Part shown: piece by piece, positions 1 to 64,000 of the stretch
Position numbering within the stretch: position 1 is the first letter of the stretch
Layout of the letters: every line of letters begins with the position of its first letter
DNA from: Candidatus Limnocylindrales bacterium
GTDB lineage: Bacteria > Chloroflexota > Limnocylindria > Limnocylindrales > CSP1-4
NCBI GenBank assembly: GCA_036559965.1
Contig: DATBSD010000136.1
Coordinates: forward strand, 1,640-65,639
Reading direction: 5' to 3'
DNA: 64,000 nt
The notes under the pieces: generated by a model
What the model saw: only the letters and a program-made list of their open reading frames with translations
Told to the model about the DNA's origin: nothing
Database searches by the model: none
Position numbers and translations under genes: made by a program

Positions 1-304
1 CCTCGACCTCGAGCGGCGCCGGATCGGCGTCCTCGATGCGTCGCCGGACTGCGTGCAGTCCACCGACGCCAGGGTTGCCGAGCCACGAGAAGACGAGCTT
101 GGAGGCGACGCCGGCGCCGATCATCTGGTCGTAGATGACGTCCGGCGTCATGCGCGCGAGGGTCAGATCGCGGCGTCGCTGGCGGATGATCTCGTGCCCG
201 GCCGCGAAGCAGATGAGGTGCGTGAAGCCTTCGATGGCGACCGTGTCCCCGTCACGGACGAGCTCGGCCACCGCATCCTGCATGGTGGCCAGCCGGGAGG
301 TCAT
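1..304 (-). CDS. CoA-transferase subunit A (family I, 3-oxoacid/glutaconate CoA-transferase alpha-like), 3' end truncated by window edge
   Basis: My own translation of the minus strand (not in ORF track because partial): MTSRLATMQDAVAELVRDGDTVAIEGFTHLICFAAGHEIIRQRRRDLTLARMTPDV..., matching CoA-transferase A-subunit N-termini; alternative start at 283 (MQDAV). Confidence 0.55.
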   Translation of the reverse strand, partial: MTSRLATMQDAVAELVRDGDTVAIEGFTHLICFAAGHEIIRQRRRDLTLARMTPDVIYDQMIGAGVASKLVFSWLGNPGVGGLHAVRRRIEDADPAPLEVE

Positions 305-347
305 CGGGCGGCTCGGTGGTCGGTGGTGTCCGGCCGGCGGCTGTCGG

Positions 348-1655
348 TCAGTCGCGTCCGGCGGCCACGTCCTCGACCGCCTCGCCGAAGATGCGCACCG
401 CCGTCTCGATCTCGCCCTCGCTGACGATGAGCGCTGGTGACATGCGTATGGCGCCCTCGCCAGCTTCGAGCACGAGCAGGCCCCGCTGGAAGCAGGCCGT
501 CTGCACGGCGTCGGAGGTCTCGGCGGAGTCGAACCCGATGCCGATCATGAGCCCCAGGCCACGGACGTCGCGGATCGTCTCCGGAAAGCGCGTCTGGATG
601 CCGGCCAGACCGGCCCGGGCCTGGTCGCCCCGCACGGCCGCGTTGGCGACCAACTCTGACTCCAGCAGCCGGACCGTCTCGATGAGCGCGGCGCAGGCGA
701 CCGGATTGCCGCCGTACGTCGAGCCGTGAGCGCCGGGGCCCCAGGTCATCAGCTCGTCCTTCGCGATCATGCCCGCGATGGGCATGCCCGAGGCGATGCC
801 CTTGGCCGTCAGCAGGATGTCGGGCTCGACCCCCCAATGCTCGATGGCCCACATCCGGCCCGTCCGACCGGCGCCCGACTGGACCTCGTCGGCGACCATG
901 ACGATGCCGTGTCGGTCGCAGATCTCGCGCAGCCGGGGCAGGAAGGCGTCATCGGGCACGACGTAGCCGCCCTCGCCCTGGATGGGCTCGACGAACACGG
1001 CCGCGAACTCGTCGGCGGGCATGAGCCGCTTGAACACGCGCTGCTCGAGCTCGTCCAGTCCTGCACTGCCGTAGGGCACATGGAAGACGCCCGGGACCAG
1101 AGGACCGAAGCCAGCGTGGTACTTGGCCTTCGAGCCAGTCAGGCTGACCGCCCCGTAGGTGCGCCCGTGGAAGGCGCCCAGGAAGGCGACCACGTTCTGG
1201 CGGCGCGTGTGATGTCGTGCCAGCTTGAACGCTGCTTCGACCGCCTCGGCCCCGGAGTTGCCGAGGAAGACGCGGACCTTGCCCGACATCGGCGCGATGC
1301 GCGCGAGCTCGGCCGCGGCATGGGCGTAGATGGGCAGGTAGAAGTCCGACGCGCTGAAGTGCAGCAGGGCTGCCGCCTGCTCGGCGATGACCTCGACGAC
1401 CCGCTCGTGGCTGTGGCCCGTCGAGTTGACCGCGATGCCGGCCGCGAAGTCGAGGAACAGGTTGCCGTCGATGTCCTCGACCGTCAGCCCGTCGCCACGC
1501 ACGGGCACGATGGGGTACGCGCGCGGCAGGCTGGGCGAGGTGACCGATTCGTCGAAAGCGATGTGCTCCCGCGCCTTTGGCCCGGGCAGCTCGGTGATGA
1601 TGTCGGGCACCGGCCGGCTCTGGCTGGGGCTGCGGCGGGCGATGACGTCGGTCAC
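348..1655 (-). CDS. class-III pyridoxal-phosphate aminotransferase (4-aminobutyrate/ornithine aminotransferase-like)
   Basis: Internal GTG start (VTDVIARR) preceded by GGAG; conserved GabT/RocD-like blocks (LDFAAGIAVNSTGH, FVEPIQGEGG, ADEVQSGAGRTG, LLTAKGIASG); the 114-codon ORF-track extension upstream is Arg/Pro/Ser-rich junk. Confidence 0.85.
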   Translation of the reverse strand: MTDVIARRSPSQSRPVPDIITELPGPKAREHIAFDESVTSPSLPRAYPIVPVRGDGLTVEDIDGNLFLDFAAGIAVNSTGHSHERVVEVIAEQAAALLHFSASDFYLPIYAHAAAELARIAPMSGKVRVFLGNSGAEAVEAAFKLARHHTRRQNVVAFLGAFHGRTYGAVSLTGSKAKYHAGFGPLVPGVFHVPYGSAGLDELEQRVFKRLMPADEFAAVFVEPIQGEGGYVVPDDAFLPRLREICDRHGIVMVADEVQSGAGRTGRMWAIEHWGVEPDILLTAKGIASGMPIAGMIAKDELMTWGPGAHGSTYGGNPVACAALIETVRLLESELVANAAVRGDQARAGLAGIQTRFPETIRDVRGLGLMIGIGFDSAETSDAVQTACFQRGLLVLEAGEGAIRMSPALIVSEGEIETAVRIFGEAVEDVAAGRD

Positions 1656-1761
1656 GGTCGGCTCCTGGGCTCGCGGCTGCGGCCGAGCGGCCGGACGGCC
1701 GCCGTCGCCAGATGCATATTCCTTATGCAGACTGGATAGCGTCCGAGTGTAGCAGCCGGCC

Positions 1762-3342
1762 TCAGTCGACGACGGTGTGCGACTGCTCGCGCAGGAACTG
1801 CGCCACGTAGTACATCGACAGGCCGGCCTTGCCGGTCGAGCCGGAGCCCTTCCAGCCGCCGAACGCCTGGACGCCCGGCCAGGCGCCGGTCGTCGCGCCG
1901 GCCCGCCGGTTGACGTACAGCACGCCGGCCTCGATGCGATCGAGGAAGCGCTGGACCTCGGCCGGGTCCTCGCTGTAGAAGCCGGCCGTGAGGCCATAGT
2001 CCGAGTCGTTGGCGAGGTCGATGGCCTCGTCCACGGAGTCCACGGGCGCGACGGCCGTGAGCGGGGCGAAGAGCTCGTCGCGGAAGAGCCGGTGGCTGGC
2101 CGGCAGGCCGCCGACGATGGTCGGCTCGACGTAGTGGCCGCGAGCCAGGTCGCCGTCGGTCAGGCGCTCGCCGCCGATGAAGACGCGACCGTCCCGACGC
2201 GCCTCCGAGACCGCCTTCTGGTGTCGATCGACGGCCTTCTGGTCGATGATCGGGCCCAGCCAGTTGGCGCGATCGAGCGGATCGCCGATGGTGATCGTCT
2301 CGGTCTTCTCGACCAGCAGGCGCACGAGCTCGTCGTGGACCGAGCGCTCGACGTAGACGCGGCTGTTGGCCGAGCACTTCTGGCCGCCGAAGCCGAAGGC
2401 GCTGCGCATGATGCCCTCGGCCGCCTCCTCGAGGTCGGCGCTGCGGGCGACGATGGCCGGGTTCTTGCCGCCCATCTCGACGATGCACGGCCGCGGGTAG
2501 CGGGTCGAGAACGTCTTGAAGAGGTCCATGCCGACCTCGTACGAGCCGGTGAACACGATGCCATCGATGCCCGGGTTCTCCCGCAGCTCCGCACCGACCG
2601 AGTCGCCGGGTCCCATGACGAGGTTGAAGACCCCCTCGGGCAGGCCGGCGTCGCGATAGGCCTCCGTCAGGGTGACGCCGCTCATGGCGCCGGCGCTGGC
2701 GGGCTTGAGCACGACCGTGTTGCCGGCCAGCATGGCCGCCGCCGAGGGACCGGCCGAGAGGGCCATCGGGAAGTTGAACGGCGCGATGACGGCGAACACG
2801 CCGTGCGGCCGGAGGATCGACCGCGTGTGGACCGCGGCGTCACCGAGATTGTCGAACGGGTGGTCGTAGAAGCGGTTGTCTTCGGCCGTCTGGCCGTAGT
2901 AGCGGATGAGGTCGGCCGACTCTTCGACCTCGCCGAGCGCCTCGAGCCGGTTCTTGCCGACCTCGATGGCCATCAGGCCGCCGTATTCCATCTGTCGTTC
3001 GCTGATCAGGTCGGCCGCCCGGCGGAGCACGGCCAGTCGCTCCTGCCACGGCGTCGCCGCCCAGGCAGGCTGCGCAGCGCGTGCCGCGGCGATGGCGTCG
3101 CGGACGTCCTGGCGCGTGCCGCGTGCGAACGTGCCGACGAGGATGTCGCGATCGATGGGCGAGCGCAGCTCGAAGGTCCCGTCGCCGTCGCGCACGTGGC
3201 CGTTGACATAGTTGCGGTGGTAGGCGCCGAGGCGTGCCCTGGCCTTCTCGAGGCCGGCCTCGTAGGCGGCGTGGAGCTCCTCGTTGTCGTTGCGCAACGT
3301 CGCGTAGGTGATCTTGATGCGCGGCGCGGACTCGGTCGTCAT
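1762..3342 (-). CDS. aldehyde dehydrogenase of the 1-pyrroline-5-carboxylate / glutamate-semialdehyde dehydrogenase type
   Basis: Start at MTTESAPRIKITYATLRNDNEEL; ALDH catalytic motifs VEMGGKNP and FGFGGQKCSANSR (P5CDH-type GQKCSA), C-terminal GVQAFGGWKGSGSTGK typical of RocA/PruA proteins. Confidence 0.8.
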   Translation of the reverse strand: MTTESAPRIKITYATLRNDNEELHAAYEAGLEKARARLGAYHRNYVNGHVRDGDGTFELRSPIDRDILVGTFARGTRQDVRDAIAAARAAQPAWAATPWQERLAVLRRAADLISERQMEYGGLMAIEVGKNRLEALGEVEESADLIRYYGQTAEDNRFYDHPFDNLGDAAVHTRSILRPHGVFAVIAPFNFPMALSAGPSAAAMLAGNTVVLKPASAGAMSGVTLTEAYRDAGLPEGVFNLVMGPGDSVGAELRENPGIDGIVFTGSYEVGMDLFKTFSTRYPRPCIVEMGGKNPAIVARSADLEEAAEGIMRSAFGFGGQKCSANSRVYVERSVHDELVRLLVEKTETITIGDPLDRANWLGPIIDQKAVDRHQKAVSEARRDGRVFIGGERLTDGDLARGHYVEPTIVGGLPASHRLFRDELFAPLTAVAPVDSVDEAIDLANDSDYGLTAGFYSEDPAEVQRFLDRIEAGVLYVNRRAGATTGAWPGVQAFGGWKGSGSTGKAGLSMYYVAQFLREQSHTVVD

Positions 3343-3406
3343 CGTGGTCGGGCCCTCAGGATCGGCTGGGCGGGCGCGCGACGGCGCCCTCGGGATGGCA
3401 GGAAGT

Positions 3407-4327
3407 CTACGCCCGCGGTAGGTCGGGCCGCGCCACGAGCGCGGCCACCAAAGTCGCCAGGTCGTCGGCCACGATGTCCGGCCGGCCGCCGCCACGCCGA
3501 CGACGGGCCGCGTCGGCCAGCTCGGCGTCGCCGTGCTTGCCACCGTGGACGAAGGCGCCGCGGAGGCCCGCGCGCTGAGCGCCCAGGACGTCGTTCCAGA
3601 CGTCGTCACCGACCATCGCCACCTCGGCCCGTCGGAGCCTGGGACGGCCGGTCTCGGGCGTGAGCGCCCGGACACCGGCCGCAAAGAACGTCGCCGACGG
3701 CTTGCCCGTGACCGTCGCCCGCCGGTCGGTGCTGAACTCGAGGCCGGCGACGAGGGCACCGGCGTCAAGGGTCGTGCCGCGATCGGTCAGCCACCACTTA
3801 TTGCGATGCATGGCGACGAACGCGGCCCCGGCGCGGATGAGCCCGAACGCCCGGTCGAGGTCGCGGAAGGTCATCGCGTCGGACGCGTCGCCGATGACCA
3901 CGGCGTCGACGGGTGGGCGTTCGGCCCGCCGGCCGGCCAGGGCGTCCGCTTCGAGCAGGGCATCGGCCTCGTCGTCGGTCACCAGGTGGAGGCCGCGATG
4001 CTCGAACTCGCTGCGACCCTCGAGCGTCGTCAGGAGCGCGATCCGGCCGCCTGGATGGTGCCGAACGATGTGGTCGGCGGCGGCCGACGCGGCGCTGATC
4101 ATGCGAGCGGCATCGGCCGGCACGCCGACGGAGCGGAGGTGGGCGGCGATCGACCGCCTGCTGAGCGCCGACGTGTTGGTGGCCAGGATGGCCGGCAGAC
4201 CGGCTCGCTCGAGCGTCTCGAGCGCAGCCCCGGCGCCGGCGACTGGTCGACCGCGCAGGATGAGCACGCCGTCGATGTCGATGAGCAGGGCGCGGATGCC
4301 GGCGATCGTGCCCTGGGGCGTGGCCAT
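3407..4327 (-). CDS. HAD-superfamily subfamily IIA hydrolase (NagD-like phosphatase)
   Basis: N-terminal DxD motif LLIDIDGVL, LATNTS, C-terminal VGDDVWNDVLGAQRAG typical of HAD-IIA. Confidence 0.7.
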   Translation of the reverse strand: MATPQGTIAGIRALLIDIDGVLILRGRPVAGAGAALETLERAGLPAILATNTSALSRRSIAAHLRSVGVPADAARMISAASAAADHIVRHHPGGRIALLTTLEGRSEFEHRGLHLVTDDEADALLEADALAGRRAERPPVDAVVIGDASDAMTFRDLDRAFGLIRAGAAFVAMHRNKWWLTDRGTTLDAGALVAGLEFSTDRRATVTGKPSATFFAAGVRALTPETGRPRLRRAEVAMVGDDVWNDVLGAQRAGLRGAFVHGGKHGDAELADAARRRRGGGRPDIVADDLATLVAALVARPDLPRA

Positions 4328-4359
4328 GCCCGCGATGGTAGGCCCGACGGTCGGAGCCG

Positions 4360-5088
4360 ATGCGGCCGTTAGACTGCGGCCACATGACGGGTGCTATCGC
4401 GCTGGTCGGATCCGGCGAATTCACGCCCCAGCTCGAGTCGGTCGACCGCGAGCTGCTTGCCGCGACGGGCCGCTCACGACCGCGCGTCGCCATCCTGCCC
4501 ACGGCCTCGATACCGGACGGCGAGGAGGTCTTCCAGCGCTGGGTGGAGATGGGGCGCCAGCACTTCACGGCCCTCGGGGCGGAAGTCGAGCCGGTCCTCG
4601 TGCGCGACCGTGATGACGCGCAGGAGGCCGCCAACGCACAGGCCATCGGTGAGGCCGACCTGGTCTATCTCTCGGGCGGCAAGCCGGACTTCCTGTATGA
4701 CGTGATCGCCGGCACCGCCGTCGAGCGCGCCCTCCACGAGGCCCACGAGCGCGGTGCCGTGCTGGCCGGCTGCTCGGCCGGGGCGATGGTGCTGGCCGAT
4801 CGTCGCATCCGCTGGCGCCGCCGGATCCCCTTTCCGCCGAGCTGGCAGCCGGCCTTCGGGTTCGTGGCCCGGACGGCGGTGGCGCCGCACTACGACGCCA
4901 TCCCGGAGCCGATCCTGGCGGCCTTCATCCTGACCGCGCCGCGGGGCGGTGTGGTGTTGGGCATCGACGAGAACACGGCCCTCGTCGGCCGCGACGGCGC
5001 GTGGCAGGTGATGGGCGCCGGCCGCGTGACCGTCTGGCGGGGTCGTCGCCGGACACGCCATCACGACGGGGAGCTCGTGCGCTTGTAG
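4360..5088 (+). CDS. peptidase S51 family (cyanophycinase / dipeptidase E-like)
   Basis: ALVGSGEF, LSGGKPDFL and nucleophile elbow GCSAGAMV typical of S51 Ser-peptidases; an alternative start at 4384 (MTGAIALV) is possible. Confidence 0.65.
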   Translation: MRPLDCGHMTGAIALVGSGEFTPQLESVDRELLAATGRSRPRVAILPTASIPDGEEVFQRWVEMGRQHFTALGAEVEPVLVRDRDDAQEAANAQAIGEADLVYLSGGKPDFLYDVIAGTAVERALHEAHERGAVLAGCSAGAMVLADRRIRWRRRIPFPPSWQPAFGFVARTAVAPHYDAIPEPILAAFILTAPRGGVVLGIDENTALVGRDGAWQVMGAGRVTVWRGRRRTRHHDGELVRL

Positions 5089-5097
5089 CGCCAACGA

Positions 5098-5127
5098 CGA
5101 CGCCGGCCCCGTTGCCGGGACCGGCGT
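5098..5127. terminator. GC-rich extended hairpin between convergent genes; candidate bidirectional intrinsic terminator (coordinates +/-1)
   Basis: gacgccggCCCCGttgCCGGGAccggcgtc: outer 8-bp perfect stem GACGCCGG/CCGGCGTC plus an inner CCCG/CGGG stem; lies in the 81-bp gap between the peptidase stop and the Zn-ribbon gene stop; no U-tract. Confidence 0.35.
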
Positions 5128-5169
5128 CGATCGTGTGACGAATCGCTCGGTCAGGCCGAGCGCCGCGGG

Positions 5170-5517
5170 TCAGACCGCCTGGACCTCGCGGAAGCAGTCG
5201 GAGCAGTAGACCGGCTTGTCCTGCCGGGGCCGGAAGGGGACCTGCGCGGCGTTGCCGCACTTCGAGCAGATGACGGCGAAGTACTCGCGCTGGGGGCGAT
5301 CGTCGCCGCGCTCGTAGCCGCGGGGACCGCCGATGTCGCGCACGTCATAGCCGTAGCCGGACGACTCGCGAGACGCGCGTCGTGAAGCGCGGCAGCTGGG
5401 GCAGCGCTTGGGATCGGACGCGAACCCCTTCTGCGCATAGAACTCCTGGTCGGCGGCGGAATGGACGAATTCGATGCCGCAGTCGGCACAGGTCAGGGTT
5501 CGATCAGCGTAGGACAC
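5170..5517 (-). CDS. small zinc-ribbon protein with two CxxC...CxxC pairs
   Basis: GTG start 8 nt after GGAGG; TCADCG...CPSCR and CSKCG...CSDC cysteine pairs; 115 aa; divergent from sbcD. Confidence 0.6.
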   Translation of the reverse strand: MSYADRTLTCADCGIEFVHSAADQEFYAQKGFASDPKRCPSCRASRRASRESSGYGYDVRDIGGPRGYERGDDRPQREYFAVICSKCGNAAQVPFRPRQDKPVYCSDCFREVQAV

Positions 5518-5715
5518 CCGAAAGACCTCCAAGGAGCGACGAGAGACCCTCGTCCCGATGTTGGCGGTGTGCCTGGTCCTCGGGGGCAGGGCGTGGTCGC
5601 TGGCGCGAGGTCGGGGGCCGGGCGCCGACAACAACGACCCAGATGCTCTGCCGTAGGTCCCTGTGGGCCGGGGGCGCACCGTGATGCCCATCAAGCCTAC
5701 CATAGGGTCCCGATT

Positions 5716-5763
5716 CGGCCGGTCAGCGAAGGTGCCCTTCGGCCGTGCCATCCGAGATGGCAC
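5716..5763. promoter_or_regulatory. two adjacent perfect palindromes in the divergent intergenic region upstream of sbcD; candidate operator or 5'-UTR RNA structure
   Basis: CGGCC-(ggtcag)-CGAAGG-tgc-CCTTCG-GGCCG and the 19-bp GTGCCATC-cga-GATGGCAC, about 95-140 nt upstream of the sbcD ATG. Confidence 0.3.
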
Positions 5764-5856
5764 AATGGCGACGGAGTCTCAGCCCGCGGGCGAGGGCATC
5801 AAGGGGGCTCCTCGCTCGCACCACGCCGATGGACAGAAGGAGGTCGAGCCCCCGAG

Positions 5857-7029
5857 ATGCCGCGACTGCTGCACATGGCCGACGTTCACCTTGGCGCACG
5901 CCATCATGACCTCGGCGACGCAGCAGCGACCCAGCGCGAGCGCCAGTTCGACGCCTTCAAGCGGGCCATCGACCTCGCCCTCGCCGAGCACGTCGACGTC
6001 GTGCTCGTGGCGGGCGACCTGTTCGACTCCAACCAGCAACCTCGCCGCTCCGTCGAACGGGCAGCCGCCGAGTTCGGGCGTCTGGCCGCGGCCGGCATCC
6101 GGACCGTCGTCATCCCCGGCACCCACGACGTCTACGACCCGGCGTCGATCTACCGGGTCCACGACCTGCCGGCCCTGGCCGGCCAGAAGAACGGCGGCGA
6201 CCTCATCGTCCTGCTGACGCCGGAGCGGCCCGAGGTCGTCTACCCATCGCTCGACCTGGCCATCTACGGGCGAGTGGCCGCCACGAAGCGGATGGCCGCC
6301 AGCCCGCTGGCCGGTTTCTCCGTCAAGGACGACACGCAGGCGCGCTGGCGGGTCGGGCTCATCCACGGCTCGCTGCGCATCGAGGGCAAGGTCGAAGCCG
6401 ACGATGTCCTGTTCACCGATGCCGAGGTCGCCGCCTCCGGCCTGCACTACCTCGCCCTCGGCCACTGGCACTCCTTTCGCCAGGGTGTCCAGGGCGACAC
6501 GACGTGGGCCTACGCTGGTGCGCCGGAGCCCGTCGCGCTCGACCAGGACGGCGCCGGACAGGTCCTCATCGTCGAGCTCTCGGAGCGGGACGGTCACGAG
6601 TACGTGGCCATCGGTCAGCACGCCATCGGCCGCACGAAGTTCGAGCACCTCGATGTCGATGCCGCGGCCGTCGCCAGTCAGGTCGCGCTCATCGAGTCGC
6701 TGCGTGCGTCTGCTGACCCGGATCTCGTGCTCGACGTCCGCATCGTCGGCGTCCTGCCCGACGAGCTCGAGCTCCAGGAGGAGGAGATCGAACGCCAGCT
6801 GGCGCCAGGCTTCTTCCGGGTCCGTGTCCGGTCGCGCGCCGTGCCGGCCGAGCCGGAGGGTGTGCCACCGCCGCCCGACACGATCGTCGGGGCGTTCATC
6901 CGCGACCTCGAGGAGCGCATCGTCGCGGCCGACGCCGCGGGCGATGCCGACGGCGCCCTGGAGATCCGGGAGTCGCTCCGGCTGGGTCGCATCCTGCTCG
7001 CCGACCCGACCTCGGTCACGGTCGCCTGA
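5857..7029 (+). CDS. sbcD: SbcD/Mre11-family DNA-repair exonuclease (YhaO-like)
   Basis: Start MPRLLHMADVHLG preceded by AAGGAGG; calcineurin-like phosphoesterase motifs (ADVHLG, VAGDLFD, GTHD, GHWH); stop overlaps sbcC start. Confidence 0.85.
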   Translation: MPRLLHMADVHLGARHHDLGDAAATQRERQFDAFKRAIDLALAEHVDVVLVAGDLFDSNQQPRRSVERAAAEFGRLAAAGIRTVVIPGTHDVYDPASIYRVHDLPALAGQKNGGDLIVLLTPERPEVVYPSLDLAIYGRVAATKRMAASPLAGFSVKDDTQARWRVGLIHGSLRIEGKVEADDVLFTDAEVAASGLHYLALGHWHSFRQGVQGDTTWAYAGAPEPVALDQDGAGQVLIVELSERDGHEYVAIGQHAIGRTKFEHLDVDAAAVASQVALIESLRASADPDLVLDVRIVGVLPDELELQEEEIERQLAPGFFRVRVRSRAVPAEPEGVPPPPDTIVGAFIRDLEERIVAADAAGDADGALEIRESLRLGRILLADPTSVTVA

Positions 7030-9233
7030 TGCGCATCCAACGACTCCAGCTGCGGGACCTCCAGCGCCACCACGAGCTCGACCTTCAGCTGGCGCCCGGC
7101 CTGACCATCGTTCGCGGGCCGAACGAGGCCGGCAAGACGACCATCGAGCGGGCCATCGAGGTCGGGCTCTTCCGCAAGTGCACGGCTGCCGGCCAGGACA
7201 TCGAGGCGCTCCGTCGCTGGGGGGCCGCGGCCGATGCCGCACCGACCATCCGGCTCGAGTTCACGGACGACGATGGGACGGCCGGATCGCTGGCCAAGAC
7301 GTTCGCCGGCGCCAAGGGCACGGTCGAGCTGCGGTATGGCGACGAGACGGTCACGGACCCCGCCGAGGTCGAGCGGCGACTGGCCGAGATGACCGGCATC
7401 CCGTCCGAGAAGTTCTTCCGCTCCACGGCCGCCGTGCGCCACGAGGAGCTGGCCGACCTCGATCGCGACGAGACCGTCCTGCGCGATCGGCTCCAGGAGG
7501 CGATGAGCGGCGCCGATCGTGGCACCGGTGCGGCGCGCAAGAAGCTGGCCGATGCCGTCGCCCGCTACACCGCTCAGGGAGCCAAGAACCCGGGCGTCAT
7601 CAAGTCGCTGACCGACGCCACGACCACGCTCGAGTCCAGCCTGCGCGATGGCGAGGCGGCCCTCAGCCGGCTCGAGGAGGAGCGCGCGGCACTGTCACGG
7701 GCGCGTGACGCGCTCGTCGCCGCGGATCAGCGGCTCGAGGTCGAGCGCGAGGCGCTCAGCGCCGCCGAGCGGGCGGTCGCGCTCAAGACGCGCCAGGATG
7801 ACGCGCAGGCGCGCTACGAAAAGTACCGTCGCGCGGCCGAGCTGCGCGATGACATCGAGGCACGCGAAGCCAGCCATCCATCGCGCATCCCCCTCGTCGC
7901 GCTGCGTGCCGCGGTCGAACGGATCCGCGATCTGGAAGCCAAGATCTCTGGCTTCCGGGCGGAGCTGGCCGAGGAGCCCGATCTCACGGCCTACGACGTC
8001 GGCGCGCTGCCGACGCCCGAGTGGCGACGGCCGGCGATCATCGGCTTGGTGCTCACGGCGCTGGGTGTCGTGCTCGCGGTCACCGGCACGCTCGGGCCCA
8101 TCGGGCAAGTGCCGCTCGTCGCCGCACTGGCCATCACCGGCGTCGGCGTCGCACTGGCTGTCCTGGCTATCGTCCGTCGTCGACGGACGCTCGATGTCGG
8201 TCGTCAGAACGTGCTGCGCGACGAGCAGATCTCGCGCCGCCTGCGCGGTCGCTCGGAGATCGAACAGGCGATGCACGACGCCGAGGCCAAACGCGTCCAG
8301 GAGCTCGCCAACATCGACCTCGAGGACCTGCCCGCCGCCGAGGCGCTGCTGGCCCAGGAGACGGATCATGTCGCCGCCATCGACCAGGCGACGGCCGAGC
8401 TGCGCGGGCTGCTCGCGGGCGAGACGCCATCGGACGACCTGGCCCGGCTGCGGGACACGGCCGCGAACGACGTCGAGCAGGCGCGTCATGCGCTGGCCGG
8501 CATGGGCGACGTCGGCCAGGATCCGCAGCGCGCGCTCGACCGCTCGTCATCGGCGGTCCGGCTGGCGACCGGCGAACGGGAGCGCTGCCTCACGGCGTCG
8601 GCCGAGGCGGAGGGTCGCGTCAAGGCCAACGACGTCGACGCCGAGCAGGTCGCCGCTACCGCGGAGCAGCTGGCCGTCGCTCGTGAGCGCCTGATCGCCG
8701 CCGAGCGGCGCCTGCGCATCACCCGGGGCACGCTCGATGGTCTCGACCGGGCGGTCGAGGGGACGATGAAGAAGGCCGCCCGCTTCCTCGAGAAGCGCAT
8801 GGCCGGCGACGTCGCCCGCATCACCGACGGCCGCTACCGCCGCGTGCGCGTCGACGAGAGCGAGCTCACGTTCACGGTCTGGTCGATGGAGCGCAGCGAC
8901 TGGGTCGACGTGCGCAACCTCTCGCAGGGCACGCTCGACCAGTTCTATCTCGCGGCGCGGCTCGGCCTCGTCCGTCAGGTCACGCGTGACCGCCGCCCGC
9001 CGCTCATCTTCGACGATCCCTTCCTGACCTTCGACGACGAGCGCGCCACGCAGGCGCTCGAGCTGATGCGCGAGACGGCGGTCGACCACCAGGTCATCTA
9101 CCTGACCTGCTCCGACCGCTACGACGCCATCGCCGACAAGGTCATCGTGCTCGACGCGCCGGCGGGACGAGACACCGAAGCCGAGGGCTCGACCGAGGCC
9201 GACGTCGCCATCGCAGCGGTCGCCGACGGCTGA
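7029..9233 (+). CDS. sbcC: SbcC/Rad50-like AAA ATPase with two central transmembrane helices (YhaN-like)
   Basis: Walker A GPNEAGKTT, long coiled-coil, C-terminal signature/D-loop region (LIFDDPFLTFDDERA); residues ~335-382 form two hydrophobic TM segments where a zinc hook is expected. Confidence 0.85.
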   Translation: MRIQRLQLRDLQRHHELDLQLAPGLTIVRGPNEAGKTTIERAIEVGLFRKCTAAGQDIEALRRWGAAADAAPTIRLEFTDDDGTAGSLAKTFAGAKGTVELRYGDETVTDPAEVERRLAEMTGIPSEKFFRSTAAVRHEELADLDRDETVLRDRLQEAMSGADRGTGAARKKLADAVARYTAQGAKNPGVIKSLTDATTTLESSLRDGEAALSRLEEERAALSRARDALVAADQRLEVEREALSAAERAVALKTRQDDAQARYEKYRRAAELRDDIEAREASHPSRIPLVALRAAVERIRDLEAKISGFRAELAEEPDLTAYDVGALPTPEWRRPAIIGLVLTALGVVLAVTGTLGPIGQVPLVAALAITGVGVALAVLAIVRRRRTLDVGRQNVLRDEQISRRLRGRSEIEQAMHDAEAKRVQELANIDLEDLPAAEALLAQETDHVAAIDQATAELRGLLAGETPSDDLARLRDTAANDVEQARHALAGMGDVGQDPQRALDRSSSAVRLATGERERCLTASAEAEGRVKANDVDAEQVAATAEQLAVARERLIAAERRLRITRGTLDGLDRAVEGTMKKAARFLEKRMAGDVARITDGRYRRVRVDESELTFTVWSMERSDWVDVRNLSQGTLDQFYLAARLGLVRQVTRDRRPPLIFDDPFLTFDDERATQALELMRETAVDHQVIYLTCSDRYDAIADKVIVLDAPAGRDTEAEGSTEADVAIAAVADG

Positions 9234-9328
9234 ACCCACTCGGCATCGCGTTCGGCCTCCTGTCGGCCGCGACATGGGGCGCCGCCGACTTCGCGGCCGG
9301 CCTGGTCACGCGCCGCCTGGGTGCCTTC

Positions 9329-10087
9329 ATGACCGTCGCCTTGACGCAGACCGTCGGCCTGGCCGGTGCGGTCAGCCTCGTCGTCGCGACCGGCGAGCCG
9401 ATGCCGGTTTCGAGCGCCCTCGCCTGGGCGATCGGGGCGGGTGCCGTCGGGCTCCTGGGCGCGAGCGCCTTCTATCGCCTGCTGGCCGACGGGCGCATGA
9501 GCCTCGGCTCGCCGATCGTGGCCGTCATCGGCGCCGGGTTGCCGGTCCTCGTCGCCTTCCTGCTCGGCGAGCGGCTGCCGCCATCGGATGTCTTCGGCAT
9601 CGTGCTGGGCCTGCTGGCCGTCGTCCTCGTGTCCATCCCCGCCCGGTCCGCGACGAGCCACGATGGTCACCTCGACCGGCGGCTGCTCCTGCTGGCCGGG
9701 CTGGCCGGGACCGGCATCGCGTGCTTCTATCTGTTCGTCGATCGGGCCGCGGCCGACGGCGCCGGGCCGTGGTGGATCCTGGCGGCGGCACGCGGCATGA
9801 CGGTCGGCCTTGTCATGATCGGGCTGCTGGCCGCGCGGCCGGGCTGGCCCGACGTCCGCGGCAGCGTGGCCATCATCATCGCCATCGGCCTCGGCGACCT
9901 GATGGGCAACGCCTTCTTCGTGCTTGCCAACGCCCAGGGGGCCCTGTCGGTCGCCGTCGTCCTCTCGTCGCTCTACCCGGTCACGACCATCCTGCTCGCG
10001 CGGATCATCCTCCACGAGCGGTTGCGCGGTGGACAGTTGGTCGGCGTCGCGGCCGCGCTCGCCGGCGTGGTGCTCATCGCCATCTGA
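9329..10087 (+). CDS. EamA/DMT-family transporter; annotated from first ATG but true start is probably upstream
   Basis: Multi-TM, Gly/Ala/Leu-rich DMT-like sequence; the in-frame upstream translation LNPLGIAFGLLSAATWGAADFAAGLVTRRLGAF looks like a conserved EamA TM1 but I found no ATG/GTG/TTG in that frame back to at least ~9060. Confidence 0.6.
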   Translation: MTVALTQTVGLAGAVSLVVATGEPMPVSSALAWAIGAGAVGLLGASAFYRLLADGRMSLGSPIVAVIGAGLPVLVAFLLGERLPPSDVFGIVLGLLAVVLVSIPARSATSHDGHLDRRLLLLAGLAGTGIACFYLFVDRAAADGAGPWWILAAARGMTVGLVMIGLLAARPGWPDVRGSVAIIIAIGLGDLMGNAFFVLANAQGALSVAVVLSSLYPVTTILLARIILHERLRGGQLVGVAAALAGVVLIAI

Positions 10088-10165
10088 AGCCAGGCACCCG
10101 GTGGGCTACCCTGCAACGATGCGCAACCACGACCGACCACTGATGATGCGCGGGGTGGCCGGGCG

Positions 10166-11083
10166 ATGACGACGACCCAGTGGCGGACGCTGACCTACGT
10201 CCTGGCGGTGATCTTCCTGCTGCTCGTGGCGATCGTCCTCGCCATCATCCTGAGCCGGACGGGCGGCGGCCAGGAGCCGGATGCGACGGTGGCGGTGGCG
10301 ACCGCGACGGCCTCGGCAAGCTCTGGCAGTGACGCGTCCGCCTCGGCATCGCCGCTCGCCACGCCCTCCGGTGGCCCGTCGCCATCCGGACTGGTGAGTC
10401 CGACAGCGAGCGGCGCGGTCCCGCCGGCGCGCGCCATCATGCGTGGTCTGGGCGTCGACGACCCCGACCGCCCGGAGGCGACGCCCCGGGTCATCGTCTT
10501 CACCAGCGAGGGCGGCGGCGATGTGACCGCGAGGCTGCTGGCCGCGAGCGGTGGCAGGGTCGAGCTGTGCATCTATCCGGGCACGCTCGCCAAGCCGCTC
10601 GGCGATCGGGCCTGCCTGCGAAGCACGGGCGGGACGCTGACGGGCCATGCCCAGGGCAAGAAACCGTTCACCTGGACCGTGACCCTGGCAGGCGTGAGGG
10701 GCGGCACGACCCCAGCCGCCGACGTGCGCATCGACTGGCCGACCACGGCGCCGCGGCTGGAGCTGGTCGACGTCCGGCTCCAGGGCACGGGCGTCGAGCC
10801 GTACGACAGCGTGCACGTCGATCTTGGGCCGCGCCCATCGGCCGGAACCTTCCACGTCGCAGCCGACTGGAGCCCACAGGACGGCGTCGCCGACGAAGCC
10901 TATCGAGCGACGATCACGGATCGGGACACGGAACGGATCCTCGAGCAGGCAGAAGGCACCGGGTCTGCTGCCGAGCTGAGCACGGACCTTGCTGCCGGGC
11001 AGCGTGCGGCATTCGACCTCACGCTCACGGAGCCGCTCATCGTCGGATCGGTCCTCGCCGACCTCGTCCTGACCTGGCCCTGA
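10166..11083 (+). CDS. hypothetical membrane-anchored protein (N-terminal TM, Ala/Ser/Thr-rich linker, ~200-aa C-terminal domain)
   Basis: Single N-terminal hydrophobic helix LTYVLAVIFLLLVAIVLAIIL followed by low-complexity ATASASSGSDASASAS; no recognisable motif. Confidence 0.45.
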   Translation: MTTTQWRTLTYVLAVIFLLLVAIVLAIILSRTGGGQEPDATVAVATATASASSGSDASASASPLATPSGGPSPSGLVSPTASGAVPPARAIMRGLGVDDPDRPEATPRVIVFTSEGGGDVTARLLAASGGRVELCIYPGTLAKPLGDRACLRSTGGTLTGHAQGKKPFTWTVTLAGVRGGTTPAADVRIDWPTTAPRLELVDVRLQGTGVEPYDSVHVDLGPRPSAGTFHVAADWSPQDGVADEAYRATITDRDTERILEQAEGTGSAAELSTDLAAGQRAAFDLTLTEPLIVGSVLADLVLTWP

Positions 11084-11105
11084 GCGTCGCACCCGGCGCT
11101 AGCAT

Positions 11106-12209
11106 GTGGCGATGCTGACGCTCGAGACGATCAGGCGGGCGCCCAAGGTCCTGCTCCACGATCACCTCGACGGCGGCTTGCGGCCGGCCACGATCATCGA
11201 CCTGGCGGCGGAGTACGGCTACGACGGGCTGCCGACGACCGACCCCGGCGACCTGGCGACGTGGATCCGTCGCGGCGCCGACCGCAAGTCGCTCGAGCTG
11301 TATCTCGAGACATTCGCCCACACGGTGGGCGTGATGCAGGAGCGCGACGCCATCGTGCGGGTCGCCGCCGAGTGCGCCGAGGACCTCGCCGCCGACGGCG
11401 TCGTCTATGCCGAGGTGCGCTACGCGCCGGAGCTCTCGACGGACCGCGGCCTGACGCTCGACGAGGTCGTCGAGGCCAACCTCGAGGGCGTTCGTATCGG
11501 CACCGAGCGGGCGGCCGCCGCCGGCCAGCACATCGTCATGAAGGTCCTGTGTACCGGCATGCGCCAGTTCGCACGGTCGACTGAGATCGCCCAGCTGGCG
11601 CTGCGTTGGCGCGACCAGGGCGTCGTCGGCTTCGACGTCGCGGGACCCGAGAAGGGCTACCCGCCGACGCGCTACCTGGATGCCTTCGAGGCCATCCGCG
11701 GCGAGAACTTCCACATCACCATCCACGCCGGCGAGAGCTTCGGCCTGCCGTCGATCTGGGAGGCGCTCCAATGGTGTGGCGCGGAGCGGCTCGGGCATGG
11801 TGTGCGCATCGTCGACGACATCACCGTCGGCGACGATGGCGCGGTGCACCTGGGTCGGCTGGCCGCCTTCGTGCGCGACCGGCGTGTGCCGCTCGAGATG
11901 TGCCCCACGTCGAACGTCCACACCGGGGCCGTGGCCACGTTCGCCGACCACCCCATCGACCTGCTCCGGCGGCTCCGTTTCCGCGTCACCGTCAACACCG
12001 ACAACCGACTCATGAGCGGGGTCACGCTGTCGTCCGAGTTCGCGGCCATGGCCGAGACGTTCGGCATCGGCCTCGACGAGATGGAGTGGCTGACGCTGAA
12101 CGGCATCAAGAGCGCCTTCGCCCCCTTCGATGAGCGGCTCCGGCTCATCAACGGCACCATCAAGCCGACCTACGCGGCCCTGCGCGCGGAGGCCGCCGCG
12201 GTCGTCTGA
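11106..12209 (+). CDS. add: adenosine deaminase
   Basis: HDHLDGGLRP metal-binding motif, HAGE, SFGLPSIWEALQWCGAERLGHG, TDNR; 367 aa. Confidence 0.9.
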   Translation: MAMLTLETIRRAPKVLLHDHLDGGLRPATIIDLAAEYGYDGLPTTDPGDLATWIRRGADRKSLELYLETFAHTVGVMQERDAIVRVAAECAEDLAADGVVYAEVRYAPELSTDRGLTLDEVVEANLEGVRIGTERAAAAGQHIVMKVLCTGMRQFARSTEIAQLALRWRDQGVVGFDVAGPEKGYPPTRYLDAFEAIRGENFHITIHAGESFGLPSIWEALQWCGAERLGHGVRIVDDITVGDDGAVHLGRLAAFVRDRRVPLEMCPTSNVHTGAVATFADHPIDLLRRLRFRVTVNTDNRLMSGVTLSSEFAAMAETFGIGLDEMEWLTLNGIKSAFAPFDERLRLINGTIKPTYAALRAEAAAVV

Positions 12210-12242
12210 GGGGACCGGACGGCGGACGTCGCCTCCCGGCAG

Positions 12243-13004
12243 TCAGGAGCTCGGCCGGCCGGCCGCCGCGCGGTCGATGATCCAGGTCGCGTTCGATCCG
12301 CGCGCCAGCTGTGCCGGCAGGCGCGTCACATCGAGCTGCCCGTCGAGGACCTCGGCCACAGCGGCCGCCTTGGCCCCGCCGGTGACCATCACGAGCACGG
12401 CCCGGGCGGCGGCCACGAGACGCGGGTTGAGCGTCACCCGGGCGACGTACGGCTCGACGTGGCTCGGGGCGGGCACGTCGACCACGAGCGGTGCGTCTGC
12501 TGCGAGGGCCGGGCTGTCGGGGAAGACCGAGAGGATGTGGCCGTCGGGCCCCATGCCCAGCAGGACGAGATCGAAGACCGGCAGGCCGTCGTCGGCCGGC
12601 AGGCGCTCTCGTAGCCGAGCCGCGTAGGTCACCGCGACCCAGGCTGCGTCGTTGCCCAGCTCGGTCGCCTCGTCGATGGGGAAGGGATGGATGCGTCGAG
12701 CATCGAAGCCGAGGCCGCCTTCGACGTCCAGGATGGCCGCCGCCCCGCGCACGTTCGAGCGCGCATCGCCGGATGGCACCAGCCGTTCATCGCCCCACCA
12801 CACCTCGACCAGCCGCCAGTCGAGGGCCGCCCGGCGGGCTGGCTCGCGCAGCGCGTCGTAGAGCGCGCCGGCCGTGGAGCCACCGGTCAGCGCCAGGTGA
12901 GCCGCGCCGCGCGACTCGACGGCCCCGCCGAGGATGGCGACGACGCGATCGGCGGCCGCCTCGGCCACGGCTCGGGCATGGGGGACGACGATGAGCCGGG
13001 CCAC
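12243..13004 (-). CDS. pgl: 6-phosphogluconolactonase
   Basis: LALTGGSTAGALY, DERLVP, LLGMGPDGHILSVFP; last gene of the zwf-opcA-pgl unit. Confidence 0.85.
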   Translation of the reverse strand: MARLIVVPHARAVAEAAADRVVAILGGAVESRGAAHLALTGGSTAGALYDALREPARRAALDWRLVEVWWGDERLVPSGDARSNVRGAAAILDVEGGLGFDARRIHPFPIDEATELGNDAAWVAVTYAARLRERLPADDGLPVFDLVLLGMGPDGHILSVFPDSPALAADAPLVVDVPAPSHVEPYVARVTLNPRLVAAARAVLVMVTGGAKAAAVAEVLDGQLDVTRLPAQLARGSNATWIIDRAAAGRPSS

Positions 13005-13007
13005 GGC

Positions 13008-14246
13008 TCAGCCGCCGAGGAGCGCCACCGCCGCCATCAGCGACCGATGGAGCAGGCGATCCTGGCCGCCGTGATCGAGCGCCTCGCCGACGTACGGGGC
13101 TTCGCCGAACGCCTCGAGGCGGCCGGCACGCCGGGCGACTTCGGCACCCGACCAATCGGCGGTCGCCAGGAGGTGATCGGCCTGCCGGGTGACACGAGCA
13201 CGAACGTCGTGGCCGCGCTTGCCGAGCTCCATCTCGACGCGCACGAGCGAGCCCGGAGTGCGCAGCCGGCGGTCAGAGCCGCCCGTCACGGGACGGACCT
13301 CGACACGGACCTCGCCGCGCTCGGACCGCAGGGTGGCCGTCAGATCCTCGCTGCCTCGTCGGTGGGCCAGCGGGCTGGTCACGCTCCAACCGAGCAGGGC
13401 GGCCAGCCAGCCGGCGTAGAGCGCGGGCTTCGAGAGCCGCAGCTCGTCGCCCGGCCGGAGGACATCGAGGCGCACCACGCGCGCGCCGGCCAGCTCCGGT
13501 GCCAGCAGCGGATGATCGAAGAGCTCGGCCAGCAGCTCGCGCCAGAGCGTCAGGCGCATCCAGCCGATGTCGTGGACGATCGCCTCGCCCGCTGAGCAGA
13601 TGGTCGCCAGCGCCGACAGCCGGGCAGCAGCTTCGCCATGGAAGGAGCCCGTGTCGACGAGCAGCCGGTCGCAGGTCCGCAGCAGGCCGATGAAGCGATG
13701 CCTCCCGATGGGCGGATCGTCCGGCCACCAGAGGACGACCGGCAGGTCATGGATGAGCAGCGGCCGGACGAGCTCGGCGAGGTGGACGTCCATCTCGCCG
13801 CCGGTGCGCAACAGGATCTGTTCCGTGCACGTCTCCGCGCCGCTCCGCTCGGACAGGCGGCATTGCGCGTAGATGGCGGCATCCATCCAGGCCGGACCAT
13901 CGGGGTCGCCGGGGGCGATGACGAGGGCGCGTGACGGGTGCCGCGACGAGAGCTCGTTGATAGCATCCAGCGCTCGCTCGGCCGTCTCGGGGCGCTCGGC
14001 GACGACGACGAGCGTGAGCACGGACGTGCGCATGCGGACGCCCACGTCGCCCGGCTCGTCGAGCCGTCCGGCGAGACGAGGGTCGCCGCGCGCAGCGGCG
14101 AGCTGCTGAGCCGAGAGGTGCGCCTCGTGCGACTCGCGCGCGGCGGTGCTCCAGATCCGAGCCAGCTCGGACTCGATGCCGGCCACGGTCGTGGCCCGCG
14201 CGGTCCACCGTCGCGCCCCGCCGACCATGCTCAGCTGCCCGCTCAC
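13008..14246 (-). CDS. opcA: glucose-6-phosphate dehydrogenase assembly protein OpcA
   Basis: Position between zwf and pgl; start chosen at the GTG 7 nt after GGAGG (alternative ATG at 14228); OpcA-like size (~410 aa). Confidence 0.75.
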   Translation of the reverse strand: MSGQLSMVGGARRWTARATTVAGIESELARIWSTAARESHEAHLSAQQLAAARGDPRLAGRLDEPGDVGVRMRTSVLTLVVVAERPETAERALDAINELSSRHPSRALVIAPGDPDGPAWMDAAIYAQCRLSERSGAETCTEQILLRTGGEMDVHLAELVRPLLIHDLPVVLWWPDDPPIGRHRFIGLLRTCDRLLVDTGSFHGEAAARLSALATICSAGEAIVHDIGWMRLTLWRELLAELFDHPLLAPELAGARVVRLDVLRPGDELRLSKPALYAGWLAALLGWSVTSPLAHRRGSEDLTATLRSERGEVRVEVRPVTGGSDRRLRTPGSLVRVEMELGKRGHDVRARVTRQADHLLATADWSGAEVARRAGRLEAFGEAPYVGEALDHGGQDRLLHRSLMAAVALLGG

Positions 14247-14247
14247 C

Positions 14248-15878
<1,631 letters not shown>

Positions 15879-15879
<1 letters not shown>

Positions 15880-16778
15880 CAGTCGGTCTTGACGGCGTGC
15901 CCGCCGAATTGCTGGCGAAGCGCCGCCAGCACGCGTGCGCCGTAGCTCTCGTCCTGGCGGCTTGCGAAGCGGGCCAGGAGCGACAGGGTGATGACCGGCG
16001 CCGGCACATCGAGCGCCATCGCCTCGGCCACGGTCCAACGCCCCTCGCCCGAATCGGCGACCCAGCCGCGGATGTCGCCGAGGTCCTCGCCGTGCTCCTC
16101 GAACGCCCGCCCGGCCAGCTCCAGGAGCCACGATCGGATGACGGTGCCGTGCTGCCAGGCCTTGGCCACGGCCTCCAGGTCGAGCGGGTACTCCGAGGCG
16201 TGAAGGATCTCGAAGCCCTCCGCATAGGCCTGCATGAGCCCGTACTCGATGCCGTTGTGGACCATCTTGGTGTAGTGCCCGGCGCCGGGAGGTCCGGCAT
16301 GGACGTAGCCGCCTTCGGGGGCCAGCGCGTGGAAGATCGGCTCGAGCGGCTCGACGTCGGGGCGCTCGCCGCCGACCATCGTGCCGTAGCCGTTCTGGAG
16401 GCCCCACACGCCACCCGAGATACCGGCATCGACGAACCGCAGCCCGCGATCCTTGAGCAGCCCATGGCGTCGCTTGGAATCGCCGAAATTCGCGTTGCCG
16501 CCATCGACGATCCAGTCGCCCGGCGAGAGGACGGCCGCGAACTCCACCATCGTCGCCTCGGTCGCCTCGCCGGCCGGGACCATCAACCAGACGATGCGCG
16601 GCGCCGGCAGCATGGCCACGACCTCGTCGGGCGTGAACGCGCCATCGAGGCCCTCGGCCATGATCTCGCGCGTCTTCTCGGGGCTCCGATTGAAGGCCAC
16701 CACGCGATGCCCGGCACGATGCAGACGCCGGGCCATGTTGCCGCCCATGCGCCCGAGGCCGACGATGGCGAGATCCAC
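15879..16778 (-). CDS. gnd: 6-phosphogluconate dehydrogenase (decarboxylating), short ~300-aa form
   Basis: MDLAIVGLGRMGGNMARRL Rossmann N-terminus, GISGGVWGLQNGYGTMVGG, HNGIEYGLMQAYAEG. Confidence 0.85.
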
Positions 16779-16799
16779 GATGCGAGCTCCTTCCGCCGA

Positions 16800-18476
16800 T
16801 CAGCTGACGAGCGAGGCGATGAGGGTATCCAGCCCGGCGTCCGGGTCCTCGCCCAACTGGATGCGCACGACCGGCAGGCCGCGCGCGTCGAGCGACTGGG
16901 CGTCGCCGAGCGACTGGGCGTCGATGAGCATGCCGAACGTCTGACCCGATCCAGGGATGAGGATGTCGTCAGCGTGGGCGCCGACGAGCTGGATGAACAG
17001 GCCGTCGGCCGGTCCGCCCTTGTGGAGCTGACCGGTCGAATGCAGGTAGCGCGGCCCGTGGCCGAGCGTCACCGCGGCGCCCGTCCGCTCGCGGATGACC
17101 TCGCGCAGCGCGGCCAGCCGGACGTCGCGGTCGGCGTAGCGGGGCAGATACGCCTGGATGGCGACGTACCCGTCCGGCGCCAGCAAGGCGAACTGGTCGG
17201 CCAGGACCTCGGCGGCTGCATCCGCGGCCTGGGCAGCGTCGGTCGGCGCGTGTCCATCCCTCAGGGCGGCCAGGACGCGCGCCGTGGCTGCCTTGGCGAC
17301 CGCGACGTCGGGCTCATCGAAGGGGTTGATGCCCATCACGGCGCCGGCCACGGCGGTCGCGAACTGCCAGCGGAAGAACTCGCCGCCGAGGCCCTCGCCA
17401 TCCGGGATGACGAGCTCGATGACGGGGTGGCCGGCCGCCGCGATCGCATCGATGGCGCCGTCGGTCTCGGCCCGCCAGTCGCTCGCCGACTCGCGAGAGA
17501 GGCGGACGAAGACGCGATCCTCGCGGTATCGGTCGGGCGAGGCGAGCGGCTCGCCGACGACCGGCAGGATGCCCTGGCCATGCTTGCCGGTGCTCTCGGC
17601 GACGAGTTGCTCGAGCCACTCGCCGAAGCTCGCGATGGCCGGCTCGATGACGAGCGTGAGCGTGTCGCGGCCGCGGCCTGCCAGCGCGCCCAGCGTCGCA
17701 CCGAGGGCCACGCCGGGGTTGCCGGCGTCGGGCGCCTGACACGCCTCGGCCATCTCGGCGGCTTCGGCCAGCAGCGCACCGACGTCGAGGTCGAGCAGGG
17801 CTGCCGGCACGAGGCCGACGTAGCTCAGCGCGGCGTAGCGACCGCCGATGTCAGGCGGGTTGAGGAACACCGCGCGGAAGGCGCCGCTGTGGGGGATGCT
17901 GTCGACGGGCTCCTCGGGATCGCTCACGGCGACGAAGTGGTCGCCCTCCTCCTTGGAGCCGATCTCGCGGTGGGCGTCGTGCTCGAGCGCCCAGAAGTGG
18001 GCCAGGAAGGCCAGCGTCTCGGTCGTCGTGCCCGACTTCGAGGCGATGATGTAGAGGCTCGAGCCGGGCGGGAACGACTCGGTCGCCAGGGCGACGGTCT
18101 CGGGGTCGGTCGAGTCGAGGACGCCGACCGGGATGCCGGCGGGACCCATGGGATAGGCCGTGCCAAGGACCTCGGGCGCAAGTGAGCTGCCGCCCATCCC
18201 GCACACCAGGGCCCGGTCGATGCCCGCCTCGCGGATGCCGGCAGCAAATGCGCGCAGGTCGTCGGCGTCGTCGTGGAAGTGTGCCGGCGCGTCCAGCCAG
18301 CCGAGGCGCTGCCCGATGGCCAGACGGACCTCTGGCTCGTCGCTCCAGACGCTCGCGTCGTGCTGCCAGATCCGCGCCGCCCAGCCGTCGTTCACGGCCC
18401 GCTCGATGGCCGCGTCGACCGTCGGTCGGAGGCCATCCGGGATGCGGAAGCCCTCGGTGGTGGCGGCGTCGGGCAT
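16800..18476 (-). CDS. pgi: glucose-6-phosphate isomerase
   Basis: PGI family blocks (IIASKSGTTTET, GGRYSALSYVGLVPAAL-like, sugar-isomerase domains); 558 aa. Confidence 0.85.
   Translation of the reverse strand: MPDAATTEGFRIPDGLRPTVDAAIERAVNDGWAARIWQHDASVWSDEPEVRLAIGQRLGWLDAPAHFHDDADDLRAFAAGIREAGIDRALVCGMGGSSLAPEVLGTAYPMGPAGIPVGVLDSTDPETVALATESFPPGSSLYIIASKSGTTTETLAFLAHFWALEHDAHREIGSKEEGDHFVAVSDPEEPVDSIPHSGAFRAVFLNPPDIGGRYAALSYVGLVPAALLDLDVGALLAEAAEMAEACQAPDAGNPGVALGATLGALAGRGRDTLTLVIEPAIASFGEWLEQLVAESTGKHGQGILPVVGEPLASPDRYREDRVFVRLSRESASDWRAETDGAIDAIAAAGHPVIELVIPDGEGLGGEFFRWQFATAVAGAVMGINPFDEPDVAVAKAATARVLAALRDGHAPTDAAQAADAAAEVLADQFALLAPDGYVAIQAYLPRYADRDVRLAALREVIRERTGAAVTLGHGPRYLHSTGQLHKGGPADGLFIQLVGAHADDILIPGSGQTFGMLIDAQSLGDAQSLDARGLPVVRIQLGEDPDAGLDTLIASLVS
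16889..16924. repeat. in-frame 18-bp tandem duplication within the 3' end of pgi (coordinates +/-2)
   Basis: cgagcgactgggcgtcgc / cgagcgactgggcgtcga, encoding DAQSLG-DAQSLD near the Pgi C-terminus. Confidence 0.5.
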
Positions 18477-18488
18477 CGCGGTCTCCTC

Positions 18489-20636
<2,148 letters not shown>

Positions 20637-20647
20637 AGTCGGCGCCC

Positions 20648-21610
20648 GTGGACCCCCTTGGCCGACCCCGGATCGTGACGCTCGGCGACCTCATCGCGGA
20701 CGTCCTCGCGCTCGCTGGGTCGCCCGTCAGCCGGGCGACCGATACGAGCGGGCACATCCTCGTCCGCCAGGGCGGCTCGGCCGCCAACGTCGCCCGTGAG
20801 GTCGTGCGTGCCGGCGGTGCGGCCACGTTCATCGGCGCCGTCGGCCGCGACCCGTGGGGAGGACAGTTGACGCACGCCCTGCGTGGCGCTGGCGTCGATG
20901 TCCACGTCGTCGTGCGGCCGCAGCCGACGGCACGCATCGTGGCGCTCGTCGAGCCCGATGGCGAGCGCACGTTCGTGACCGATCGCGGGGCGGCCGACGA
21001 GCTGCGGGCCGGGGACGTCCGGATCGCCTGGCTTCGCGGCGCTTCCGCCCTCCATCTGCCCGCCTACTCGCTCTTCCACGGTCGCCCGCTGGCCGGTGCC
21101 GCTCGACGAGCCGCAGGATCGGCGAGGTCCGGCGGCGGCGCCGTGACCGTCGATCTCGCATCCAGCGGACCGATCCTCGCACTCGGTGCTGCGGAAGCGT
21201 GGCGACGCGTCGCCGACGTCGAGCCCGATGTCCTGTTCGGCAACGCCGCCGAGACGGCGGCCGTCCTCGACGGGCGCCCCGAGACCGACCTGCTCCGCCT
21301 GGCGCGGATCGTCGTCATCAAGCTCGGCGCAGCTGGCTGCCGCGTGCTCGTCAGGCCCGTGCCTGCTGATGGCCCCTCGGCGCGGGCGAGTGCGCTGCCC
21401 CGGGTGCTCGCTGTCTCGACGCGATCCCTGGAGTCGCGCGACACGACCGGCGCCGGCGATGCCTTCGCGGCGGGCTTCCTCGTCAGCTGGCTCAGAGCGC
21501 CAGGCGAGCACCGCCACTCGGCGACCGTCCTGCGCGCGGCGGCCCGTGCCGGCCATCGGGCGGCATATCGCCTCCTGCGCACGGCCGACCGCGCCGCGAT
21601 CCTGGCCTAG
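20648..21610 (+). CDS. PfkB-family carbohydrate/nucleoside kinase (ribokinase-like; possibly pseudouridine kinase)
   Basis: GGSAANVA and C-terminal [14 protein letters not shown] anion-hole motif of the ribokinase/PfkB family. Confidence 0.75.
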
Positions 21611-21613
21611 GGG

Positions 21614-23743
21614 TCAGCCTGCCGTCGGCCCTGCAGGTCGGAGGTAGCGCACGAACCAGTCGAGCATGCGCTGGTGCCGGTCCTTGCGTCGATCGGGCCG
21701 GCCGGTGACGGAAAAGGTGTGGCCGCTGCCGGGATAGAGTGCCAGCTCGACCTCGCGGCCGAGCGCCCGGAGCGTGGTGAAGAGCTGGAGGTTGTCGCCA
21801 GGTGGGCAGCGGTGATCGTCCTCACCCTGGAGGATGAGCAGCGGTGTCCGGATCCGGTCGGCCAGGCGGAGCGGGGATTGCTGCCACAGCCGCTCGACAC
21901 CAGCCGGTGAGGTCGGCTCGGCCATGCCGGCGCGTCGGTGGAAGTCCGGCCCTGAGTCGGACAGCGCCCACGTCGATCGCATGTCTGCCACACCGCCATC
22001 GCTGACGGCCGCCGCGAACCGCCCGGGATGGGCGCCGATGAGCCAGTTCACCAGGTACCCCCCGTACGACAGTCCGATCAGCCCGACGCGTTCGCCGTCG
22101 GCCAGCCCGGCGTCCACGAGGTGGTCGACGACGGCCATGACATCGTCGTCATCGACCTCGCCCCACGCCTCGCTCTGGGCCCGGAGCCAGTCGCTGCCGT
22201 AGCCCGTCGCCCCACGGATGTTCGGAGCGGCCACGAGGATGCCAGCCTCCACGAGCATTCGCATCTCGAGCCACGGCGACGGCCCCCAGGCTCCCATCGG
22301 ACCGCCATGCAGGTCGATGACCAGGGCCAGCGCCCGGTCGCCGGCATCGGGCGGCGAGTGGAGCCATGTCTCGATGGGCCCGCCCGGGCCAGGGATGGTC
22401 AGCATCCGGCCGGGCGTCGGTCGGTAGCGCCGCTGCCAGCTCGATCCGAAGCGGCTGCGCGTGCGATAGACGCCCTCGCGCGCCTCCATGACCTCCATGG
22501 CGCGCGTGCCGAGCGCGCCGACGACCGCCACGCGGCCGTTCGCGACCGCCGCCTGATAGCACACGCTGTCGCCGCCGGCGAGCGGGGCCGCCGGACCTGG
22601 CGCCCCGGTCCGCGGGTCGAAGGCGAGACGCCATGGTCGGCTCCGGCCGCGGTCGCTCAAGACGGCGATGACCGCATCGGCGTGCCCCGATGCATCGACG
22701 CTGAAGAACGGTCCCGGTCGCTGCCACGAGGTCCAGCCCGTCATGTCGCAATCGAGCCACGAACCGTGCGGCAAGTCCGCGTCGGGCGCCAGGCGGATGG
22801 GTGTCCCGGAGCCGTCGGATCGAGCGAGGAAGACGTGCGGCCATGACCAGTCCGGCGCACCCGGAACGTCGCTGCCGGAGATGGCCAGCCAGCGACCGTC
22901 GGGCGACGGCATGACGGCATCCGCGACGCCGTCGCCCAGCGCCAGTACCTCGATCGGCAGCGCCGGTGTGTCGTCGCTCTCGACGGCGCCGATGCGGTAG
23001 ACGCGTGGCATCGGGTAGAGATCGGCGTCGGGGGCCATGGCCGCGGTGAACACGAGCGAGCGGCCGTCCGCGTCCCACTCGGGCGACTGCACGTCGAAGT
23101 CGCCATGCGTCAGGCGCCGCGGCCGGGCGCCGCGTCCGACGTCGACGACCGAGAGGTGCGTGCGGTGATCGAGGAATCCGACGTCGTTCCATCGGAACGA
23201 TGCCTGGCGGATGACCCGCACGGTCGGTCTCCGGCCACGAGGCGTGAGGCCTTCGACGAAGCGCGCCGGTCCTGCCCAGCCCCAGAAGCCGACGCGCCCG
23301 CCATCTGGCGACCAAGCGAAGCCCGACACGCCGTGGGCCTCTCGTGTCAGGTGACGCGTCCGCTGGTCACGGGCGCGCTCGCGCCGGGAGACAGCGACGA
23401 CGTGGACCTGCGGCGCCGACGACCTGCCGGCGGCGAGGTAGGCGATGTGCCGGCCGTCCGGCGACCAGCGCGGGTGGTTGGCGTCGGTGCCGGGCACGAG
23501 CAGGCGCCGCGGCGGGCCGCCATCGAGGTCCACGAGCAGCAGGTCGCGCACGTAGTCGAGCCCGCGCACCCGACGGCGGACGACGACGGCTGTCCGGCCG
23601 TCCGGCGACAGATCGAGCTCCTCGAGCACGACCTCGGCGTCGACGATGTCCGGCGTGACCGGCAGGCGAGCCTGCGCGTGCTCCACGGCGGCCGCGCCGG
23701 ATGACGGCTGCGACGGAGCGGCTCCACCCCGGCGGCCTGGCAT
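21614..23743 (-). CDS. S9-family serine peptidase (prolyl oligopeptidase / acylaminoacyl-peptidase-like) with N-terminal beta-propeller
   Basis: C-terminal alpha/beta-hydrolase with nucleophile elbow GLSYGGYL and downstream Asp/His; N-terminal 400 aa WD/TolB-like propeller repeats. Confidence 0.8.
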   Translation of the reverse strand: MPGRRGGAAPSQPSSGAAAVEHAQARLPVTPDIVDAEVVLEELDLSPDGRTAVVVRRRVRGLDYVRDLLLVDLDGGPPRRLLVPGTDANHPRWSPDGRHIAYLAAGRSSAPQVHVVAVSRRERARDQRTRHLTREAHGVSGFAWSPDGGRVGFWGWAGPARFVEGLTPRGRRPTVRVIRQASFRWNDVGFLDHRTHLSVVDVGRGARPRRLTHGDFDVQSPEWDADGRSLVFTAAMAPDADLYPMPRVYRIGAVESDDTPALPIEVLALGDGVADAVMPSPDGRWLAISGSDVPGAPDWSWPHVFLARSDGSGTPIRLAPDADLPHGSWLDCDMTGWTSWQRPGPFFSVDASGHADAVIAVLSDRGRSRPWRLAFDPRTGAPGPAAPLAGGDSVCYQAAVANGRVAVVGALGTRAMEVMEAREGVYRTRSRFGSSWQRRYRPTPGRMLTIPGPGGPIETWLHSPPDAGDRALALVIDLHGGPMGAWGPSPWLEMRMLVEAGILVAAPNIRGATGYGSDWLRAQSEAWGEVDDDDVMAVVDHLVDAGLADGERVGLIGLSYGGYLVNWLIGAHPGRFAAAVSDGGVADMRSTWALSDSGPDFHRRAGMAEPTSPAGVERLWQQSPLRLADRIRTPLLILQGEDDHRCPPGDNLQLFTTLRALGREVELALYPGSGHTFSVTGRPDRRKDRHQRMLDWFVRYLRPAGPTAG

Positions 23744-23803
23744 GGGCGCAGCGTAGCGGCCGCGGGGCCGGGTACGCTAGGCCCCGATGATCGAGGGTCG
23801 AGC

Positions 23804-24721
23804 GTGGCCGTGACCGAGGTCCTCCGGCTGGGCCGTGAGGTGGCCGACGCGCTGGCCGCGCGGCGACCGGTCGTGGCGCTCGAATCGACGCTCATCACCC
23901 ACGGCCTGGCAGCGCCGCGCAACCTCGAGGCCGCGCGGGCCGCAGAGGCCGCCGTGAGGCACGAGGGCGCCGTGCCGGCGACCATCGCCGTCCACGACGG
24001 TCGCTTGGTCGTCGGGCTGAGCGGCGACGAGCTCGAGGCGCTGGCCGCCGCAGGCACAGTCGAGAAGGCGTCCCGCCACAACCTCGCCGCGGCGCTGGCG
24101 TCGGGCGCCTGGGCAGGCACCACGGTGAGCGCGACGATGATCGCCGCCCGCCTGGCGGGTATCCGCGTCTTCGCGACGGGCGGCATCGGGGGCGTGCACC
24201 GTGGTGGCGAGGCGACGCTCGACATCTCGGCCGACCTCGACGAGCTGGCGCGGACGCCCGTCGTCGTCGTGTGCGCGGGACCGAAGTCCATCCTCGACGT
24301 GCCGAGGACGCTCGAGGTCCTCGAGACGCGTGGCGTGCCGGTGGTCGGCTTCGGTGTCGACGAGCTGCCCGGCTTCTTCGCCCGATCGAGCGGCCTGCCG
24401 CTCCACGTCCGCGTCGATTCGGCCGTCGAGGCGGCCGCGCTCGCCGCCCGTCACTGGGCGCTCGGGCTGGAGACCGGCATCCTGGTCACGGTGCCGGTGC
24501 CTGAGGCGGCGGCGCTGACATCCGCCGAGGCCGAGGCGGCCACGCAGAACGCGATCAGGGACGCCGGTGCTGCCGGCGTCCACGGTCCGGCCACGACGCC
24601 CTGGCTGCTCGCCCGCATCGCCGAGCTCACCGACGGCCGCTCGGTCGTCGCCAACCTGGCGCTCATCGAGCACAACGCGACCATCGCCGCTCGCATCGCC
24701 GTCGCCATGCAGGATGGCTAA
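23804..24721 (+). CDS. psuG: pseudouridine-5'-phosphate glycosidase
   Basis: GTG start; ALESTLITHG, FATGGIGGVHRG, VVCAGPKSILD blocks characteristic of the PsuG/YeiN (indigoidine synthase A-like) family. Confidence 0.8.
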   Translation: MAVTEVLRLGREVADALAARRPVVALESTLITHGLAAPRNLEAARAAEAAVRHEGAVPATIAVHDGRLVVGLSGDELEALAAAGTVEKASRHNLAAALASGAWAGTTVSATMIAARLAGIRVFATGGIGGVHRGGEATLDISADLDELARTPVVVVCAGPKSILDVPRTLEVLETRGVPVVGFGVDELPGFFARSSGLPLHVRVDSAVEAAALAARHWALGLETGILVTVPVPEAAALTSAEAEAATQNAIRDAGAAGVHGPATTPWLLARIAELTDGRSVVANLALIEHNATIAARIAVAMQDG

Positions 24722-24731
24722 CATCTGTTAG
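24718..24731. promoter_or_regulatory. 14-bp perfect inverted repeat CTAACA-tc-TGTTAG at the psuG stop, ~190 bp upstream of the ABC operon (coordinates +/-1)
   Basis: AT-richer palindrome in an otherwise GC-rich 200-bp intergenic region; not a GC-stem terminator. Confidence 0.25.
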
Positions 24732-24923
24732 ACGAACCTCTTCCATCCGGCCACGGACGGTGCTAGCATCTCGGGGCGCGTCGGGATCGGCGAGCGCCGC
24801 GCCATGACGAGATCCCGACTCGACCTCCCGGGCGCATGCCCGACGGACGACGACCGCGTGTCGCCGCGCCACCCGACCGACGCTTCGCCCGGGTCCCATC
24901 ACCGCTAGCGAGAGACCACGTCC

Positions 24924-26063
24924 GTGTCACTTCCGGGGCCAGCCCACGCCATCACCGCGCCGGCCATCGAGGCCCGTGGCGTGACGCGCGTGTACTCGGC
25001 CAAGCCCAAGGACGTGACCGCACTGGCCGGCGTCGACCTGCACGTCGAGCCGGGCACGTTCTTCGGTCTGCTGGGACCCAACGGCGCCGGCAAGACGACG
25101 CTCATCAAGATCCTGACGACGCTCCTGCTACCGACGACCGGCACGGCCAGGGTCTTCGGCTTCGACGTCGCGTCTGACAGCAAGAAGATCCGTCGGATCA
25201 TGAACATGGTCGCGGGCGGCGAGCAATCCGGCTACGGCATCCTGACCGTGCGCGAGCAGCTCTGGATGTTCACCCAGTTCTACGGCCTCGGCCAGCAGGC
25301 CGGTTGGCGCCGGGTCGACGAGCTCATCGAGGCCGTCGGATTGGAGGAGCAGCGCCTCCAGCGGGTCTCGGCCTTGTCGACCGGCCAGCGCCAGAAGATG
25401 AACCTCGCGCGCGGCCTGCTCAACGACCCCTGGATCCTGTTCCTCGACGAGCCGACGCTCGGCCTCGACGTCGCCGCCGCGCGGACCGTGCGCGAGCTCG
25501 TCGTCGCCTGGCGCGCCGCGGTGCCCGGACGGACGGTCCTGCTGACGACGCACTATATGGCCGAGGCCGACGAGCTGTGCGAGGACATCGCCAGCGTCGA
25601 CCATGGTCGGATCCTCGCGTCGGGCTCGCCCGACGAGCTCAAGCGCCGCGTCCAACGCGAGTCGATCTTCCGGCTCGAAGTCGACCGACTGCCGGCCGGC
25701 CCAGCGTCGTTGGCCGGGCTGCCCGGCGTCGTCCATGCGGTCGGTGCATCGGCAGCCGACGCCGGCGCCGCCGTCGACCGCCAGACGGTCGTCGTCAACC
25801 TCGCGCTCGAGGACGACGCCGCCCTCGGCGGGGTCGTCGGCGCGCTGGGCAGCCTGGGCGCCCGCATCGTCGGCCTCCAGAAGTCGGAGCCCAGCCTCGA
25901 GGACGTCTTCGTCGAGCTCGTCGGCCGTGGCTTCGACGACGACGCTTCCGCCGAGCCGGACGATCGGCCACCGGCGGCGCCGCTGGCGATGGACGAGTCG
26001 ACCATCGACGTCGAAGAAGGGGGCCCGGTCGGGTCGGAGACCGAGGTCGAGGCGCTCCGGTGA
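24924..26063 (+). CDS. ABC transporter ATP-binding protein (ABC-2/DrrA-like) with ~130-aa C-terminal extension
   Basis: Walker A GPNGAGKTT, signature LSTGQRQK, Walker B ILFLDEPTLGLD, H-loop TTHYM. Confidence 0.9.
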   Translation: MSLPGPAHAITAPAIEARGVTRVYSAKPKDVTALAGVDLHVEPGTFFGLLGPNGAGKTTLIKILTTLLLPTTGTARVFGFDVASDSKKIRRIMNMVAGGEQSGYGILTVREQLWMFTQFYGLGQQAGWRRVDELIEAVGLEEQRLQRVSALSTGQRQKMNLARGLLNDPWILFLDEPTLGLDVAAARTVRELVVAWRAAVPGRTVLLTTHYMAEADELCEDIASVDHGRILASGSPDELKRRVQRESIFRLEVDRLPAGPASLAGLPGVVHAVGASAADAGAAVDRQTVVVNLALEDDAALGGVVGALGSLGARIVGLQKSEPSLEDVFVELVGRGFDDDASAEPDDRPPAAPLAMDESTIDVEEGGPVGSETEVEALR

Positions 26064-26938
26064 GCGTCCTCGCGCCGTCGGCGCCGCGCAGTCCGCAGGC
26101 CGATGCGGCCTGGGATCGTCGGCAGGTGCTGCTCAACAACCTGCGCTCGGTCGGCGGCCGTGCCTACCCGCGCGTCTTCGGCATGCTCCGCGAGCCGTCC
26201 TGGCTGTTCTTCGAGATCGCCCTGCCGTTCCTGACCATGTCAGCGTTCGTGTTCGTGTATCGAGCGCTCGAGGCGCCGGAGGACTACATCGGCTTCGTCG
26301 TCCTGGGCGGCGCGCTGGCGGCCTTCTGGCTGAACGTCATCTGGATGATGGCGGCGCAGCTCTATTGGGAGAAGGACCAGGGCAACCTGGAGCTCTACTT
26401 CGCGTCACCGGTCGACATGATGAGCGTGCTCCTGGGCATGGCCGTCGGCGGCCTGATCATGAGCTCGACCCGAGCGGCGGTCATCCTCTTCGTGGGCGCC
26501 GTCGTCTACGGCGTCACGTTCAGCGTCGAGCAGTGGGGTCTCCTGCTGCTTGTCTTCTTCCTGACGCTGACCGCGCTCTATGGCCTGGGCATGATGCTCT
26601 CGAGCCTCTTCGTCCTCTGGGGCCGCGAGGCGTGGCACCTGACGCAGCTGCTTCAAGAGCCGGTCTACTTCGTCTCTGGCCTCAACTTCCCGGTCGGCAA
26701 ACTGGGCATCGTCGGGGCGCTGGCCATCGCGACCATCCCGCTCGCCGTCGGGCTCGACGCCATGCGCCAGCTCGCCTTCGCGGGGACGATCGGCCCGACG
26801 GGCACGCCGTCGCCCGAGATCGAGGCCCTCATCCTCGTCGCCATGACCATCGTGTTCGTGCTCCTGGCACGCTCGATGCTCCGGACGCTCGAGCGTCTGG
26901 CGCGCGAGCAGGGCCGGCTCTCGGCTCGTTGGCGGTGA
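26060..26938 (+). CDS. ABC-2 family transporter permease
   Basis: GTG start overlapping the ATPase stop (GTGA); six predicted TM helices; ABC-2-type. Confidence 0.8.
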   Translation: MSVLAPSAPRSPQADAAWDRRQVLLNNLRSVGGRAYPRVFGMLREPSWLFFEIALPFLTMSAFVFVYRALEAPEDYIGFVVLGGALAAFWLNVIWMMAAQLYWEKDQGNLELYFASPVDMMSVLLGMAVGGLIMSSTRAAVILFVGAVVYGVTFSVEQWGLLLLVFFLTLTALYGLGMMLSSLFVLWGREAWHLTQLLQEPVYFVSGLNFPVGKLGIVGALAIATIPLAVGLDAMRQLAFAGTIGPTGTPSPEIEALILVAMTIVFVLLARSMLRTLERLAREQGRLSARWR

Positions 26939-26942
26939 GGCC

Positions 26943-27887
26943 ATGACGACCGCCGCGACCACGCCAGCCAGGTCCCTCGACTTCGACGCACGGCGCGCCG
27001 ATGGCAACGGCCTCATCGACAGCACGCGCGCCTTCGGCACCGCGGCCAAGCTGGGCTGGCAGATGGAGGCGAACTGGACCGACCCGCTGCTGTTCTTCAT
27101 CTACTCGGTCGCCAAGCCCATCGCCAGCGCGCTCATCCTGGTCGTGATGCTCACCGTCATCGCCGGACCGGGGGCCAGCGAGGCGCGCGCGTTCCTCATC
27201 GTCGGCAGTGCGCTGTGGGCGTTCGTCATGAGCGGCGTCGCCGGCCTGGCCTGGTCGGTGCTCGACGATCGCGAGCGCTATCGCATGCTCAAGTACATCT
27301 ACGTCAGCCCGAGCGACTTGCGGATCGTGCTCATGGGCCGCGGCGTAGCACGCATCGCCATCGGTGCCATGGGCGCCGTCATCGTGCTCGCCTTCGGCGT
27401 CCTCTTCCTGGGCGTGCCGTTCTCGCTTGCGGCTGTCGACTGGCTCATCCTGAGCGTCGACCTCGTGCTCGGCCTGACGGCCATCGTGGCCATCGGCATC
27501 ATGCTCGCTGCCGTCTGCCTGCAGACACGCCAGGAGTCGTGGTCCTACCCGGAGGCGGTCGCCGGCGCGCTGTTCCTCGTCGTCGCGGCCGTCTTCCCGC
27601 TCTCGGTCCTGCCCCTGCCCGTCCAGGGCATCGGGCTGCTCGTGCCGCTGACCTGGTGGCTGGAGGGCGTCCGTCAGGCCGCCTTCCCGGGCAGCCCGAC
27701 CGGCATCGGTGGCGAGGGCTCGTTGTGGCTCCAGCTGACCGGCAGCCAGGCGCCCGACGCGACCACGATCGTCCTCGTCTTGCTGGCCACGACGCTCGTC
27801 GTTACACTCGCCGCGTTGGTCGTCTTCCGCTGGAGTGAGGCGCGGGCCAAGGACCGCGGCCTGATCGACCAGACGACCGGCTCCTGA
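26943..27887 (+). CDS. ABC-2 family transporter permease (second, distinct)
   Basis: Multi-TM permease immediately downstream; 314 aa. Confidence 0.8.
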   Translation: MTTAATTPARSLDFDARRADGNGLIDSTRAFGTAAKLGWQMEANWTDPLLFFIYSVAKPIASALILVVMLTVIAGPGASEARAFLIVGSALWAFVMSGVAGLAWSVLDDRERYRMLKYIYVSPSDLRIVLMGRGVARIAIGAMGAVIVLAFGVLFLGVPFSLAAVDWLILSVDLVLGLTAIVAIGIMLAAVCLQTRQESWSYPEAVAGALFLVVAAVFPLSVLPLPVQGIGLLVPLTWWLEGVRQAAFPGSPTGIGGEGSLWLQLTGSQAPDATTIVLVLLATTLVVTLAALVVFRWSEARAKDRGLIDQTTGS

Positions 27888-27897
27888 GGGAGACCGC

Positions 27898-28419
27898 ATG
27901 CGCATCTACGAAGGCAGCCCGCGAACGGACTTCGAGGAGGTCCTGCGCTCGATCGGCGCGTTCCTCGACCAGCGCGGGATGCGCGAGATCCTGCTCGTCG
28001 AAGTCCCGGACGGGTTCGTCGTCCAGGGACTGGCCATGGCCGTCACCGAGACGACCGGCTGGAACGAGAGCATGGGCACGTTGCGCAAGGAGACCCTGAC
28101 CTTCTTCGACGACGACATCTCGCGCTTCATGGACGAGGCCGCGGCCCGGCGCAAGGCCGGACTGCCGGCGCCTGACTTCAGCGCTGCCGGCCATTACGAG
28201 CAGGCGCTCCGGGTCATCGGGCGCTACATGGACGAGCAGAAGCCACGCGACATCTTTTTCTTCGAGCAGGACGGCGCCTATGTCCTCCGCCTGCTCCAGC
28301 ACGCCGCGTCCGGCAACCAGCACACGCTGGCCGAGTTCACGCGCGACGACATCGACCGGCTCGTGTCCGAGGGGCCTGCCCTTCGCGACGACAAGAAGGA
28401 AGCCGCCAAGTCCACCTGA
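27898..28419 (+). CDS. hypothetical soluble protein with an internal ~70-aa duplication, co-operonic with the ABC-2 exporter
   Basis: RBS-like GAGGGAGA 5 nt upstream; two similar halves (REILLVEVPDGFVVQGLAMAV...TLTFFDDDISRFMDEAAARR vs RDIFFFEQDGAYVLRLLQHAA...TLAEFTRDDIDRLVSEGPALR); no motif I recognise. Confidence 0.5.
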   Translation: MRIYEGSPRTDFEEVLRSIGAFLDQRGMREILLVEVPDGFVVQGLAMAVTETTGWNESMGTLRKETLTFFDDDISRFMDEAAARRKAGLPAPDFSAAGHYEQALRVIGRYMDEQKPRDIFFFEQDGAYVLRLLQHAASGNQHTLAEFTRDDIDRLVSEGPALRDDKKEAAKST

Positions 28420-28438
28420 TCGACCGGAGGTAGCAACC

Positions 28439-28594
28439 ATGAAAGCTCTCAAGATCGTCGCCGCTGCGTTGGGCATCACGTTGGCCACGCTGGTCATCCT
28501 GCCGCTGCTCGTGCTCACCGGCCTATTCGTATGGCTGAAGCTGACCGAAGAGGCGGACGAGGAAGCGCTCGAGCTGGAGGCGGAGGCCGTCTGA
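28439..28594 (+). CDS. 51-aa single-pass membrane peptide
   Basis: ATG 8 nt after GGAGG; MKALKIVAAALGITLATLVILPLLVLTGLFVWLKL then an acidic tail EEADEEALELEAEAV. Confidence 0.4.
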   Translation: MKALKIVAAALGITLATLVILPLLVLTGLFVWLKLTEEADEEALELEAEAV

Positions 28595-28692
28595 GCTCCG
28601 CGCCAGCCCCGCGGCCGACGGGATCGGCCGCTCCGGCCTCGCCTCCATCGGGGGCCGGATCCGCCGCCGCACGGGACCGTCGCCTCGCCGAG

Positions 28693-29595
28693 GTGGCGGT
28701 CCTTGGTGTCATCCTCTTCTGGGGCTTCAACTTCGTGGCCATGAAGTACCTCGTCGGCCTCCTGCCCCCGGTCTCCATCTCGTTCTTCCGTTTCGCTATC
28801 CCGGTCGGCTTCCTGCTGCTCGCGACGCGGCTCCGGGAAGGCAGCATCTGGATGCCGCGACGGGACCTGATCACGATCCTGCTGCTCGGCGCGCTCGGCT
28901 TCGGGCTCTATCAGGTCCTCTGGTCGACCGCCCTGCGCTCGACCGGGGCAGGCGAATCGGCGCTCATCGTGGCCGCCACGCCGGTGCTCACCGCGCTCGT
29001 GGCGTCGCTCGCCGGCACGGACATGCTGACGCGCGAGCGGATGGCCGGCATCGCCGTCTCGATGATCGGCGTCGCCATCGTCGTCGCGTCGGGCCGTGCC
29101 CTGAGGTTCGATGCCGGCCTGGTCGGCCCGGCGTTGACGCTCCTGGCGTCGGCGGCCTGGGCCGTCTACGTCGCGGTCGGTGCGACCATCCTGCGCCGTC
29201 ACTCGCCGCTCAAGACGACGTCGTGGGCGATCATCGGCGGACTCTGCGTGATGGCGCCATTCGGGCTCATCCCGCTCATCGGCTTCGACCTCGGCAGCGT
29301 GCCGCCGGGCGCCTGGGCGCTGCTGCTCTTCTCGGCCGTCGTCTCGGTCGGCGTCGCCAACGTCATCACGCTGCACGGGGTTCGACTGCTGGGACCGACC
29401 CGGGTGACCAGCTATCAGTTCCTGACGCCGTTCATCACGCTCGTCCTGGCCGCACTCCTGCTGGCCGAGCCGATCTTGCCGGGCCAGGTCGCGGGCGGCC
29501 TGGTCATCGGTCTCGGCATCCTCATCGCACGCGGCGACGCGCGGCGACTGGCGCTCGGGGCGCTCGACCGAGCGCCCAGCTGGGCCGGACGGTGA
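28693..29595 (+). CDS. EamA/DMT-family transporter
   Basis: 10 predicted TM helices with two EamA-like halves (LFWGFNFVAMKYL...; ...AAWAVYVAVG...); start chosen at GTG (VAVLGVILFWG) downstream of the small-peptide stop; stop overlaps the next gene (GTGA). Confidence 0.7.
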   Translation: MAVLGVILFWGFNFVAMKYLVGLLPPVSISFFRFAIPVGFLLLATRLREGSIWMPRRDLITILLLGALGFGLYQVLWSTALRSTGAGESALIVAATPVLTALVASLAGTDMLTRERMAGIAVSMIGVAIVVASGRALRFDAGLVGPALTLLASAAWAVYVAVGATILRRHSPLKTTSWAIIGGLCVMAPFGLIPLIGFDLGSVPPGAWALLLFSAVVSVGVANVITLHGVRLLGPTRVTSYQFLTPFITLVLAALLLAEPILPGQVAGGLVIGLGILIARGDARRLALGALDRAPSWAGR

Positions 29596-30410
29596 GCCGC
29601 GCGCCGGCGATCCCGACCTTCGACCCCGACGGGGCACCGGTCAGCTTCCTGATCGACTACGACGGGACGATCTCGAGCGTCGACGTGGGCGACGAGCTGA
29701 TGCGCCGTTTCGTGCCCGATGCGGCCACGGTCGCAGCGAGGGATGCCGACTACGACGCCGAGTTGGTGGGCTCGCGCGAGCTCATGCGCTGGGACATGGA
29801 GGTCCTGCCACGCGACCCCGGGCTGCTGCGGGGTACGGCCGCGTCGCTGCCCCACGATCAGGCGTTCCCGAGCTTCGTGGCGGCCGTCCGGGCAGCCGGG
29901 GCCGCCGTCGAGATCGTCAGCGACGGACTCGGCTTCTACGTCGAGTCGAACCTCCGGCAGCTGGCCCCCCACCTGGCGGACCTGCCCATCGCGAGCAACG
30001 ACAACCGCGTCGACGGCCCCGACGGCATGACCTTCCCGTATGGCCACCCGGCTTGCTTCGTGTGCGGGACGTGCAAGCGCGAACGTGTCCGGGCGCATCA
30101 GGTCGGTGGTCGGGTGGTCGTCTTCATCGGCGACGGCACGAGCGACCGCTACGCCGCACATCACGCCGACGTCGTCGTGGCCAAGGACCAGCTTGCCGCC
30201 TGGTGCGCCGAGGTCGGTCGCCCGTACCGCTCGTGGACTGACTTCGATGAGCTGACGACGTGGGCGACCGACGCCTTCGCGACCGGCGTGCTGCCCCGCC
30301 GACGTGGGGACCTCGATGCGTGGCACGCCAGACATGGCCGCCCGCCGCGCGACTTCGTGTGCGGGCCGGAGGTCTGGGGGCCCGGGCGATCCGTGCCATC
30401 GACGCCGTGA
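29592..30410 (+). CDS. HAD-superfamily IB phosphatase (MtnX / 2-hydroxy-3-keto-5-methylthiopentenyl-1-phosphate phosphatase-like)
   Basis: Motif I LIDYDGTIS, motif IV FIGDGTSD, and a CFVCGTCK cysteine cluster as in MtnX-like proteins. Confidence 0.65.
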   Translation: MSRAPAIPTFDPDGAPVSFLIDYDGTISSVDVGDELMRRFVPDAATVAARDADYDAELVGSRELMRWDMEVLPRDPGLLRGTAASLPHDQAFPSFVAAVRAAGAAVEIVSDGLGFYVESNLRQLAPHLADLPIASNDNRVDGPDGMTFPYGHPACFVCGTCKRERVRAHQVGGRVVVFIGDGTSDRYAAHHADVVVAKDQLAAWCAEVGRPYRSWTDFDELTTWATDAFATGVLPRRRGDLDAWHARHGRPPRDFVCGPEVWGPGRSVPSTP

Positions 30411-30538
30411 GCACACCGGCGGCTGTCGATCGGCCACTCCACCTCCGCCTCCGGCGACCGACACCCGGGCTGCTCGCACTGCCATGGGGTGCGCCCCTAC
30501 GACGCTGGCCGAAGGGATCGGCGACCTTCCGACGACTG

Positions 30539-31666
30539 ATGGTCGGGCCGTCGCGCCACGCGGTCCGCTTCGCGGTCATCGACGGCGACACCGTCGCCCT
30601 CAAGGAAGAGCCCATCGACGTCGCGCGGCGTGAGTACGACGCGTTGCGCGAGATCGAGGCGCGCGCCCTGCCGGCCGTGCGGGTGATCGGCATCGCGGAG
30701 CGACCCGAGGACGGCACGGCCATCCTGGCCACCGACTACCTCCGTCACTCACTCCAGTACCGGCGGTTGATGGCGCGCGTGCCGCTGGTCGCCGGTGGCT
30801 ACCGCGACCGACTGCTCGACGCCATGGCATCGCTACTCGTGGACCTGCACCGAGCCGGCGTCTTCTGGGGTGATTGCTCGCTCGCCAACACGCTGCTTCG
30901 GCGCGACGGCGATCGATTGCAGGCCTATCTCGTGGATGCCGAGACGAGCGAGATCCACCCCCGGCTCTCGGACGGCCAGCGGGCGGCCGACCTTGACGTC
31001 CTCGTCGAGAACGTCGCCTTCGGGCTGGCCGACCTGGCGGCGTCGCAGGGTCACCCGGAGGCGATGGACGAGCAGGCTCTGGCTGCCTCGGCGGTCCGTG
31101 GCCGGTACGACGACTTGTGGCAGGAGCTCTTCCGCGTCGAGACCATCGCGGTTGGCGATGCGTTCGCCATCGAGGCCCGGGTGCGGCGCCTGAACGAGCT
31201 CGGGTTCGCGGTCGAGGAAGTCGAGATCGAGCCGGGCGGACGCGAACCGGCCAGCGCCAGGCTGCGGGTCGTCGTGTCCGAGCGGGACTTCCATACGCGC
31301 GAGCTGCGGCGTCGCGCGCGCCTCAACGCGCTCGAAGGACAGGCCCATCTGCTGCTCCACGACATGCGCGAGTACCGTGCCTGGCTGGCCGCCTCGACCG
31401 ACCGACCGGTGTCGCGCGAGGAGGGCGCCGAGCGCTGGCGGCGGGAGCGCCTCGATCCCTCGCTCGCGCGCCTTGCGCCGGTCATCGGTCCAGATCGTGA
31501 CCCGCTCCAGGCCTACTGCGACCTGCTCGAGCACAAGTGGCTGCTCTCGGAAGCCGCCGGACGTGACGTCGGTTTCGAGGCAGCGTTCGCGTCGTACCTC
31601 GACAGCGGAGCACCCGCCCCGGAGACCGCGCGGCCGACCGTTCGGCCCCTGGCCAAGCGCGCCTAG
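30539..31666 (+). CDS. DUF4032-like protein (actinobacterial conserved hypothetical, kinase-fold-like)
   Basis: Start MVGPSRHAVRFAVIDGDTVALKEE; ~375 aa; overall resemblance to the DUF4032 family from memory; no catalytic motif confirmed. Confidence 0.5.
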   Translation: MVGPSRHAVRFAVIDGDTVALKEEPIDVARREYDALREIEARALPAVRVIGIAERPEDGTAILATDYLRHSLQYRRLMARVPLVAGGYRDRLLDAMASLLVDLHRAGVFWGDCSLANTLLRRDGDRLQAYLVDAETSEIHPRLSDGQRAADLDVLVENVAFGLADLAASQGHPEAMDEQALAASAVRGRYDDLWQELFRVETIAVGDAFAIEARVRRLNELGFAVEEVEIEPGGREPASARLRVVVSERDFHTRELRRRARLNALEGQAHLLLHDMREYRAWLAASTDRPVSREEGAERWRRERLDPSLARLAPVIGPDRDPLQAYCDLLEHKWLLSEAAGRDVGFEAAFASYLDSGAPAPETARPTVRPLAKRA

Positions 31667-31973
31667 CGCCGCCCACGCTCGAAGGCCTCGTCATCGCGCG
31701 CGAGGTGGCGTGGGACACTAGCCCGCGTCCCGGCATCTCCCTTCCATGACGGACATCGCCGTGCAGGACGTCCCGCGATCGACGCGACGGTCCGCCTCGC
31801 CGCCGTTGGCACTCGCTGGTGGATGCTCAGCAGCGTTGCGGCCTGCAGGTGAAGCCTCGCAGTACCGTGGGCGCCAGCGGCGAGTCCATGCATGCGCCGG
31901 TGCGCCCGGTCACCGAGGAATCTGCATCCGGTTGCGCCTTCCGGTACCATTCGAAAAACCCCGGAGGAACTGA

Positions 31974-34359
<2,386 letters not shown>

Positions 34360-34426
34360 CGCCCGTCGGCGTAGAATCCGCGAGCGCCGCTCGGTCGTCG
34401 CGCCCGCCCCGCCCAAGGAGCCATCA

Positions 34427-35089
34427 GTGAAGATCTTCCTGGACACCGCCGATATCGAGGAGATCCGCATCGCCGCGCGCTGGGGCGTGCTCGACGGGGT
34501 GACCACGAACCCGACTCTCTACGGCAAGGTCGGTGGCAGCTACGAGGACATCCTCACGGAGATCTGCCGCATCACGCCCGGCCCTGTCAGCGCCGAGGTC
34601 GTGGCCGAGGACGTCGAGGACATGCTCAAGGAGGGTCGGGCGTTCGCGAAGCTGGCGCCCAACATCGTCGTCAAGGTGCCCATGAGCGAGACCGGGCTGG
34701 AGGCCATCGCGCGCTTTGCCGAAGAGGGCATCAAGACGAACTGCACGCTCATCTTCTCGGCCAACCAGGGCCTCCTCGCGGCCAAGGCCGGCGCGTCGCT
34801 GCTGTCGCCGTTCGTCGGTCGCCTCGACGACATCAACCAGGACGGCATGGAGGTCATCCGCGAGCTGGTCGGCATCGTCGAGCTGCACGGGCTCGACACG
34901 GAAGTCCTGGCCGCGTCGATCCGCCACCCGCGCCACATGACCGACGCTGCCCTGGCCGGCGCGCACGTGGCCACGCTGCCGTTCAAGGTGCTCAAGCAGA
35001 TGGTCCATCACCCACTCACCGACTCGGGCATCGTCCAGTTCCGGAAGGATTGGGAGCAGGCCCGCGAGGCCGCCGCCGCCAAGGCCTAG
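34427..35089 (+). CDS. short-form transaldolase / fructose-6-phosphate aldolase family
   Basis: GTG start 6 nt after AAGGAG; MKIFLDTADIEEI, TTNPTL, Schiff-base Lys in IVVKVP, 220 aa. Confidence 0.85.
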   Translation: MKIFLDTADIEEIRIAARWGVLDGVTTNPTLYGKVGGSYEDILTEICRITPGPVSAEVVAEDVEDMLKEGRAFAKLAPNIVVKVPMSETGLEAIARFAEEGIKTNCTLIFSANQGLLAAKAGASLLSPFVGRLDDINQDGMEVIRELVGIVELHGLDTEVLAASIRHPRHMTDAALAGAHVATLPFKVLKQMVHHPLTDSGIVQFRKDWEQAREAAAAKA

Positions 35090-35092
35090 TCG

Positions 35093-35368
35093 ATGCCGTC
35101 GACGCTCGACAAGACGTTCGTGGGCGTGCTCCACAAGAGCCATGGCAAAGGCGGCTGGACGTACGTCGTGGCCGACTGGGCCACCGAGTTCTTCGGCACG
35201 CGCGGGCTGGTCAAGGTCCGCGGCACGGTCGACGGACAGCCCTTCCAAAGCTCGTTCATGGCCCTCGGCGACGGCACGCACATGCTGCCCATCAATGCCG
35301 GTCTTCGCCGGCTCATCGGCAAGGGCGATGGCGACTCGGTGACCATCCACCTCACGGAGCGGCGCTGA
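35093..35368 (+). CDS. DUF1905-like small protein
   Basis: 91 aa, 4 nt after the fsa-like gene; pattern [44 protein letters not shown] resembles DUF1905 from memory. Confidence 0.45.
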
Positions 35369-35396
35369 CAACCGCCGCGCGCCGTCGATCCAGAGA

Positions 35397-36464
35397 TCAG
35401 CTCGGGCGTACGTCCGGATCGGGCAGCACGATGTCGCGCACCGCGCCGATGAGGTCGTGATATGACCGGATGAATGTGCGCAGGGTCCGGGCGGTCGCGC
35501 CGAAGCCCTGGAATTCGTCGATGGTCAGACCCATCGGGTCGTAGGCGCGCTCGAAGTCCGGGAGCCGCTCGAGCAGATCGTCGACGAGGCGCGGCTCCAC
35601 CGGCTCGTCGATGCGATCGACGGGTGTGATGCCGCTGGCATTGAAGCGCACCTGCCAGGCGTGCGGCAGGGTCAGGATGACGTCACCGCCGACGAGCTCC
35701 GTCCAGTGCAGACGATGCCGGTAGGCGGCGGCCAGCAGTCGGGCGCGGTAGCCGCGCTCCCGGAACACGGCGTAGGCGCGCTTGAAGACGGCGATGCCGG
35801 CCCAGTCGAGCGCATCCGGCTGGACGACGATGCCGTCGCGTTCGACGAGCACGCGCAGCCAGTCGTCGACGCGGCCCATCATGATCGTGCAGACCGGCGA
35901 CACGGAGCCGGCGTCGCCGCCGCCGGCCACCAGTGCATCCAGGCCGCGCTCGACGGCCTCCGCCACCGCGATCGCCTGGGCGACCGTGAAGCAGACCGTG
36001 GCGTTGATGCTGATGCCCGCCGCGGTCGCCGCTTCGATGGCCGCGATGCCGGCCGCGGTGGCCGGGAACTTGACCTGCATGTTGGGCGCCAGCGCCGCGA
36101 ACCGTCGGCCCTGCTCGAGCATCAGCTCCGCGTTGCCATGGTTGGCCGGGTTCGTCTGGATCGATAGGCGGCCCTTGCGGCCGCCCTCGCGGACGAAGAC
36201 CGGCTCCAGGATGCCCGCGCCGCGGGCGGCCATGGCCTCGATGAGCGCCCAGGTCAGGTCGGTCTCGGTGGCCGAGGGCTCGACCATCGCGCGCTCCGCG
36301 ACCCACGGCTGCCAATGCGCCCGTTCCTTGCCCAGGACCTCGAGCACGATGCTCGGGTTGGACGTGGCGCCGGTGGCACCTCGGGCGACGGCGTACTCGA
36401 GCTCGGCGATCGCGCACGAGTCGTTCCAGTAGTCGGTCGGTCGGTCGCTGACCGTCCGCGACAT
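35397..36464 (-). CDS. tal: transaldolase (long form)
   Basis: Start MSRTVSDRPTDYWNDS; TSNPSI, Schiff-base Lys in NMQVKFPAT, ~355 aa. Confidence 0.85.
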   Translation of the reverse strand: MSRTVSDRPTDYWNDSCAIAELEYAVARGATGATSNPSIVLEVLGKERAHWQPWVAERAMVEPSATETDLTWALIEAMAARGAGILEPVFVREGGRKGRLSIQTNPANHGNAELMLEQGRRFAALAPNMQVKFPATAAGIAAIEAATAAGISINATVCFTVAQAIAVAEAVERGLDALVAGGGDAGSVSPVCTIMMGRVDDWLRVLVERDGIVVQPDALDWAGIAVFKRAYAVFRERGYRARLLAAAYRHRLHWTELVGGDVILTLPHAWQVRFNASGITPVDRIDEPVEPRLVDDLLERLPDFERAYDPMGLTIDEFQGFGATARTLRTFIRSYHDLIGAVRDIVLPDPDVRPS

Positions 36465-36542
36465 GGGACAGTCGACGAGGGCCGCTGAGGCCAGGCCGGT
36501 CATCCGTCACTCCTGTGTGGTCGGTATCCTAGTCGACGATCG

Positions 36543-38291
36543 ATGACAGACGAGATCCTGGGCCAGTTCCTGGGCGACGACGCCTTCCCGGTGACCTGGG
36601 ATTCGGACGTCGAGCGGGACTTCTTCTGGGTCTACGACGACCTCCACATCCCGCACCCGGTCAGCCCCATGTTCTTCGACATCGGCGGCTGGTGGCTGAG
36701 CTGCGATCACATGTTCCGTCGCTTCGGGACGCCGTTCGCCGTCGACTGGCTGGCAAAGGCCGTCAACGGCTATGTCTACACGACCGCCATCCCGGCCGAC
36801 CCCGACCTGCACATAGAGGGCACCGAGTACAGCGCCCGCTACCAGGCTCGTGTGCCGCGCGACGCCGCCTTCGCCTCGACCATGGGCGCCTACCTCGACA
36901 CCGTCCTCCCAACGTATGGCAAGCACTTCGCCGACTGGTGGCGCGACCGCCTGGTGCCAGAGATGCAGCGCAACTTCGCGTACCTCGAGGCGCGCCTCGA
37001 CGAGGTCGAGCGCATGGACCTGGCGGAGACGGCTGTCCTGCTCGAGGACGCCATCGACATCCACGATCGGCACTGGAAGATCCACTGGATGCTCAACTTC
37101 GCGCAGCTCTCGGCCACGCTCGACCTGCGGGCGGTCATGGAACGGGCGCGCGGCAGCGTCGACGAGGGGCTCCTGGGACGGCTCCAGAACTCGGCTTCGG
37201 ACCGCAACTGGGACTCCATCGAGGCGCTCTGGCGGATGAAGAACGAGGTCCGCGACGACGACCAGCTGCGGGCTGCCTTCGCGCCCGAGGACACGGCCGA
37301 GATCCTGGCCGCCCTCGTGGCGGGCGAGCGCGGCCGCCGGTTCCTGGCCGAGCGCGTCGAGCCCTACCAGCGCGAGTTCGGCTGGCACGCCGTCTGGAGC
37401 CACGAGTTCATCTTCCCGACCGTGCGTGAGCAGGTGGAGCCGGTGCTCGAGCTCGTGCGCGGCTACCTCGCCACCGATTACGACTACCCGACGGCCATCG
37501 AGGCCATGCGGAAGGACATCGAGGCTGCCTCGCAGGAGATCCTCGGCGGCCTCTCGGGCGCCGACCTCGACGCCATGCGAGCGGCCAACGAGGTCAACCT
37601 GCGCATGGCGCCGCTGACGCCCGACCACCACTTCTACATCGACCAGGGCGCCAACGCCCACCTCCGCCTGGTGCTCCTGACGGTCGGCCAGAAGCTCGTC
37701 GAGCTCGACCGTCTCGACGAGCCGGACGACGTCCTGTTCCTGCGCTACAACGAGCTGCGCGCCCTCATCGGCAGCGCCGACGCCATCGATGCGCGCGGGC
37801 TCGTCGCCGTTCGGCGGACCGAGCGCGACGCCCAGCAGCGCCTCCAGCCGCCCGATTGGATCGGCACCGCGACCGCCGCGCAGCTGGCCTTCCCGTATCT
37901 CGTCAACTGGGGCTACCCGGAGCGCTTCCACCAGATCCAGTCGGAGGACCTGCGGCTGATCACCGGCATCGGCGCCTCGCCCGGGGTCCTGGAAGGCACC
38001 GCCCGGGTGGTCCAGACCATCGACGAGTTCGACCAGGTCCGCGACGGCGACATCCTCGTCTGCCAGATGACGAACCCGGCCTGGGTCGTGCTGTTCACGA
38101 AGATCGCCGCCCTCGTGACCGACACCGGTGGGCTGACTTCGCACCCGGCCGTGCTCTCGCGCGAGTTCGGCATCCCGGCCGTCATCGGCACGTCCGTTGC
38201 GACGCAGCGCATCGCGACCGGCGACCGGCTGCGGGTCGACGGGAGAGCCGGCAAGGTCGAGATCCTGCGCGAGGCGGCGTCGGGCGCGTGA
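36543..38291 (+). CDS. PEP-utilizing-enzyme family protein: novel ~450-aa N-terminal domain plus C-terminal phospho-His swivel (mobile) domain; first gene of six-gene operon
   Basis: C-terminus GDILVCQMTNPAWVVLFTKIAALVTDTGGLTSHPAVLSREFGIPAVIG matches the PEP-utilizers mobile domain of PpsA/PPDK/EI (catalytic His ~534, preceding Thr-Ser as in regulated dikinases); the N-terminal region has no ATP-grasp or TIM-barrel motifs I recognise. Confidence 0.8.
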   Translation: MTDEILGQFLGDDAFPVTWDSDVERDFFWVYDDLHIPHPVSPMFFDIGGWWLSCDHMFRRFGTPFAVDWLAKAVNGYVYTTAIPADPDLHIEGTEYSARYQARVPRDAAFASTMGAYLDTVLPTYGKHFADWWRDRLVPEMQRNFAYLEARLDEVERMDLAETAVLLEDAIDIHDRHWKIHWMLNFAQLSATLDLRAVMERARGSVDEGLLGRLQNSASDRNWDSIEALWRMKNEVRDDDQLRAAFAPEDTAEILAALVAGERGRRFLAERVEPYQREFGWHAVWSHEFIFPTVREQVEPVLELVRGYLATDYDYPTAIEAMRKDIEAASQEILGGLSGADLDAMRAANEVNLRMAPLTPDHHFYIDQGANAHLRLVLLTVGQKLVELDRLDEPDDVLFLRYNELRALIGSADAIDARGLVAVRRTERDAQQRLQPPDWIGTATAAQLAFPYLVNWGYPERFHQIQSEDLRLITGIGASPGVLEGTARVVQTIDEFDQVRDGDILVCQMTNPAWVVLFTKIAALVTDTGGLTSHPAVLSREFGIPAVIGTSVATQRIATGDRLRVDGRAGKVEILREAASGA

Positions 38292-39184
38292 CGAGCGTGG
38301 TGCTGAGCGAGGAGTTCGTGGCAGGGCCCGCCCGGCTGCGGGTCGACGTCCTCGGCGGCCCGCCCATCGAGCACGTCCTCGATGACAAGAGCTTCCTCGA
38401 CTACCGCCTGGCGGACGTGCACATCGACCCGGCGCCCACGCTCGCCGAGCCCGATATCGTCTGGGATCGCGAGGCCGGACGGAGAGCCATCGACTACGAC
38501 GACCGACGGATGACGTTCTCGGGCGACTGGCCGGCGGGTCCCATCCAGAAGGTCGTCGTGGCCATGCTCGCGCTGCGGCTCGAGAACCTCGGGCTGCATC
38601 CCTTCCATGCGTCGGCCGTGCGCTACCGCGACAGGACGATCCTCTTCCTGGGCGGCGAGTCGAACCACGGCAAGTCGATGGGCCAGATCGAGGCCTGCCG
38701 GCGCGGGGCGATGCTGGTCTCGACGGAGACGACGATCATCGACGAGTCGGGCATCGTCAGGGCGGGGTCGAAGTCGCCGTTCCTGAAGAAGCGCACCGAG
38801 GGCACCGAGCGGGCTGACAAGGCGGCGCCCGAACGCGGCGTCGAGAAGTTCTTCGGCGACATGCCGACCTGGGCGCTGTACACGGAGCCGAGCGTCGTCG
38901 ACCTCGTCGTGGTGCCCGCGATCGACGGCAACTTCGACCCCTCGAGCGCCGAGATGATCCCCTTCGAGCGCCAGTTCCAGACGCTCCACTCGCTCCAGAA
39001 CTACTTCCTGCTCAACGAGCTGCTGGCGCCCGGCATCCCCATGCCCATCGTCGACACGACCGAGCGCCGGGCGGCGCGGGCGGCCTTCGTCGCGAGCTTC
39101 GCTGAGCGGCCGTACGTCTTCGTGCGGGCCGCCAACCCGCAGGTGCTGCTCGACGAGGTCGATGCCGTGCTCCGGCCGGCCTGA
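38288..39184 (+). CDS. HprK-like P-loop kinase-domain protein
   Basis: GTGA overlap with the upstream stop; HASAVRYRDRTILFLGGESNHGKSMGQIEACRRGAMLVSTETTII matches the HPr-kinase C-terminal domain pattern (H..V....G.L..G.SG.GKS..AL.L...G..L..DD); 298 aa. Confidence 0.6.
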   Translation: MTSVVLSEEFVAGPARLRVDVLGGPPIEHVLDDKSFLDYRLADVHIDPAPTLAEPDIVWDREAGRRAIDYDDRRMTFSGDWPAGPIQKVVVAMLALRLENLGLHPFHASAVRYRDRTILFLGGESNHGKSMGQIEACRRGAMLVSTETTIIDESGIVRAGSKSPFLKKRTEGTERADKAAPERGVEKFFGDMPTWALYTEPSVVDLVVVPAIDGNFDPSSAEMIPFERQFQTLHSLQNYFLLNELLAPGIPMPIVDTTERRAARAAFVASFAERPYVFVRAANPQVLLDEVDAVLRPA

Positions 39185-40053
39185 TGCGCGCGTTCGCCTA
39201 CGAGCGACCGACCGACCTCGACGCCGCCATCGCGACGCTGGCCCGGCATGGCGACGACGCGCGGCCACTTGCCGGCGGGACCGACCTCATCATCCGTCTG
39301 CGCGATGGGACCATCCGGCCGCGACTGGTCGTCGACCTCAAGGGCATCGCCGAGCTCGACGACGCCATCGCCGAGCACGACGGTGGTCTGCGCATCGGAG
39401 CACGGACCATCATGACCGACATCGCCGCAGATCCGCGCATCAGGCGCGACTACCAGGCGCTGGCCGAGGGGGCGGCGGTCGTTGGCGCGGTCCAGATCCG
39501 CAACCGGGCGACGCTGGCCGGCAACATCTGCAACGCCTCGCCGGCCGCCGACACGGCGCCGGCGCTGCTCGTCTTCGGTGCCGTCGTCGTCGCCGTCGGG
39601 CCGGCGGGCGAGCGGCGCATCCCCATCGACGCCTTCTTCGTGCGTTCCGGCGTCACGACGCTGGGCCCAGAGGAGCTGGTCACGGCCATCGAGCTGCCGC
39701 GGTCCGCTGCCCCAAGAGGCTCGACCCACGTCCGGCGGACCCGCCGCCGTGGCCACGACCTCGCCTCGGTCACCTTGAGCTGCACCGTGTCGGCCGATGG
39801 CACCGTGACCATCGGCTACGGCAGCCTCGGACCGCGGCCCATCCTCGTGACCGACGACTCGGGTGTGCTGGTCGATCCGGCGGCCCCCGAACGGGCGAAG
39901 CTGGAATGCCTCGACGCGCTCTTCGTCGACGCCAGCCCGTCGCCCCGGTCGCTCCGAGCGAGCCCGGACTACCGGCTGGCGATGCTCCGTGTCCTTGCCC
40001 TGCGCGCGATCGCGAAGGCCGCAGAGCGCCTGAACCACGCCGACGGCGCATGA
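39184..40053 (+). CDS. xanthine-dehydrogenase-family FAD-binding subunit (CoxM-like)
   Basis: ATGA overlap; MRAFAYERP...LAGGTDLIIRLRDG, NRATLAGNICNASPAADTAP FAD-binding blocks. Confidence 0.85.
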   Translation: MRAFAYERPTDLDAAIATLARHGDDARPLAGGTDLIIRLRDGTIRPRLVVDLKGIAELDDAIAEHDGGLRIGARTIMTDIAADPRIRRDYQALAEGAAVVGAVQIRNRATLAGNICNASPAADTAPALLVFGAVVVAVGPAGERRIPIDAFFVRSGVTTLGPEELVTAIELPRSAAPRGSTHVRRTRRRGHDLASVTLSCTVSADGTVTIGYGSLGPRPILVTDDSGVLVDPAAPERAKLECLDALFVDASPSPRSLRASPDYRLAMLRVLALRAIAKAAERLNHADGA

Positions 40054-40541
40054 CGCCGCGACCCATCGCGCTGACCGTCAACGGGCAGGCTCGCGCGCTG
40101 ACCGTCGCCGCCCATCACACGCTGCTGGAGGTCCTGCGCGACGACCTAGCGCTGACCGGCTCGAAGGCCTGCTGCCTGGTCGGCGAGTGTGGGGCGTGCA
40201 CCGTGCTCGTCGATGGTCGGAGCGTCGACGCCTGCCTCGTCCTCGCGGTCGAGATCGACGGGGCGGTAGTCACGACCGTCGAGGGCCTCGCGACCGACGG
40301 ACGCCTCGATCCGCTCCAGGCCGCGTTCCTCGAGACCGGTGCGGCGCAGTGCGGGTTCTGCATCCCCGGCCAGCTCGTCTCCGCGCGGGCGCTCCTGGCC
40401 GCCAACGCGCATCCGACTCGCCACGAGGTCGAGGACGGCCTGGCCGGCAACCTCTGCCGCTGCGCGGGCTACGGCCAGATCGTCGAGGCCGTGCTGGTGG
40501 CCGCCGGCGAACGTGGCGCGGCCCCTGGGGCCGGCGGATGA
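40050..40541 (+). CDS. xanthine-dehydrogenase-family [2Fe-2S] subunit (CoxS-like)
   Basis: ATGA overlap; LTVNGQ, CCLVGECGACTVLVDG and QCGFCIPGQ...NLCRCAGY cysteine clusters. Confidence 0.9.
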   Translation: MTPRPIALTVNGQARALTVAAHHTLLEVLRDDLALTGSKACCLVGECGACTVLVDGRSVDACLVLAVEIDGAVVTTVEGLATDGRLDPLQAAFLETGAAQCGFCIPGQLVSARALLAANAHPTRHEVEDGLAGNLCRCAGYGQIVEAVLVAAGERGAAPGAGG

Positions 40542-42847
40542 CCGCCGCCGACGGCATCGGCGCCTCACCGGCCAGGGTCGGCGGCCTCGATCGGGTGACC
40601 GGTCGCCAGGCCTACGTCGCCGACATCCACCTCGAGGGCGTCCTCGAGGTCAAGCTCGTCGCCCTCGACTGCGCTCGAGCACGCATCGTGGGCATCGACG
40701 CCAGCGCCGCGCTGACTGTCCCGGGTGTTCGCTTCGTCATGACCGCCGACGATCTGCCGCAGCCGATGCCGCGCTTCGGGCCGCAGTGGCAGGACCGACC
40801 GGTGCTCGCCGTCGGCGAGACGCGCTACCACGGCGAGCCGGTCGCCGCGGTCGCCGCCGCGACGCTCGATGCCGCTGAGGAAGCCGCCGCGCTCGTGCGC
40901 GTCGACTATGAGGAGCTGCCGGCCGTCACGACCATCGCCGCTGCGCTCGAATCGGGCGCCTCCCTCGTCCAGGACCCCGCCCTCCGAGCCGGCGACCCGC
41001 TGGCGGCGACGAACATCCTGCGCGAGCACGACTACGGCTGGGGCGACGTGGACGCCGTGGGTGCGGACGCCGAGGTGGTGGTCGAGGGCACGTACGCGTT
41101 CCCGATCGTGACCCAGTTCGCCATCGAGCCGCACGGCTTCATGGCCGCGCCGGACGGGGATGGCATCGCCATCTGGAGCTCGATCCAGCATCCCAATTGG
41201 CTCCAGCGCGTGGTGGCCGGCGTGCTCGGGCTGCCGCTCGCCAAGGTGCGCGTCTTCGCGCCCGACCCGGGGGGAGGCTTCGGCGGCAAGCAGCACGCCA
41301 AGTACGAGCCGCTCGTCGCCTTCATGGCTCTCAAAGCAGGCCGGCCTGTGCGGCTCGTGCTGACGCTCGAGGAGACGTTCCAGGCGGTCCGTCGGGGCGC
41401 ATCGGAGATCCGCGTCCGTTCCGGCTTCCGCACCGACGGTGCCCTCGTCTTCCGCGACATCGAAGCCGACTACCTCATCGGCGCCTACGCCGACATCGCC
41501 GACCGGACGGTGGCCAAGGGCAGCTACACCGCCAACGGCCCCTACCTCACGCCGGCCGTCCGAATCCACGCCCGGAGCATCCTCTCGAACACGACGCCTT
41601 CGACGGCATTCCGGGGCTTCGGCAATCCCCAGCAGATCTGGGCCGTCGAGTCGAACATGAACGAGGCGGCTGGCGTGCTTGGCATCGACCCGCTCGCGCT
41701 GCGGCTGCGCAACCTGGCCGGCCACGGTGATCCATTCATCCCCGGCGACACGCCGGCCGACGGCGCGTGGGCGACCACCGTCGAGCGGGCCGCCGAGCTC
41801 ATCGGCTGGAACGGCCCGCCAGGGCCGGGGGCCAGCGAGGGCCCCGTCGTGGCTGAGAAGCTGGCGGTCGGGCGCGGGCTGGCGGTCGGGCTGAAGTCCG
41901 GCCCCACCACCGGCCTCTCCTATGCCACCGTCCGCATGCTGGCCGACAGCAGCGTCATCATCCATGCCGCCACGTCCGACATGGGCCAGGGTGCGCGAAC
42001 GATCTTCGCCCAGATCGCGAGCCAGGAGTTGGGCGTGCCGCTCGACTGGATCTCGGTCGTCATGGGCGACACGGCGACCGTGCCCTACGACCAGCAGACG
42101 TCGGCCAGCCGCTCGTCCGTGCTCATGGGCAATGCCGTCCTGGACGCCTGCCGGGCAGTGCAGGCGAAGGTGCGCGACATGGCAGCGCGCCTGGAGTCGG
42201 TCGACGCAGCGGCCGTCGAGGTGGCCGACGGCGAGGTCCGCATCGGCGAGCGCACGTGGCCGCTGCGTAACGTCCTCATCCGCGGCCTCGGCCGGCTGGG
42301 TGGCGAGGTCATCGGCCTTGGCGAGATGCGCAAGGAGGCCGACCCCGACCACCCGCTCGGCGGGACCGCCGCGTTCTTCGAGTTCAACTGCACGGCTGTC
42401 GAGGTCGCCGTGGACCGCGAGACGGGCGACGTGTCCGTGCTGCGCCACGTCAGCGTCTCCGACGTCGGCCGGGCGATGAATCCCAGCCAGGTCCGTGGCC
42501 AGGACGAGGGCGCCGCGATCATGGGCCTCGGGCACACGCTCATGGAGCAGATCATCTACGACGACGCCGGCCGGATCCGCAACCTGGGCGCCATCGACTA
42601 CCACATCCCCACCAGCCTCGACCTGCCGACGGAGATGGAGACCGCGATCATCGAGCACGAGGACGGGCCGGGTCCCTACGGCTCGAAGGGTATGAGCGAG
42701 GGCGCGCTGCTGTGCGTCGCCCCGGCCGTGGCCGCCGCGGTCCACGATGCGGTCGGCGTCACGATCCGGGACCTGCCACTCTCGCCGGAGCGGGTCTGGC
42801 GGGCGCTCCAGGAGGCCTCGCCGAGCGAGCCGCCCGGCGCGTCGTGA
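40538..42847 (+). CDS. xanthine-dehydrogenase-family molybdopterin-binding large subunit (CoxL-like Mo-hydroxylase)
   Basis: ATGA overlap; PDPGGGFGGKQ MoCo motif, STAFRGFGNPQ active-site region, 769 aa. Confidence 0.9.
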   Translation: MTAADGIGASPARVGGLDRVTGRQAYVADIHLEGVLEVKLVALDCARARIVGIDASAALTVPGVRFVMTADDLPQPMPRFGPQWQDRPVLAVGETRYHGEPVAAVAAATLDAAEEAAALVRVDYEELPAVTTIAAALESGASLVQDPALRAGDPLAATNILREHDYGWGDVDAVGADAEVVVEGTYAFPIVTQFAIEPHGFMAAPDGDGIAIWSSIQHPNWLQRVVAGVLGLPLAKVRVFAPDPGGGFGGKQHAKYEPLVAFMALKAGRPVRLVLTLEETFQAVRRGASEIRVRSGFRTDGALVFRDIEADYLIGAYADIADRTVAKGSYTANGPYLTPAVRIHARSILSNTTPSTAFRGFGNPQQIWAVESNMNEAAGVLGIDPLALRLRNLAGHGDPFIPGDTPADGAWATTVERAAELIGWNGPPGPGASEGPVVAEKLAVGRGLAVGLKSGPTTGLSYATVRMLADSSVIIHAATSDMGQGARTIFAQIASQELGVPLDWISVVMGDTATVPYDQQTSASRSSVLMGNAVLDACRAVQAKVRDMAARLESVDAAAVEVADGEVRIGERTWPLRNVLIRGLGRLGGEVIGLGEMRKEADPDHPLGGTAAFFEFNCTAVEVAVDRETGDVSVLRHVSVSDVGRAMNPSQVRGQDEGAAIMGLGHTLMEQIIYDDAGRIRNLGAIDYHIPTSLDLPTEMETAIIEHEDGPGPYGSKGMSEGALLCVAPAVAAAVHDAVGVTIRDLPLSPERVWRALQEASPSEPPGAS

Positions 42848-44991
42848 CCCACGCCTACGCCCTGGATGCCCTGCCGGCGATGGCGTCTGGCGATCTGCGT
42901 GCGCTCGTGGGTGGCAAAGCCGCCGGCCTCGCCGTCATGTCGACCGAGCTCGGGTTGCCAGTGCCGCCCGGCTTCGTCATCACGACCGACGTCTGCCGCC
43001 TGTTCCTGGCCGATGGCTGGCCGGCTGGCCTCGACGACGAGATCCGGGCTCGGATGGCGGCTGTCGAGGCGACCGTCGGGCGCCGGTTCGGCGATCCCGG
43101 GGACCCGCTTCTCGTCAGCGTCCGGTCCGGCGCGCCGGTCTCGATGCCCGGCATGATGGACACCATCCTCAATCTCGGCCTCAACGATGGGACGACGACG
43201 GGTCTCGCCCGCGCGAGCGGCGACACCACGTTCGCCGAACGCTGTCGCGAGCGCCTCACGTCGAGCTTCCGCGCGATCGTCGGCATCGAAGCCCCGGACG
43301 ACCCCTGGCAGCAGCTGCGGCTGGCGGTCGAGGCGGTCTTCGGCTCGTGGCAGAGCGATCGGGCGGTGGCGTATCGGGCGAAGGAGAACATCCCGGACGG
43401 CCTGGGCACCGCGGTCACGGTGCAGGCCATGGTCTTCGGGAATCGCGGCACGACCTCCGCGACCGGCGTCCTCTTCACGCGCGACCCGGCAACCGGCGAG
43501 CCGACCCTCTACGGCGACATCCTCTTCGACGCCCAGGGCGAGGACGTCGTCGCCGGCACGCACGCGACCGAGCCCATCGCGGTCCTCGACGAGCGGCTTC
43601 CCGCGGTCGCCGCCGAACTTCGGGACCATGCCGCGCGGTTGGAGCACCACCTCGAGGACATGTGCGACATCGAGTTCACCATCGAGGATGGGCGGCTGTG
43701 GATGCTCCAGTGCCGCGTCGGCAAGCGCAGCCCGCAGGCCGCCTTGCGCATCGCTCTCGACATGGCCGAGGACTCGACGTTCCCGCTCACGCGAGCCGAG
43801 GCCGTCGAGCGCGTCGCCGCGCTGCTCGCGAACCCGCCGACGACGACGAGGGAGCGCGGCGGCGCCCTGAAGCCGCTCACGACGGGCATGCCGGCCTCGC
43901 CAGGCATCGCCAGCGGCCCCATCGCGACCAGTCCCGAAGCCGCGCTCCTGGCGGCCGACGAGGGGAGGGCAGCCATCCTCGTCCGCGCGGACACGTCCCC
44001 GGACGACGTGCCCGGCATGGCCCGCGCCGCCGGCATCCTGACATCGCGCGGCGGTCTCGCCAGCCACGCCGCGGTCGTTGCTCGAGGCTGGGGGATCCCG
44101 GCCGTCGTCGGCGCGGCCGAGGTGGCGGTGCACCACGACACGGTCGTCGTGGGCGATCGGACGTTCCAGTCGGGCGAGATCATCACCATCGACGGCAGCA
44201 CCGGTGACGTCTTCGAAGGCGCCATCCCGGTCAGTCGGGACGTCGTGCCGGAGGCCAGCCCGCTGCTTGACTGGGCGACGGAGCTCGGGATCCCGATCCC
44301 CCAGGGCGCACCCGACATCGCGCGGATAGCGCCCGATGTCCAAGCCTTCGCCGACGCCGGCGCTTCCGACCGGGCTGCCAGCCCGGACGCCTGTCTTCGA
44401 GCCGTCGCCGTCAAGGGGTTCGCTTCGGTGCAGGCGATCGCCGACGCCGTCCTCTCGACGCCAGACGTCGTCCAGCCGGCAGTCGACCGACTCTTGAACG
44501 ATGGGCTGCTGGCGATCGTCGCCGACGCCTTCCGACTGACGGACGCCGGCACGGCCCGCGCGGAGGCCTTGCGCGCCGAGGACCAGGCGGCCTGGGGCCT
44601 CGAACGTGCCAACGCTGCGCTCGATGCCTTCCTCGGCCTCGACCACCGGATGAAGGACACGGTCACGGCCTGGCAGGTCCGCGACGCCGCCGCGCAGAAG
44701 CTCAACGACCACGCCGACCCGGACTACGACCGACGGGTGCTGGCCTCGCTGGCGGACCTCCATGCCGACGCGGTCGCCTGGCTGGCGCCGCACGAGGTCG
44801 GCTGTGCGCGGTTGGGCGACTACGGCGTGCGGCTCGGGCGCGCGCTCGAGCGGGCGCTGGCGGGCGATCAGCGCTTCGTCGCCTCACCTCGCGTCGACAG
44901 CTACCACGGCATCTGGTTCGAGCTCCACGAGGACCTCATCGGGCTGGCCGGTCGCACCCGCGCGGACGAGGTCGCCGCCGGTCGCGCCTGA
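42844..44991 (+). CDS. pyruvate-phosphate-dikinase-like protein: PPDK N-terminal ATP-grasp nucleotide-binding domain plus phospho-His central domain, lacking the PEP/pyruvate TIM barrel, with a ~230-aa C-terminal extension
   Basis: GTGA overlap with coxL stop; near-identical PPDK blocks DPLLVSVRSGAPVSMPGMMDTILNLGLND, TAVTVQAMVFGN, GEDVVAGTHATEPI, DIEFTIEDGRLWMLQCRVGKRS, and His domain ILVRADTSPDDVPGMARAAGILTSRGGLASHAAVVARGWGIPAVVG; no RTEH/NDLTQ TIM-barrel motifs follow. Confidence 0.85.
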   Translation: MTHAYALDALPAMASGDLRALVGGKAAGLAVMSTELGLPVPPGFVITTDVCRLFLADGWPAGLDDEIRARMAAVEATVGRRFGDPGDPLLVSVRSGAPVSMPGMMDTILNLGLNDGTTTGLARASGDTTFAERCRERLTSSFRAIVGIEAPDDPWQQLRLAVEAVFGSWQSDRAVAYRAKENIPDGLGTAVTVQAMVFGNRGTTSATGVLFTRDPATGEPTLYGDILFDAQGEDVVAGTHATEPIAVLDERLPAVAAELRDHAARLEHHLEDMCDIEFTIEDGRLWMLQCRVGKRSPQAALRIALDMAEDSTFPLTRAEAVERVAALLANPPTTTRERGGALKPLTTGMPASPGIASGPIATSPEAALLAADEGRAAILVRADTSPDDVPGMARAAGILTSRGGLASHAAVVARGWGIPAVVGAAEVAVHHDTVVVGDRTFQSGEIITIDGSTGDVFEGAIPVSRDVVPEASPLLDWATELGIPIPQGAPDIARIAPDVQAFADAGASDRAASPDACLRAVAVKGFASVQAIADAVLSTPDVVQPAVDRLLNDGLLAIVADAFRLTDAGTARAEALRAEDQAAWGLERANAALDAFLGLDHRMKDTVTAWQVRDAAAQKLNDHADPDYDRRVLASLADLHADAVAWLAPHEVGCARLGDYGVRLGRALERALAGDQRFVASPRVDSYHGIWFELHEDLIGLAGRTRADEVAAGRA

Positions 44992-45096
44992 CCGTCGCGC
45001 GACTCGAACGCAAGGATCGGGCGCCGTCGCGTGTTGAAGCCCACCGCTCGAAATGAGGCCGCCGTGGCGCACGGGAGCGACTCGTCACCCGGCGAG

Positions 45097-45118
45097 GGCG
45101 ACGCGGGGCCGCGTTGCC
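45097..45118 (+). terminator. candidate factor-independent terminator hairpin after the six-gene operon (weak U-tract; coordinates +/-1)
   Basis: GGCGACGCG-gggc-CGCGTTGCC, 9-bp stem with one G-U, followed by TT; ~105 nt after the PPDK-like stop. Confidence 0.3.
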
Positions 45119-45181
45119 TTCCGTGCGCGCAGCAGTGGAGGAGCGGCTAGCCTTGGCCCATCCGTATGACGGAGTTCCCAG

Positions 45182-45598
45182 GTGAAGACCACCACCGTCG
45201 AAGCCGCGGAGCACGGCCGCTCGCCACTGGGAGCACATATCCGCTTCCTGATGGATGGGCCCCACGGCAACATGATCCACTCGACCGTGCCGCCGGGGAT
45301 GGTTGGTCGCGCCTGCCACTTCCGGACGATCGACGAGTACTGGTATGTCCTCTCGGGTGAGGGAGAGATCTGGCGCCGGGCGCTCGACGGCCGTGAGAGC
45401 ACCACCCGGCTGGTCCCTGGCGTGTGCATCGATATCCCGCTCGGCACGGCCTTTCAGTACCGCTGCACCGGGAGCGCGGCCCTTGTCTTCACCTGCACAG
45501 GCCTACCATCGTGGCCGGGCGACGACGAGGCCGTGATCGTGGACGGGCCGTGGGTGCCCTGTGTGGACCCGGAGCCCGGGGGCCAGCGCTCGGATTAG
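45182..45598 (+). CDS. cupin-domain protein
   Basis: GTG start; 138 aa; two-motif cupin pattern (HxH...E ... P.G..H) around HSTVPPGMVGRACHFRTIDEYWYVLSGEGEI and LVPGVCIDIPLGTAFQYR. Confidence 0.55.
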   Translation: MKTTTVEAAEHGRSPLGAHIRFLMDGPHGNMIHSTVPPGMVGRACHFRTIDEYWYVLSGEGEIWRRALDGRESTTRLVPGVCIDIPLGTAFQYRCTGSAALVFTCTGLPSWPGDDEAVIVDGPWVPCVDPEPGGQRSD

Positions 45599-45749
45599 GC
45601 CGACCGACCTTCCAGCCGCCGACTTCCCTGGGAACCAATCCCGAAGCCCGCGCACGCGACGTTTCTCGCACCCGCGCCAGAGTCCTCGCAAGCGGGGGCG
45701 TAAGCTCCCAGGAAACGGAGATGCTGGCTCCAACGAGCGGGAGAAGAGG

Positions 45750-46046
45750 ATGGCCGAGTCGCGGATGCCGTCGCTCAGTCGATGGCGGTATGGGATGCAT
45801 CCCCAAGCGGCCCAGATGCAAGTCAGCTCCCTTGGGCGCGTCTACCTTCAGCTCGGCGAAGCGCTCCGCCTGGAGATGACGAACGCCGGCGGAGAGGCAG
45901 ATGGCGTCGTCCATCTCCAGTACTACATCGCCACGCAGCTCGGACCGTGGGCGCTGTGGCTCTCGTGTCCACAGGAGGACGTCGCCGACTGCGAGGCGTC
46001 GCTTCGGGATCTCACGCCTCCGTTCGAGGAGGGGCAGCAGACCTAG
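45750..46046 (+). CDS. possible small hypothetical protein (98 aa) in a lower-GC intergenic stretch
   Basis: ATG directly after GGGAGAAGAGG; GC3 lower than neighbours; no recognisable motif; could be non-coding. Confidence 0.25.
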   Translation: MAESRMPSLSRWRYGMHPQAAQMQVSSLGRVYLQLGEALRLEMTNAGGEADGVVHLQYYIATQLGPWALWLSCPQEDVADCEASLRDLTPPFEEGQQT

Positions 46047-46137
46047 CCCCCAGCTTCCGCGCACCGGGCCGCCCGGTCGAGTGCGACCGGACGATCTACG
46101 ATCGACGCCCCACCCGACCACCGAGGAGGCGCCGCCG

Positions 46138-47385
46138 ATGTACACGGCCACCAAGGACCTCATGCTCCCGGCGACCGTCACCGGCTCGTGGCCGCGGCCG
46201 CGCTGGTACGACGGCGGCCTGTGGGGCCGGCCGCTCGACACGGCGCTTCTCGACGTCCGCTTTCGCGAGCAGTTCCTCGATGCACACGCCACCGTCATCG
46301 CCGACCAGCAGCGCGCCGGGCTCGACATCCTGACCAACGGCGACTACCACCTCGACGAGGACTTCGCCGGACGCTCGTGGCACCACTACCCGCTCCAGCG
46401 CTGGAAGGGCCTCGAGCACGAGGAGCTGCAGTACGAGCGCTCGCGCGACCGACTGCTCGAGTTCCCGCCAGGGTCACTGATGAACGAGATCGAGACGACG
46501 TGGCGCTGGCCGCGCGTCGTCGGCAAGGTCGAGCACGACCCCCGCAACCCGCTCGAGTACGCCAAGCTCTGGCGCATCGCCCAGGCGCGCTCTGGCTCCG
46601 GCAAGCCGGTCAAGTTCGGGACCTGCTCGTCGCAGGTGCTCTCGATCTTCCTCGACAGTCACACGCCCGAGTACGACCTCGAGGACAAGAAGCAGCTCAT
46701 CTGGGACATGGCCGGCGCGATGAACGTCGAGCTCCGCCAGCTGGCGGCCGCCGGTGCCAAGGTCATCCAGATCGAGGAGCCGACCATCCACTTCGTGGCG
46801 GCCTTCTATCCCGACCAGAAGGAGCTGCTCGACTTCCTCGTCGACGCCTTCAACCACGAGGTCGAGGGCCTCGACGACGTCGAGCTCTGGATCCACACCT
46901 GCTGGGGCAACCCGAACATGCAGAAGGTCTACACCGGCGAGTCGTATGAGCCCTCCATCGACATCTATCTCAACCGGCTCAAGGGCGACGTCTGGACCGT
47001 CGAGGCGACCGAGAACGAGCTGGCCGAGATCGAGCTCTTCAAGCCCTATGCCAGCCGGCTTCAGAAGAAGGTCGCCGTCGGTGTCGTCAACCACCGCACC
47101 CTGCAGGCCGACATGGCGCCGACCGTGGCCAGGCGCGTCAGGCGCGCGCTGGAGGTCATCCCGGCCGACAAGCTCATCCTCTCGACCGACTGTGGCTTCG
47201 GCCGGCAGGGCTTCAATCGGACCGTCGCCTTCTACAAGACGACGGCCATCGCCCAGGCGCGTAACGTGGTCCTCAAAGAGCTCGGGCTCGAGGAGCGCTA
47301 CGTCCCGGCGGCCGACCCATCGCTCCAGACCGACGTGCTCCCGGACCGCGAGCCCCTGACCCACCTGCCGTCACCGTGGACGTAG
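46138..47385 (+). CDS. cobalamin-independent methionine synthase (MetE) C-terminal-domain-like / UROD-superfamily methyltransferase
   Basis: ATG after GAGGAGG; ~415 aa; zinc-ligand-like HTCWGN and STDCGFG motifs as in MetE catalytic domain; single domain only (full MetE has two). Confidence 0.7.
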   Translation: MYTATKDLMLPATVTGSWPRPRWYDGGLWGRPLDTALLDVRFREQFLDAHATVIADQQRAGLDILTNGDYHLDEDFAGRSWHHYPLQRWKGLEHEELQYERSRDRLLEFPPGSLMNEIETTWRWPRVVGKVEHDPRNPLEYAKLWRIAQARSGSGKPVKFGTCSSQVLSIFLDSHTPEYDLEDKKQLIWDMAGAMNVELRQLAAAGAKVIQIEEPTIHFVAAFYPDQKELLDFLVDAFNHEVEGLDDVELWIHTCWGNPNMQKVYTGESYEPSIDIYLNRLKGDVWTVEATENELAEIELFKPYASRLQKKVAVGVVNHRTLQADMAPTVARRVRRALEVIPADKLILSTDCGFGRQGFNRTVAFYKTTAIAQARNVVLKELGLEERYVPAADPSLQTDVLPDREPLTHLPSPWT

Positions 47386-47420
47386 CGGCCAGTCGGGACG
47401 AGTCGAGCCAGGGGAGCGCC

Positions 47421-47801
47421 GTGGACCACGACGACCTGGTGCGGATGCTCAAGGCCATCGCGACGGCCTTCGACGAGCATGATCTCGACGCGATCATGAC
47501 CCACTTCGCCGAGGACGCCGTCTTCGATGCGCCCCGCGGACCGGACCCTTGGGGCACGCGATTCGCCGGCCTGGCGGAGATCCGGCAGGGCTTTGCCGGG
47601 CGCTTCGCGGGCATCCCCGACATCCGCTACCGGCAGGACGAGCACTTCGTCGACGGTGACCGCGGCGCATCCGAATGGACGCTGTCCGGCACCACGACCG
47701 ACGGTCAGCGCATCGAGGTCAGGGGCTGTGATCTGTGGACCTTCCGGGACGGTAAGGTCCTCAAGAAAGACTCCTTCTGGAAGATCGTCACCCCCGGCTA
47801 A
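47421..47801 (+). CDS. SnoaL/NTF2-like domain protein
   Basis: GTG start; LKAIATAFDEHDLDAIMTHFAEDAVFD...WTFRDGKV pattern typical of SnoaL-like polyketide-cyclase-fold proteins. Confidence 0.55.
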   Translation: MDHDDLVRMLKAIATAFDEHDLDAIMTHFAEDAVFDAPRGPDPWGTRFAGLAEIRQGFAGRFAGIPDIRYRQDEHFVDGDRGASEWTLSGTTTDGQRIEVRGCDLWTFRDGKVLKKDSFWKIVTPG

Positions 47802-47940
47802 CGGCGAGCGTTGACATGGGCCTGTGCGCGGGCCGGCCGGTATTCATGACATAGGCGGTCCGCATCTCCGTCCAGCATGGGCGCAGAGCAAGCAACATGC
47901 GATGCGGCAGGCTGGGTGTGCGCCCGAGACGAGATGAGTA

Positions 47941-48609
47941 TTGGAGTACGGTGTTCTCATGGCCACTGCCGCGAGCATCACGATCGTCCCCGCCAACGAG
48001 GCGAGCTGGCCGGACATCCAGGCCATCTTCGGAGTGCGCGGCTCGTCGGCCGTCTGCTGGTGCCAGCGGTACAAGCTCAAACCGAAGGAGGCCTTCGGCA
48101 AGGTCCCCGCGAGGGATCGTGCCGCCCGACTCCGCGAGCAGACGCACTGCGGCGATCCGACATCACCCACGACGAGCGGCCTCATCGGCTTCCTCGACGG
48201 GGAGCCGGTCGGCTGGTGCGCGGTCGAGCCGCGGCCCGCGTACTTCGGACTCGTGCGTGTGTTTCGGGTCCCGTGGGAGGGGCGGTCGGAGGACAAGTCG
48301 GACGCCAGCGTCTGGTCGGTCACGTGCATCCTCCTGCGCGCCGGCTTTCGTCGCAAGCGCATCAGCTATGACCTCGTGCGGTCGGCGGTCGGCTTCGCGC
48401 GGGATCGTGGCGCCCGGGCGCTGGAGGGCTATCCGAGGATCACGCAGCCTGGGCAGGACGTGACCTGGGACGAGATCCACGTCGGGAGTCGGGCCATGTT
48501 CGCCGCGGCCGGATTCAGCGAGGTCAACCACCCGACGCCCCGGAGGGTGGTCATGCGCATCGACTTCGAGGCGAACCACGCGACGAGCGCTGTCGCTACC
48601 CGGCACTGA
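47941..48609 (+). CDS. GNAT-family N-acetyltransferase
   Basis: Acetyl-CoA-binding-like region RRKRISYDLVRSAVGFARDRGARALEGYP; start may be the second ATG (47959). Confidence 0.7.
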   Translation: MEYGVLMATAASITIVPANEASWPDIQAIFGVRGSSAVCWCQRYKLKPKEAFGKVPARDRAARLREQTHCGDPTSPTTSGLIGFLDGEPVGWCAVEPRPAYFGLVRVFRVPWEGRSEDKSDASVWSVTCILLRAGFRRKRISYDLVRSAVGFARDRGARALEGYPRITQPGQDVTWDEIHVGSRAMFAAAGFSEVNHPTPRRVVMRIDFEANHATSAVATRH

Positions 48610-48625
48610 AGAGGAGGTCCACCCG

Positions 48626-49336
48626 ATGGCATCCGCACCGATCATCCTGGTGCCTGGCTTCTGGCTCGGCGCCTGGGCGTGGGACGAGGTCGCCGGGATC
48701 CTGCGTGCCGGTGGCCACGACGTCACCGCCCTGACGCTGCCCGGCCTCGAGTCCATCGACACCGACCGATCAGCCGTCACCCTCGCCGATCACATCGACG
48801 CGATCTGCGACGCCGTCCAGGCTGTGCCTGCACCGGTCGTGCTCGCCGTCCACAGCGCCAGCGGCTTCTCCGGCTATGCCGCGAGCGACCGGATCCCTGA
48901 CCGCATCGGGGCCATGGTCTACGTCGACACCGCGCCCGGCAAGGGCGCCCTGGAACCCGACTTCGAGGGCGTCGACAAGCCCATGGATTGGGAGTCGATC
49001 ACGGAGGAGGAGAACCTCGACGGGCTGAGCGAGGCGCAGCTGGCGACGTTCCGCGAGCGTGCCGTACCGGAACCCGGTGGCATCTTGCGCGAGGCTGCCG
49101 AGCTGACGAACGACGCACGCATGGACATCCCGAGCACGTTCATCTGCACGGGCTTCACGGCTGAGGCGTACCAGAAGTACGCCCGGGAGAACGACTGGGC
49201 GTTCCTGGCCGGCGTCGGAGAGCTGCGCAACACCACCTGGATCGACCTCCCGACGAGCCACTGGCCGATGTGGTCGCGGCCCCAGGAGCTGGCGACGATC
49301 ATCGGCGACGTCGCGAGGGCGCACGGACCGTCCTGA
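48626..49336 (+). CDS. alpha/beta-hydrolase (esterase/lipase-like)
   Basis: IILVPGFWLGAW oxyanion region, nucleophile elbow VHSASGF, downstream Asp/His (TSHWPMW). Confidence 0.75.
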   Translation: MASAPIILVPGFWLGAWAWDEVAGILRAGGHDVTALTLPGLESIDTDRSAVTLADHIDAICDAVQAVPAPVVLAVHSASGFSGYAASDRIPDRIGAMVYVDTAPGKGALEPDFEGVDKPMDWESITEEENLDGLSEAQLATFRERAVPEPGGILREAAELTNDARMDIPSTFICTGFTAEAYQKYARENDWAFLAGVGELRNTTWIDLPTSHWPMWSRPQELATIIGDVARAHGPS

Positions 49337-49433
49337 GCTGATCGCGTCTGGGAACCACGGTGCGGCGGCTGGCGTCTGGCCGCCAACAGGCCTGGCTTCT
49401 CACACCCGACCCAGAACGAACAAGGAAACCCGC

Positions 49434-49622
49434 ATGTCCCTCTCTCCCATCGTCAACGCGCGCGCCGCTCGTGCGGCGCTTGCGATCTCTCTGCTGGTGC
49501 TCGTCATGCTGGTGACGGCCGCGTACGCTGGCTCGCAGGATCCCATCCCGGTCGAGCCCGACGGCGGCATCGGCGGCGAGGTCGTCCTCCCGGTCGAGCC
49601 CGACGGCGGCATCGGCGACTGA
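49434..49622 (+). CDS. small secreted peptide with a tandem 12-residue repeat
   Basis: ATG after AAGGAAAC; predicted signal peptide (ARAARAALAISLLVLVMLVTAAYA|GS), mature acidic part QDPI-PVEPDGGIGGEVVL-PVEPDGGIGD. Confidence 0.45.
   Translation: MSLSPIVNARAARAALAISLLVLVMLVTAAYAGSQDPIPVEPDGGIGGEVVLPVEPDGGIGD
49548..49619 (+). repeat. 42-bp-period direct repeat (two copies of ccggtcgagcccgacggcggcatcggcg) inside the small peptide gene
   Basis: Identical 28-nt cores at ~49548-49575 and ~49590-49617. Confidence 0.6.
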
Positions 49623-49732
49623 CTCCACCCTTCGACCCTCCCCTGGATGCCCTCGGCTTGTGCCGGGGGCATCACCGTCTCCGCCGCCCTGTACCGCGCC
49701 CGTGGACGGCGGCGGATGCTACCGTGCGCACG

Positions 49733-50251
49733 ATGAGCAGATCCAGCCTCGACGACGCCTTCGGCCACCACATCTGGGCGACCCTGACCCTCATCGATAC
49801 CTGCCTCGCCTTGACCCCGGAGCAGCTCGAGACGAACGTGCCCGGCACGTACGGCTCGATCATCGACACGATGCGTCACCTCGTGGGCGGCGACGCCTCG
49901 TATCTCGTCGCGCTGACAGGGGGCCGCTGGCCGGCCATCGACGAGGAGGTCGAGAAGGGCATGAGCCTCGCCGAGCTGCGGGCGGCCATCGAGGCCGACG
50001 GACCGGCCTGGTCGGCGCTTCTGGCGCAGGACCTCGATCCCGACACCGACGTCATCCGCTACCGCGAGGATGGCAGCGAGAGCCACGCGCCGATGGGCAT
50101 CCGGCTCGCCCAGGCGGTCCACCATGGCACCGACCATCGAAGCCAGATCTGCACGGCGCTGACGACCCTGGGCATCGAGCCGCCGGCCATCGACGTCTGG
50201 GACTACGCCTGGACGGACGGCCGGCTGTCCGAGACCGAGCCGACGTCCTGA
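49733..50251 (+). CDS. DinB/YfiT-like (DinB_2, mycothiol-dependent-enzyme N-terminal-domain-like) metal-binding protein
   Basis: HHIWATLTLIDTCLALTPEQL, DTMRHLVGGDASYL, VHHGTDHRSQ His-rich metal-site pattern of the DinB fold. Confidence 0.65.
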   Translation: MSRSSLDDAFGHHIWATLTLIDTCLALTPEQLETNVPGTYGSIIDTMRHLVGGDASYLVALTGGRWPAIDEEVEKGMSLAELRAAIEADGPAWSALLAQDLDPDTDVIRYREDGSESHAPMGIRLAQAVHHGTDHRSQICTALTTLGIEPPAIDVWDYAWTDGRLSETEPTS

Positions 50252-50273
50252 CGCCGACGCTGATGGTGGGACC

Positions 50274-51254
50274 GTGAAGGCAGCTGTCCGAGACAGCTAC
50301 GGCTCGGTCGATGTCGTCCGGCTCGAGGACGTCGAACCACCGACCCCCGCCGACAGCGAGGTGCTCGTGCGGGTCAAGGTCGCGTCGGTCAACCGGGCCG
50401 ATCTCGATGGGCTCGGCCCGCGACCGGGCATCACCCGGCTCTTCCTCGGCATCAGACGGCCGCGAGAACATCGCCTTGGCTGCGATGTCGCTGGCGTCGT
50501 GGAGTCGGTCGGCGCGAACGTCACGCGCTTCCGGCCGGGCGACACGGTCTTCGCCGATCTCTACCCTTATGGCCAGGGGGCGTTCGCGGAGTTCGCCTGC
50601 GCACCGGAGAAGGCGTTCCTGCGGGTGCCGACCGGGCTGGCGCTCGACGAGGCGGTGACCCTCCCGCACTCGGCCATCCTCGCGCTCCAGGGGCTTCGGC
50701 TCCGTTCGGGGCGATCGATCCGTCCCGGCGACCACGTCCTCATCGACGGCGCGTCGGGCAACGTCGGCCCCTTCGCGGTCCAGCTCGCGAAGTCGATGGG
50801 CGCCGAGGTGACCGGCTCGTGCAGCCCGGCCAAGATGGATCTCGTGCGCTCGGTCGGCGCCGACCACGTCATCGACTACACCACGGTCGACTACACGCGG
50901 GCCGACGAGCGCTACGACTGGATCCTCGATGTCGACGGCCATCACCCGATGCTCCGCTGCCGGCGGGCCCTCAAGCCGGGCGGCGCCTACGTCACCATCG
51001 GCGGGTCCAACGCGACCCTCCTCGAGGCGCTCCTGCTGGGGCCGCTGCTGTCTCTCATCGGTGACCGCTTCCTGGGCCTCATGATCTGGTGGAAGCCGTT
51101 CAAGGCCGCGGACGTGGCCACCCTGACCGAGCTCATCGCAGCCGGCACGCTGCGGCCCGTCATCGACCGCCGCTTCCCGCTTGCCGCCGTCGTCGACGCG
51201 CTGCGCTACGTCGACGACGGCCACGCCCGCGGCAAGGTCCTCGTCACCGTCTGA
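50274..51254 (+). CDS. zinc-type alcohol dehydrogenase / NADPH:quinone oxidoreductase (MDR superfamily)
   Basis: GTG start; MKAAV...VLVRVKVASVNRADL, GASGNVGPFAVQLAK cofactor motif, C-terminal GKVLVTV. Confidence 0.8.
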   Translation: MKAAVRDSYGSVDVVRLEDVEPPTPADSEVLVRVKVASVNRADLDGLGPRPGITRLFLGIRRPREHRLGCDVAGVVESVGANVTRFRPGDTVFADLYPYGQGAFAEFACAPEKAFLRVPTGLALDEAVTLPHSAILALQGLRLRSGRSIRPGDHVLIDGASGNVGPFAVQLAKSMGAEVTGSCSPAKMDLVRSVGADHVIDYTTVDYTRADERYDWILDVDGHHPMLRCRRALKPGGAYVTIGGSNATLLEALLLGPLLSLIGDRFLGLMIWWKPFKAADVATLTELIAAGTLRPVIDRRFPLAAVVDALRYVDDGHARGKVLVTV

Positions 51255-51321
51255 CGTCAGCGCCGCCCGCGCGCCTCCGGGCGCGGCGGCTGGGAAACCA
51301 GCAAGCTGGTATGCTGGCGTC

Positions 51322-51576
51322 ATGAAGATCACGCTCGACCTCCCGGCGGACCTCTACCGCGCGATCAAGGTCGAGGCGGCGCGGGGGGATCGGAGCGTCC
51401 GCGACGTCGTGGCCGAGGCGCTCGAGGGCTGGCTGGAAGCCGGCGAGGCGGCGGAGGACCGCGCATCGGCCAAGGCCGCGCTCGAGGAATATCGGCGCGA
51501 GGGTGGGGAGTCGGCGGAGGCCTTCTTCCGGCACCTCGCCGCGGAGACGCGGGCGGCCTACGGCGAAGGGGAGTGA
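51322..51576 (+). CDS. type II antitoxin (ribbon-helix-helix / ParD-CopG-like)
   Basis: 84 aa, MKITLDLPADLYRAIKVEAARGDRSVRDVV RHH N-terminus; stop overlaps the toxin start (GTGA). Confidence 0.6.
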   Translation: MKITLDLPADLYRAIKVEAARGDRSVRDVVAEALEGWLEAGEAAEDRASAKAALEEYRREGGESAEAFFRHLAAETRAAYGEGE

Positions 51577-51848
51577 GGGACCGGCCGCGCTACCGGGTCG
51601 AGCTCGCCCCCGCCGCTGCGCGTGAGCTGCGTCGATTGCCGCCCGGTGACGCGGCGAGCCTGCGCGGCCCGATCCTGGCCCTCGCGCTCGACCCACGGCC
51701 TCGGGGCACGCTCAAGCTCAAGGGCACCGACCTCTGGCGCCTGCGGATCGGTCAGCTCCGGATGATCTTCCTGGTCGATGATGTTGCGCGCCTCGTCGTC
51801 GTGCTCCGCGTCGCGCGCCGGTCCGAGCGCACCTACCGAAGCGGCTGA
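51573..51848 (+). CDS. type II toxin, RelE/ParE family
   Basis: 91 aa; YRVELAPAAARELRRLP...LKGTDLWRLRIGQLRMIFLVDD...LVVVLRVARRSE matches the ParE/RelE fold pattern. Confidence 0.6.
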   Translation: MRDRPRYRVELAPAAARELRRLPPGDAASLRGPILALALDPRPRGTLKLKGTDLWRLRIGQLRMIFLVDDVARLVVVLRVARRSERTYRSG

Positions 51849-51863
51849 GGCAGCCTCGAGTGG

Positions 51864-52757
51864 TCAGCGGCCCCTGGCGTAGCCCGTCGCGATGAGCTTG
51901 TCCCAGAGCGAGCCGGCGTTGTTGTTCTGGATGTGATCCATCATGTAGCCCTGCCCGACGTCGACCGGCCCGAACTGGTCGTCGAAGCGGACGCGGGCGA
52001 TGGTCTCCTCTCGTGTCCAGCCCTTGGCCGCGGCATCGGCCACGGCCGCCTTCCATGCCAGCAGCACGGCACGCTGGGTGAGGACGTAGTCAAGCGTCAC
52101 GACCGGCCCATGGCCCGGGACGACGTGATCGACGTCGAGCTGGCGGATGCGCTCGAGCGCCTCGATCCATTGGTCCACATTGGACGTCATGAGCCACGTC
52201 TGGCAGCCGCTGAAGATGGTGTCGCCGGTGAACACGGCGCGCTCCTCGGGCACGTGGATGGCCAGCTGGCCGGGCGTGTGGCCGGGTGTCCAGAGGCAGT
52301 GGAAGGTGTGGTCGCCGACGCGCAGCGTCAAGTCGCCCGTGAACACGAGGGTCCCCTTGTTGGGGTCCTCGTAGTAGACATCGCGGTCGGGGAGGATCGA
52401 GGCCGCGTCGGGGTCGTCGGTCGGGATCGCTTCCAGCGCGTAGGCGAACGGGTCGAGCGCCGCGTTGGGGTCCATGAAGTTGTCGTACAGGCCCTGGTGG
52501 TTGACGACCTCCACGCCTTTGAACCAGTAGTTGCCGAAGATGTGGTCGACGTGGTGCTCGGTGTTGATGAGGTAGCGGATCGGACCGTGGGACTCGGCGG
52601 CGGCGCGCATGGCCACGGCCATCGTCGGCAGCTGCGGCGTATCGATGTGGACGACGCCATCCGAGGTGACCACGAAGCTCGGGTTGCAGCCGCGCAAAGT
52701 CGTCGTCGTGTGGATGGCGGCGCCTACGCGCTCGAGCTCGAGGGTGGGGGTCGGCAT
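51864..52757 (-). CDS. MBL-fold metallo-hydrolase
   Basis: HxHxDH motif EHHVDHIFG, downstream TPGHTPG and PGHGP metal ligands. Confidence 0.8.
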   Translation of the reverse strand: MPTPTLELERVGAAIHTTTTLRGCNPSFVVTSDGVVHIDTPQLPTMAVAMRAAAESHGPIRYLINTEHHVDHIFGNYWFKGVEVVNHQGLYDNFMDPNAALDPFAYALEAIPTDDPDAASILPDRDVYYEDPNKGTLVFTGDLTLRVGDHTFHCLWTPGHTPGQLAIHVPEERAVFTGDTIFSGCQTWLMTSNVDQWIEALERIRQLDVDHVVPGHGPVVTLDYVLTQRAVLLAWKAAVADAAAKGWTREETIARVRFDDQFGPVDVGQGYMMDHIQNNNAGSLWDKLIATGYARGR

Positions 52758-52801
52758 GTCAGGGGTCTCCGGCTATCGGCGACGCGGTCGGCAGGCGGGC
52801 G

Positions 52802-53587
52802 TCATTGGGTCGCGGTCAGGCCGCCGTCGATGCCCAGCACCTGGCCGGTCACGAACGACGCCGCATCCGAGCACAGGAAGATGGCGGGGCCGACGAGATC
52901 GCTGGTCTCGCCCACCCGGCCGAGCGGGATGCGCCCGACGACTCCGGCCTTGAAGGCAGGGTCCTCCAGCAGCATCGCCACCTGGGGCGTGTCGACGAAC
53001 GTTGGCATGATCGCGTTGACCCGGATGCGGTGCTTGGCCCACTCGGTCGCCCACTGCCGCGTGAGCGAGCTGATGGCGCCCTTGGCGGCGACGTAGGCCG
53101 AGTAGCCGGCGTTGATGCCCAGGTTCGCGCGGACCGACGAGATGTTGAGGATGGCGCCGCCCTGCCCGCGCTCGATCATCGTCGAGGCGACGGCCTGCGT
53201 GGGCACGACCGTGCTGCGCACGTTGAGCTCCATGATCCAGTCCCAGTCCGCGCGTGGGTAGTCCTCGGCCGGGTGAAGTGCTCGGCCAGCGCCACCACCG
53301 ACGGCGTTGACGAGGATGTCGATGCGCCCGAAGCGCCCGACGACCTCGTCCACCATCCGTGCGCAGTCGGCCTCGCTGGTCACGTCCGCCGTAACCGCCA
53401 GGCCATCGCGCCCCAGGGCCTGCACGAGGTCCAGCGTCGTGTCGAGCGTCGCCGCCGTCCGACCGACCACTGCCACGCTGGCGCCAGCGCCGGCCATCGC
53501 CTCGGCCAGCGCGGACCCGATGCCACCGCCGCCACCGGCGATGAGGGCGACGCGCCCGTCGAGGCGAAAGGTGTCCAGGGGTCCCAC
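52802..53587 (-). CDS. SDR-family oxidoreductase
   Basis: GTG start (VGPLDTFRLDGRVALIAGGGGGIGSALA); NAVG motif, catalytic YVAAK. Confidence 0.8.
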   Translation of the reverse strand: MGPLDTFRLDGRVALIAGGGGGIGSALAEAMAGAGASVAVVGRTAATLDTTLDLVQALGRDGLAVTADVTSEADCARMVDEVVGRFGRIDILVNAVGGGAGRALHPAEDYPRADWDWIMELNVRSTVVPTQAVASTMIERGQGGAILNISSVRANLGINAGYSAYVAAKGAISSLTRQWATEWAKHRIRVNAIMPTFVDTPQVAMLLEDPAFKAGVVGRIPLGRVGETSDLVGPAIFLCSDAASFVTGQVLGIDGGLTATQ

Positions 53588-53648
53588 CGTCCTATCATCG
53601 GTCGTCCGGCGCCCGCCCGCTCGCCGCCGGGACCGTAAGATTGGGGCC

Positions 53649-54572
53649 ATGGCGCTCGACCTCGACGGCCTCATCCCGGCCACCGTCCTGCCGATGCACG
53701 CCGATGGCCGGATCGACGAGGGCGGCCTGCGGTCGTACATCGGCTGGGTCGCCGCCCAGGGCCCGGTCGCGCTGGCCATCAACGTCGACACGGGCGAGGG
53801 CCCGCACCTCAGCCACGACGAGAAGGTGCGCGTCCTGACCGTCGTGCGTGAGGTCACCGCGCTGCCCATCGTGGCCGGCCTGGCCGGGCCGTCGACCGAG
53901 GCGGCCGTGCGTCAGGCGCGGGACTTCAAGGCTGCCGGCGCGGACGCGCTGCTCGTCTTCCCCATCCCGGCCTACCTCAGCGAGCCGCTCGATGTCCGCG
54001 TCCCGGTCCGCTACCACGAGGCGATCGCCCAGGTCGGGCTACCGATGATCCTGTTCCAGCTCCAGCCGGCGCTGGCGGGCCTGAACTTCGCGCCCGACAC
54101 GCTCCGGGCGATGGCCGCGGTGGATGGCGTGGTCGCCATCAAGGAGGCATCGTTCGACGCCCGGCGGTTCGTGGACGTGGCCAACCTGCTGGCCGACCTG
54201 CCGCGACCGATCACGCTGCTGACCGGCAACGACAACTTCATCCTCGAGTCGTTCGTGCTCGGTGCGACGGGTGCGCTCATCGGCTTCGGCGCGGTCATGA
54301 CGCGCGAACAGGTCGACATGATCGAGGCCTGGCGATCGGGCCGCATCGACGAGGCCCGACGGCTCGGCCGGCGCGTCCAACGCCTCGCCGATGTCGTGTT
54401 CGCGGCGCCGGTCGGCGACTATCGGGTCCGGCTCAAGGAGTGCCTGCGCATCCTCGGCGTGCTCGAGGCTGCCCACGTGCGCCCGCCGCTGATGCCCATC
54501 GATGACGCCGAGCGGGCGCATCTTGCCGACGTGCTGGCCGAGGTCGGCCTGCTCGAGCCCATCCGCGCCTAG
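53649..54572 (+). CDS. dihydrodipicolinate-synthase-family (DapA/NAL-like) lyase
   Basis: LPMHADGRIDEGGL, Schiff-base Lys in VVAIKEAS, 307 aa; the first 114 codons of the ORF-track entry are extension. Confidence 0.75.
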   Translation: MALDLDGLIPATVLPMHADGRIDEGGLRSYIGWVAAQGPVALAINVDTGEGPHLSHDEKVRVLTVVREVTALPIVAGLAGPSTEAAVRQARDFKAAGADALLVFPIPAYLSEPLDVRVPVRYHEAIAQVGLPMILFQLQPALAGLNFAPDTLRAMAAVDGVVAIKEASFDARRFVDVANLLADLPRPITLLTGNDNFILESFVLGATGALIGFGAVMTREQVDMIEAWRSGRIDEARRLGRRVQRLADVVFAAPVGDYRVRLKECLRILGVLEAAHVRPPLMPIDDAERAHLADVLAEVGLLEPIRA

Positions 54573-56195
54573 GTGCCGGCCGTGTCGACCGAGCCCGCCG
54601 ACGTCCTCATCATCGGCGCCGGAGCATCGGGCGGGGTCGTCGGACTGCGACTGGCCCAGGCCGGCTTCTCGGTCGTCTGCCTCGAGCAGGGGGATTGGCT
54701 GGACCGAGCGACGTACCCAGGCGACAAGCTCGACTGGGAGCTCAAGGCTCGCAAGGACTGGGCGACCAGCCCGAACATCCGCGGCCTGCCGTCGGACTAC
54801 CCCATCGTCGAGGACGACACCCCCGTCTCGCCGCTCATGTACAACGCGGTCGGCGGCTCGACCATCATCTTCGCCGGCGCCTGGCCTCGCGCCCTGCCGT
54901 CCGATTTCCGGGTCCGCTCGCTCGACGGCGTGGCCGATGACTGGCCGATCGACTACTTCGAGCTGCTGCCCTACTTCTATCGCACGGACCGGCAGTTCGG
55001 CGTCTCAGGGCTGCCTGGCGACCCGGCCTATCCCCCGGATGCCGAGGACGCACCGATGCCGCCCCTGCCCATCGGCGCGGCCGGCCTCAAGATCGCACGC
55101 GCACACACCAAGCTGGGCTGGCACTGGTGGCCGGAGTTCAACTCCATCAACTCGACGGCCTACGACGGCCGCCGGCCGTGCGTCCAGCGGAGCACCTGCC
55201 AGTCGGGCTGCAACGAGGGCGCCAAGGCATCGACCGACCTCACCCACTGGCCCAAGGCCATCGCCCTCGGGGCGACGCTCGTGACCGGCGCTCGCGTGCG
55301 CCGGATCGAGACCAACGAGCGCGGGCTGTCGACCGGCGCGACGTGGATCGACGGCGACGGCGCCGAGCACTTCCAGCCGGCCAAGGTCGTCGTCCTGGCC
55401 GCCAACGCCATCGGCACGCCGCGCTTGCTGCTGCTCTCGGCCAACGCGCGCCAGCCCGACGGGCTGGCCAACTCGTCCGGGCTGGTCGGCAAGCGCCTGA
55501 TGATGCATCCCTTCGCCAACGTGGCCGGCCTCTTCGAGGAGCCGCTCATGAGCTGGCAGGGTCAGTTCGGCGATCTCATCGAATCGCTCGAGTTCTACGA
55601 GACCGACGAGCGCCGCGGCTTCGTCCGCGGCGCCCGCTGGGGTCTCGCGCCGACCGGCGGACCGATCAACACGGCGCTGCCCAGCCGGGCCGGCGAGCAG
55701 GCCTGGGGTCCGGGCCACCACGCGCACGTCCGGACGCACCTCGGCCACGGCGCCAATTGGGGGCTCTTCGCCGAGGACCTGCCCGACGAGGCCAACCGCG
55801 TGACCCTCTCGCCGACGGTCACCGACGGGTCCGGCGTGCCGGCACCGGAGATCCACTACACGATGGCCGACAACGCGCGGCGCATGCTCGACTTCCACAT
55901 CGAGCGGGCCAAGGAGTCGATGGACGCCGCGGGGGCGTACAAGATCGAGGTCGATCGGCTGATGCGCTACTCCGGCTGGCACCTCCTGGGCACGGCGCGC
56001 ATGGGCGACGACCCGACGACGTCCGTGCTCGACAGCTGGAACCGGACGCACGACGTGCCCAACCTGTACGTCGTCGACGGCTCCTGCTTCGTGACCTCAT
56101 CGGGCGTCAACCCGACCTCGACCATCGTCTCGATCGCGCTCCGGGCCGCCGATCACATGGTCGAGACGCGCCTCGAGCAGCGGGTGCCGACGTGA
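54573..56195 (+). CDS. GMC-family FAD oxidoreductase
   Basis: ADVLIIGAGASGGVVGLRLA FAD-binding GxGxxG N-terminus, C-terminal PNLYVVDGSCFVTSSGVNPTSTIVSIALRAAD GMC signature. Confidence 0.85.
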   Translation: MPAVSTEPADVLIIGAGASGGVVGLRLAQAGFSVVCLEQGDWLDRATYPGDKLDWELKARKDWATSPNIRGLPSDYPIVEDDTPVSPLMYNAVGGSTIIFAGAWPRALPSDFRVRSLDGVADDWPIDYFELLPYFYRTDRQFGVSGLPGDPAYPPDAEDAPMPPLPIGAAGLKIARAHTKLGWHWWPEFNSINSTAYDGRRPCVQRSTCQSGCNEGAKASTDLTHWPKAIALGATLVTGARVRRIETNERGLSTGATWIDGDGAEHFQPAKVVVLAANAIGTPRLLLLSANARQPDGLANSSGLVGKRLMMHPFANVAGLFEEPLMSWQGQFGDLIESLEFYETDERRGFVRGARWGLAPTGGPINTALPSRAGEQAWGPGHHAHVRTHLGHGANWGLFAEDLPDEANRVTLSPTVTDGSGVPAPEIHYTMADNARRMLDFHIERAKESMDAAGAYKIEVDRLMRYSGWHLLGTARMGDDPTTSVLDSWNRTHDVPNLYVVDGSCFVTSSGVNPTSTIVSIALRAADHMVETRLEQRVPT

Positions 56196-56755
56196 GCGAC
56201 GCGGCGCCGCCCGCCACGGCCTCGGTCGACCCGGTCGGCGCGCTCGACGCCGGTGAGCGGGCGACGTTGCGCGCCGTCGCCGCGTACCTGATCCCGGCCG
56301 CCCACGGGATGCCCTCGGCGGGCGAGGTGCTGACCGACGATCGCCTCCGGTTCGTGCTGGCGGCGAGGCCGGATCAGCTCGCGCCGCTGCGGGCCGCGCT
56401 GCGCGCAGACCTCGGTGACGACGTCGAGGCTCGCCTCGAGACGCTCGGTCGCGACGCGCCGGCGGACCTCGCTGCCCTCCAGCTCGTCGTCGTCGGCGGC
56501 TACTACACCGACCGCGACGTCCGTGAGCGCATCGGCTATCCCGGCCAGATGGCCATCACCGTCCGATCGTGGGAGTTCCCGGCCTATCTCGAGGAGGGCC
56601 TCATCGATGCGGTGCTCGCCCGAGGACCCGTGTGGCGTGATCCGGCGACCGGGCAGCGGGCAGTCTCGACCGAGGCACCACGCACGTACGCGGAGCGCTG
56701 GTCCGCGGCGGCCGGCGCACCCGAAGGAGGACGCGATGGCCACGACGGCGCCTGA
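56192..56755 (+). CDS. small partner subunit of GMC oxidoreductase (gluconate 2-dehydrogenase subunit-3-like)
   Basis: GTGA-coupled to the GMC stop; 187 aa; assignment by position and size, no motif. Confidence 0.4.
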   Translation: MSDAAPPATASVDPVGALDAGERATLRAVAAYLIPAAHGMPSAGEVLTDDRLRFVLAARPDQLAPLRAALRADLGDDVEARLETLGRDAPADLAALQLVVVGGYYTDRDVRERIGYPGQMAITVRSWEFPAYLEEGLIDAVLARGPVWRDPATGQRAVSTEAPRTYAERWSAAAGAPEGGRDGHDGA

Positions 56756-58217
56756 GTCCACGGAGTCGGCCGCGCCGGGCTGGCTCGATCCCTTCCTCGC
56801 CGATTGGACGCCCGGCACCGGTGACGTTCGCGAGACGCGCGAGCCGGCGACCGGTCGCCCGCTGCTGACCCTCGTCCAGTCCACGCCCGACGACGTGGCC
56901 CGGGCCGCGGCGACGGCCGCAGCGGCGCAGCCCGGGTGGGCCGACACGAGCTACAACGAGCGCGCGGCCATCCTCCGGCGGGCAGCCGACATCTACGAGG
57001 CGCACCGACCGGAGTTCGGGACCTGGACGCAGCGTGAGACCGGTGCCGTCCACGGCAAGATGCACCACGAGCAGAACTTCGCCGCCGGCGAGCTTCACGC
57101 CGCCGCGACGATGCCCTTCCAGCCCTACGGCCAGCTCGTGCCGAGCGTCGTGCCCGGCCGGCTGTCGATGCTCCGCCGCGTCCCGGCCGGCGTCATCGGC
57201 GCGATCACGCCGTGGAACTCGCCGTCCGTGCTGGGCATGCGGGTCGTCGCCCCGGCCCTCGCCCTGGGCAACGCCGTCGTGCTCAAGCCCGACCCGCAGA
57301 CGCCGGTCTGCGGCGGCGCGATGTTCGAGGCGGTCTTCCGCGAGGCGGGGCTGCCCGAAGGCCTGCTCCACGTCGTCCTCGGCGGCGCCGACGTCGGCGA
57401 GGCCATCGTCACCGACCCCAAGGTCAACCGGGTCTCGTTCACCGGCTCCACCGCGGCCGGCCGCCGTGTCGGCGCGCTGGCCGGCGAGCGGATCAAGCGC
57501 GTCAGCCTCGAGCTCGGCGGCAACAACGCCTTCGTCGTGCTCGACGATGCGGACCTCGAGGCGGCGGCGTCGGCCGGCGCGTTCGCCTCGTTCCAGTTCC
57601 AGGGTCAGGTCTGCTTCGCGACCGGACGCCACATCGTCCACCGCAGCATCGCCTCGGAGTACATCGGCCTGCTGACCGAGAAGGCGGCACGCCTCCGCCT
57701 CGGCGATCCCTATCGCGAGGACGTGGACCTTGGGCCGATCGTCAACCAGAAGCAGCTCGAGCGTGTCGACGGCATCGTCCGGCGGTCGGTCGATGCCGGA
57801 GCGCGAGTCGTCGTCGGCGGCACGTACGAGGGGCTCTTCTACCGTCCGACCGTGCTCACGGACGTGACGCAGGACTCGGCTGCCTGGCGCGAGGAGATCT
57901 TCGGTCCCGTCGCGCCGGTCGTCGTCTTCGACACCGACGATGAGGCCCTCGCGCTGGCCAACGACAGCGAGTACGGCCTGACGGGCGCCGTCTACTCCCG
58001 TTCGATCTCGCGCGGCCTGGCGCTCGCCCAGCGCTTCAAGTCCGGCATGGTCCATGTCAACGACCAGACCGTGAACGACGAGGCGACCATCCCGTTCGGC
58101 GGCATGGGCGCGTCCGGCACCGCGCGCTACGGCGGCCCCGCCAACTGGGACGAGTTCACCGAGTGGCAGTGGGTCACGGTGCGCGACGATCCCCGTTCCT
58201 ACCCGTTCCCGTACTAG
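56736..58217 (+). CDS. NAD(P)-dependent aldehyde dehydrogenase
   Basis: ATG after GAAGGAGG; LELGGNNAFVV, catalytic Cys in FQGQVCFA, EEIFGPV; overlaps the upstream gene by 20 nt. Confidence 0.9.
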   Translation: MATTAPESTESAAPGWLDPFLADWTPGTGDVRETREPATGRPLLTLVQSTPDDVARAAATAAAAQPGWADTSYNERAAILRRAADIYEAHRPEFGTWTQRETGAVHGKMHHEQNFAAGELHAAATMPFQPYGQLVPSVVPGRLSMLRRVPAGVIGAITPWNSPSVLGMRVVAPALALGNAVVLKPDPQTPVCGGAMFEAVFREAGLPEGLLHVVLGGADVGEAIVTDPKVNRVSFTGSTAAGRRVGALAGERIKRVSLELGGNNAFVVLDDADLEAAASAGAFASFQFQGQVCFATGRHIVHRSIASEYIGLLTEKAARLRLGDPYREDVDLGPIVNQKQLERVDGIVRRSVDAGARVVVGGTYEGLFYRPTVLTDVTQDSAAWREEIFGPVAPVVVFDTDDEALALANDSEYGLTGAVYSRSISRGLALAQRFKSGMVHVNDQTVNDEATIPFGGMGASGTARYGGPANWDEFTEWQWVTVRDDPRSYPFPY

Positions 58218-58225
58218 CGGCCGGC

Positions 58226-58981
58226 GTGAGCGGAGAGCTGGCCGGACGCGTCGTCCTGGTGACCGGCAGCGGCCGCGGCATCGGCGCCGAGGTCGCCGTC
58301 AAGGCGGCCGCCGAGGGGGCGGTCGTGGCCGTCCACTACCTGCGCTCGGCCGAAGGCGCCGAGGAGACGCTCGGCCGCGTCCGCGCCGAGGGTGCCGATG
58401 GCGCCAGCTTCGGCGCCGACCTGGCCGATGGCGCCCAGGCGGTCGGGCTGGTCGAGCAGGTGCTGGGCCGCTTCGGACGCATCGATGCCCTCGTCAACAA
58501 CGCCGGCTTGACGCAGGTCGGCCCCTTCCTCGACATCGAGCCCGCGGAGTGGGAAGCCGTCCTGCGGACTGACCTGACGGCCGCCTTCCACACCTGTCGG
58601 GGCGTGCTGCCGTCGATGCTCGAACGGGGCAACGGCGCGATCGTCAACATCGCCTCGCGGTTGGGGCAGATCGGGGTACCCGAGACGGCCGCCTACAGCG
58701 CGGCCAAGGCCGGGCTGCTGGGGCTCACCCGCGCCCTGGCCCGCGAGTTCGGGCCACGCGGCATCCGCGTCAACGCCGTGGCGCCGGGCATGACCGTGAC
58801 GCAGATGACGACCGACCTGGCGGACAGCGAGGAGGGCCGGCGGCGGCTGCGTGACATGCCGCTCGGACGCTTCGGGCGACCAGACGAGGTCGCCGACGCG
58901 GTCATCTTCCTGCTCTCCGATCGCGCGAGCCTGTTCCTCGGTCAGACGCTCAACCCGAATGCCGGGGGCTACATGCCGTGA
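58226..58981 (+). CDS. SDR-family oxidoreductase (3-oxoacyl-ACP-reductase-like)
   Basis: VVLVTGSGRGIGAEVA, NNAG, catalytic YSAAK. Confidence 0.85.
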   Translation: MSGELAGRVVLVTGSGRGIGAEVAVKAAAEGAVVAVHYLRSAEGAEETLGRVRAEGADGASFGADLADGAQAVGLVEQVLGRFGRIDALVNNAGLTQVGPFLDIEPAEWEAVLRTDLTAAFHTCRGVLPSMLERGNGAIVNIASRLGQIGVPETAAYSAAKAGLLGLTRALAREFGPRGIRVNAVAPGMTVTQMTTDLADSEEGRRRLRDMPLGRFGRPDEVADAVIFLLSDRASLFLGQTLNPNAGGYMP

Positions 58982-59000
58982 GCCCGGCGAGCCGCGTGCG

Positions 59001-60569
59001 GTGAGCAAGGTGGTGACCGTCCGGGAGGCGGTCGGGCTGGTCGAGGACGGCGACACGCTCGTCATCGGCGGCTCGGGTGCCGGTCACGCGGTGCCGCAGC
59101 GTTTCATCGACGAGCTCGCCGCGGTCTTCCAGGCCGACGCCCGGCCGCGCGACCTGACGACGGTCCGCGTGGTGGGCATCGGCGACTTCGCCGATCGGGG
59201 CTTCTCGCAGCTCGGCCTGCCCGGGCTCATGCGTCGGACCATCGGCAGCAATATCGGCAACGAGCCGCGCCTCGGCGCGCTGGTCGAGGCCGACGAGCTG
59301 GAGGCGTACTCGTTCCCGCAGGGTGTCCTGTCACAGCTCATGCGGGAGATCGCCGCCGGCCGGCCGGGCCTCGTGACCCAGGTCGGTCTGGGTACGTACG
59401 TCGACCCACGCCAGACGGGTGGCAAGCAGAATCTGGGTACGACCGAGGACCTCGTGGAGGTCGTCACGCTGCGCGGGCGCGAGTGGCTGCTCTTCCATGC
59501 CTTTGCCATCGACGTCGCCGTCATCCGCGGCACGACCGCCGACGAGGACGGCAACCTGACCATGGAGGGCGAGGCGGTCCAGGCGGAGATGCTGGCCATG
59601 GCCATGGCCGCCCACAACAGCGGCGGCATCGTCATCGCCCAGGTCCGCGAGCTGGCGCCGCGCGGTAGCCTCCCGCTGCGCGACGTCAAGGTGCCGGGCG
59701 CCCTCGTCGATCACGTCTTCGTCGATGCCGACCAGTGGCAGACCTACATCACGCAGGACTCGCCCTACTACGCCGGCGCCGAGCGACGTCCCGTAGCCGA
59801 CGAGCCGCCGCTGCCGCTCGACGTGCGCAAGATCATCGCCCGCCGGTCGCTGCTCGAGTTCCCGCCCGGTGCCATCTGCAACCTGGGCTTCGGCATCAGC
59901 CAGCTCATCGGGCGGGTGGCCTGGGAGGAGGGCATCACCGACCAGCTTGTGCTGACCGTGGAGCAGGGCATCTTCGGCGGCGTCCCGGTCGCGGGCAACG
60001 AGGGTGGCGCCGGCTTCAACTACCAGGCGATGATCGACCAGCCCGACATGTTCGGGTTCTACGACGGTGGTGGCCTCGACATCGCGAGCCTCTCGTTCGC
60101 CGAGGTCGACGCCGAGGGCAACGTCAACGTGCACGCCTTTGAGGGTCGCATCCGCGGTCCGGGCGGCTTCCCGAACATCAGCTCCCGGACCCCCCACATC
60201 AACTTCGTGGGCACGCTCACCGCCCAGGGCCTCGAGCTGGCCATCGACGATGGCGTGCGCGTGGTGCGCGAGGGCAGCGTCGGCAAGTTCGTGCCGGCCG
60301 TGCGCCAGATCTCGTTCAACGGTCGCCTCGCCCGTGAGCTGGGCCAGCAGGTCCGCTACATCACCGACCGCGCGGTCTTCGCGCTCGGCGACGACGGGCT
60401 CGTGCTCACGGAGGTCGCCCCGGGCATCGACGTCGAGCGCGACGTACTCGATCGGATGGGCTTCCGGCCGCGCGTGTCGGACGATCTGCGGCCCATGGAC
60501 CAGCGGATCTATGCGACCGGACCGATGGGCCTGGCAGCCGACTTCGCGGCCCGGTCGGGCGCCGCGTGA
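59001..60569 (+). CDS. fused alpha/beta acyl-CoA:3-ketoacid/acetate CoA-transferase (family I, YdiF-like)
   Basis: GTG start; 522 aa; N-half GGSGAGHAVPQRF... and C-half EQGIFGGVPVAGNEGGAGFNYQ / GGFPNI resemble the two CoA-transferase subunits fused. Confidence 0.75.
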   Translation: MSKVVTVREAVGLVEDGDTLVIGGSGAGHAVPQRFIDELAAVFQADARPRDLTTVRVVGIGDFADRGFSQLGLPGLMRRTIGSNIGNEPRLGALVEADELEAYSFPQGVLSQLMREIAAGRPGLVTQVGLGTYVDPRQTGGKQNLGTTEDLVEVVTLRGREWLLFHAFAIDVAVIRGTTADEDGNLTMEGEAVQAEMLAMAMAAHNSGGIVIAQVRELAPRGSLPLRDVKVPGALVDHVFVDADQWQTYITQDSPYYAGAERRPVADEPPLPLDVRKIIARRSLLEFPPGAICNLGFGISQLIGRVAWEEGITDQLVLTVEQGIFGGVPVAGNEGGAGFNYQAMIDQPDMFGFYDGGGLDIASLSFAEVDAEGNVNVHAFEGRIRGPGGFPNISSRTPHINFVGTLTAQGLELAIDDGVRVVREGSVGKFVPAVRQISFNGRLARELGQQVRYITDRAVFALGDDGLVLTEVAPGIDVERDVLDRMGFRPRVSDDLRPMDQRIYATGPMGLAADFAARSGAA

Positions 60570-60582
60570 CACCGAGGGTCAC

Positions 60583-61362
60583 GTGAGCGGCCTCATCGAC
60601 CTCCAGCTCGGGCGGGTCGCCCACCTCACGTTCGTCAACCCGCCGCTCAACCTGGTCACGCGCGAGCTGCTCGAAGCGCTCGGCGCCGCCCTCGACGTGC
60701 TGGCCGATGCGGCGCCAGGAGACGTCCGGGCGGTCGTCGTGACCGGGACCGGCGAGCGAGCCTTCTCCGCCGGCTCACACGTCGGTGAGTTCGAGGCGCA
60801 ACGCGGGCCCGAAGGCCGGGCTCGTCATGAGCTCGAGTCGGGCGCGGCCAGACGCCTCGCCGAGCTGCCGATGCCGACCATCGCCGCCATCGAGGGCAAC
60901 GCGCTGGGCGGCGGCCTCGAGCTCGCGCTGTGCTGCGACCTGCGCATCGCCAGCGAGCAGGCACGCCTCGGCTTGCCCGAGGTGCGCCTGGCCGTGACGC
61001 CCGGCGCCGGCGGCACGCAACGGCTGCCGCGCGTCGTCGGTGCGGCCCGAGCGCGGGAGCTCATCCTGACCGGCCGGGTGCTGACCGCGGCGGAGGCCGA
61101 GCGCATCGGCCTCGTCAGCGAGGTCGTACCGGCCGGCACGGCGGTCGCGCGTGCGACCGTCATCGCCGAGGACATCGCCGCTCGCGGGCCGTTGGCCGTC
61201 CGCGAAGCCAAGCGGCTCATCGGCCTCGCGACCGAGGTCGACATCGACGCCGGTCTGGCGGCCGAACTCGACGCGTCCGATCGCGTCTTCGCCAGCGAGG
61301 ACATGCGCGAGGGCGCACGCTCGTTCTTCGAGAAACGCGAACCGGACTATCGCGGACGATGA
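60583..61362 (+). CDS. enoyl-CoA hydratase/isomerase (crotonase family)
   Basis: AIEGNALGGGLELALCCDLRIAS, oxyanion-hole pattern, 259 aa. Confidence 0.85.
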   Translation: MSGLIDLQLGRVAHLTFVNPPLNLVTRELLEALGAALDVLADAAPGDVRAVVVTGTGERAFSAGSHVGEFEAQRGPEGRARHELESGAARRLAELPMPTIAAIEGNALGGGLELALCCDLRIASEQARLGLPEVRLAVTPGAGGTQRLPRVVGAARARELILTGRVLTAAEAERIGLVSEVVPAGTAVARATVIAEDIAARGPLAVREAKRLIGLATEVDIDAGLAAELDASDRVFASEDMREGARSFFEKREPDYRGR

Positions 61363-61395
61363 GGCTGCACACAGGCGACAGGAGGGATCTCGTCC

Positions 61396-62439
61396 ATGGC
61401 TGATGTCGGACGCTTCGGGGTGTTCCTGCCCTCGTACATCTGGGAGGGCGACGGCCCGGAACGCGCTCGCGGCATCAAGTCGTTCGCCCGACGGGTCGAG
61501 GAGCTCGGCTTCGACAGCCTGTTCATCACCGACCACCTCCTGGCGGCTCGGCGCTTCTACTCGGTCAACTGGCTCGAGCCGCTCACCGCACTGGCCGTCG
61601 CCGCCGGGGCGACCGAGCGCGTCCGACTGGGGACCTCGATCCTCATCATGCCGCTGCGCAACCCGGTCATCCTGGCCAAGGAGCTGGCCACGCTCCAGTT
61701 CCTGTCCGAGGACCGCGTCATCCTGGGCGCCGGCGTGGGCTGGAACGAGGCCGAATACGAGGCCGTCGGGGTCCACAAGTCGGAGCGTGGCAAGCGGACC
61801 GACGAGATGCTCGACATCATGATGCCGCTGCTCGAAGGCGAGCGGGTCACCTATCAGGGCCAGTTCTACGCCGTGGACGACGTGTTCATCGAGCCGCGAA
61901 CCGCGCAGCGGCCGCTGCTCTGGATCGGCGGCGGCTCGCAGCTGGCCGACCCCAAGTCGCCCGACGTGCCGAAGTTCGTGAAGTCGGTCAAGGCCCGGAC
62001 CGTGAGGGCTGATGGCTGGATCCCCCGTCCCACCTGCCCGCCCCAGGACATCGCCCGCGACTGGCAGGAGCTCCAGGTCGCGATGCGCGAGGCCGGCAAG
62101 GATCCGTCCGACACGCTCGTCGCGCATGAGAACTTCCTGCACCTCGTGCTGACGAACGATCCGGTCAAGGCACGTGAGGAGCAGCACGAGGCGTTCCTCA
62201 AGGTCATGAGCAACGAGCGCGGGCCGAAGTACCTCGAGTCGGTCTACCTGTTCGGGACACCCGACGAGGTCATCGCCGAGCTCCAGGCGCGGATCGACGC
62301 CGGTGTCGAATACTTCTTCCTGCACACCATGACGCCCGACCCGGACCAGCTCCAACACTGGATCGACGAGGTCATCCCCAACGTCACGTTCCCGGCCACG
62401 GTCGGGCCGGTCCGTCGCCCGCCGTCGGCCTGGCGATGA
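61396..62439 (+). CDS. LLM-class (luciferase-like) flavin/F420-dependent oxidoreductase
   Basis: FGVFLP, SLFITDHL, LGTSILIMPLRNPVILAKELATL blocks of the bacterial luciferase fold. Confidence 0.75.
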   Translation: MADVGRFGVFLPSYIWEGDGPERARGIKSFARRVEELGFDSLFITDHLLAARRFYSVNWLEPLTALAVAAGATERVRLGTSILIMPLRNPVILAKELATLQFLSEDRVILGAGVGWNEAEYEAVGVHKSERGKRTDEMLDIMMPLLEGERVTYQGQFYAVDDVFIEPRTAQRPLLWIGGGSQLADPKSPDVPKFVKSVKARTVRADGWIPRPTCPPQDIARDWQELQVAMREAGKDPSDTLVAHENFLHLVLTNDPVKAREEQHEAFLKVMSNERGPKYLESVYLFGTPDEVIAELQARIDAGVEYFFLHTMTPDPDQLQHWIDEVIPNVTFPATVGPVRRPPSAWR

Positions 62440-63293
62440 CCCGTCGCGTCGGCCTGATCGGCCAGCCGCTCAAGCGCCGGCACTCGCAGGTCATGCACGA
62501 TGCCGCCTTCGCGGCGGCCGGCATCGACGCCCGCTACGTCCTCCTCGAGCTCGATGCCGACGAAGTCCCCGACGCCGTGACCGCGGCCCGGGGGCCCGAC
62601 TGGCTCGGCCTCCAGGTCACGGCGCCGTACAAGCGCTTCGTCGCGGGCCTGTGCGACCGGGTGGAGGCCGACGCCGAGGCGATCGGCGCGGTCAACAGCG
62701 TGGCCACAGGCACCGACGGCGAGCTCGTCGGCTTCAACACCGATGCGCCGGGCTTCCGCGCCGGCGTGGAGCTGGCCATGGGTCGCTCCCTCGCCGGAGC
62801 CGATGTCGTGGTCGCGGGCGCGGGCGGGGCCGCCCACGCCGTCGTGCACACGTGCCTCCGCGCGGGCGCCGCGCACGTCGTCGTCGGCAGTCGCACCCTG
62901 GGGTCGGCCGAGGCGCTCGCGACGCGCTTCGCGGGTCTGGGCGGAGCTACGGTCGACGCCTTGACGCTCGGCGGCGCCGACTTCACGACCGCCCTCGGAA
63001 CGGCCGACCTGGCCGTCAATGCCACCACCGTCGGCATGCTCGATCCAGGCATGACCATCGATGTCGGCGCGCTGCCGGCCGGCGCGACCGTCTTCGACCT
63101 CGTCTACGTGCCCCCGGAGACGCCGCTCCTGGCCGCCGCGCGGGCGCGCGGCCTGCGCGGGGCGAACGGGTCGGAGATGCTCATCGCCCAGGCCGCGGTC
63201 GCCTTCGAGCGCTGGACCGGGCGGGGCGACATGACCGATGTCATGCGCGCGGCCGTGGCGCCCCTGCTTGCCGACGTCGCCGCGCCGGCCTGA
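62436..63293 (+). CDS. shikimate/quinate 5-dehydrogenase family
   Basis: ATGA overlap; GLIGQPLKRRHSQVMHDAAF, GAVNSV, GFNTDAPGF, VVAGAGGAAHAV Rossmann motif. Confidence 0.8.
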   Translation: MTRRVGLIGQPLKRRHSQVMHDAAFAAAGIDARYVLLELDADEVPDAVTAARGPDWLGLQVTAPYKRFVAGLCDRVEADAEAIGAVNSVATGTDGELVGFNTDAPGFRAGVELAMGRSLAGADVVVAGAGGAAHAVVHTCLRAGAAHVVVGSRTLGSAEALATRFAGLGGATVDALTLGGADFTTALGTADLAVNATTVGMLDPGMTIDVGALPAGATVFDLVYVPPETPLLAAARARGLRGANGSEMLIAQAAVAFERWTGRGDMTDVMRAAVAPLLADVAAPA

Positions 63294-63298
63294 CGGCG

Positions 63299-64000
63299 AT
63301 GCGACTGGCGACGATCCTCGGCGACGACGGCCCGCGCGTCGGAGTCGTCCGCGACGACCAAGTCATCGCGCTGGAGCCGTCGGTCGGCATGCGCCGCGTC
63401 GCGGTGGCCGCCGATGCCCTGCCACGGATCGGTGACTGGGTCGAAGCCCAGCCGGTCGCTGCCTGGCGTCCGCTCGCCGGCGTGACGCTCGGCCCTGCGG
63501 TCCCCGACCCGGGTGCCATCTACACGGTCGGCCTCAACTACGACGGACCGGGCGCGGTGCCGCGCCCCGACGCCCCGCTGATCTACGGCAAGGCGGTCAC
63601 CTCCGTCGCGGGGCACGGTGCGACGCTCGCCTGGGATCGGGCGGTGACCGATGACGTCGATGCCGAGATCGAGCTCGGCGTGGTCATGGGCGCGAACGGC
63701 ACGATCTTCGGCTACACCTGCCTCAACGACATCTCGGCGCGCGACGAGGCACTCGACGGCGACCAGTGGCTGCTCGGCAAGTCGATGCCCGGCTTCTGCC
63801 CGGTCGGACCGTGGATCGTGACCGCCGACGCGTTCGACCCGATCGACGTCCGATTAACGTGCACGATCAGCGGAGCGCTGATCCAGGACGGCCGGACCTC
63901 GCACATGCGCCACGGTATCGCGGACATCATCACCTACCTTCGCCGGCACCTCGAGCTCCGGCCCGGCGATCTCATCGCCACCGGCACGCCGGTCCGGCTC
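63299..64000 (+). CDS. fumarylacetoacetate-hydrolase (FAH) family hydratase/decarboxylase, 3' end beyond window
   Basis: My own translation: ...IYTVGLNYDGP..., EIELGVVMG, catalytic-lysine region WLLGKSMPGFCPVGPW typical of FAH/HpcE-like proteins. Confidence 0.7.
   Translation, partial: MRLATILGDDGPRVGVVRDDQVIALEPSVGMRRVAVAADALPRIGDWVEAQPVAAWRPLAGVTLGPAVPDPGAIYTVGLNYDGPGAVPRPDAPLIYGKAVTSVAGHGATLAWDRAVTDDVDAEIELGVVMGANGTIFGYTCLNDISARDEALDGDQWLLGKSMPGFCPVGPWIVTADAFDPIDVRLTCTISGALIQDGRTSHMRHGIADIITYLRRHLELRPGDLIATGTPVRL

Follow-up and report, generated by a model that had tools for sequence, protein, structure and literature searches.

A PEPCK/HprK-fold protein conserved beside genes for a small-molecule dikinase and a molybdenum or tungsten oxidoreductase: an enzymatic role in the pathway is likelier than PDRP-style regulation

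Phosphorylation-initiated catabolism, as of phenol, cresol, hydroxyphenylethanones and 3-hydroxypyridine, is a recently recognised theme. The dikinases PpsAB (phenol), CreHI (4-cresol) and HpeHI (hydroxyphenylethanones) and the single-chain RPH combine substrate-binding and swivel phospho-His domains. In the two-component systems, the ATP-grasp domain is located on a separate protein, and relatives pair a protein with Rph_4th and PEP-utilizers domains with a PPDK_N-only partner. Small phenolics serve as phosphate acceptors for two-component dikinases, and HpeH by itself can shuttle phosphate between substrates (PMC12167813). In Ensifer adhaerens HP1, genetics demonstrated that HpdA needs a dikinase pair for the hydroxylation of 3-hydroxypyridine; only hpdA1-4 and the dikinase pair are required, and no component like gene 2 of the present locus is reported as such (10.1101/2020.01.08.898148). 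A further point of comparison is the PDRP/PSRP group (DUF299, PF03618), bifunctional enzymes (ADP-dependent kinase, Pi-dependent phosphorylase) that regulate PPDK and PEP synthase; like gene 2, they are P-loop proteins beside a PEP-utiliser-domain protein with a Thr-x-His motif.

Here, we describe a related module in a 64-kb window, i.e. the whole stretch of Limnocylindrales DNA that was analysed (64,000 nucleotides). Its genes 1 to 6 (36543-44991) overlap, every junction sharing 1-4 nt, and form a single translationally coupled operon next to a divergent transaldolase-family gene:

35397..36503, minus strand: transaldolase-family gene (368 aa; PF00923), divergent from gene 1
36543..38291, plus strand: gene 1 (582 aa), substrate-binding and swivel phospho-His component, PpsA/CreH/HpeH/RPH-like
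38288..39184, plus strand: gene 2 (298 aa; GTG start), P-loop protein with PEPCK/HprK fold
39184..40053, plus strand: gene 3, FAD-binding subunit of a xanthine-dehydrogenase-family molybdenum enzyme (PF00941, PF03450)
40050..40541, plus strand: gene 4, [2Fe-2S] subunit (PF01799, PF00111)
40538..42847, plus strand: gene 5, molybdopterin-binding large subunit (PF01315, PF02738, PF20256)
42844..44991, plus strand: gene 6, truncated PPDK-like protein with an ATP-grasp domain (PPDK_N) and its own swivel His domain (PF00391)
44374-44988, plus strand: C-terminal winged-helix and four-helix-bundle domain of gene 6

The order of the six genes is retained in essentially all of 80 loci, these being the best 80 related loci and all of Limnocylindria type. 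The operon encodes a two-component small-molecule dikinase of the RPH/PpsAB type and a three-subunit molybdenum hydroxylase, with predicted activity. Gene 1 provides the substrate-binding domain and the swivel His534, and gene 6 provides the ATP-grasp domain, its PPDK_N being the sole such domain detected within the window. Genes 3 to 5 carry the FAD, 2x[2Fe-2S] and MoCo subunit domains expected of a xanthine-dehydrogenase-family hydroxylase. The nearest solved relative of gene 5 is the alpha subunit of 4-hydroxybenzoyl-CoA reductase (1rm6_A, E 1.3e-93), and no NCBIfam equivalog cut-off was attained by gene 5. The transaldolase-family gene travels with the module: 58 loci have it adjoining gene 1, and its counterpart at a Gaiellaceae locus (L088) shares 56% identity with it. 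Long reverse-strand or alternative-frame ORFs (e.g. 37913-39268, minus strand) were discarded as artefacts of the 71% GC content; the GC3 bias typical of real genes was seen in the listed genes only.

As in RPH/PpsAB-type dikinases, the swivel PEP-utiliser domain with H534 lies near the C-terminus of gene 1. The PF00391 mobile domain spans aa 500-570 (E 2.8e-24) and contains T532-S533-H534, Listeria RPH (5fbs) matches aa 375-575 (E 2e-26), and the NCBIfam models PRK08296, RedH, PigC and Rph align with aa 22-578, all under their cut-offs. According to precomputed Pfam annotation, homologues of gene 1 carry Rph_4th and PEP-utilizers domains. The module nevertheless differs from the described two-component dikinases. 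Gene 1 is only ~25-28% identical to PEP-utilizing enzymes encoded on plasmids of Rhodococcus, Rhizobium and Azoarcus (relatives of Hpe/Pps type), and its residue two positions before the catalytic His (His-2) is Thr and not Met. The Limnocylindria gene 6 is PPDK-like, with its own swivel His and a winged-helix and four-helix-bundle tail (structure predicted with database homologues as input sequences), and the dikinase is linked to a molybdenum hydroxylase and to gene 2. By description, the module is likened to Ensifer HpdA1-4 with orf9/orf10, a molybdenum hydroxylase clustered with and dependent on PPDK-like and PEP-utilising mobile-domain proteins; the likeness extends to a GntR regulator and an ABC transporter nearby, whereas the window operon has no separate SRPBCC subunit.

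Gene 2 is an unannotated protein with a PEP-carboxykinase/HprK fold. Its GTG start at 38288 shares bases with the stop codon of gene 1 (GTGA). There was no match in Pfam at E up to 10 or in NCBIfam at E up to 1, phmmer against the PDB returned no matches, a 92-aa core fragment retrieved only a spurious ribosomal match from the PDB, and literature searches found no paper on the family. The following elements were identified within gene 2:

38549-38551, plus strand: catalytic-type K88
38606-38608, plus strand: catalytic-type H107
38654..38680, plus strand: Walker A motif G123-E-S-N-H-G128-K129-S130-M131
38726-38728, plus strand: catalytic-type E147

Across 92 related loci, the Walker A motif is invariant as G-E-x-N-[HR]-G-K-[ST], as are W81, G84, H107, K129, S130, E147 and E174-R175-D177, while position 88 is K or R. 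Further invariant arginines are R139, R169, R175, R261, R264 and R280. The description of gene 2 as an HprK-fold P-loop protein, made in an earlier note on this DNA, is thus borne out by the fold matches and the strictly conserved P-loop and catalytic residues, and orthologues retain the P-loop throughout the 92 loci.

Although gene 2 folds like the P-loop kinase domain at the C-terminus of HprK/P, its fold and profile matches are nearer to PEPCK, a small-molecule enzyme. Foldseek ranked ATP-PEPCK at the top (E 5e-8), with HprK/P at 5e-5 to 1e-3, and the gene 2 family profile matched Thermus PEPCK (E 0.006) and, weakly, HprK (E 0.11) in the PDB. Alignment of the family with E. coli PckA by hhalign (75% probability, E 2.5e-5) pairs W81/G84/K88/H107/K129/S130/E147 with W206/G209/K213/H232/K254/T255/D269. 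The nucleotide-binding core with kinase-1a (GxxGxGKT) is therefore shared, with equivalents in gene 2 for the metal ligands K213, H232 and D269 and the P-loop residues K254 and T255 of PckA. However, at 298 aa gene 2 has about half the length of PckA (~530-540 aa), with a TM-score of only ~0.47 and an identity of ~13%. Of the residues of the oxaloacetate/CO2 site, Y207 and K212 pair with P82 and Q87, and R65 and R333 are not alignable, although gene 2 has invariant arginines elsewhere. Gene 2 also scores far under the cut-off of TIGR00224 (pckA), the best model match being E 0.1 for one relative. Compared with HprK/P, gene 2 has a different N-terminal domain, no match to PF07475 or TIGR00679, and a PEPCK-type WxxGxxxK element that HprK/P does not have. 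No HPr-like gene occurs in its operon or in related loci, and the context is catabolic instead of PTS-related. The GKS-x17-acid helix-strand spacing after the P-loop looks more HprK-like than PEPCK-like.

The gene 2 family consists of small P-loop proteins (~295 aa) from Limnocylindria, Gaiellaceae, Nitrososphaerales and Thermococcus. It is carried by 425 genomes. On every contig of sufficient length, in-family homologues (at least 36% identity) adjoin genes for PEP-utiliser or ATP-grasp dikinase proteins, none having been found without such neighbours. The family is confined to this catabolic module across its whole range, which takes in Chloroflexota, Actinomycetota, Nitrososphaerales and Thermococcus. 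Besides the Limnocylindria operon, four architectures were found. The Nitrososphaerales locus has SCP2, gene 2 and PPDK_N beside a Rph_4th/PEP-utiliser protein and molybdenum hydroxylase genes. The Gaiellaceae locus reads gene 1, GntR, cyclase, PPDK_N and gene 2, with transaldolase and molybdenum hydroxylase genes alongside, and a subsurface MAG (L090) reads HMGL, gene 1, gene 2 and cupin. In Thermococcus, gene 2 is coupled to genes for an HMGL-like lyase and a cupin, with PPDK_N, a cyclase, two AFOR genes, UPF0261 and gene 1 nearby; the dikinase genes lie 3-9 kb off and tungsten AFOR enzymes stand in place of the molybdenum enzyme. In four of the five architectures, gene 2 and a gene for a dikinase subunit are immediate neighbours, often with stop/start overlap.

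No gene 2 homologue was present in 72,556 plasmids. The Thermomicrobium roseum megaplasmid carries the module with no detectable gene 2; a 205-aa hypothetical protein at the corresponding position was rejected as a homologue (0.2% hhalign probability, weak DUF4202 similarity). No Rosetta-stone fusion of gene 2 to a swivel domain was found, as no longer protein containing gene 2 has a PEP-utiliser domain. The longer proteins with gene 2 segments carry FCD (GntR) or molybdenum hydroxylase subunit domains, i.e. those of neighbouring genes, and are probably read-through gene calls across the 1-4 nt overlaps. Two outliers (P0268 and P0270) match FomB phosphonate-monophosphate kinase and HprK-related kinase models (E ~1e-5). 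FomB, the HprK-related kinases A and B and ScmC, the remote sequence neighbours of these outliers, are HprK-like and have small molecules or peptides as substrates, but their models are unmatched by gene 2 and its in-family relatives, and their genomic contexts are unrelated.

Taken together, an enzymatic role in the pathway is likelier for gene 2 than one as a PDRP-style regulator. Our preferred reading, which we hold tentatively and at somewhat less than even confidence, is that gene 2 is a putative, catalytically active phosphotransferase of the PEPCK/HprK fold whose substrate is a small-molecule pathway intermediate, with no PDRP-like switch on Thr532. Most plausibly, gene 2 would process the phosphate ester installed by the dikinase and either pass its phosphoryl group on to ADP or Pi or attach a second one. 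By analogy, it may fill the phosphate-handling slot that a HAD-family hydrolase takes in the Hpe-type cluster of a Rhizobium plasmid; the operon itself has no phosphatase gene. As the pathway substrate, a hydroxylated (hetero)aromatic or an enolisable compound is probable. The FomB and HprK-related kinase matches of the distant relatives provide a precedent for small-molecule substrates, and the coupling of Thermococcus gene 2 to pathway enzymes, not to the dikinase, also supports this reading. Against it counts that the fold is common to HprK/P, a bona fide protein kinase/phosphorylase, as does the HprK-like look of the spacing after the P-loop, and the position beside a dikinase subunit gene in most architectures fits a dikinase subunit or regulator as well. 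Gene 2 seems dispensable for the basic chemistry, since it is undetected in T. roseum and unneeded in Ensifer. That gene 2 would be a mini PEPCK-like enzyme, transferring the phosphoryl group of a dikinase-made aryl or enol phosphate to ADP, or to Pi giving PPi, possibly with (de)carboxylation, we regard as quite unlikely.

Among the alternatives, an HprK-type kinase/phosphorylase survives best that would control the dikinase, or a different module protein, through a residue distinct from His-2; we consider it unlikely, but ahead of the mini PEPCK-like enzyme. The target could be a surface Ser/Thr in either the swivel domain or the ATP-grasp domain; alternatively, a small carrier protein could be modified. 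Such a role agrees with the gene order, since gene 2 has gene 1 or the PPDK_N gene as its neighbour both in the window and at loci L081, L086, L088 and L090, and with the matches of distant relatives to HprK-related kinase A/B models from peptide-modifying contexts. An accessory function would also fit T. roseum, whose megaplasmid has no detected gene 2, and Ensifer, where gene 2 is dispensable (10.1101/2020.01.08.898148). On the other hand, no conserved candidate target residue was found, the operon encodes no HPr-like protein, gene 2 keeps the metal triad and the WxxGxxxK element specific to PEPCK, and in Thermococcus gene 2 accompanies HMGL and cupin at a distance from the dikinase genes.

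Less probable than either is that gene 2 serves as a nucleotide-binding third dikinase subunit, functionally like PpsC of phenylphosphate synthase and with no substrate of its own; its part would be to promote or coordinate the passage of phosphate between the ATP-grasp component and the swivel component. PpsC is a CBS-domain protein unrelated to gene 2, which counts against this model. The invariant H107, E147, K/R88 and E174-R175-D177 likewise exceed the needs of simple nucleotide binding, and the Thermococcus gene is not adjacent to those of the dikinase. In its favour, gene 2 is translationally coupled to gene 1 or PPDK_N in several lineages, and its conservation (75-82%) equals that of gene 1. 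Bridging is conceivable, as HpeH/HpeI complexes are only transient (PMC12167813).

The earlier note had proposed that gene 2, as a PDRP/PSRP-like bifunctional kinase/phosphorylase, reversibly phosphorylates Thr532 and so gates the phospho-relay. Direct reading of the sequence confirms the motif VTDTGGL-T532-S533-H534-PAV in gene 1:

38136-38144, plus strand: T532-S533-H534 codons (starts 38136/38139/38142), catalytic His and proposed regulatory Thr

It also confirms Ala at the equivalent position of gene 6 (GGLASH, 44050-44067). The resulting Thr/Ala asymmetry is real within Limnocylindria but not general, the PPDK_N-only ATP-grasp partners of other lineages having no His domain. The proposal gains from the HprK-type fold and intact P-loop of gene 2, from the overlap of its start with the stop of the swivel-domain gene, and from the Thr in ~80% of the Limnocylindria orthologues of gene 1 and the Ser in Thermococcus (GGLSSH), where the characterised relatives RPH, HpeH, CreH and PpsA have Met (PMC12167813). 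However, a Thr two residues before His generically marks PEP synthase, PPDK and Enzyme I (PMC12167813) and is therefore, by itself, no sign of regulation. Moreover, the residue is not conserved among the gene 1 partners of gene 2 homologues: across 83 loci it is T in ~68, V in 10, A in 2 and L in 3 (the Nitrososphaerales copies), i.e. non-Thr in 15. The Gaiellaceae (GGVVSH), Nitrososphaerales (GGLLSH) and subsurface MAG (GGVLAH) partners each have a gene 2 homologue alongside, and the last of these has no hydroxyl residue from His-1 to His-3; T. roseum, with no detected gene 2, has GGQLSH. The switch model therefore fails its own test. Similarity to PDRP/PSRP does not extend beyond the P-loop either: hhalign with E. 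coli PpsR covers 20 P-loop columns (probability 0.5%), there is no Pfam match, and the PDRP structure 5d0n, although in the searched library, is absent from the top structural neighbours. The coupling of Thermococcus gene 2 to the lyase and cupin genes instead of the dikinase genes also argues against a switch on Thr532, which we judge very improbable. A role as molybdenum-cofactor maturation factor was dismissed, there being no XdhC/CoxF-type similarity and the family persisting where tungsten AFOR replaces the molybdenum enzyme.

For annotation, the locus calls for caution: a Thr-x-His motif beside a P-loop gene is insufficient to assign a PDRP-type switch. A cultured representative of the gene 2 family exists in Thermococcus sibiricus (WP_015849898.1), which makes experiments feasible. 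If gene 2 is a protein kinase, it would represent an independent invention of dikinase regulation; if it recycles the phosphoryl group, it would add a new activity to an old fold superfamily. Should the mini PEPCK-like reading be true, this new PEPCK/HprK activity would render phosphate-assisted Mo/W-dependent hydroxylation nearly energy-neutral, account for the need of the hydroxylase for a dikinase, and define a catabolic route common to soil Chloroflexota, Actinomycetota and hyperthermophilic archaea. To phosphorylation-initiated catabolism, the locus adds a third partner that is conserved across domains, an unannotated putative phosphotransferase of the PEPCK/HprK fold.

The module studied here comprises six genes (g1-g6) at window positions 36543-44991, in a window with a GC content of 70-72%.

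Genes of the operon (window coordinates)
36543-38291: gene 1 (g1), 582 aa, swivel phospho-His protein with the PF00391 mobile domain at its C-terminal end
38288-39184: gene 2 (g2), 298 aa, P-loop protein with a GTG start at 38288 overlapping the TGA of gene 1
39184-40053: g3, FAD subunit, xanthine-dehydrogenase family
40050-40541: g4, 2Fe-2S subunit, xanthine-dehydrogenase family
40538-42847: g5, MoCo subunit, xanthine-dehydrogenase family
42844-44991: gene 6 (g6), PPDK-like, with its own swivel His (GGLASH at 44050)

As neighbours overlap by 1-4 nt throughout, g1-g6 are a single operon with translational coupling. Most of the length of gene 1 is covered by matches to the PRK08296, RedH, PigC and rifampin-phosphotransferase models; the protein can also be aligned with Listeria RPH, and its homologues contain Rph_4th and PEP-utilizers. 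Its motif is VTDTGGL-T532-S533-H534-PAV, in which T532, S533 and H534 are encoded by 38136-38144. The sole ATP-grasp domain within the window is that of gene 6, assigned as PPDK-like by an above-cut-off match to PRK05878. By its sequence, gene 1 belongs with PpsA, CreH and HpeH (PMC12167813): it is predicted to be the substrate-binding and swivel part of a small-molecule dikinase made of two components. The nearest solved relative of the g3-g5 enzyme is 4-hydroxybenzoyl-CoA reductase (alpha subunit against the Mo subunit at 40538-42847, E 1.3e-93), and this Mo subunit reaches none of the NCBIfam equivalog cut-offs. 4-Hydroxybenzoyl-CoA reductase belongs to the anaerobic phenol pathway, in which the PpsAB dikinase is also used.

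Divergent from gene 1, as is usual in related loci, lies a 368-aa transaldolase-family gene (35397-36503, minus strand). It scores well below every NCBIfam transaldolase cut-off and is kept with the module in 58 loci, the Gaiellaceae copy being 56% identical; a second, canonical TAL/FSA gene of 220 aa is located at 34427-35089. Downstream of the operon, cupin, MetE-like (Meth_synt_2) and SnoaL-like proteins are encoded (45182-45598, 46135-47385 and 47376-47801). This cupin shows no synteny in most related loci; in the Thermococcus and subsurface-MAG versions a cupin follows g2.

No match to gene 2 was found in Pfam (up to E 10), NCBIfam or the PDB sequences. An identical gene 2 protein is on record for a 'Candidatus Limnocylindrales' (Chloroflexota) MAG. 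Its family counts 171 representatives at 50% identity among 1.84 billion proteins, many of them fragments, and 425 matching stretches encoding a relative were detected in the GTDB species genomes, of which the best 80 were taken as loci. A confident AlphaFold model (15-sequence alignment, pLDDT 87.9, pTM 0.87) retrieved ATP-PEPCK first (Foldseek E 5e-8, TM ~0.47) and HprK/P second (E 5e-5 to 1e-3), and the family profile matched Thermus PEPCK (E 0.006) and HprK (E 0.11). With hhalign, residues 73-155 were aligned to 197-277 of E. coli PckA (75% probability, E 2.5e-5), pairing W81/G84/K88/H107/K129/S130/E147 with PckA W206/G209/K213/H232/K254/T255/D269, which are the P-loop and, according to established PEPCK structural work, the Mn ligands. 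The P-loop reads G123-E-S-N-H-G-K129-S130. Across 92 gene 2 loci, H107, G123, E124, N126, G128, K129, E135, R139, E147, R169, E174, R175, D177, R261, R264 and R280 are invariant and position 88 is K or R. Outlying relatives (~25-30% identity) match the NCBIfam models for HprK-related kinase A/B, HPr(Ser) kinase and FomB (E ~1e-5). Gene 2 thus represents a distinct branch of the PEPCK/HprK superfamily, new and unannotated, with PEPCK-like features, and its residues suggest that it is catalytically competent. Fold, profile and catalytic residues bear out, at the superfamily level, its earlier description as an HprK-fold P-loop protein.

The order g1-g2-g3-g4-g5-g6 is held in 80 Limnocylindria-type loci wherever the contig allows. 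In most of these operons a GntR/FCD regulator gene separates g1 from g2 (e.g. L001, 9246-9971); in the window g1 and g2 overlap directly with no such gene between them, which means loss or relocation of the regulator there. A few near-identical operons assigned to Methylomirabilota, Acidimicrobiales or Actinomycetota MAGs (L004, L012, L077) are probably mis-binned Limnocylindria contigs, or else reflect recent transfer. More distant homologues (36-55% identity) occur in Gaiellaceae, Nitrososphaerales, Thermococcus (T. sibiricus and others), WOR-3, Thermotogota and subsurface MAGs.

Gene 2 contexts in distant lineages (domain labels)
Gaiellaceae: g1, GntR, cyclase, PPDK_N, g2, then TAL and Mo-hydroxylase genes
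Nitrososphaerales: SCP2, g2, PPDK_N, with g1 and two Mo-hydroxylase sets alongside
Subsurface MAG: HMGL, g1, g2, cupin
Thermococcus: PPDK_N, ThiS-like, cyclase, AFOR, Fer4, AFOR, DUF169, HMGL, g2, cupin, Ldh (opposite strand), UPF0261, g1

Gene 2 is strictly embedded in a catabolic module of dikinase and Mo/W oxidoreductase in both bacteria and archaea. In Thermococcus (L094/L095, 1052-15698), two tungsten-type AFOR genes and a 4Fe-4S protein stand in place of the Mo hydroxylase, as if Mo and W oxidoreductases had been exchanged within a single pathway.

The megaplasmid of Thermomicrobium roseum, a cultured member of the Thermomicrobiota (NC_011961.1, 47285-72952), carries a g1 homologue (49% identical), PPDK_N and Mo subunits, together with cyclase, GntR, FAH, ABM, UPF0261 and a PEP-hydrolase-like gene; a search of the plasmid collection detected no gene 2. 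On the megaplasmid a weakly DUF4202-like 205-aa gene follows PPDK_N, a position taken by g2 in the Gaiellaceae locus. In Ensifer adhaerens HP1, the 3-hydroxypyridine dehydrogenase HpdA is a Mo hydroxylase that genetically requires PPDK-like and PEP-utilising mobile-domain proteins, and comparable clusters have been reported from a wide range of Actinobacteria and Proteobacteria, Gaiella among them (10.1101/2020.01.08.898148).

We tentatively propose that gene 2 would act as an active phosphotransferase on a small-molecule pathway intermediate. This reading is favoured by PEPCK-like elements that HprK lacks, by superfamily precedents acting on small molecules (PEPCK, FomB), and by Thermococcus, where the coupling partners of g2 are a lyase and a cupin, pathway enzymes, and not the dikinase. 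It is also favoured by the HAD-family hydrolase that adjoins the dikinase in the Hpe-type cluster, while the window operon contains no phosphatase gene. The Cre and phenol pathways too have dedicated dephosphorylating components. Since gene 2 often adjoins dikinase genes, and since the module exists without it on the T. roseum megaplasmid and does not need it in Ensifer, it could instead be a protein-directed HprK-like regulator acting at a site other than Thr532, which we consider less likely given the same PEPCK-like elements, or a PpsC-like accessory subunit of the dikinase, which is less probable still and fits the Thermococcus arrangement poorly.

The earlier note had described the gene 1, gene 6 and gene 2 sequences correctly and had suggested that gene 2 could phosphorylate Thr532, two residues before the catalytic His534 (His-2), to gate the relay in PDRP/PSRP style. 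Of the three refuters that the note set out, two were not seen: the P-loop is intact in all 92 loci, and no in-family homologue was seen without PEP-utiliser neighbours, which are lacking only for an outlier at 27% identity. The third was seen, as the phospho-acceptor itself is not kept: of 83 loci, ~68 have T at His-2, 10 have V, 3 have L and 2 have A, the T, A and V codons being single-nucleotide neighbours. Partners of gene 2 read GGVVSH in Gaiellaceae, GGLLSH in Nitrososphaerales, GGLSSH in Thermococcus and GGVLAH in a subsurface MAG, the last devoid of Ser/Thr from His-1 to His-3; T. roseum, where gene 2 was not detected, has GGQLSH. These residues look more like the outcome of drift where substitution is tolerated than of phospho-acceptor selection. 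The contrast of Thr in g1 with Ala in g6 is genuine and constant within Limnocylindria and does not extend to other lineages, where the ATP-grasp partner lacks a swivel domain altogether. Published work points both ways: Thr-x-His is a generic PEP synthase/PPDK/Enzyme I signature, yet RPH, HpeH, CreH and PpsA have Met at His-2, and the authors inferred no such regulation (PMC12167813). Nor is gene 2 PDRP-like by alignment or fold ranking: E. coli PSRP aligned with the family profile over 20 P-loop columns only (probability 0.5%), and the maize PDRP structure, present in the library searched, was not among the top fold matches. A switch on Thr532 is absent in any conserved form, and gating of the relay through this residue is very improbable.

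The observation in the earlier note is confirmed and its interpretation partly supported. The association of the gene 2 family with the dikinase and Mo/W module is striking and conserved. Present in cultured Thermococcus strains, the family offers a concrete way into the question of why some Mo/W hydroxylases require a dikinase.

Follow-up and report, generated by a model that had tools for sequence, protein, structure and literature searches.

The window analysed here is a 64,000-nucleotide stretch of DNA from a Candidatus Limnocylindrales bacterium. It contains a gene whose product carries two domains of pyruvate, phosphate dikinase (PPDK) followed by a tail of 236 residues (Table 1). The open reading frame spans 42712-44991, and the GTG at 42844 is the likely start. 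This codon shares bases with the TGA stop codon of the upstream molybdenum hydroxylase large subunit gene (GTGA). The genes from 38288 to 42847 and the kinase gene form one operon joined by start/stop overlaps of 1-4 bp, and the operon also encodes a Rph/PigC-group protein that lacks an ATP-grasp domain. Downstream of the kinase gene no site resembling a promoter or terminator was found, and the PADLOC defence models gave no match. The 298-aa protein of the operon was compared with the product of a 296-aa gene found near a mycobacterial kinase gene, and the two have no similarity (E 0.8). The nearest relatives of the kinase gene are in Chloroflexota (Limnocylindrales-type) metagenome-assembled genomes (MAGs).

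Table 1. Features of the kinase gene and its operon (positions in the window)
Feature	Position	Strand	Remarks
Whole gene, VadK-type truncated PPDK with fused partner module	42844..44991	+	715 aa
ATP-grasp nucleotide-binding domain, ~residues 1-340	42844..43863	+	Pfam PPDK_N 5.9e-49; boundaries approximate
Swivelling phospho-histidine domain, ~residues 345-461	43876..44226	+	Pfam PEP-utilizers 5.9e-23
Conserved amphipathic helix that follows the His domain, VVPEASPLLDWATELGIP	44239..44292	+	consensus PEARTLLxWAxELGI, alignment A1
Variable linker, ~residues 484-513	44293..44382	+	pLDDT 60-69 over tail residues 1-30
Winged helix-turn-helix, residues 514-565	44383..44538	+	conserved LRxxxxKG motif and xRLTxxG wing
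Four-helix bundle, residues 567-715	44542..44988	+	invariant residues, AF2 fold
Rph/PigC-like protein, substrate-type domain and C-terminal swivel His domain, without ATP-grasp	36543..38291	+	Pfam PEP-utilizers residues 500-570
298-aa protein, without family match	38288-39184	+	start/stop overlap with neighbours
Xanthine-dehydrogenase-family FAD subunit	39184-40053	+	family match
Xanthine-dehydrogenase-family 2Fe-2S subunit	40050-40541	+	family match
Xanthine-dehydrogenase-family Mo subunit	40538-42847	+	family match

A preliminary description of this DNA had proposed that the protein lacks the substrate TIM barrel of PPDK and is not a pyruvate dikinase. Both proposals are borne out. The two Pfam matches listed for the kinase half in Table 1 are the only ones in the protein, and PEP-utilizers_C has no match anywhere in it. 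The PPDK equivalog TIGR01828 scored 525 bits, short of its cut-off of 843, with positions 189-525 of its 865 aligned. PPDK chains in the PDB matched with E 1e-117, the alignment stopping near query residue 481, and the PPDK central domain 2fm4 aligned with residues 345-461. Compared with the canonical enzymes of Clostridium symbiosum (1kbl) and maize (1vbg), the ATP-grasp and swivel domains match (E ~1e-113) and the protein keeps the linker helix that follows the His domain, but it has no C-terminal PEP/pyruvate TIM barrel. The NCBIfam model NF004531/PRK05878, which describes short actinobacterial "PPDK", was passed with 496.8 bits (cut-off 456) over profile positions 21-479 of 534.

The two domains of the kinase half also make up VadK (Rv1127c) of M. 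tuberculosis, a truncated relative that does not act as a PPDK but phosphorylates itself on histidine (Pascoe et al., EMBO Rep 2026, PMC13400623). VadK is described as a two-domain protein, with ATP-grasp and swivel His domains only, and its autophosphorylation occurs at His422 in an ATP- and Mg-dependent manner (PMC13400623). Both functional residues are conserved in the kinase half examined here. The catalytic histidine is His408 (nt 44065-44067), within GGLASHAAVVARG, and the ATP-binding arginine is Arg94 of the ATP-grasp domain, within an SVRSGA motif. They are separated by 314 residues, compared with 316 between His422 and Arg106 of VadK. The kinase half is ~42% identical to those mycobacterial homologues that were compared. 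The protein cannot be a pyruvate dikinase, in agreement with the published non-PPDK status of VadK (PMC13400623). The genetic contexts differ, as VadK lies with prpR/prpDC and the present gene in a molybdenum hydroxylase operon; no prp genes were noted near the kinase gene in the window.

The helix that follows the His domain is kept in fused and split VadKs alike, and VadKs that stand alone, in Mycobacterium, Streptomyces and Actinomadura, have a comparable motif. Its counterpart in PPDK is the linker toward the third domain. Beyond it the linker columns of alignment A1 contain gaps and have no conservation. The tail stretch, 44281-44991, encodes residues 480-715 and the stop codon, and when searched alone against Pfam it gave nothing significant. 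AF2 models of the tail consist of a winged helix and an all-alpha bundle (pLDDT 92 and 96), with no beta/alpha barrel. A degenerate PEP/pyruvate barrel was rejected on the strength of this helical fold and the missing PEP-utilizers_C signal.

At 66/81 related loci from GTDB genomes, in Chloroflexota, Acidimicrobiia, Myxococcota and Nocardia, an uninterrupted frame encodes both the kinase and the tail. The gene is interrupted at 13/81 loci, mostly in long-read MAGs, and the module is a separate gene ~2 kb away at two (L075 and L076). Frameshifts were found in several of the long-read assemblies (L001, L019, L038 and others), which could be taken to mean that the fusion is itself an assembly or frameshift artefact. 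That explanation, like the degenerate barrel, has a negligible chance of being correct, given 66 independent uninterrupted loci, the AF2 fold and the missing PEP-utilizers_C signal. L001 resembles a natural split, with products of 496 and 210 aa whose genes overlap by 4 bp, but the end of its His domain, the linker and the tail lie in one frame and the frameshift is upstream. An apparent fusion to an ABC transporter (P0019) contains only a His-domain fragment, looks like a chimeric call and was set aside. In this gene a truncated PPDK of VadK type is naturally fused to a discrete, widely conserved 200-aa module.

In other lineages this module is encoded by a gene of its own. Isolates of Mycobacterium, Streptomyces and Actinomadura have separate partners of 201-204 aa that adjoin the kinase gene. 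The kinase and partner are 549 and 204 aa with a 45-bp gap in M. parmense, 542 and 201 aa with an 8-bp overlap in Mycobacterium sp. Aquia_216, 543 and 201 aa in M. monacense, and 534 and 201 aa in M. pinniadriaticum. In Streptomyces and Actinomadura a 203-aa partner gene lies immediately upstream of the kinase gene. The small partners align with the tail end to end, with 32-41% identity over ~200 residues (E 1e-24 to 6e-42), and share with it the motifs WQ, NxHxDxxYD and DSYHTVWFELHE. Five kinase-anchored loci were sampled (L084-L088), and 4/5 have an adjoining separate partner gene. At the fifth, L088, the module forms the C-terminus of a Rph-like protein directly upstream of the kinase. A second kinase-anchored locus of M. 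pinniadriaticum (L089) also has an adjoining 201-aa partner. In Gordonia terrae, Nocardia sp. NPDC052278 and Mycobacterium sp. GA-2829, kinase and partner matches fall on equal-sized contigs. The preliminary description was right that the barrel is missing, and what it called a swap is more aptly seen as a fusion to a partner that remains a separate gene in Mycobacterium, Streptomyces and Actinomadura. Since the module is a separate adjacent gene in mycobacteria and Streptomyces and is fused here, it appears to be a working part of the kinase system.

The operonic partner of VadK is Rv1126c, a 201-aa protein that co-purifies tightly with the kinase, raises its solubility and can be parted from it only with 2 M NaCl (PMC13400623). 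In mycobacteria of the VadK clade the gene for a ~200-aa homologue of the tail follows immediately downstream of the kinase gene, whereas the partner here is covalently attached, as in most lineages outside the mycobacteria. Very probably the tail is a fused form of the Rv1126c family. This assignment is based on the equal length (201 aa), on a location downstream of a gene of the VadK clade and on the clade defined by primer-encoded peptides. The peptides AVFASWNSP and ANEPFGEW, which the published rv1127c qPCR primers encode and which served here for clade assignment, were found in the clade that contains the kinases of L084, L085 and L089. No M. tuberculosis protein occurred among the 120 matches listed in the kinase or partner search, and the inner 24-mer of the published rv1127c forward primer had no exact match in the genome contigs scanned. 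Because Rv1126c was placed in the family by position, length and clade, this placement was counted against the acceptor reading given below.

The module is widespread and unnamed, with no Pfam or NCBIfam model to describe it. It was found in 1324 clusters at 50% identity (E<=1e-3) and 560 clusters at 90% identity, a conservation far beyond chance, and the tail is common to orthologues. Many members are stand-alone proteins of ~200 aa; others are the C-termini of proteins of 590-780 aa. They span Chloroflexota, Actinomycetota and Myxococcota, together with one proteobacterial member. The motifs WQ, NDHxDxxYD and DSYHxxWFELHEDL are invariant. In the bundle the invariant residues are W610 and Q611; N621, D622, H623, D625, Y628 and D629; R656, Y660 and R663; D685, S686, Y687 and H688; W691, F692, E693, H695 and E696; R706; and the C-terminal AGRA. 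The last 40 residues are the most conserved part of the module and the bundle is near-invariant across phyla, with ~25 invariant polar residues. The recognition helix of the winged helix-turn-helix (wHTH) is the least conserved part.

The tail had been described as a ~230-aa segment with a possible winged helix of MarR/PadR type. The winged helix is genuine, being modelled by AF2 at residues 514-565. It accounts for only ~50 of the 236 residues, and the four-helix bundle is the better conserved part. The MarR/PadR likeness extends to the fold and to weak profile similarity, with matches to the DNA-binding domains of DtxR, MntR, MarR and CggR at E 2.5e-4 to 1e-2. This relation by profile to real DNA-binding domains was also counted against the acceptor reading. 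Neither Pfam MarR nor MarR_2 reached its gathering threshold, the best MarR value being E 0.17 in 1/69 members. The flanking dimerisation helices of MarR are absent and a four-helix bundle follows the wHTH instead. In MarR-type regulators the recognition helix and wing are basic, whereas the module has an acidic recognition helix and a wing reduced to a turn of two residues, neither of them basic. A further difference from MarR and DtxR/MntR regulators is its kinase, to which it is either fused or partnered. The mean net charge of recognition helix and wing is -1.4, with a positive value in 6/53 members, and the whole module is strongly acidic. Because the winged helix is acidic, DNA binding by it is unlikely on these sequence features, and a MarR/PadR-like role in DNA binding is disfavoured. 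Most likely the winged helix is a protein-contact or dimerisation element rather than a reader of DNA.

These properties bear on the possibility that the module is a MarR/DtxR-like DNA-binding domain of a transcription factor, whose activity the attached kinase controls by phosphorylating histidine. Such a system would be an ATP-driven analogue of the PTS, which phosphorylates helical PRD domains in wHTH regulators. Invariant histidines do lie in a helical bundle behind the wHTH, some stand-alone members are named "MarR family transcriptional regulator" by NCBI, and loss of VadK alters the transcriptome (PMC13400623). Against these and the profile matches stand the charge and the minimal wing, the marginal Pfam MarR value, and a pattern in which the recognition helix varies most while the bundle hardly varies. 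We consider a transcription factor unlikely.

The many invariant His, Asp, Glu, Arg, Trp and Tyr residues in the best-conserved part of the tail suggested a defined site. Their pattern argues for a chemical or binding site in the bundle, beyond a mere docking tail. The invariant His, Asp, Glu, Arg, Tyr and Trp residues are concentrated at bundle loops and helix ends, as they might be in a sensor of metals or small molecules through which the autophosphorylation is gated allosterically, a regulatory input rather than an acceptor. A wHTH followed by a helical ligand domain would recall the DtxR/MntR metalloregulators, and a generic sensor-kinase unit would fit catabolic neighbourhoods that vary by lineage. 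However, the fold search found the bundle to be unlike every known ligand-binding bundle, and the site is near-invariant, although a ligand site should vary among contexts that differ so much. A sensor role is likewise improbable.

Structural matches of the bundle are generic four-helix bundles only, the best being the protein-interaction bundles FAT, talin and vinculin. These matches would suit a passive structural partner, one that serves solubility, dimerisation or scaffolding and stands outside phosphoryl chemistry and signalling. The sole published observation, that Rv1126c binds VadK tightly and improves its solubility, would also suit it, as would the fact that VadK without its partner still autophosphorylates (PMC13400623). 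On the other hand, ~25 invariant polar non-core residues at 32-41% identity are more than scaffolds usually need, and the extreme C-terminal AGRA is conserved. We regard a purely passive role as very unlikely.

The bundle was also compared with known phosphotransfer and enzyme families. Searches with sequence families and profiles found no HPt, PRD or enzyme signature in it; this, together with its likeness to generic four-helix bundles only, was counted against the acceptor reading. An HPt domain was rejected because the four-helix bundle fold is present without any Pfam Hpt match at E<=1. A HEPN domain was considered for the Rx4-6H-like string RVDSYH / RPIIDSYH and rejected, as neither the fold nor a conserved Rx4-6H motif was found. 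The comparison with PTS Enzyme I and HPr, with PRD regulators and with HPt domains is general background and implies no family membership. The module here lacks the sequence signatures of HPr, PRD and HPt, and the PTS donor is charged by PEP whereas the donor here is predicted to be charged by ATP.

In our best reading, to which we assign a probability of roughly 0.55, the tail is an acceptor-side or adaptor module that is visited by the phospho-histidine domain of a VadK-type kinase fusion. ATP would phosphorylate His408 on the swivel domain, by analogy with what has been demonstrated for VadK. The module would occupy the place of the third (acceptor) domain of PPDK and serve the phospho-His domain from there. 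H623, D625, D629, D685, H688 and W610/Q611 may cluster as polar residues at one bundle end, a placement that was derived solely from helix periodicity and secondary structure, and R656/Y660/R663 and E693/H695/E696 on adjoining helices would belong to the same cluster. This cluster could accept the phosphoryl group or bind a ligand that does. Alternatively, it could hold the Rph-like partner in register with the swivel domain. The proposed targets of VadK, suggested by binding, are PrpC and PrpD, and Rv1126c is not among the stringent co-IP hits (PMC13400623); both points were counted against the acceptor reading.

The Rph-like protein of the operon resembles PRK08296, PigC, RedH and Rph, with all scores under cut-off. 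An orthologue (>55% identity) is present at 45/81 loci, and CoxL lies upstream on the same strand at 45/81. Neighbourhoods are catabolic and lineage-specific, with acyl-CoA enzymes in Actinomycetota versus molybdenum hydroxylases in Chloroflexota. A histidine phosphatase beside the Streptomyces kinase, which would recall SixA-type logic, was seen at only one of the loci examined and was set aside. Elsewhere the Rph-like protein is fused with the tail or with VadK, and triple fusions exist. Because the module lies behind the swivel domain of the Rph-like protein at L088 and occurs in triple fusions, it always follows a PEP-utilizers swivel domain. Rifampin phosphotransferase, PigC/RedH and PEP-synthase-like proteins combine ATP-grasp and swivel His domains with a family-specific third domain. 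The protein examined here shares this design principle of a PPDK-type phosphoryl shuttle with a differing acceptor-side module, although its third module, wHTH plus four-helix bundle, is related neither to the rifampin-binding domain nor to the substrate domain of PigC. It is conceivable, if doubtful, that a new phospho-histidine acceptor/adaptor, the VadK-type kinase and the Rph/PigC-like protein make up a three-part ATP-driven histidine phosphotransfer machine that is encoded within catabolic operons of Chloroflexota, Actinomycetota and Myxococcota.

VadK entered the literature only in 2025-26, as a non-canonical histidine kinase that is essential for the virulence of M. tuberculosis. The published account gives Rv1126c no function and treats it merely as a solubility aid (PMC13400623). 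In most lineages the kinase is fused to the partner family and elsewhere the two are adjacent in either order, often with the Rph-like swivel protein as a third component. Fusion and adjacency together constitute Rosetta-stone evidence that the functional unit is the kinase plus the module. Database names can be corrected accordingly, as the fused proteins are called "pyruvate, phosphate dikinase" and the stand-alone small proteins go by "MarR family regulator" or "hypothetical". The analysis also supplies testable targets, namely the bundle's His, Asp and Arg invariants, the complex of VadK with Rv1126c, and the Rph-like protein as a possible recipient in the transfer. If the three-part machine is real, Rv1126c, and not only PrpC/PrpD, would be the immediate functional partner of VadK.

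The tail considered here is encoded by the 3′ third of an open frame on the + strand (42712–44991). Translation probably begins at GTG 42844, giving a protein of 715 residues, numbered as in the preliminary description; this codon and the TGA that ends the molybdenum-subunit gene upstream overlap in the string GTGA. Just two Pfam families match the protein, PPDK_N at 5.9e-49 and, for the swivel domain, PEP-utilizers at 5.9e-23; searched alone against Pfam, its last 236 residues gave just a sub-threshold match to HemN_C. TIGR01828, the NCBIfam equivalog for true pyruvate, phosphate dikinase (PPDK), reached 525 bits, below its cut-off of 843, with only profile positions 189–525 of 865 aligned, and the alignment with solved PPDKs ends at about residue 481. 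The preliminary description held that the substrate barrel had been replaced by other sequence. Pfam, TIGR01828 coverage and the PDB alignments all bear this out, stopping before the tail and leaving some 235 other residues in place of the barrel. Because the defining barrel was tested for and is absent, the fusion protein is not a PPDK. The short actinobacterial 'PPDK' model NF004531/PRK05878 was passed (496.8 versus a cut-off of 456), and by this curated model the kinase half is classed in the short PPDK family typified by VadK, the truncated PPDK Rv1127c of M. tuberculosis. Orthology with Rv1127c itself is uncertain, with about 42% identity to mycobacterial homologues and a different gene context.

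Homologues of the tail form 560 clusters at 90% identity and, at 50% identity, 1324 clusters with E ≤ 1e-3, 757 of them with E ≤ 1e-10. In the alignments a variable linker precedes a moderately conserved LRxxxxKG...GxRLTxxG segment. The C-terminal half is highly conserved, with invariant W610-Q611, N621-D622-H623-x-D625-x-x-Y628-D629, R656/Y660/R663 and D685-S686-Y687-H688-x-x-W691-F692-E693-x-H695-E696, and the extreme C-terminus, AGRA, is also conserved. AlphaFold2 models built from these alignments (pLDDT 92 and pTM 0.87 for the entire tail, pLDDT 96 for the bundle alone) predict a winged helix-turn-helix at residues 514–565 followed by an up-down four-helix bundle at 567–715, together referred to here as the module. 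A degenerate TIM barrel is ruled out by these models. No Pfam, NCBIfam or PADLOC model spans the module, and the family has no name or model of its own in the libraries searched. Databases carry the fused proteins as 'pyruvate, phosphate dikinase' and stand-alone modules as 'hypothetical' or 'MarR family'. The module is not recognisable as an HPt, PRD or HEPN domain.

The family profile gave weak, consistent matches in the PDB to DtxR/MntR/MarR/CggR DNA-binding domains (E 2.5e-4 to 1e-2) and none there for the four-helix bundle. The MarR-like winged helix suspected from the sequence thus stands as a predicted fold. Membership of the MarR family was rejected, since the fold alone is common to both, the Pfam MarR threshold is unmet and basic DNA-contact surfaces are absent. 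Such matches might suggest that the module binds DNA, but that is the less likely reading. Recognition helix and wing together are acidic, averaging a net charge of −1.4 with positive values in just 6 of 53 members; the wing is also minimal, and acidity is strong across the entire module. Transcriptional control of the methylcitrate genes is also argued against by published VadK transcriptomics (PMC13400623).

In a representative search the 200-residue module was found at the C-terminus of proteins of ~590–780 aa and, very often, as a stand-alone protein of 197–217 aa. Architecture was compared at 81 loci, 80 of them found by scanning a single genome for each GTDB species, plus one further contig. 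The nearest loci (50–76% identity) are in Chloroflexota MAGs, Limnocylindrales-type or labelled 'Chloroflexia'; others belong to Acidimicrobiia, Dormibacterota, Myxococcota and Nocardia isolates. Kinase and module occupy one uninterrupted frame at 66/81 loci. At seven the end of the His domain and the module share a frame, with a frameshift further upstream, four are interrupted in other ways, two (L075 and L076) encode the module in its own gene, ~2 kb away from the kinase, and two are at a contig edge or have no kinase nearby. These in-frame fusions and the 1324 clusters dispose of the possibility that the tail is an unconserved artefact. Frameshifts mimic split genes in several long-read MAGs (L001, L019, L038, L047, L060, L068 and others), and therefore architecture counts from such assemblies need a frame check; splits in them were not counted as natural. 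The called 496-aa and 210-aa genes of L001 were rejected as a natural split, being by their reading frames one frame-shifted fusion.

Natural splits are clear in cultured isolates.

Separate kinase and module-partner genes in cultured isolates
Isolate	Kinase (aa)	Partner (aa)	Position of partner
M. parmense	549	204	downstream, 45-bp gap
Mycobacterium sp. Aquia_216	542	201	downstream, 8-bp overlap
Mycolicibacterium monacense	543	201	downstream
M. pinniadriaticum, one paralogue	534	201	downstream
Streptomyces sp.	505	203	directly upstream
Actinomadura sp.	501	203	directly upstream

The small partners from these isolates align with the window tail over ~200 residues (32–41% identity, E 1e-24 to 6e-42) and have its motifs in common. 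Fusion in many lineages, taken with adjacency in either order elsewhere, is strong evidence that kinase and module are functional partners.

Two kinase paralogues, each paired with a module gene, are encoded in M. pinniadriaticum (L075, L089). One module gene (201 aa) lies directly downstream of its kinase; the other is 2 kb away, with a GntR/FCD regulator and a fragment of an acyl-CoA dehydrogenase in between. At least two kinase clades therefore exist in mycobacteria, 55–57% identical to each other. Stand-alone mycobacterial kinases (L083, L084, L085) carry an extra C-terminal segment of ~60 residues past the linker helix, e.g. ALAAGHTDVVSPHPLVTMLIALRL, which is absent from fused proteins. 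In Streptomyces sp. JNUCC 63 (L086:4367-7205) the partner (203 aa) and kinase (505 aa) are followed by a 218-aa protein of the histidine-phosphatase superfamily (PF00300), to which the SixA phospho-histidine phosphatases belong. Among the loci compared, this one alone has such a gene beside the kinase.

In the window the fusion gene is the last of six genes joined by start/stop overlaps of 1–4 bp, and these form one translationally coupled operon (36543–44991, +). It brings a Mo-hydroxylase together with two PPDK-type phosphotransfer proteins.

Genes of the operon
Product	Coordinates	Strand	Features
Rph/PigC/PRK08296-like	36543-38291	+	substrate-type domain; swivel His domain at the C-terminus; lacks an ATP-grasp
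298-aa protein	38288-39184	+	no family match (Pfam, NCBIfam, PADLOC)
FAD subunit	39184-40053	+	xanthine-dehydrogenase family
2Fe-2S subunit	40050-40541	+	xanthine-dehydrogenase family
Mo subunit	40538-42847	+	xanthine-dehydrogenase family
Kinase-module fusion	42844-44991	+	last gene of operon

A Mo subunit lies upstream of the kinase on the same strand at 45/81 loci, and an Rph-like orthologue is present at 45/81. Rph-like genes also occur in the operon or neighbourhood of Mycobacterium kinases (L084, L089) and near Nocardia fusions. A Solirubrobacteraceae MAG (L088:2527-5001) has the module at the C-terminus of an 824-aa Rph-like protein (residues 627–823, E 3e-34), and the gene directly downstream encodes a stand-alone kinase of 479 aa. 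In two metagenomic proteins (P0224 and P0249, 1049 and 1256 aa) all three parts, Rph-like, kinase and module, are fused. The third partner to recur is the Rph-like protein. Other actinomycete neighbours are acyl-CoA dehydrogenases, enoyl-CoA hydratases, a carboxyl transferase, 2-oxoacid:ferredoxin oxidoreductase or P450s. Since the partners recur while the catabolic neighbours vary, the constant set is kinase and module, often with the Rph-like protein. The 298-aa protein is kept with the operon in related loci (62–78% identity) and has no similarity to a 296-aa gene product near a mycobacterial kinase. A MetE-like protein with the cobalamin-independent synthase catalytic domain alone (46138–47385, +) is 86–97% identical across related Chloroflexota loci, compared with just 60–80% for the adjoining operon genes.

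Enzymes of the PPDK family, among them PPDK, PEP synthase, Enzyme I and Rph, have a swivel domain that moves back and forth between the ATP-grasp domain and an acceptor-side domain specific to each family. When fused, the module is always placed after a swivel domain, and here it would be the sole occupant of the acceptor-side position. Conservation of the module peaks in the bundle, where ~25 residues, polar or aromatic, are invariant. Predicted secondary structure places them at the C-terminal end of helix 2, in the loop and N-terminus of helix 3, on one face of helix 4, and in the loop and N-terminal half of the last helix; on this basis they may cluster. Because the module would hold the acceptor position and carries these residues, an acceptor-side or adaptor role is favoured. 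The phosphoryl group may be passed to a histidine of the module or to a molecule that the module binds; alternatively, the module may hold the swivel domain and the Rph-like protein in place. That it is instead a ligand sensor is unlikely, and that it is a passive scaffold is quite improbable.

A 2026 paper showed that the truncated PPDK Rv1127c of M. tuberculosis is no true PPDK and renamed it VadK (PMC13400623). VadK autophosphorylates on His422 with ATP and Mg and pulls down PrpC and PrpD; M. tuberculosis needs it for virulence and to grow on propionate or cholesterol (PMC13400623). Its operonic 201-aa partner, Rv1126c, makes VadK more soluble and is held so tightly that 2 M NaCl is required to part the two; the paper proposes no function for Rv1126c, which is a 'Conserved protein' in the supplement (PMC13400623). 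Peptides encoded by the published rv1127c qPCR primers (AVFASWNSP, ANEPFGEW) are present in a mycobacterial kinase clade including L084, L085 and L089, and the gene after the kinase in these three loci encodes a 201-aa tail homologue with the length and position of Rv1126c. Because of this correspondence, the tail is very likely the fused form of the Rv1126c family. A literature search found no paper describing the fused kinase-module architecture or its link to the Rph-like protein. The main value of the fusion is that it suggests candidates, Rv1126c-type modules and Rph-like proteins, for the functional partners that have been missing for a kinase with a role in virulence.
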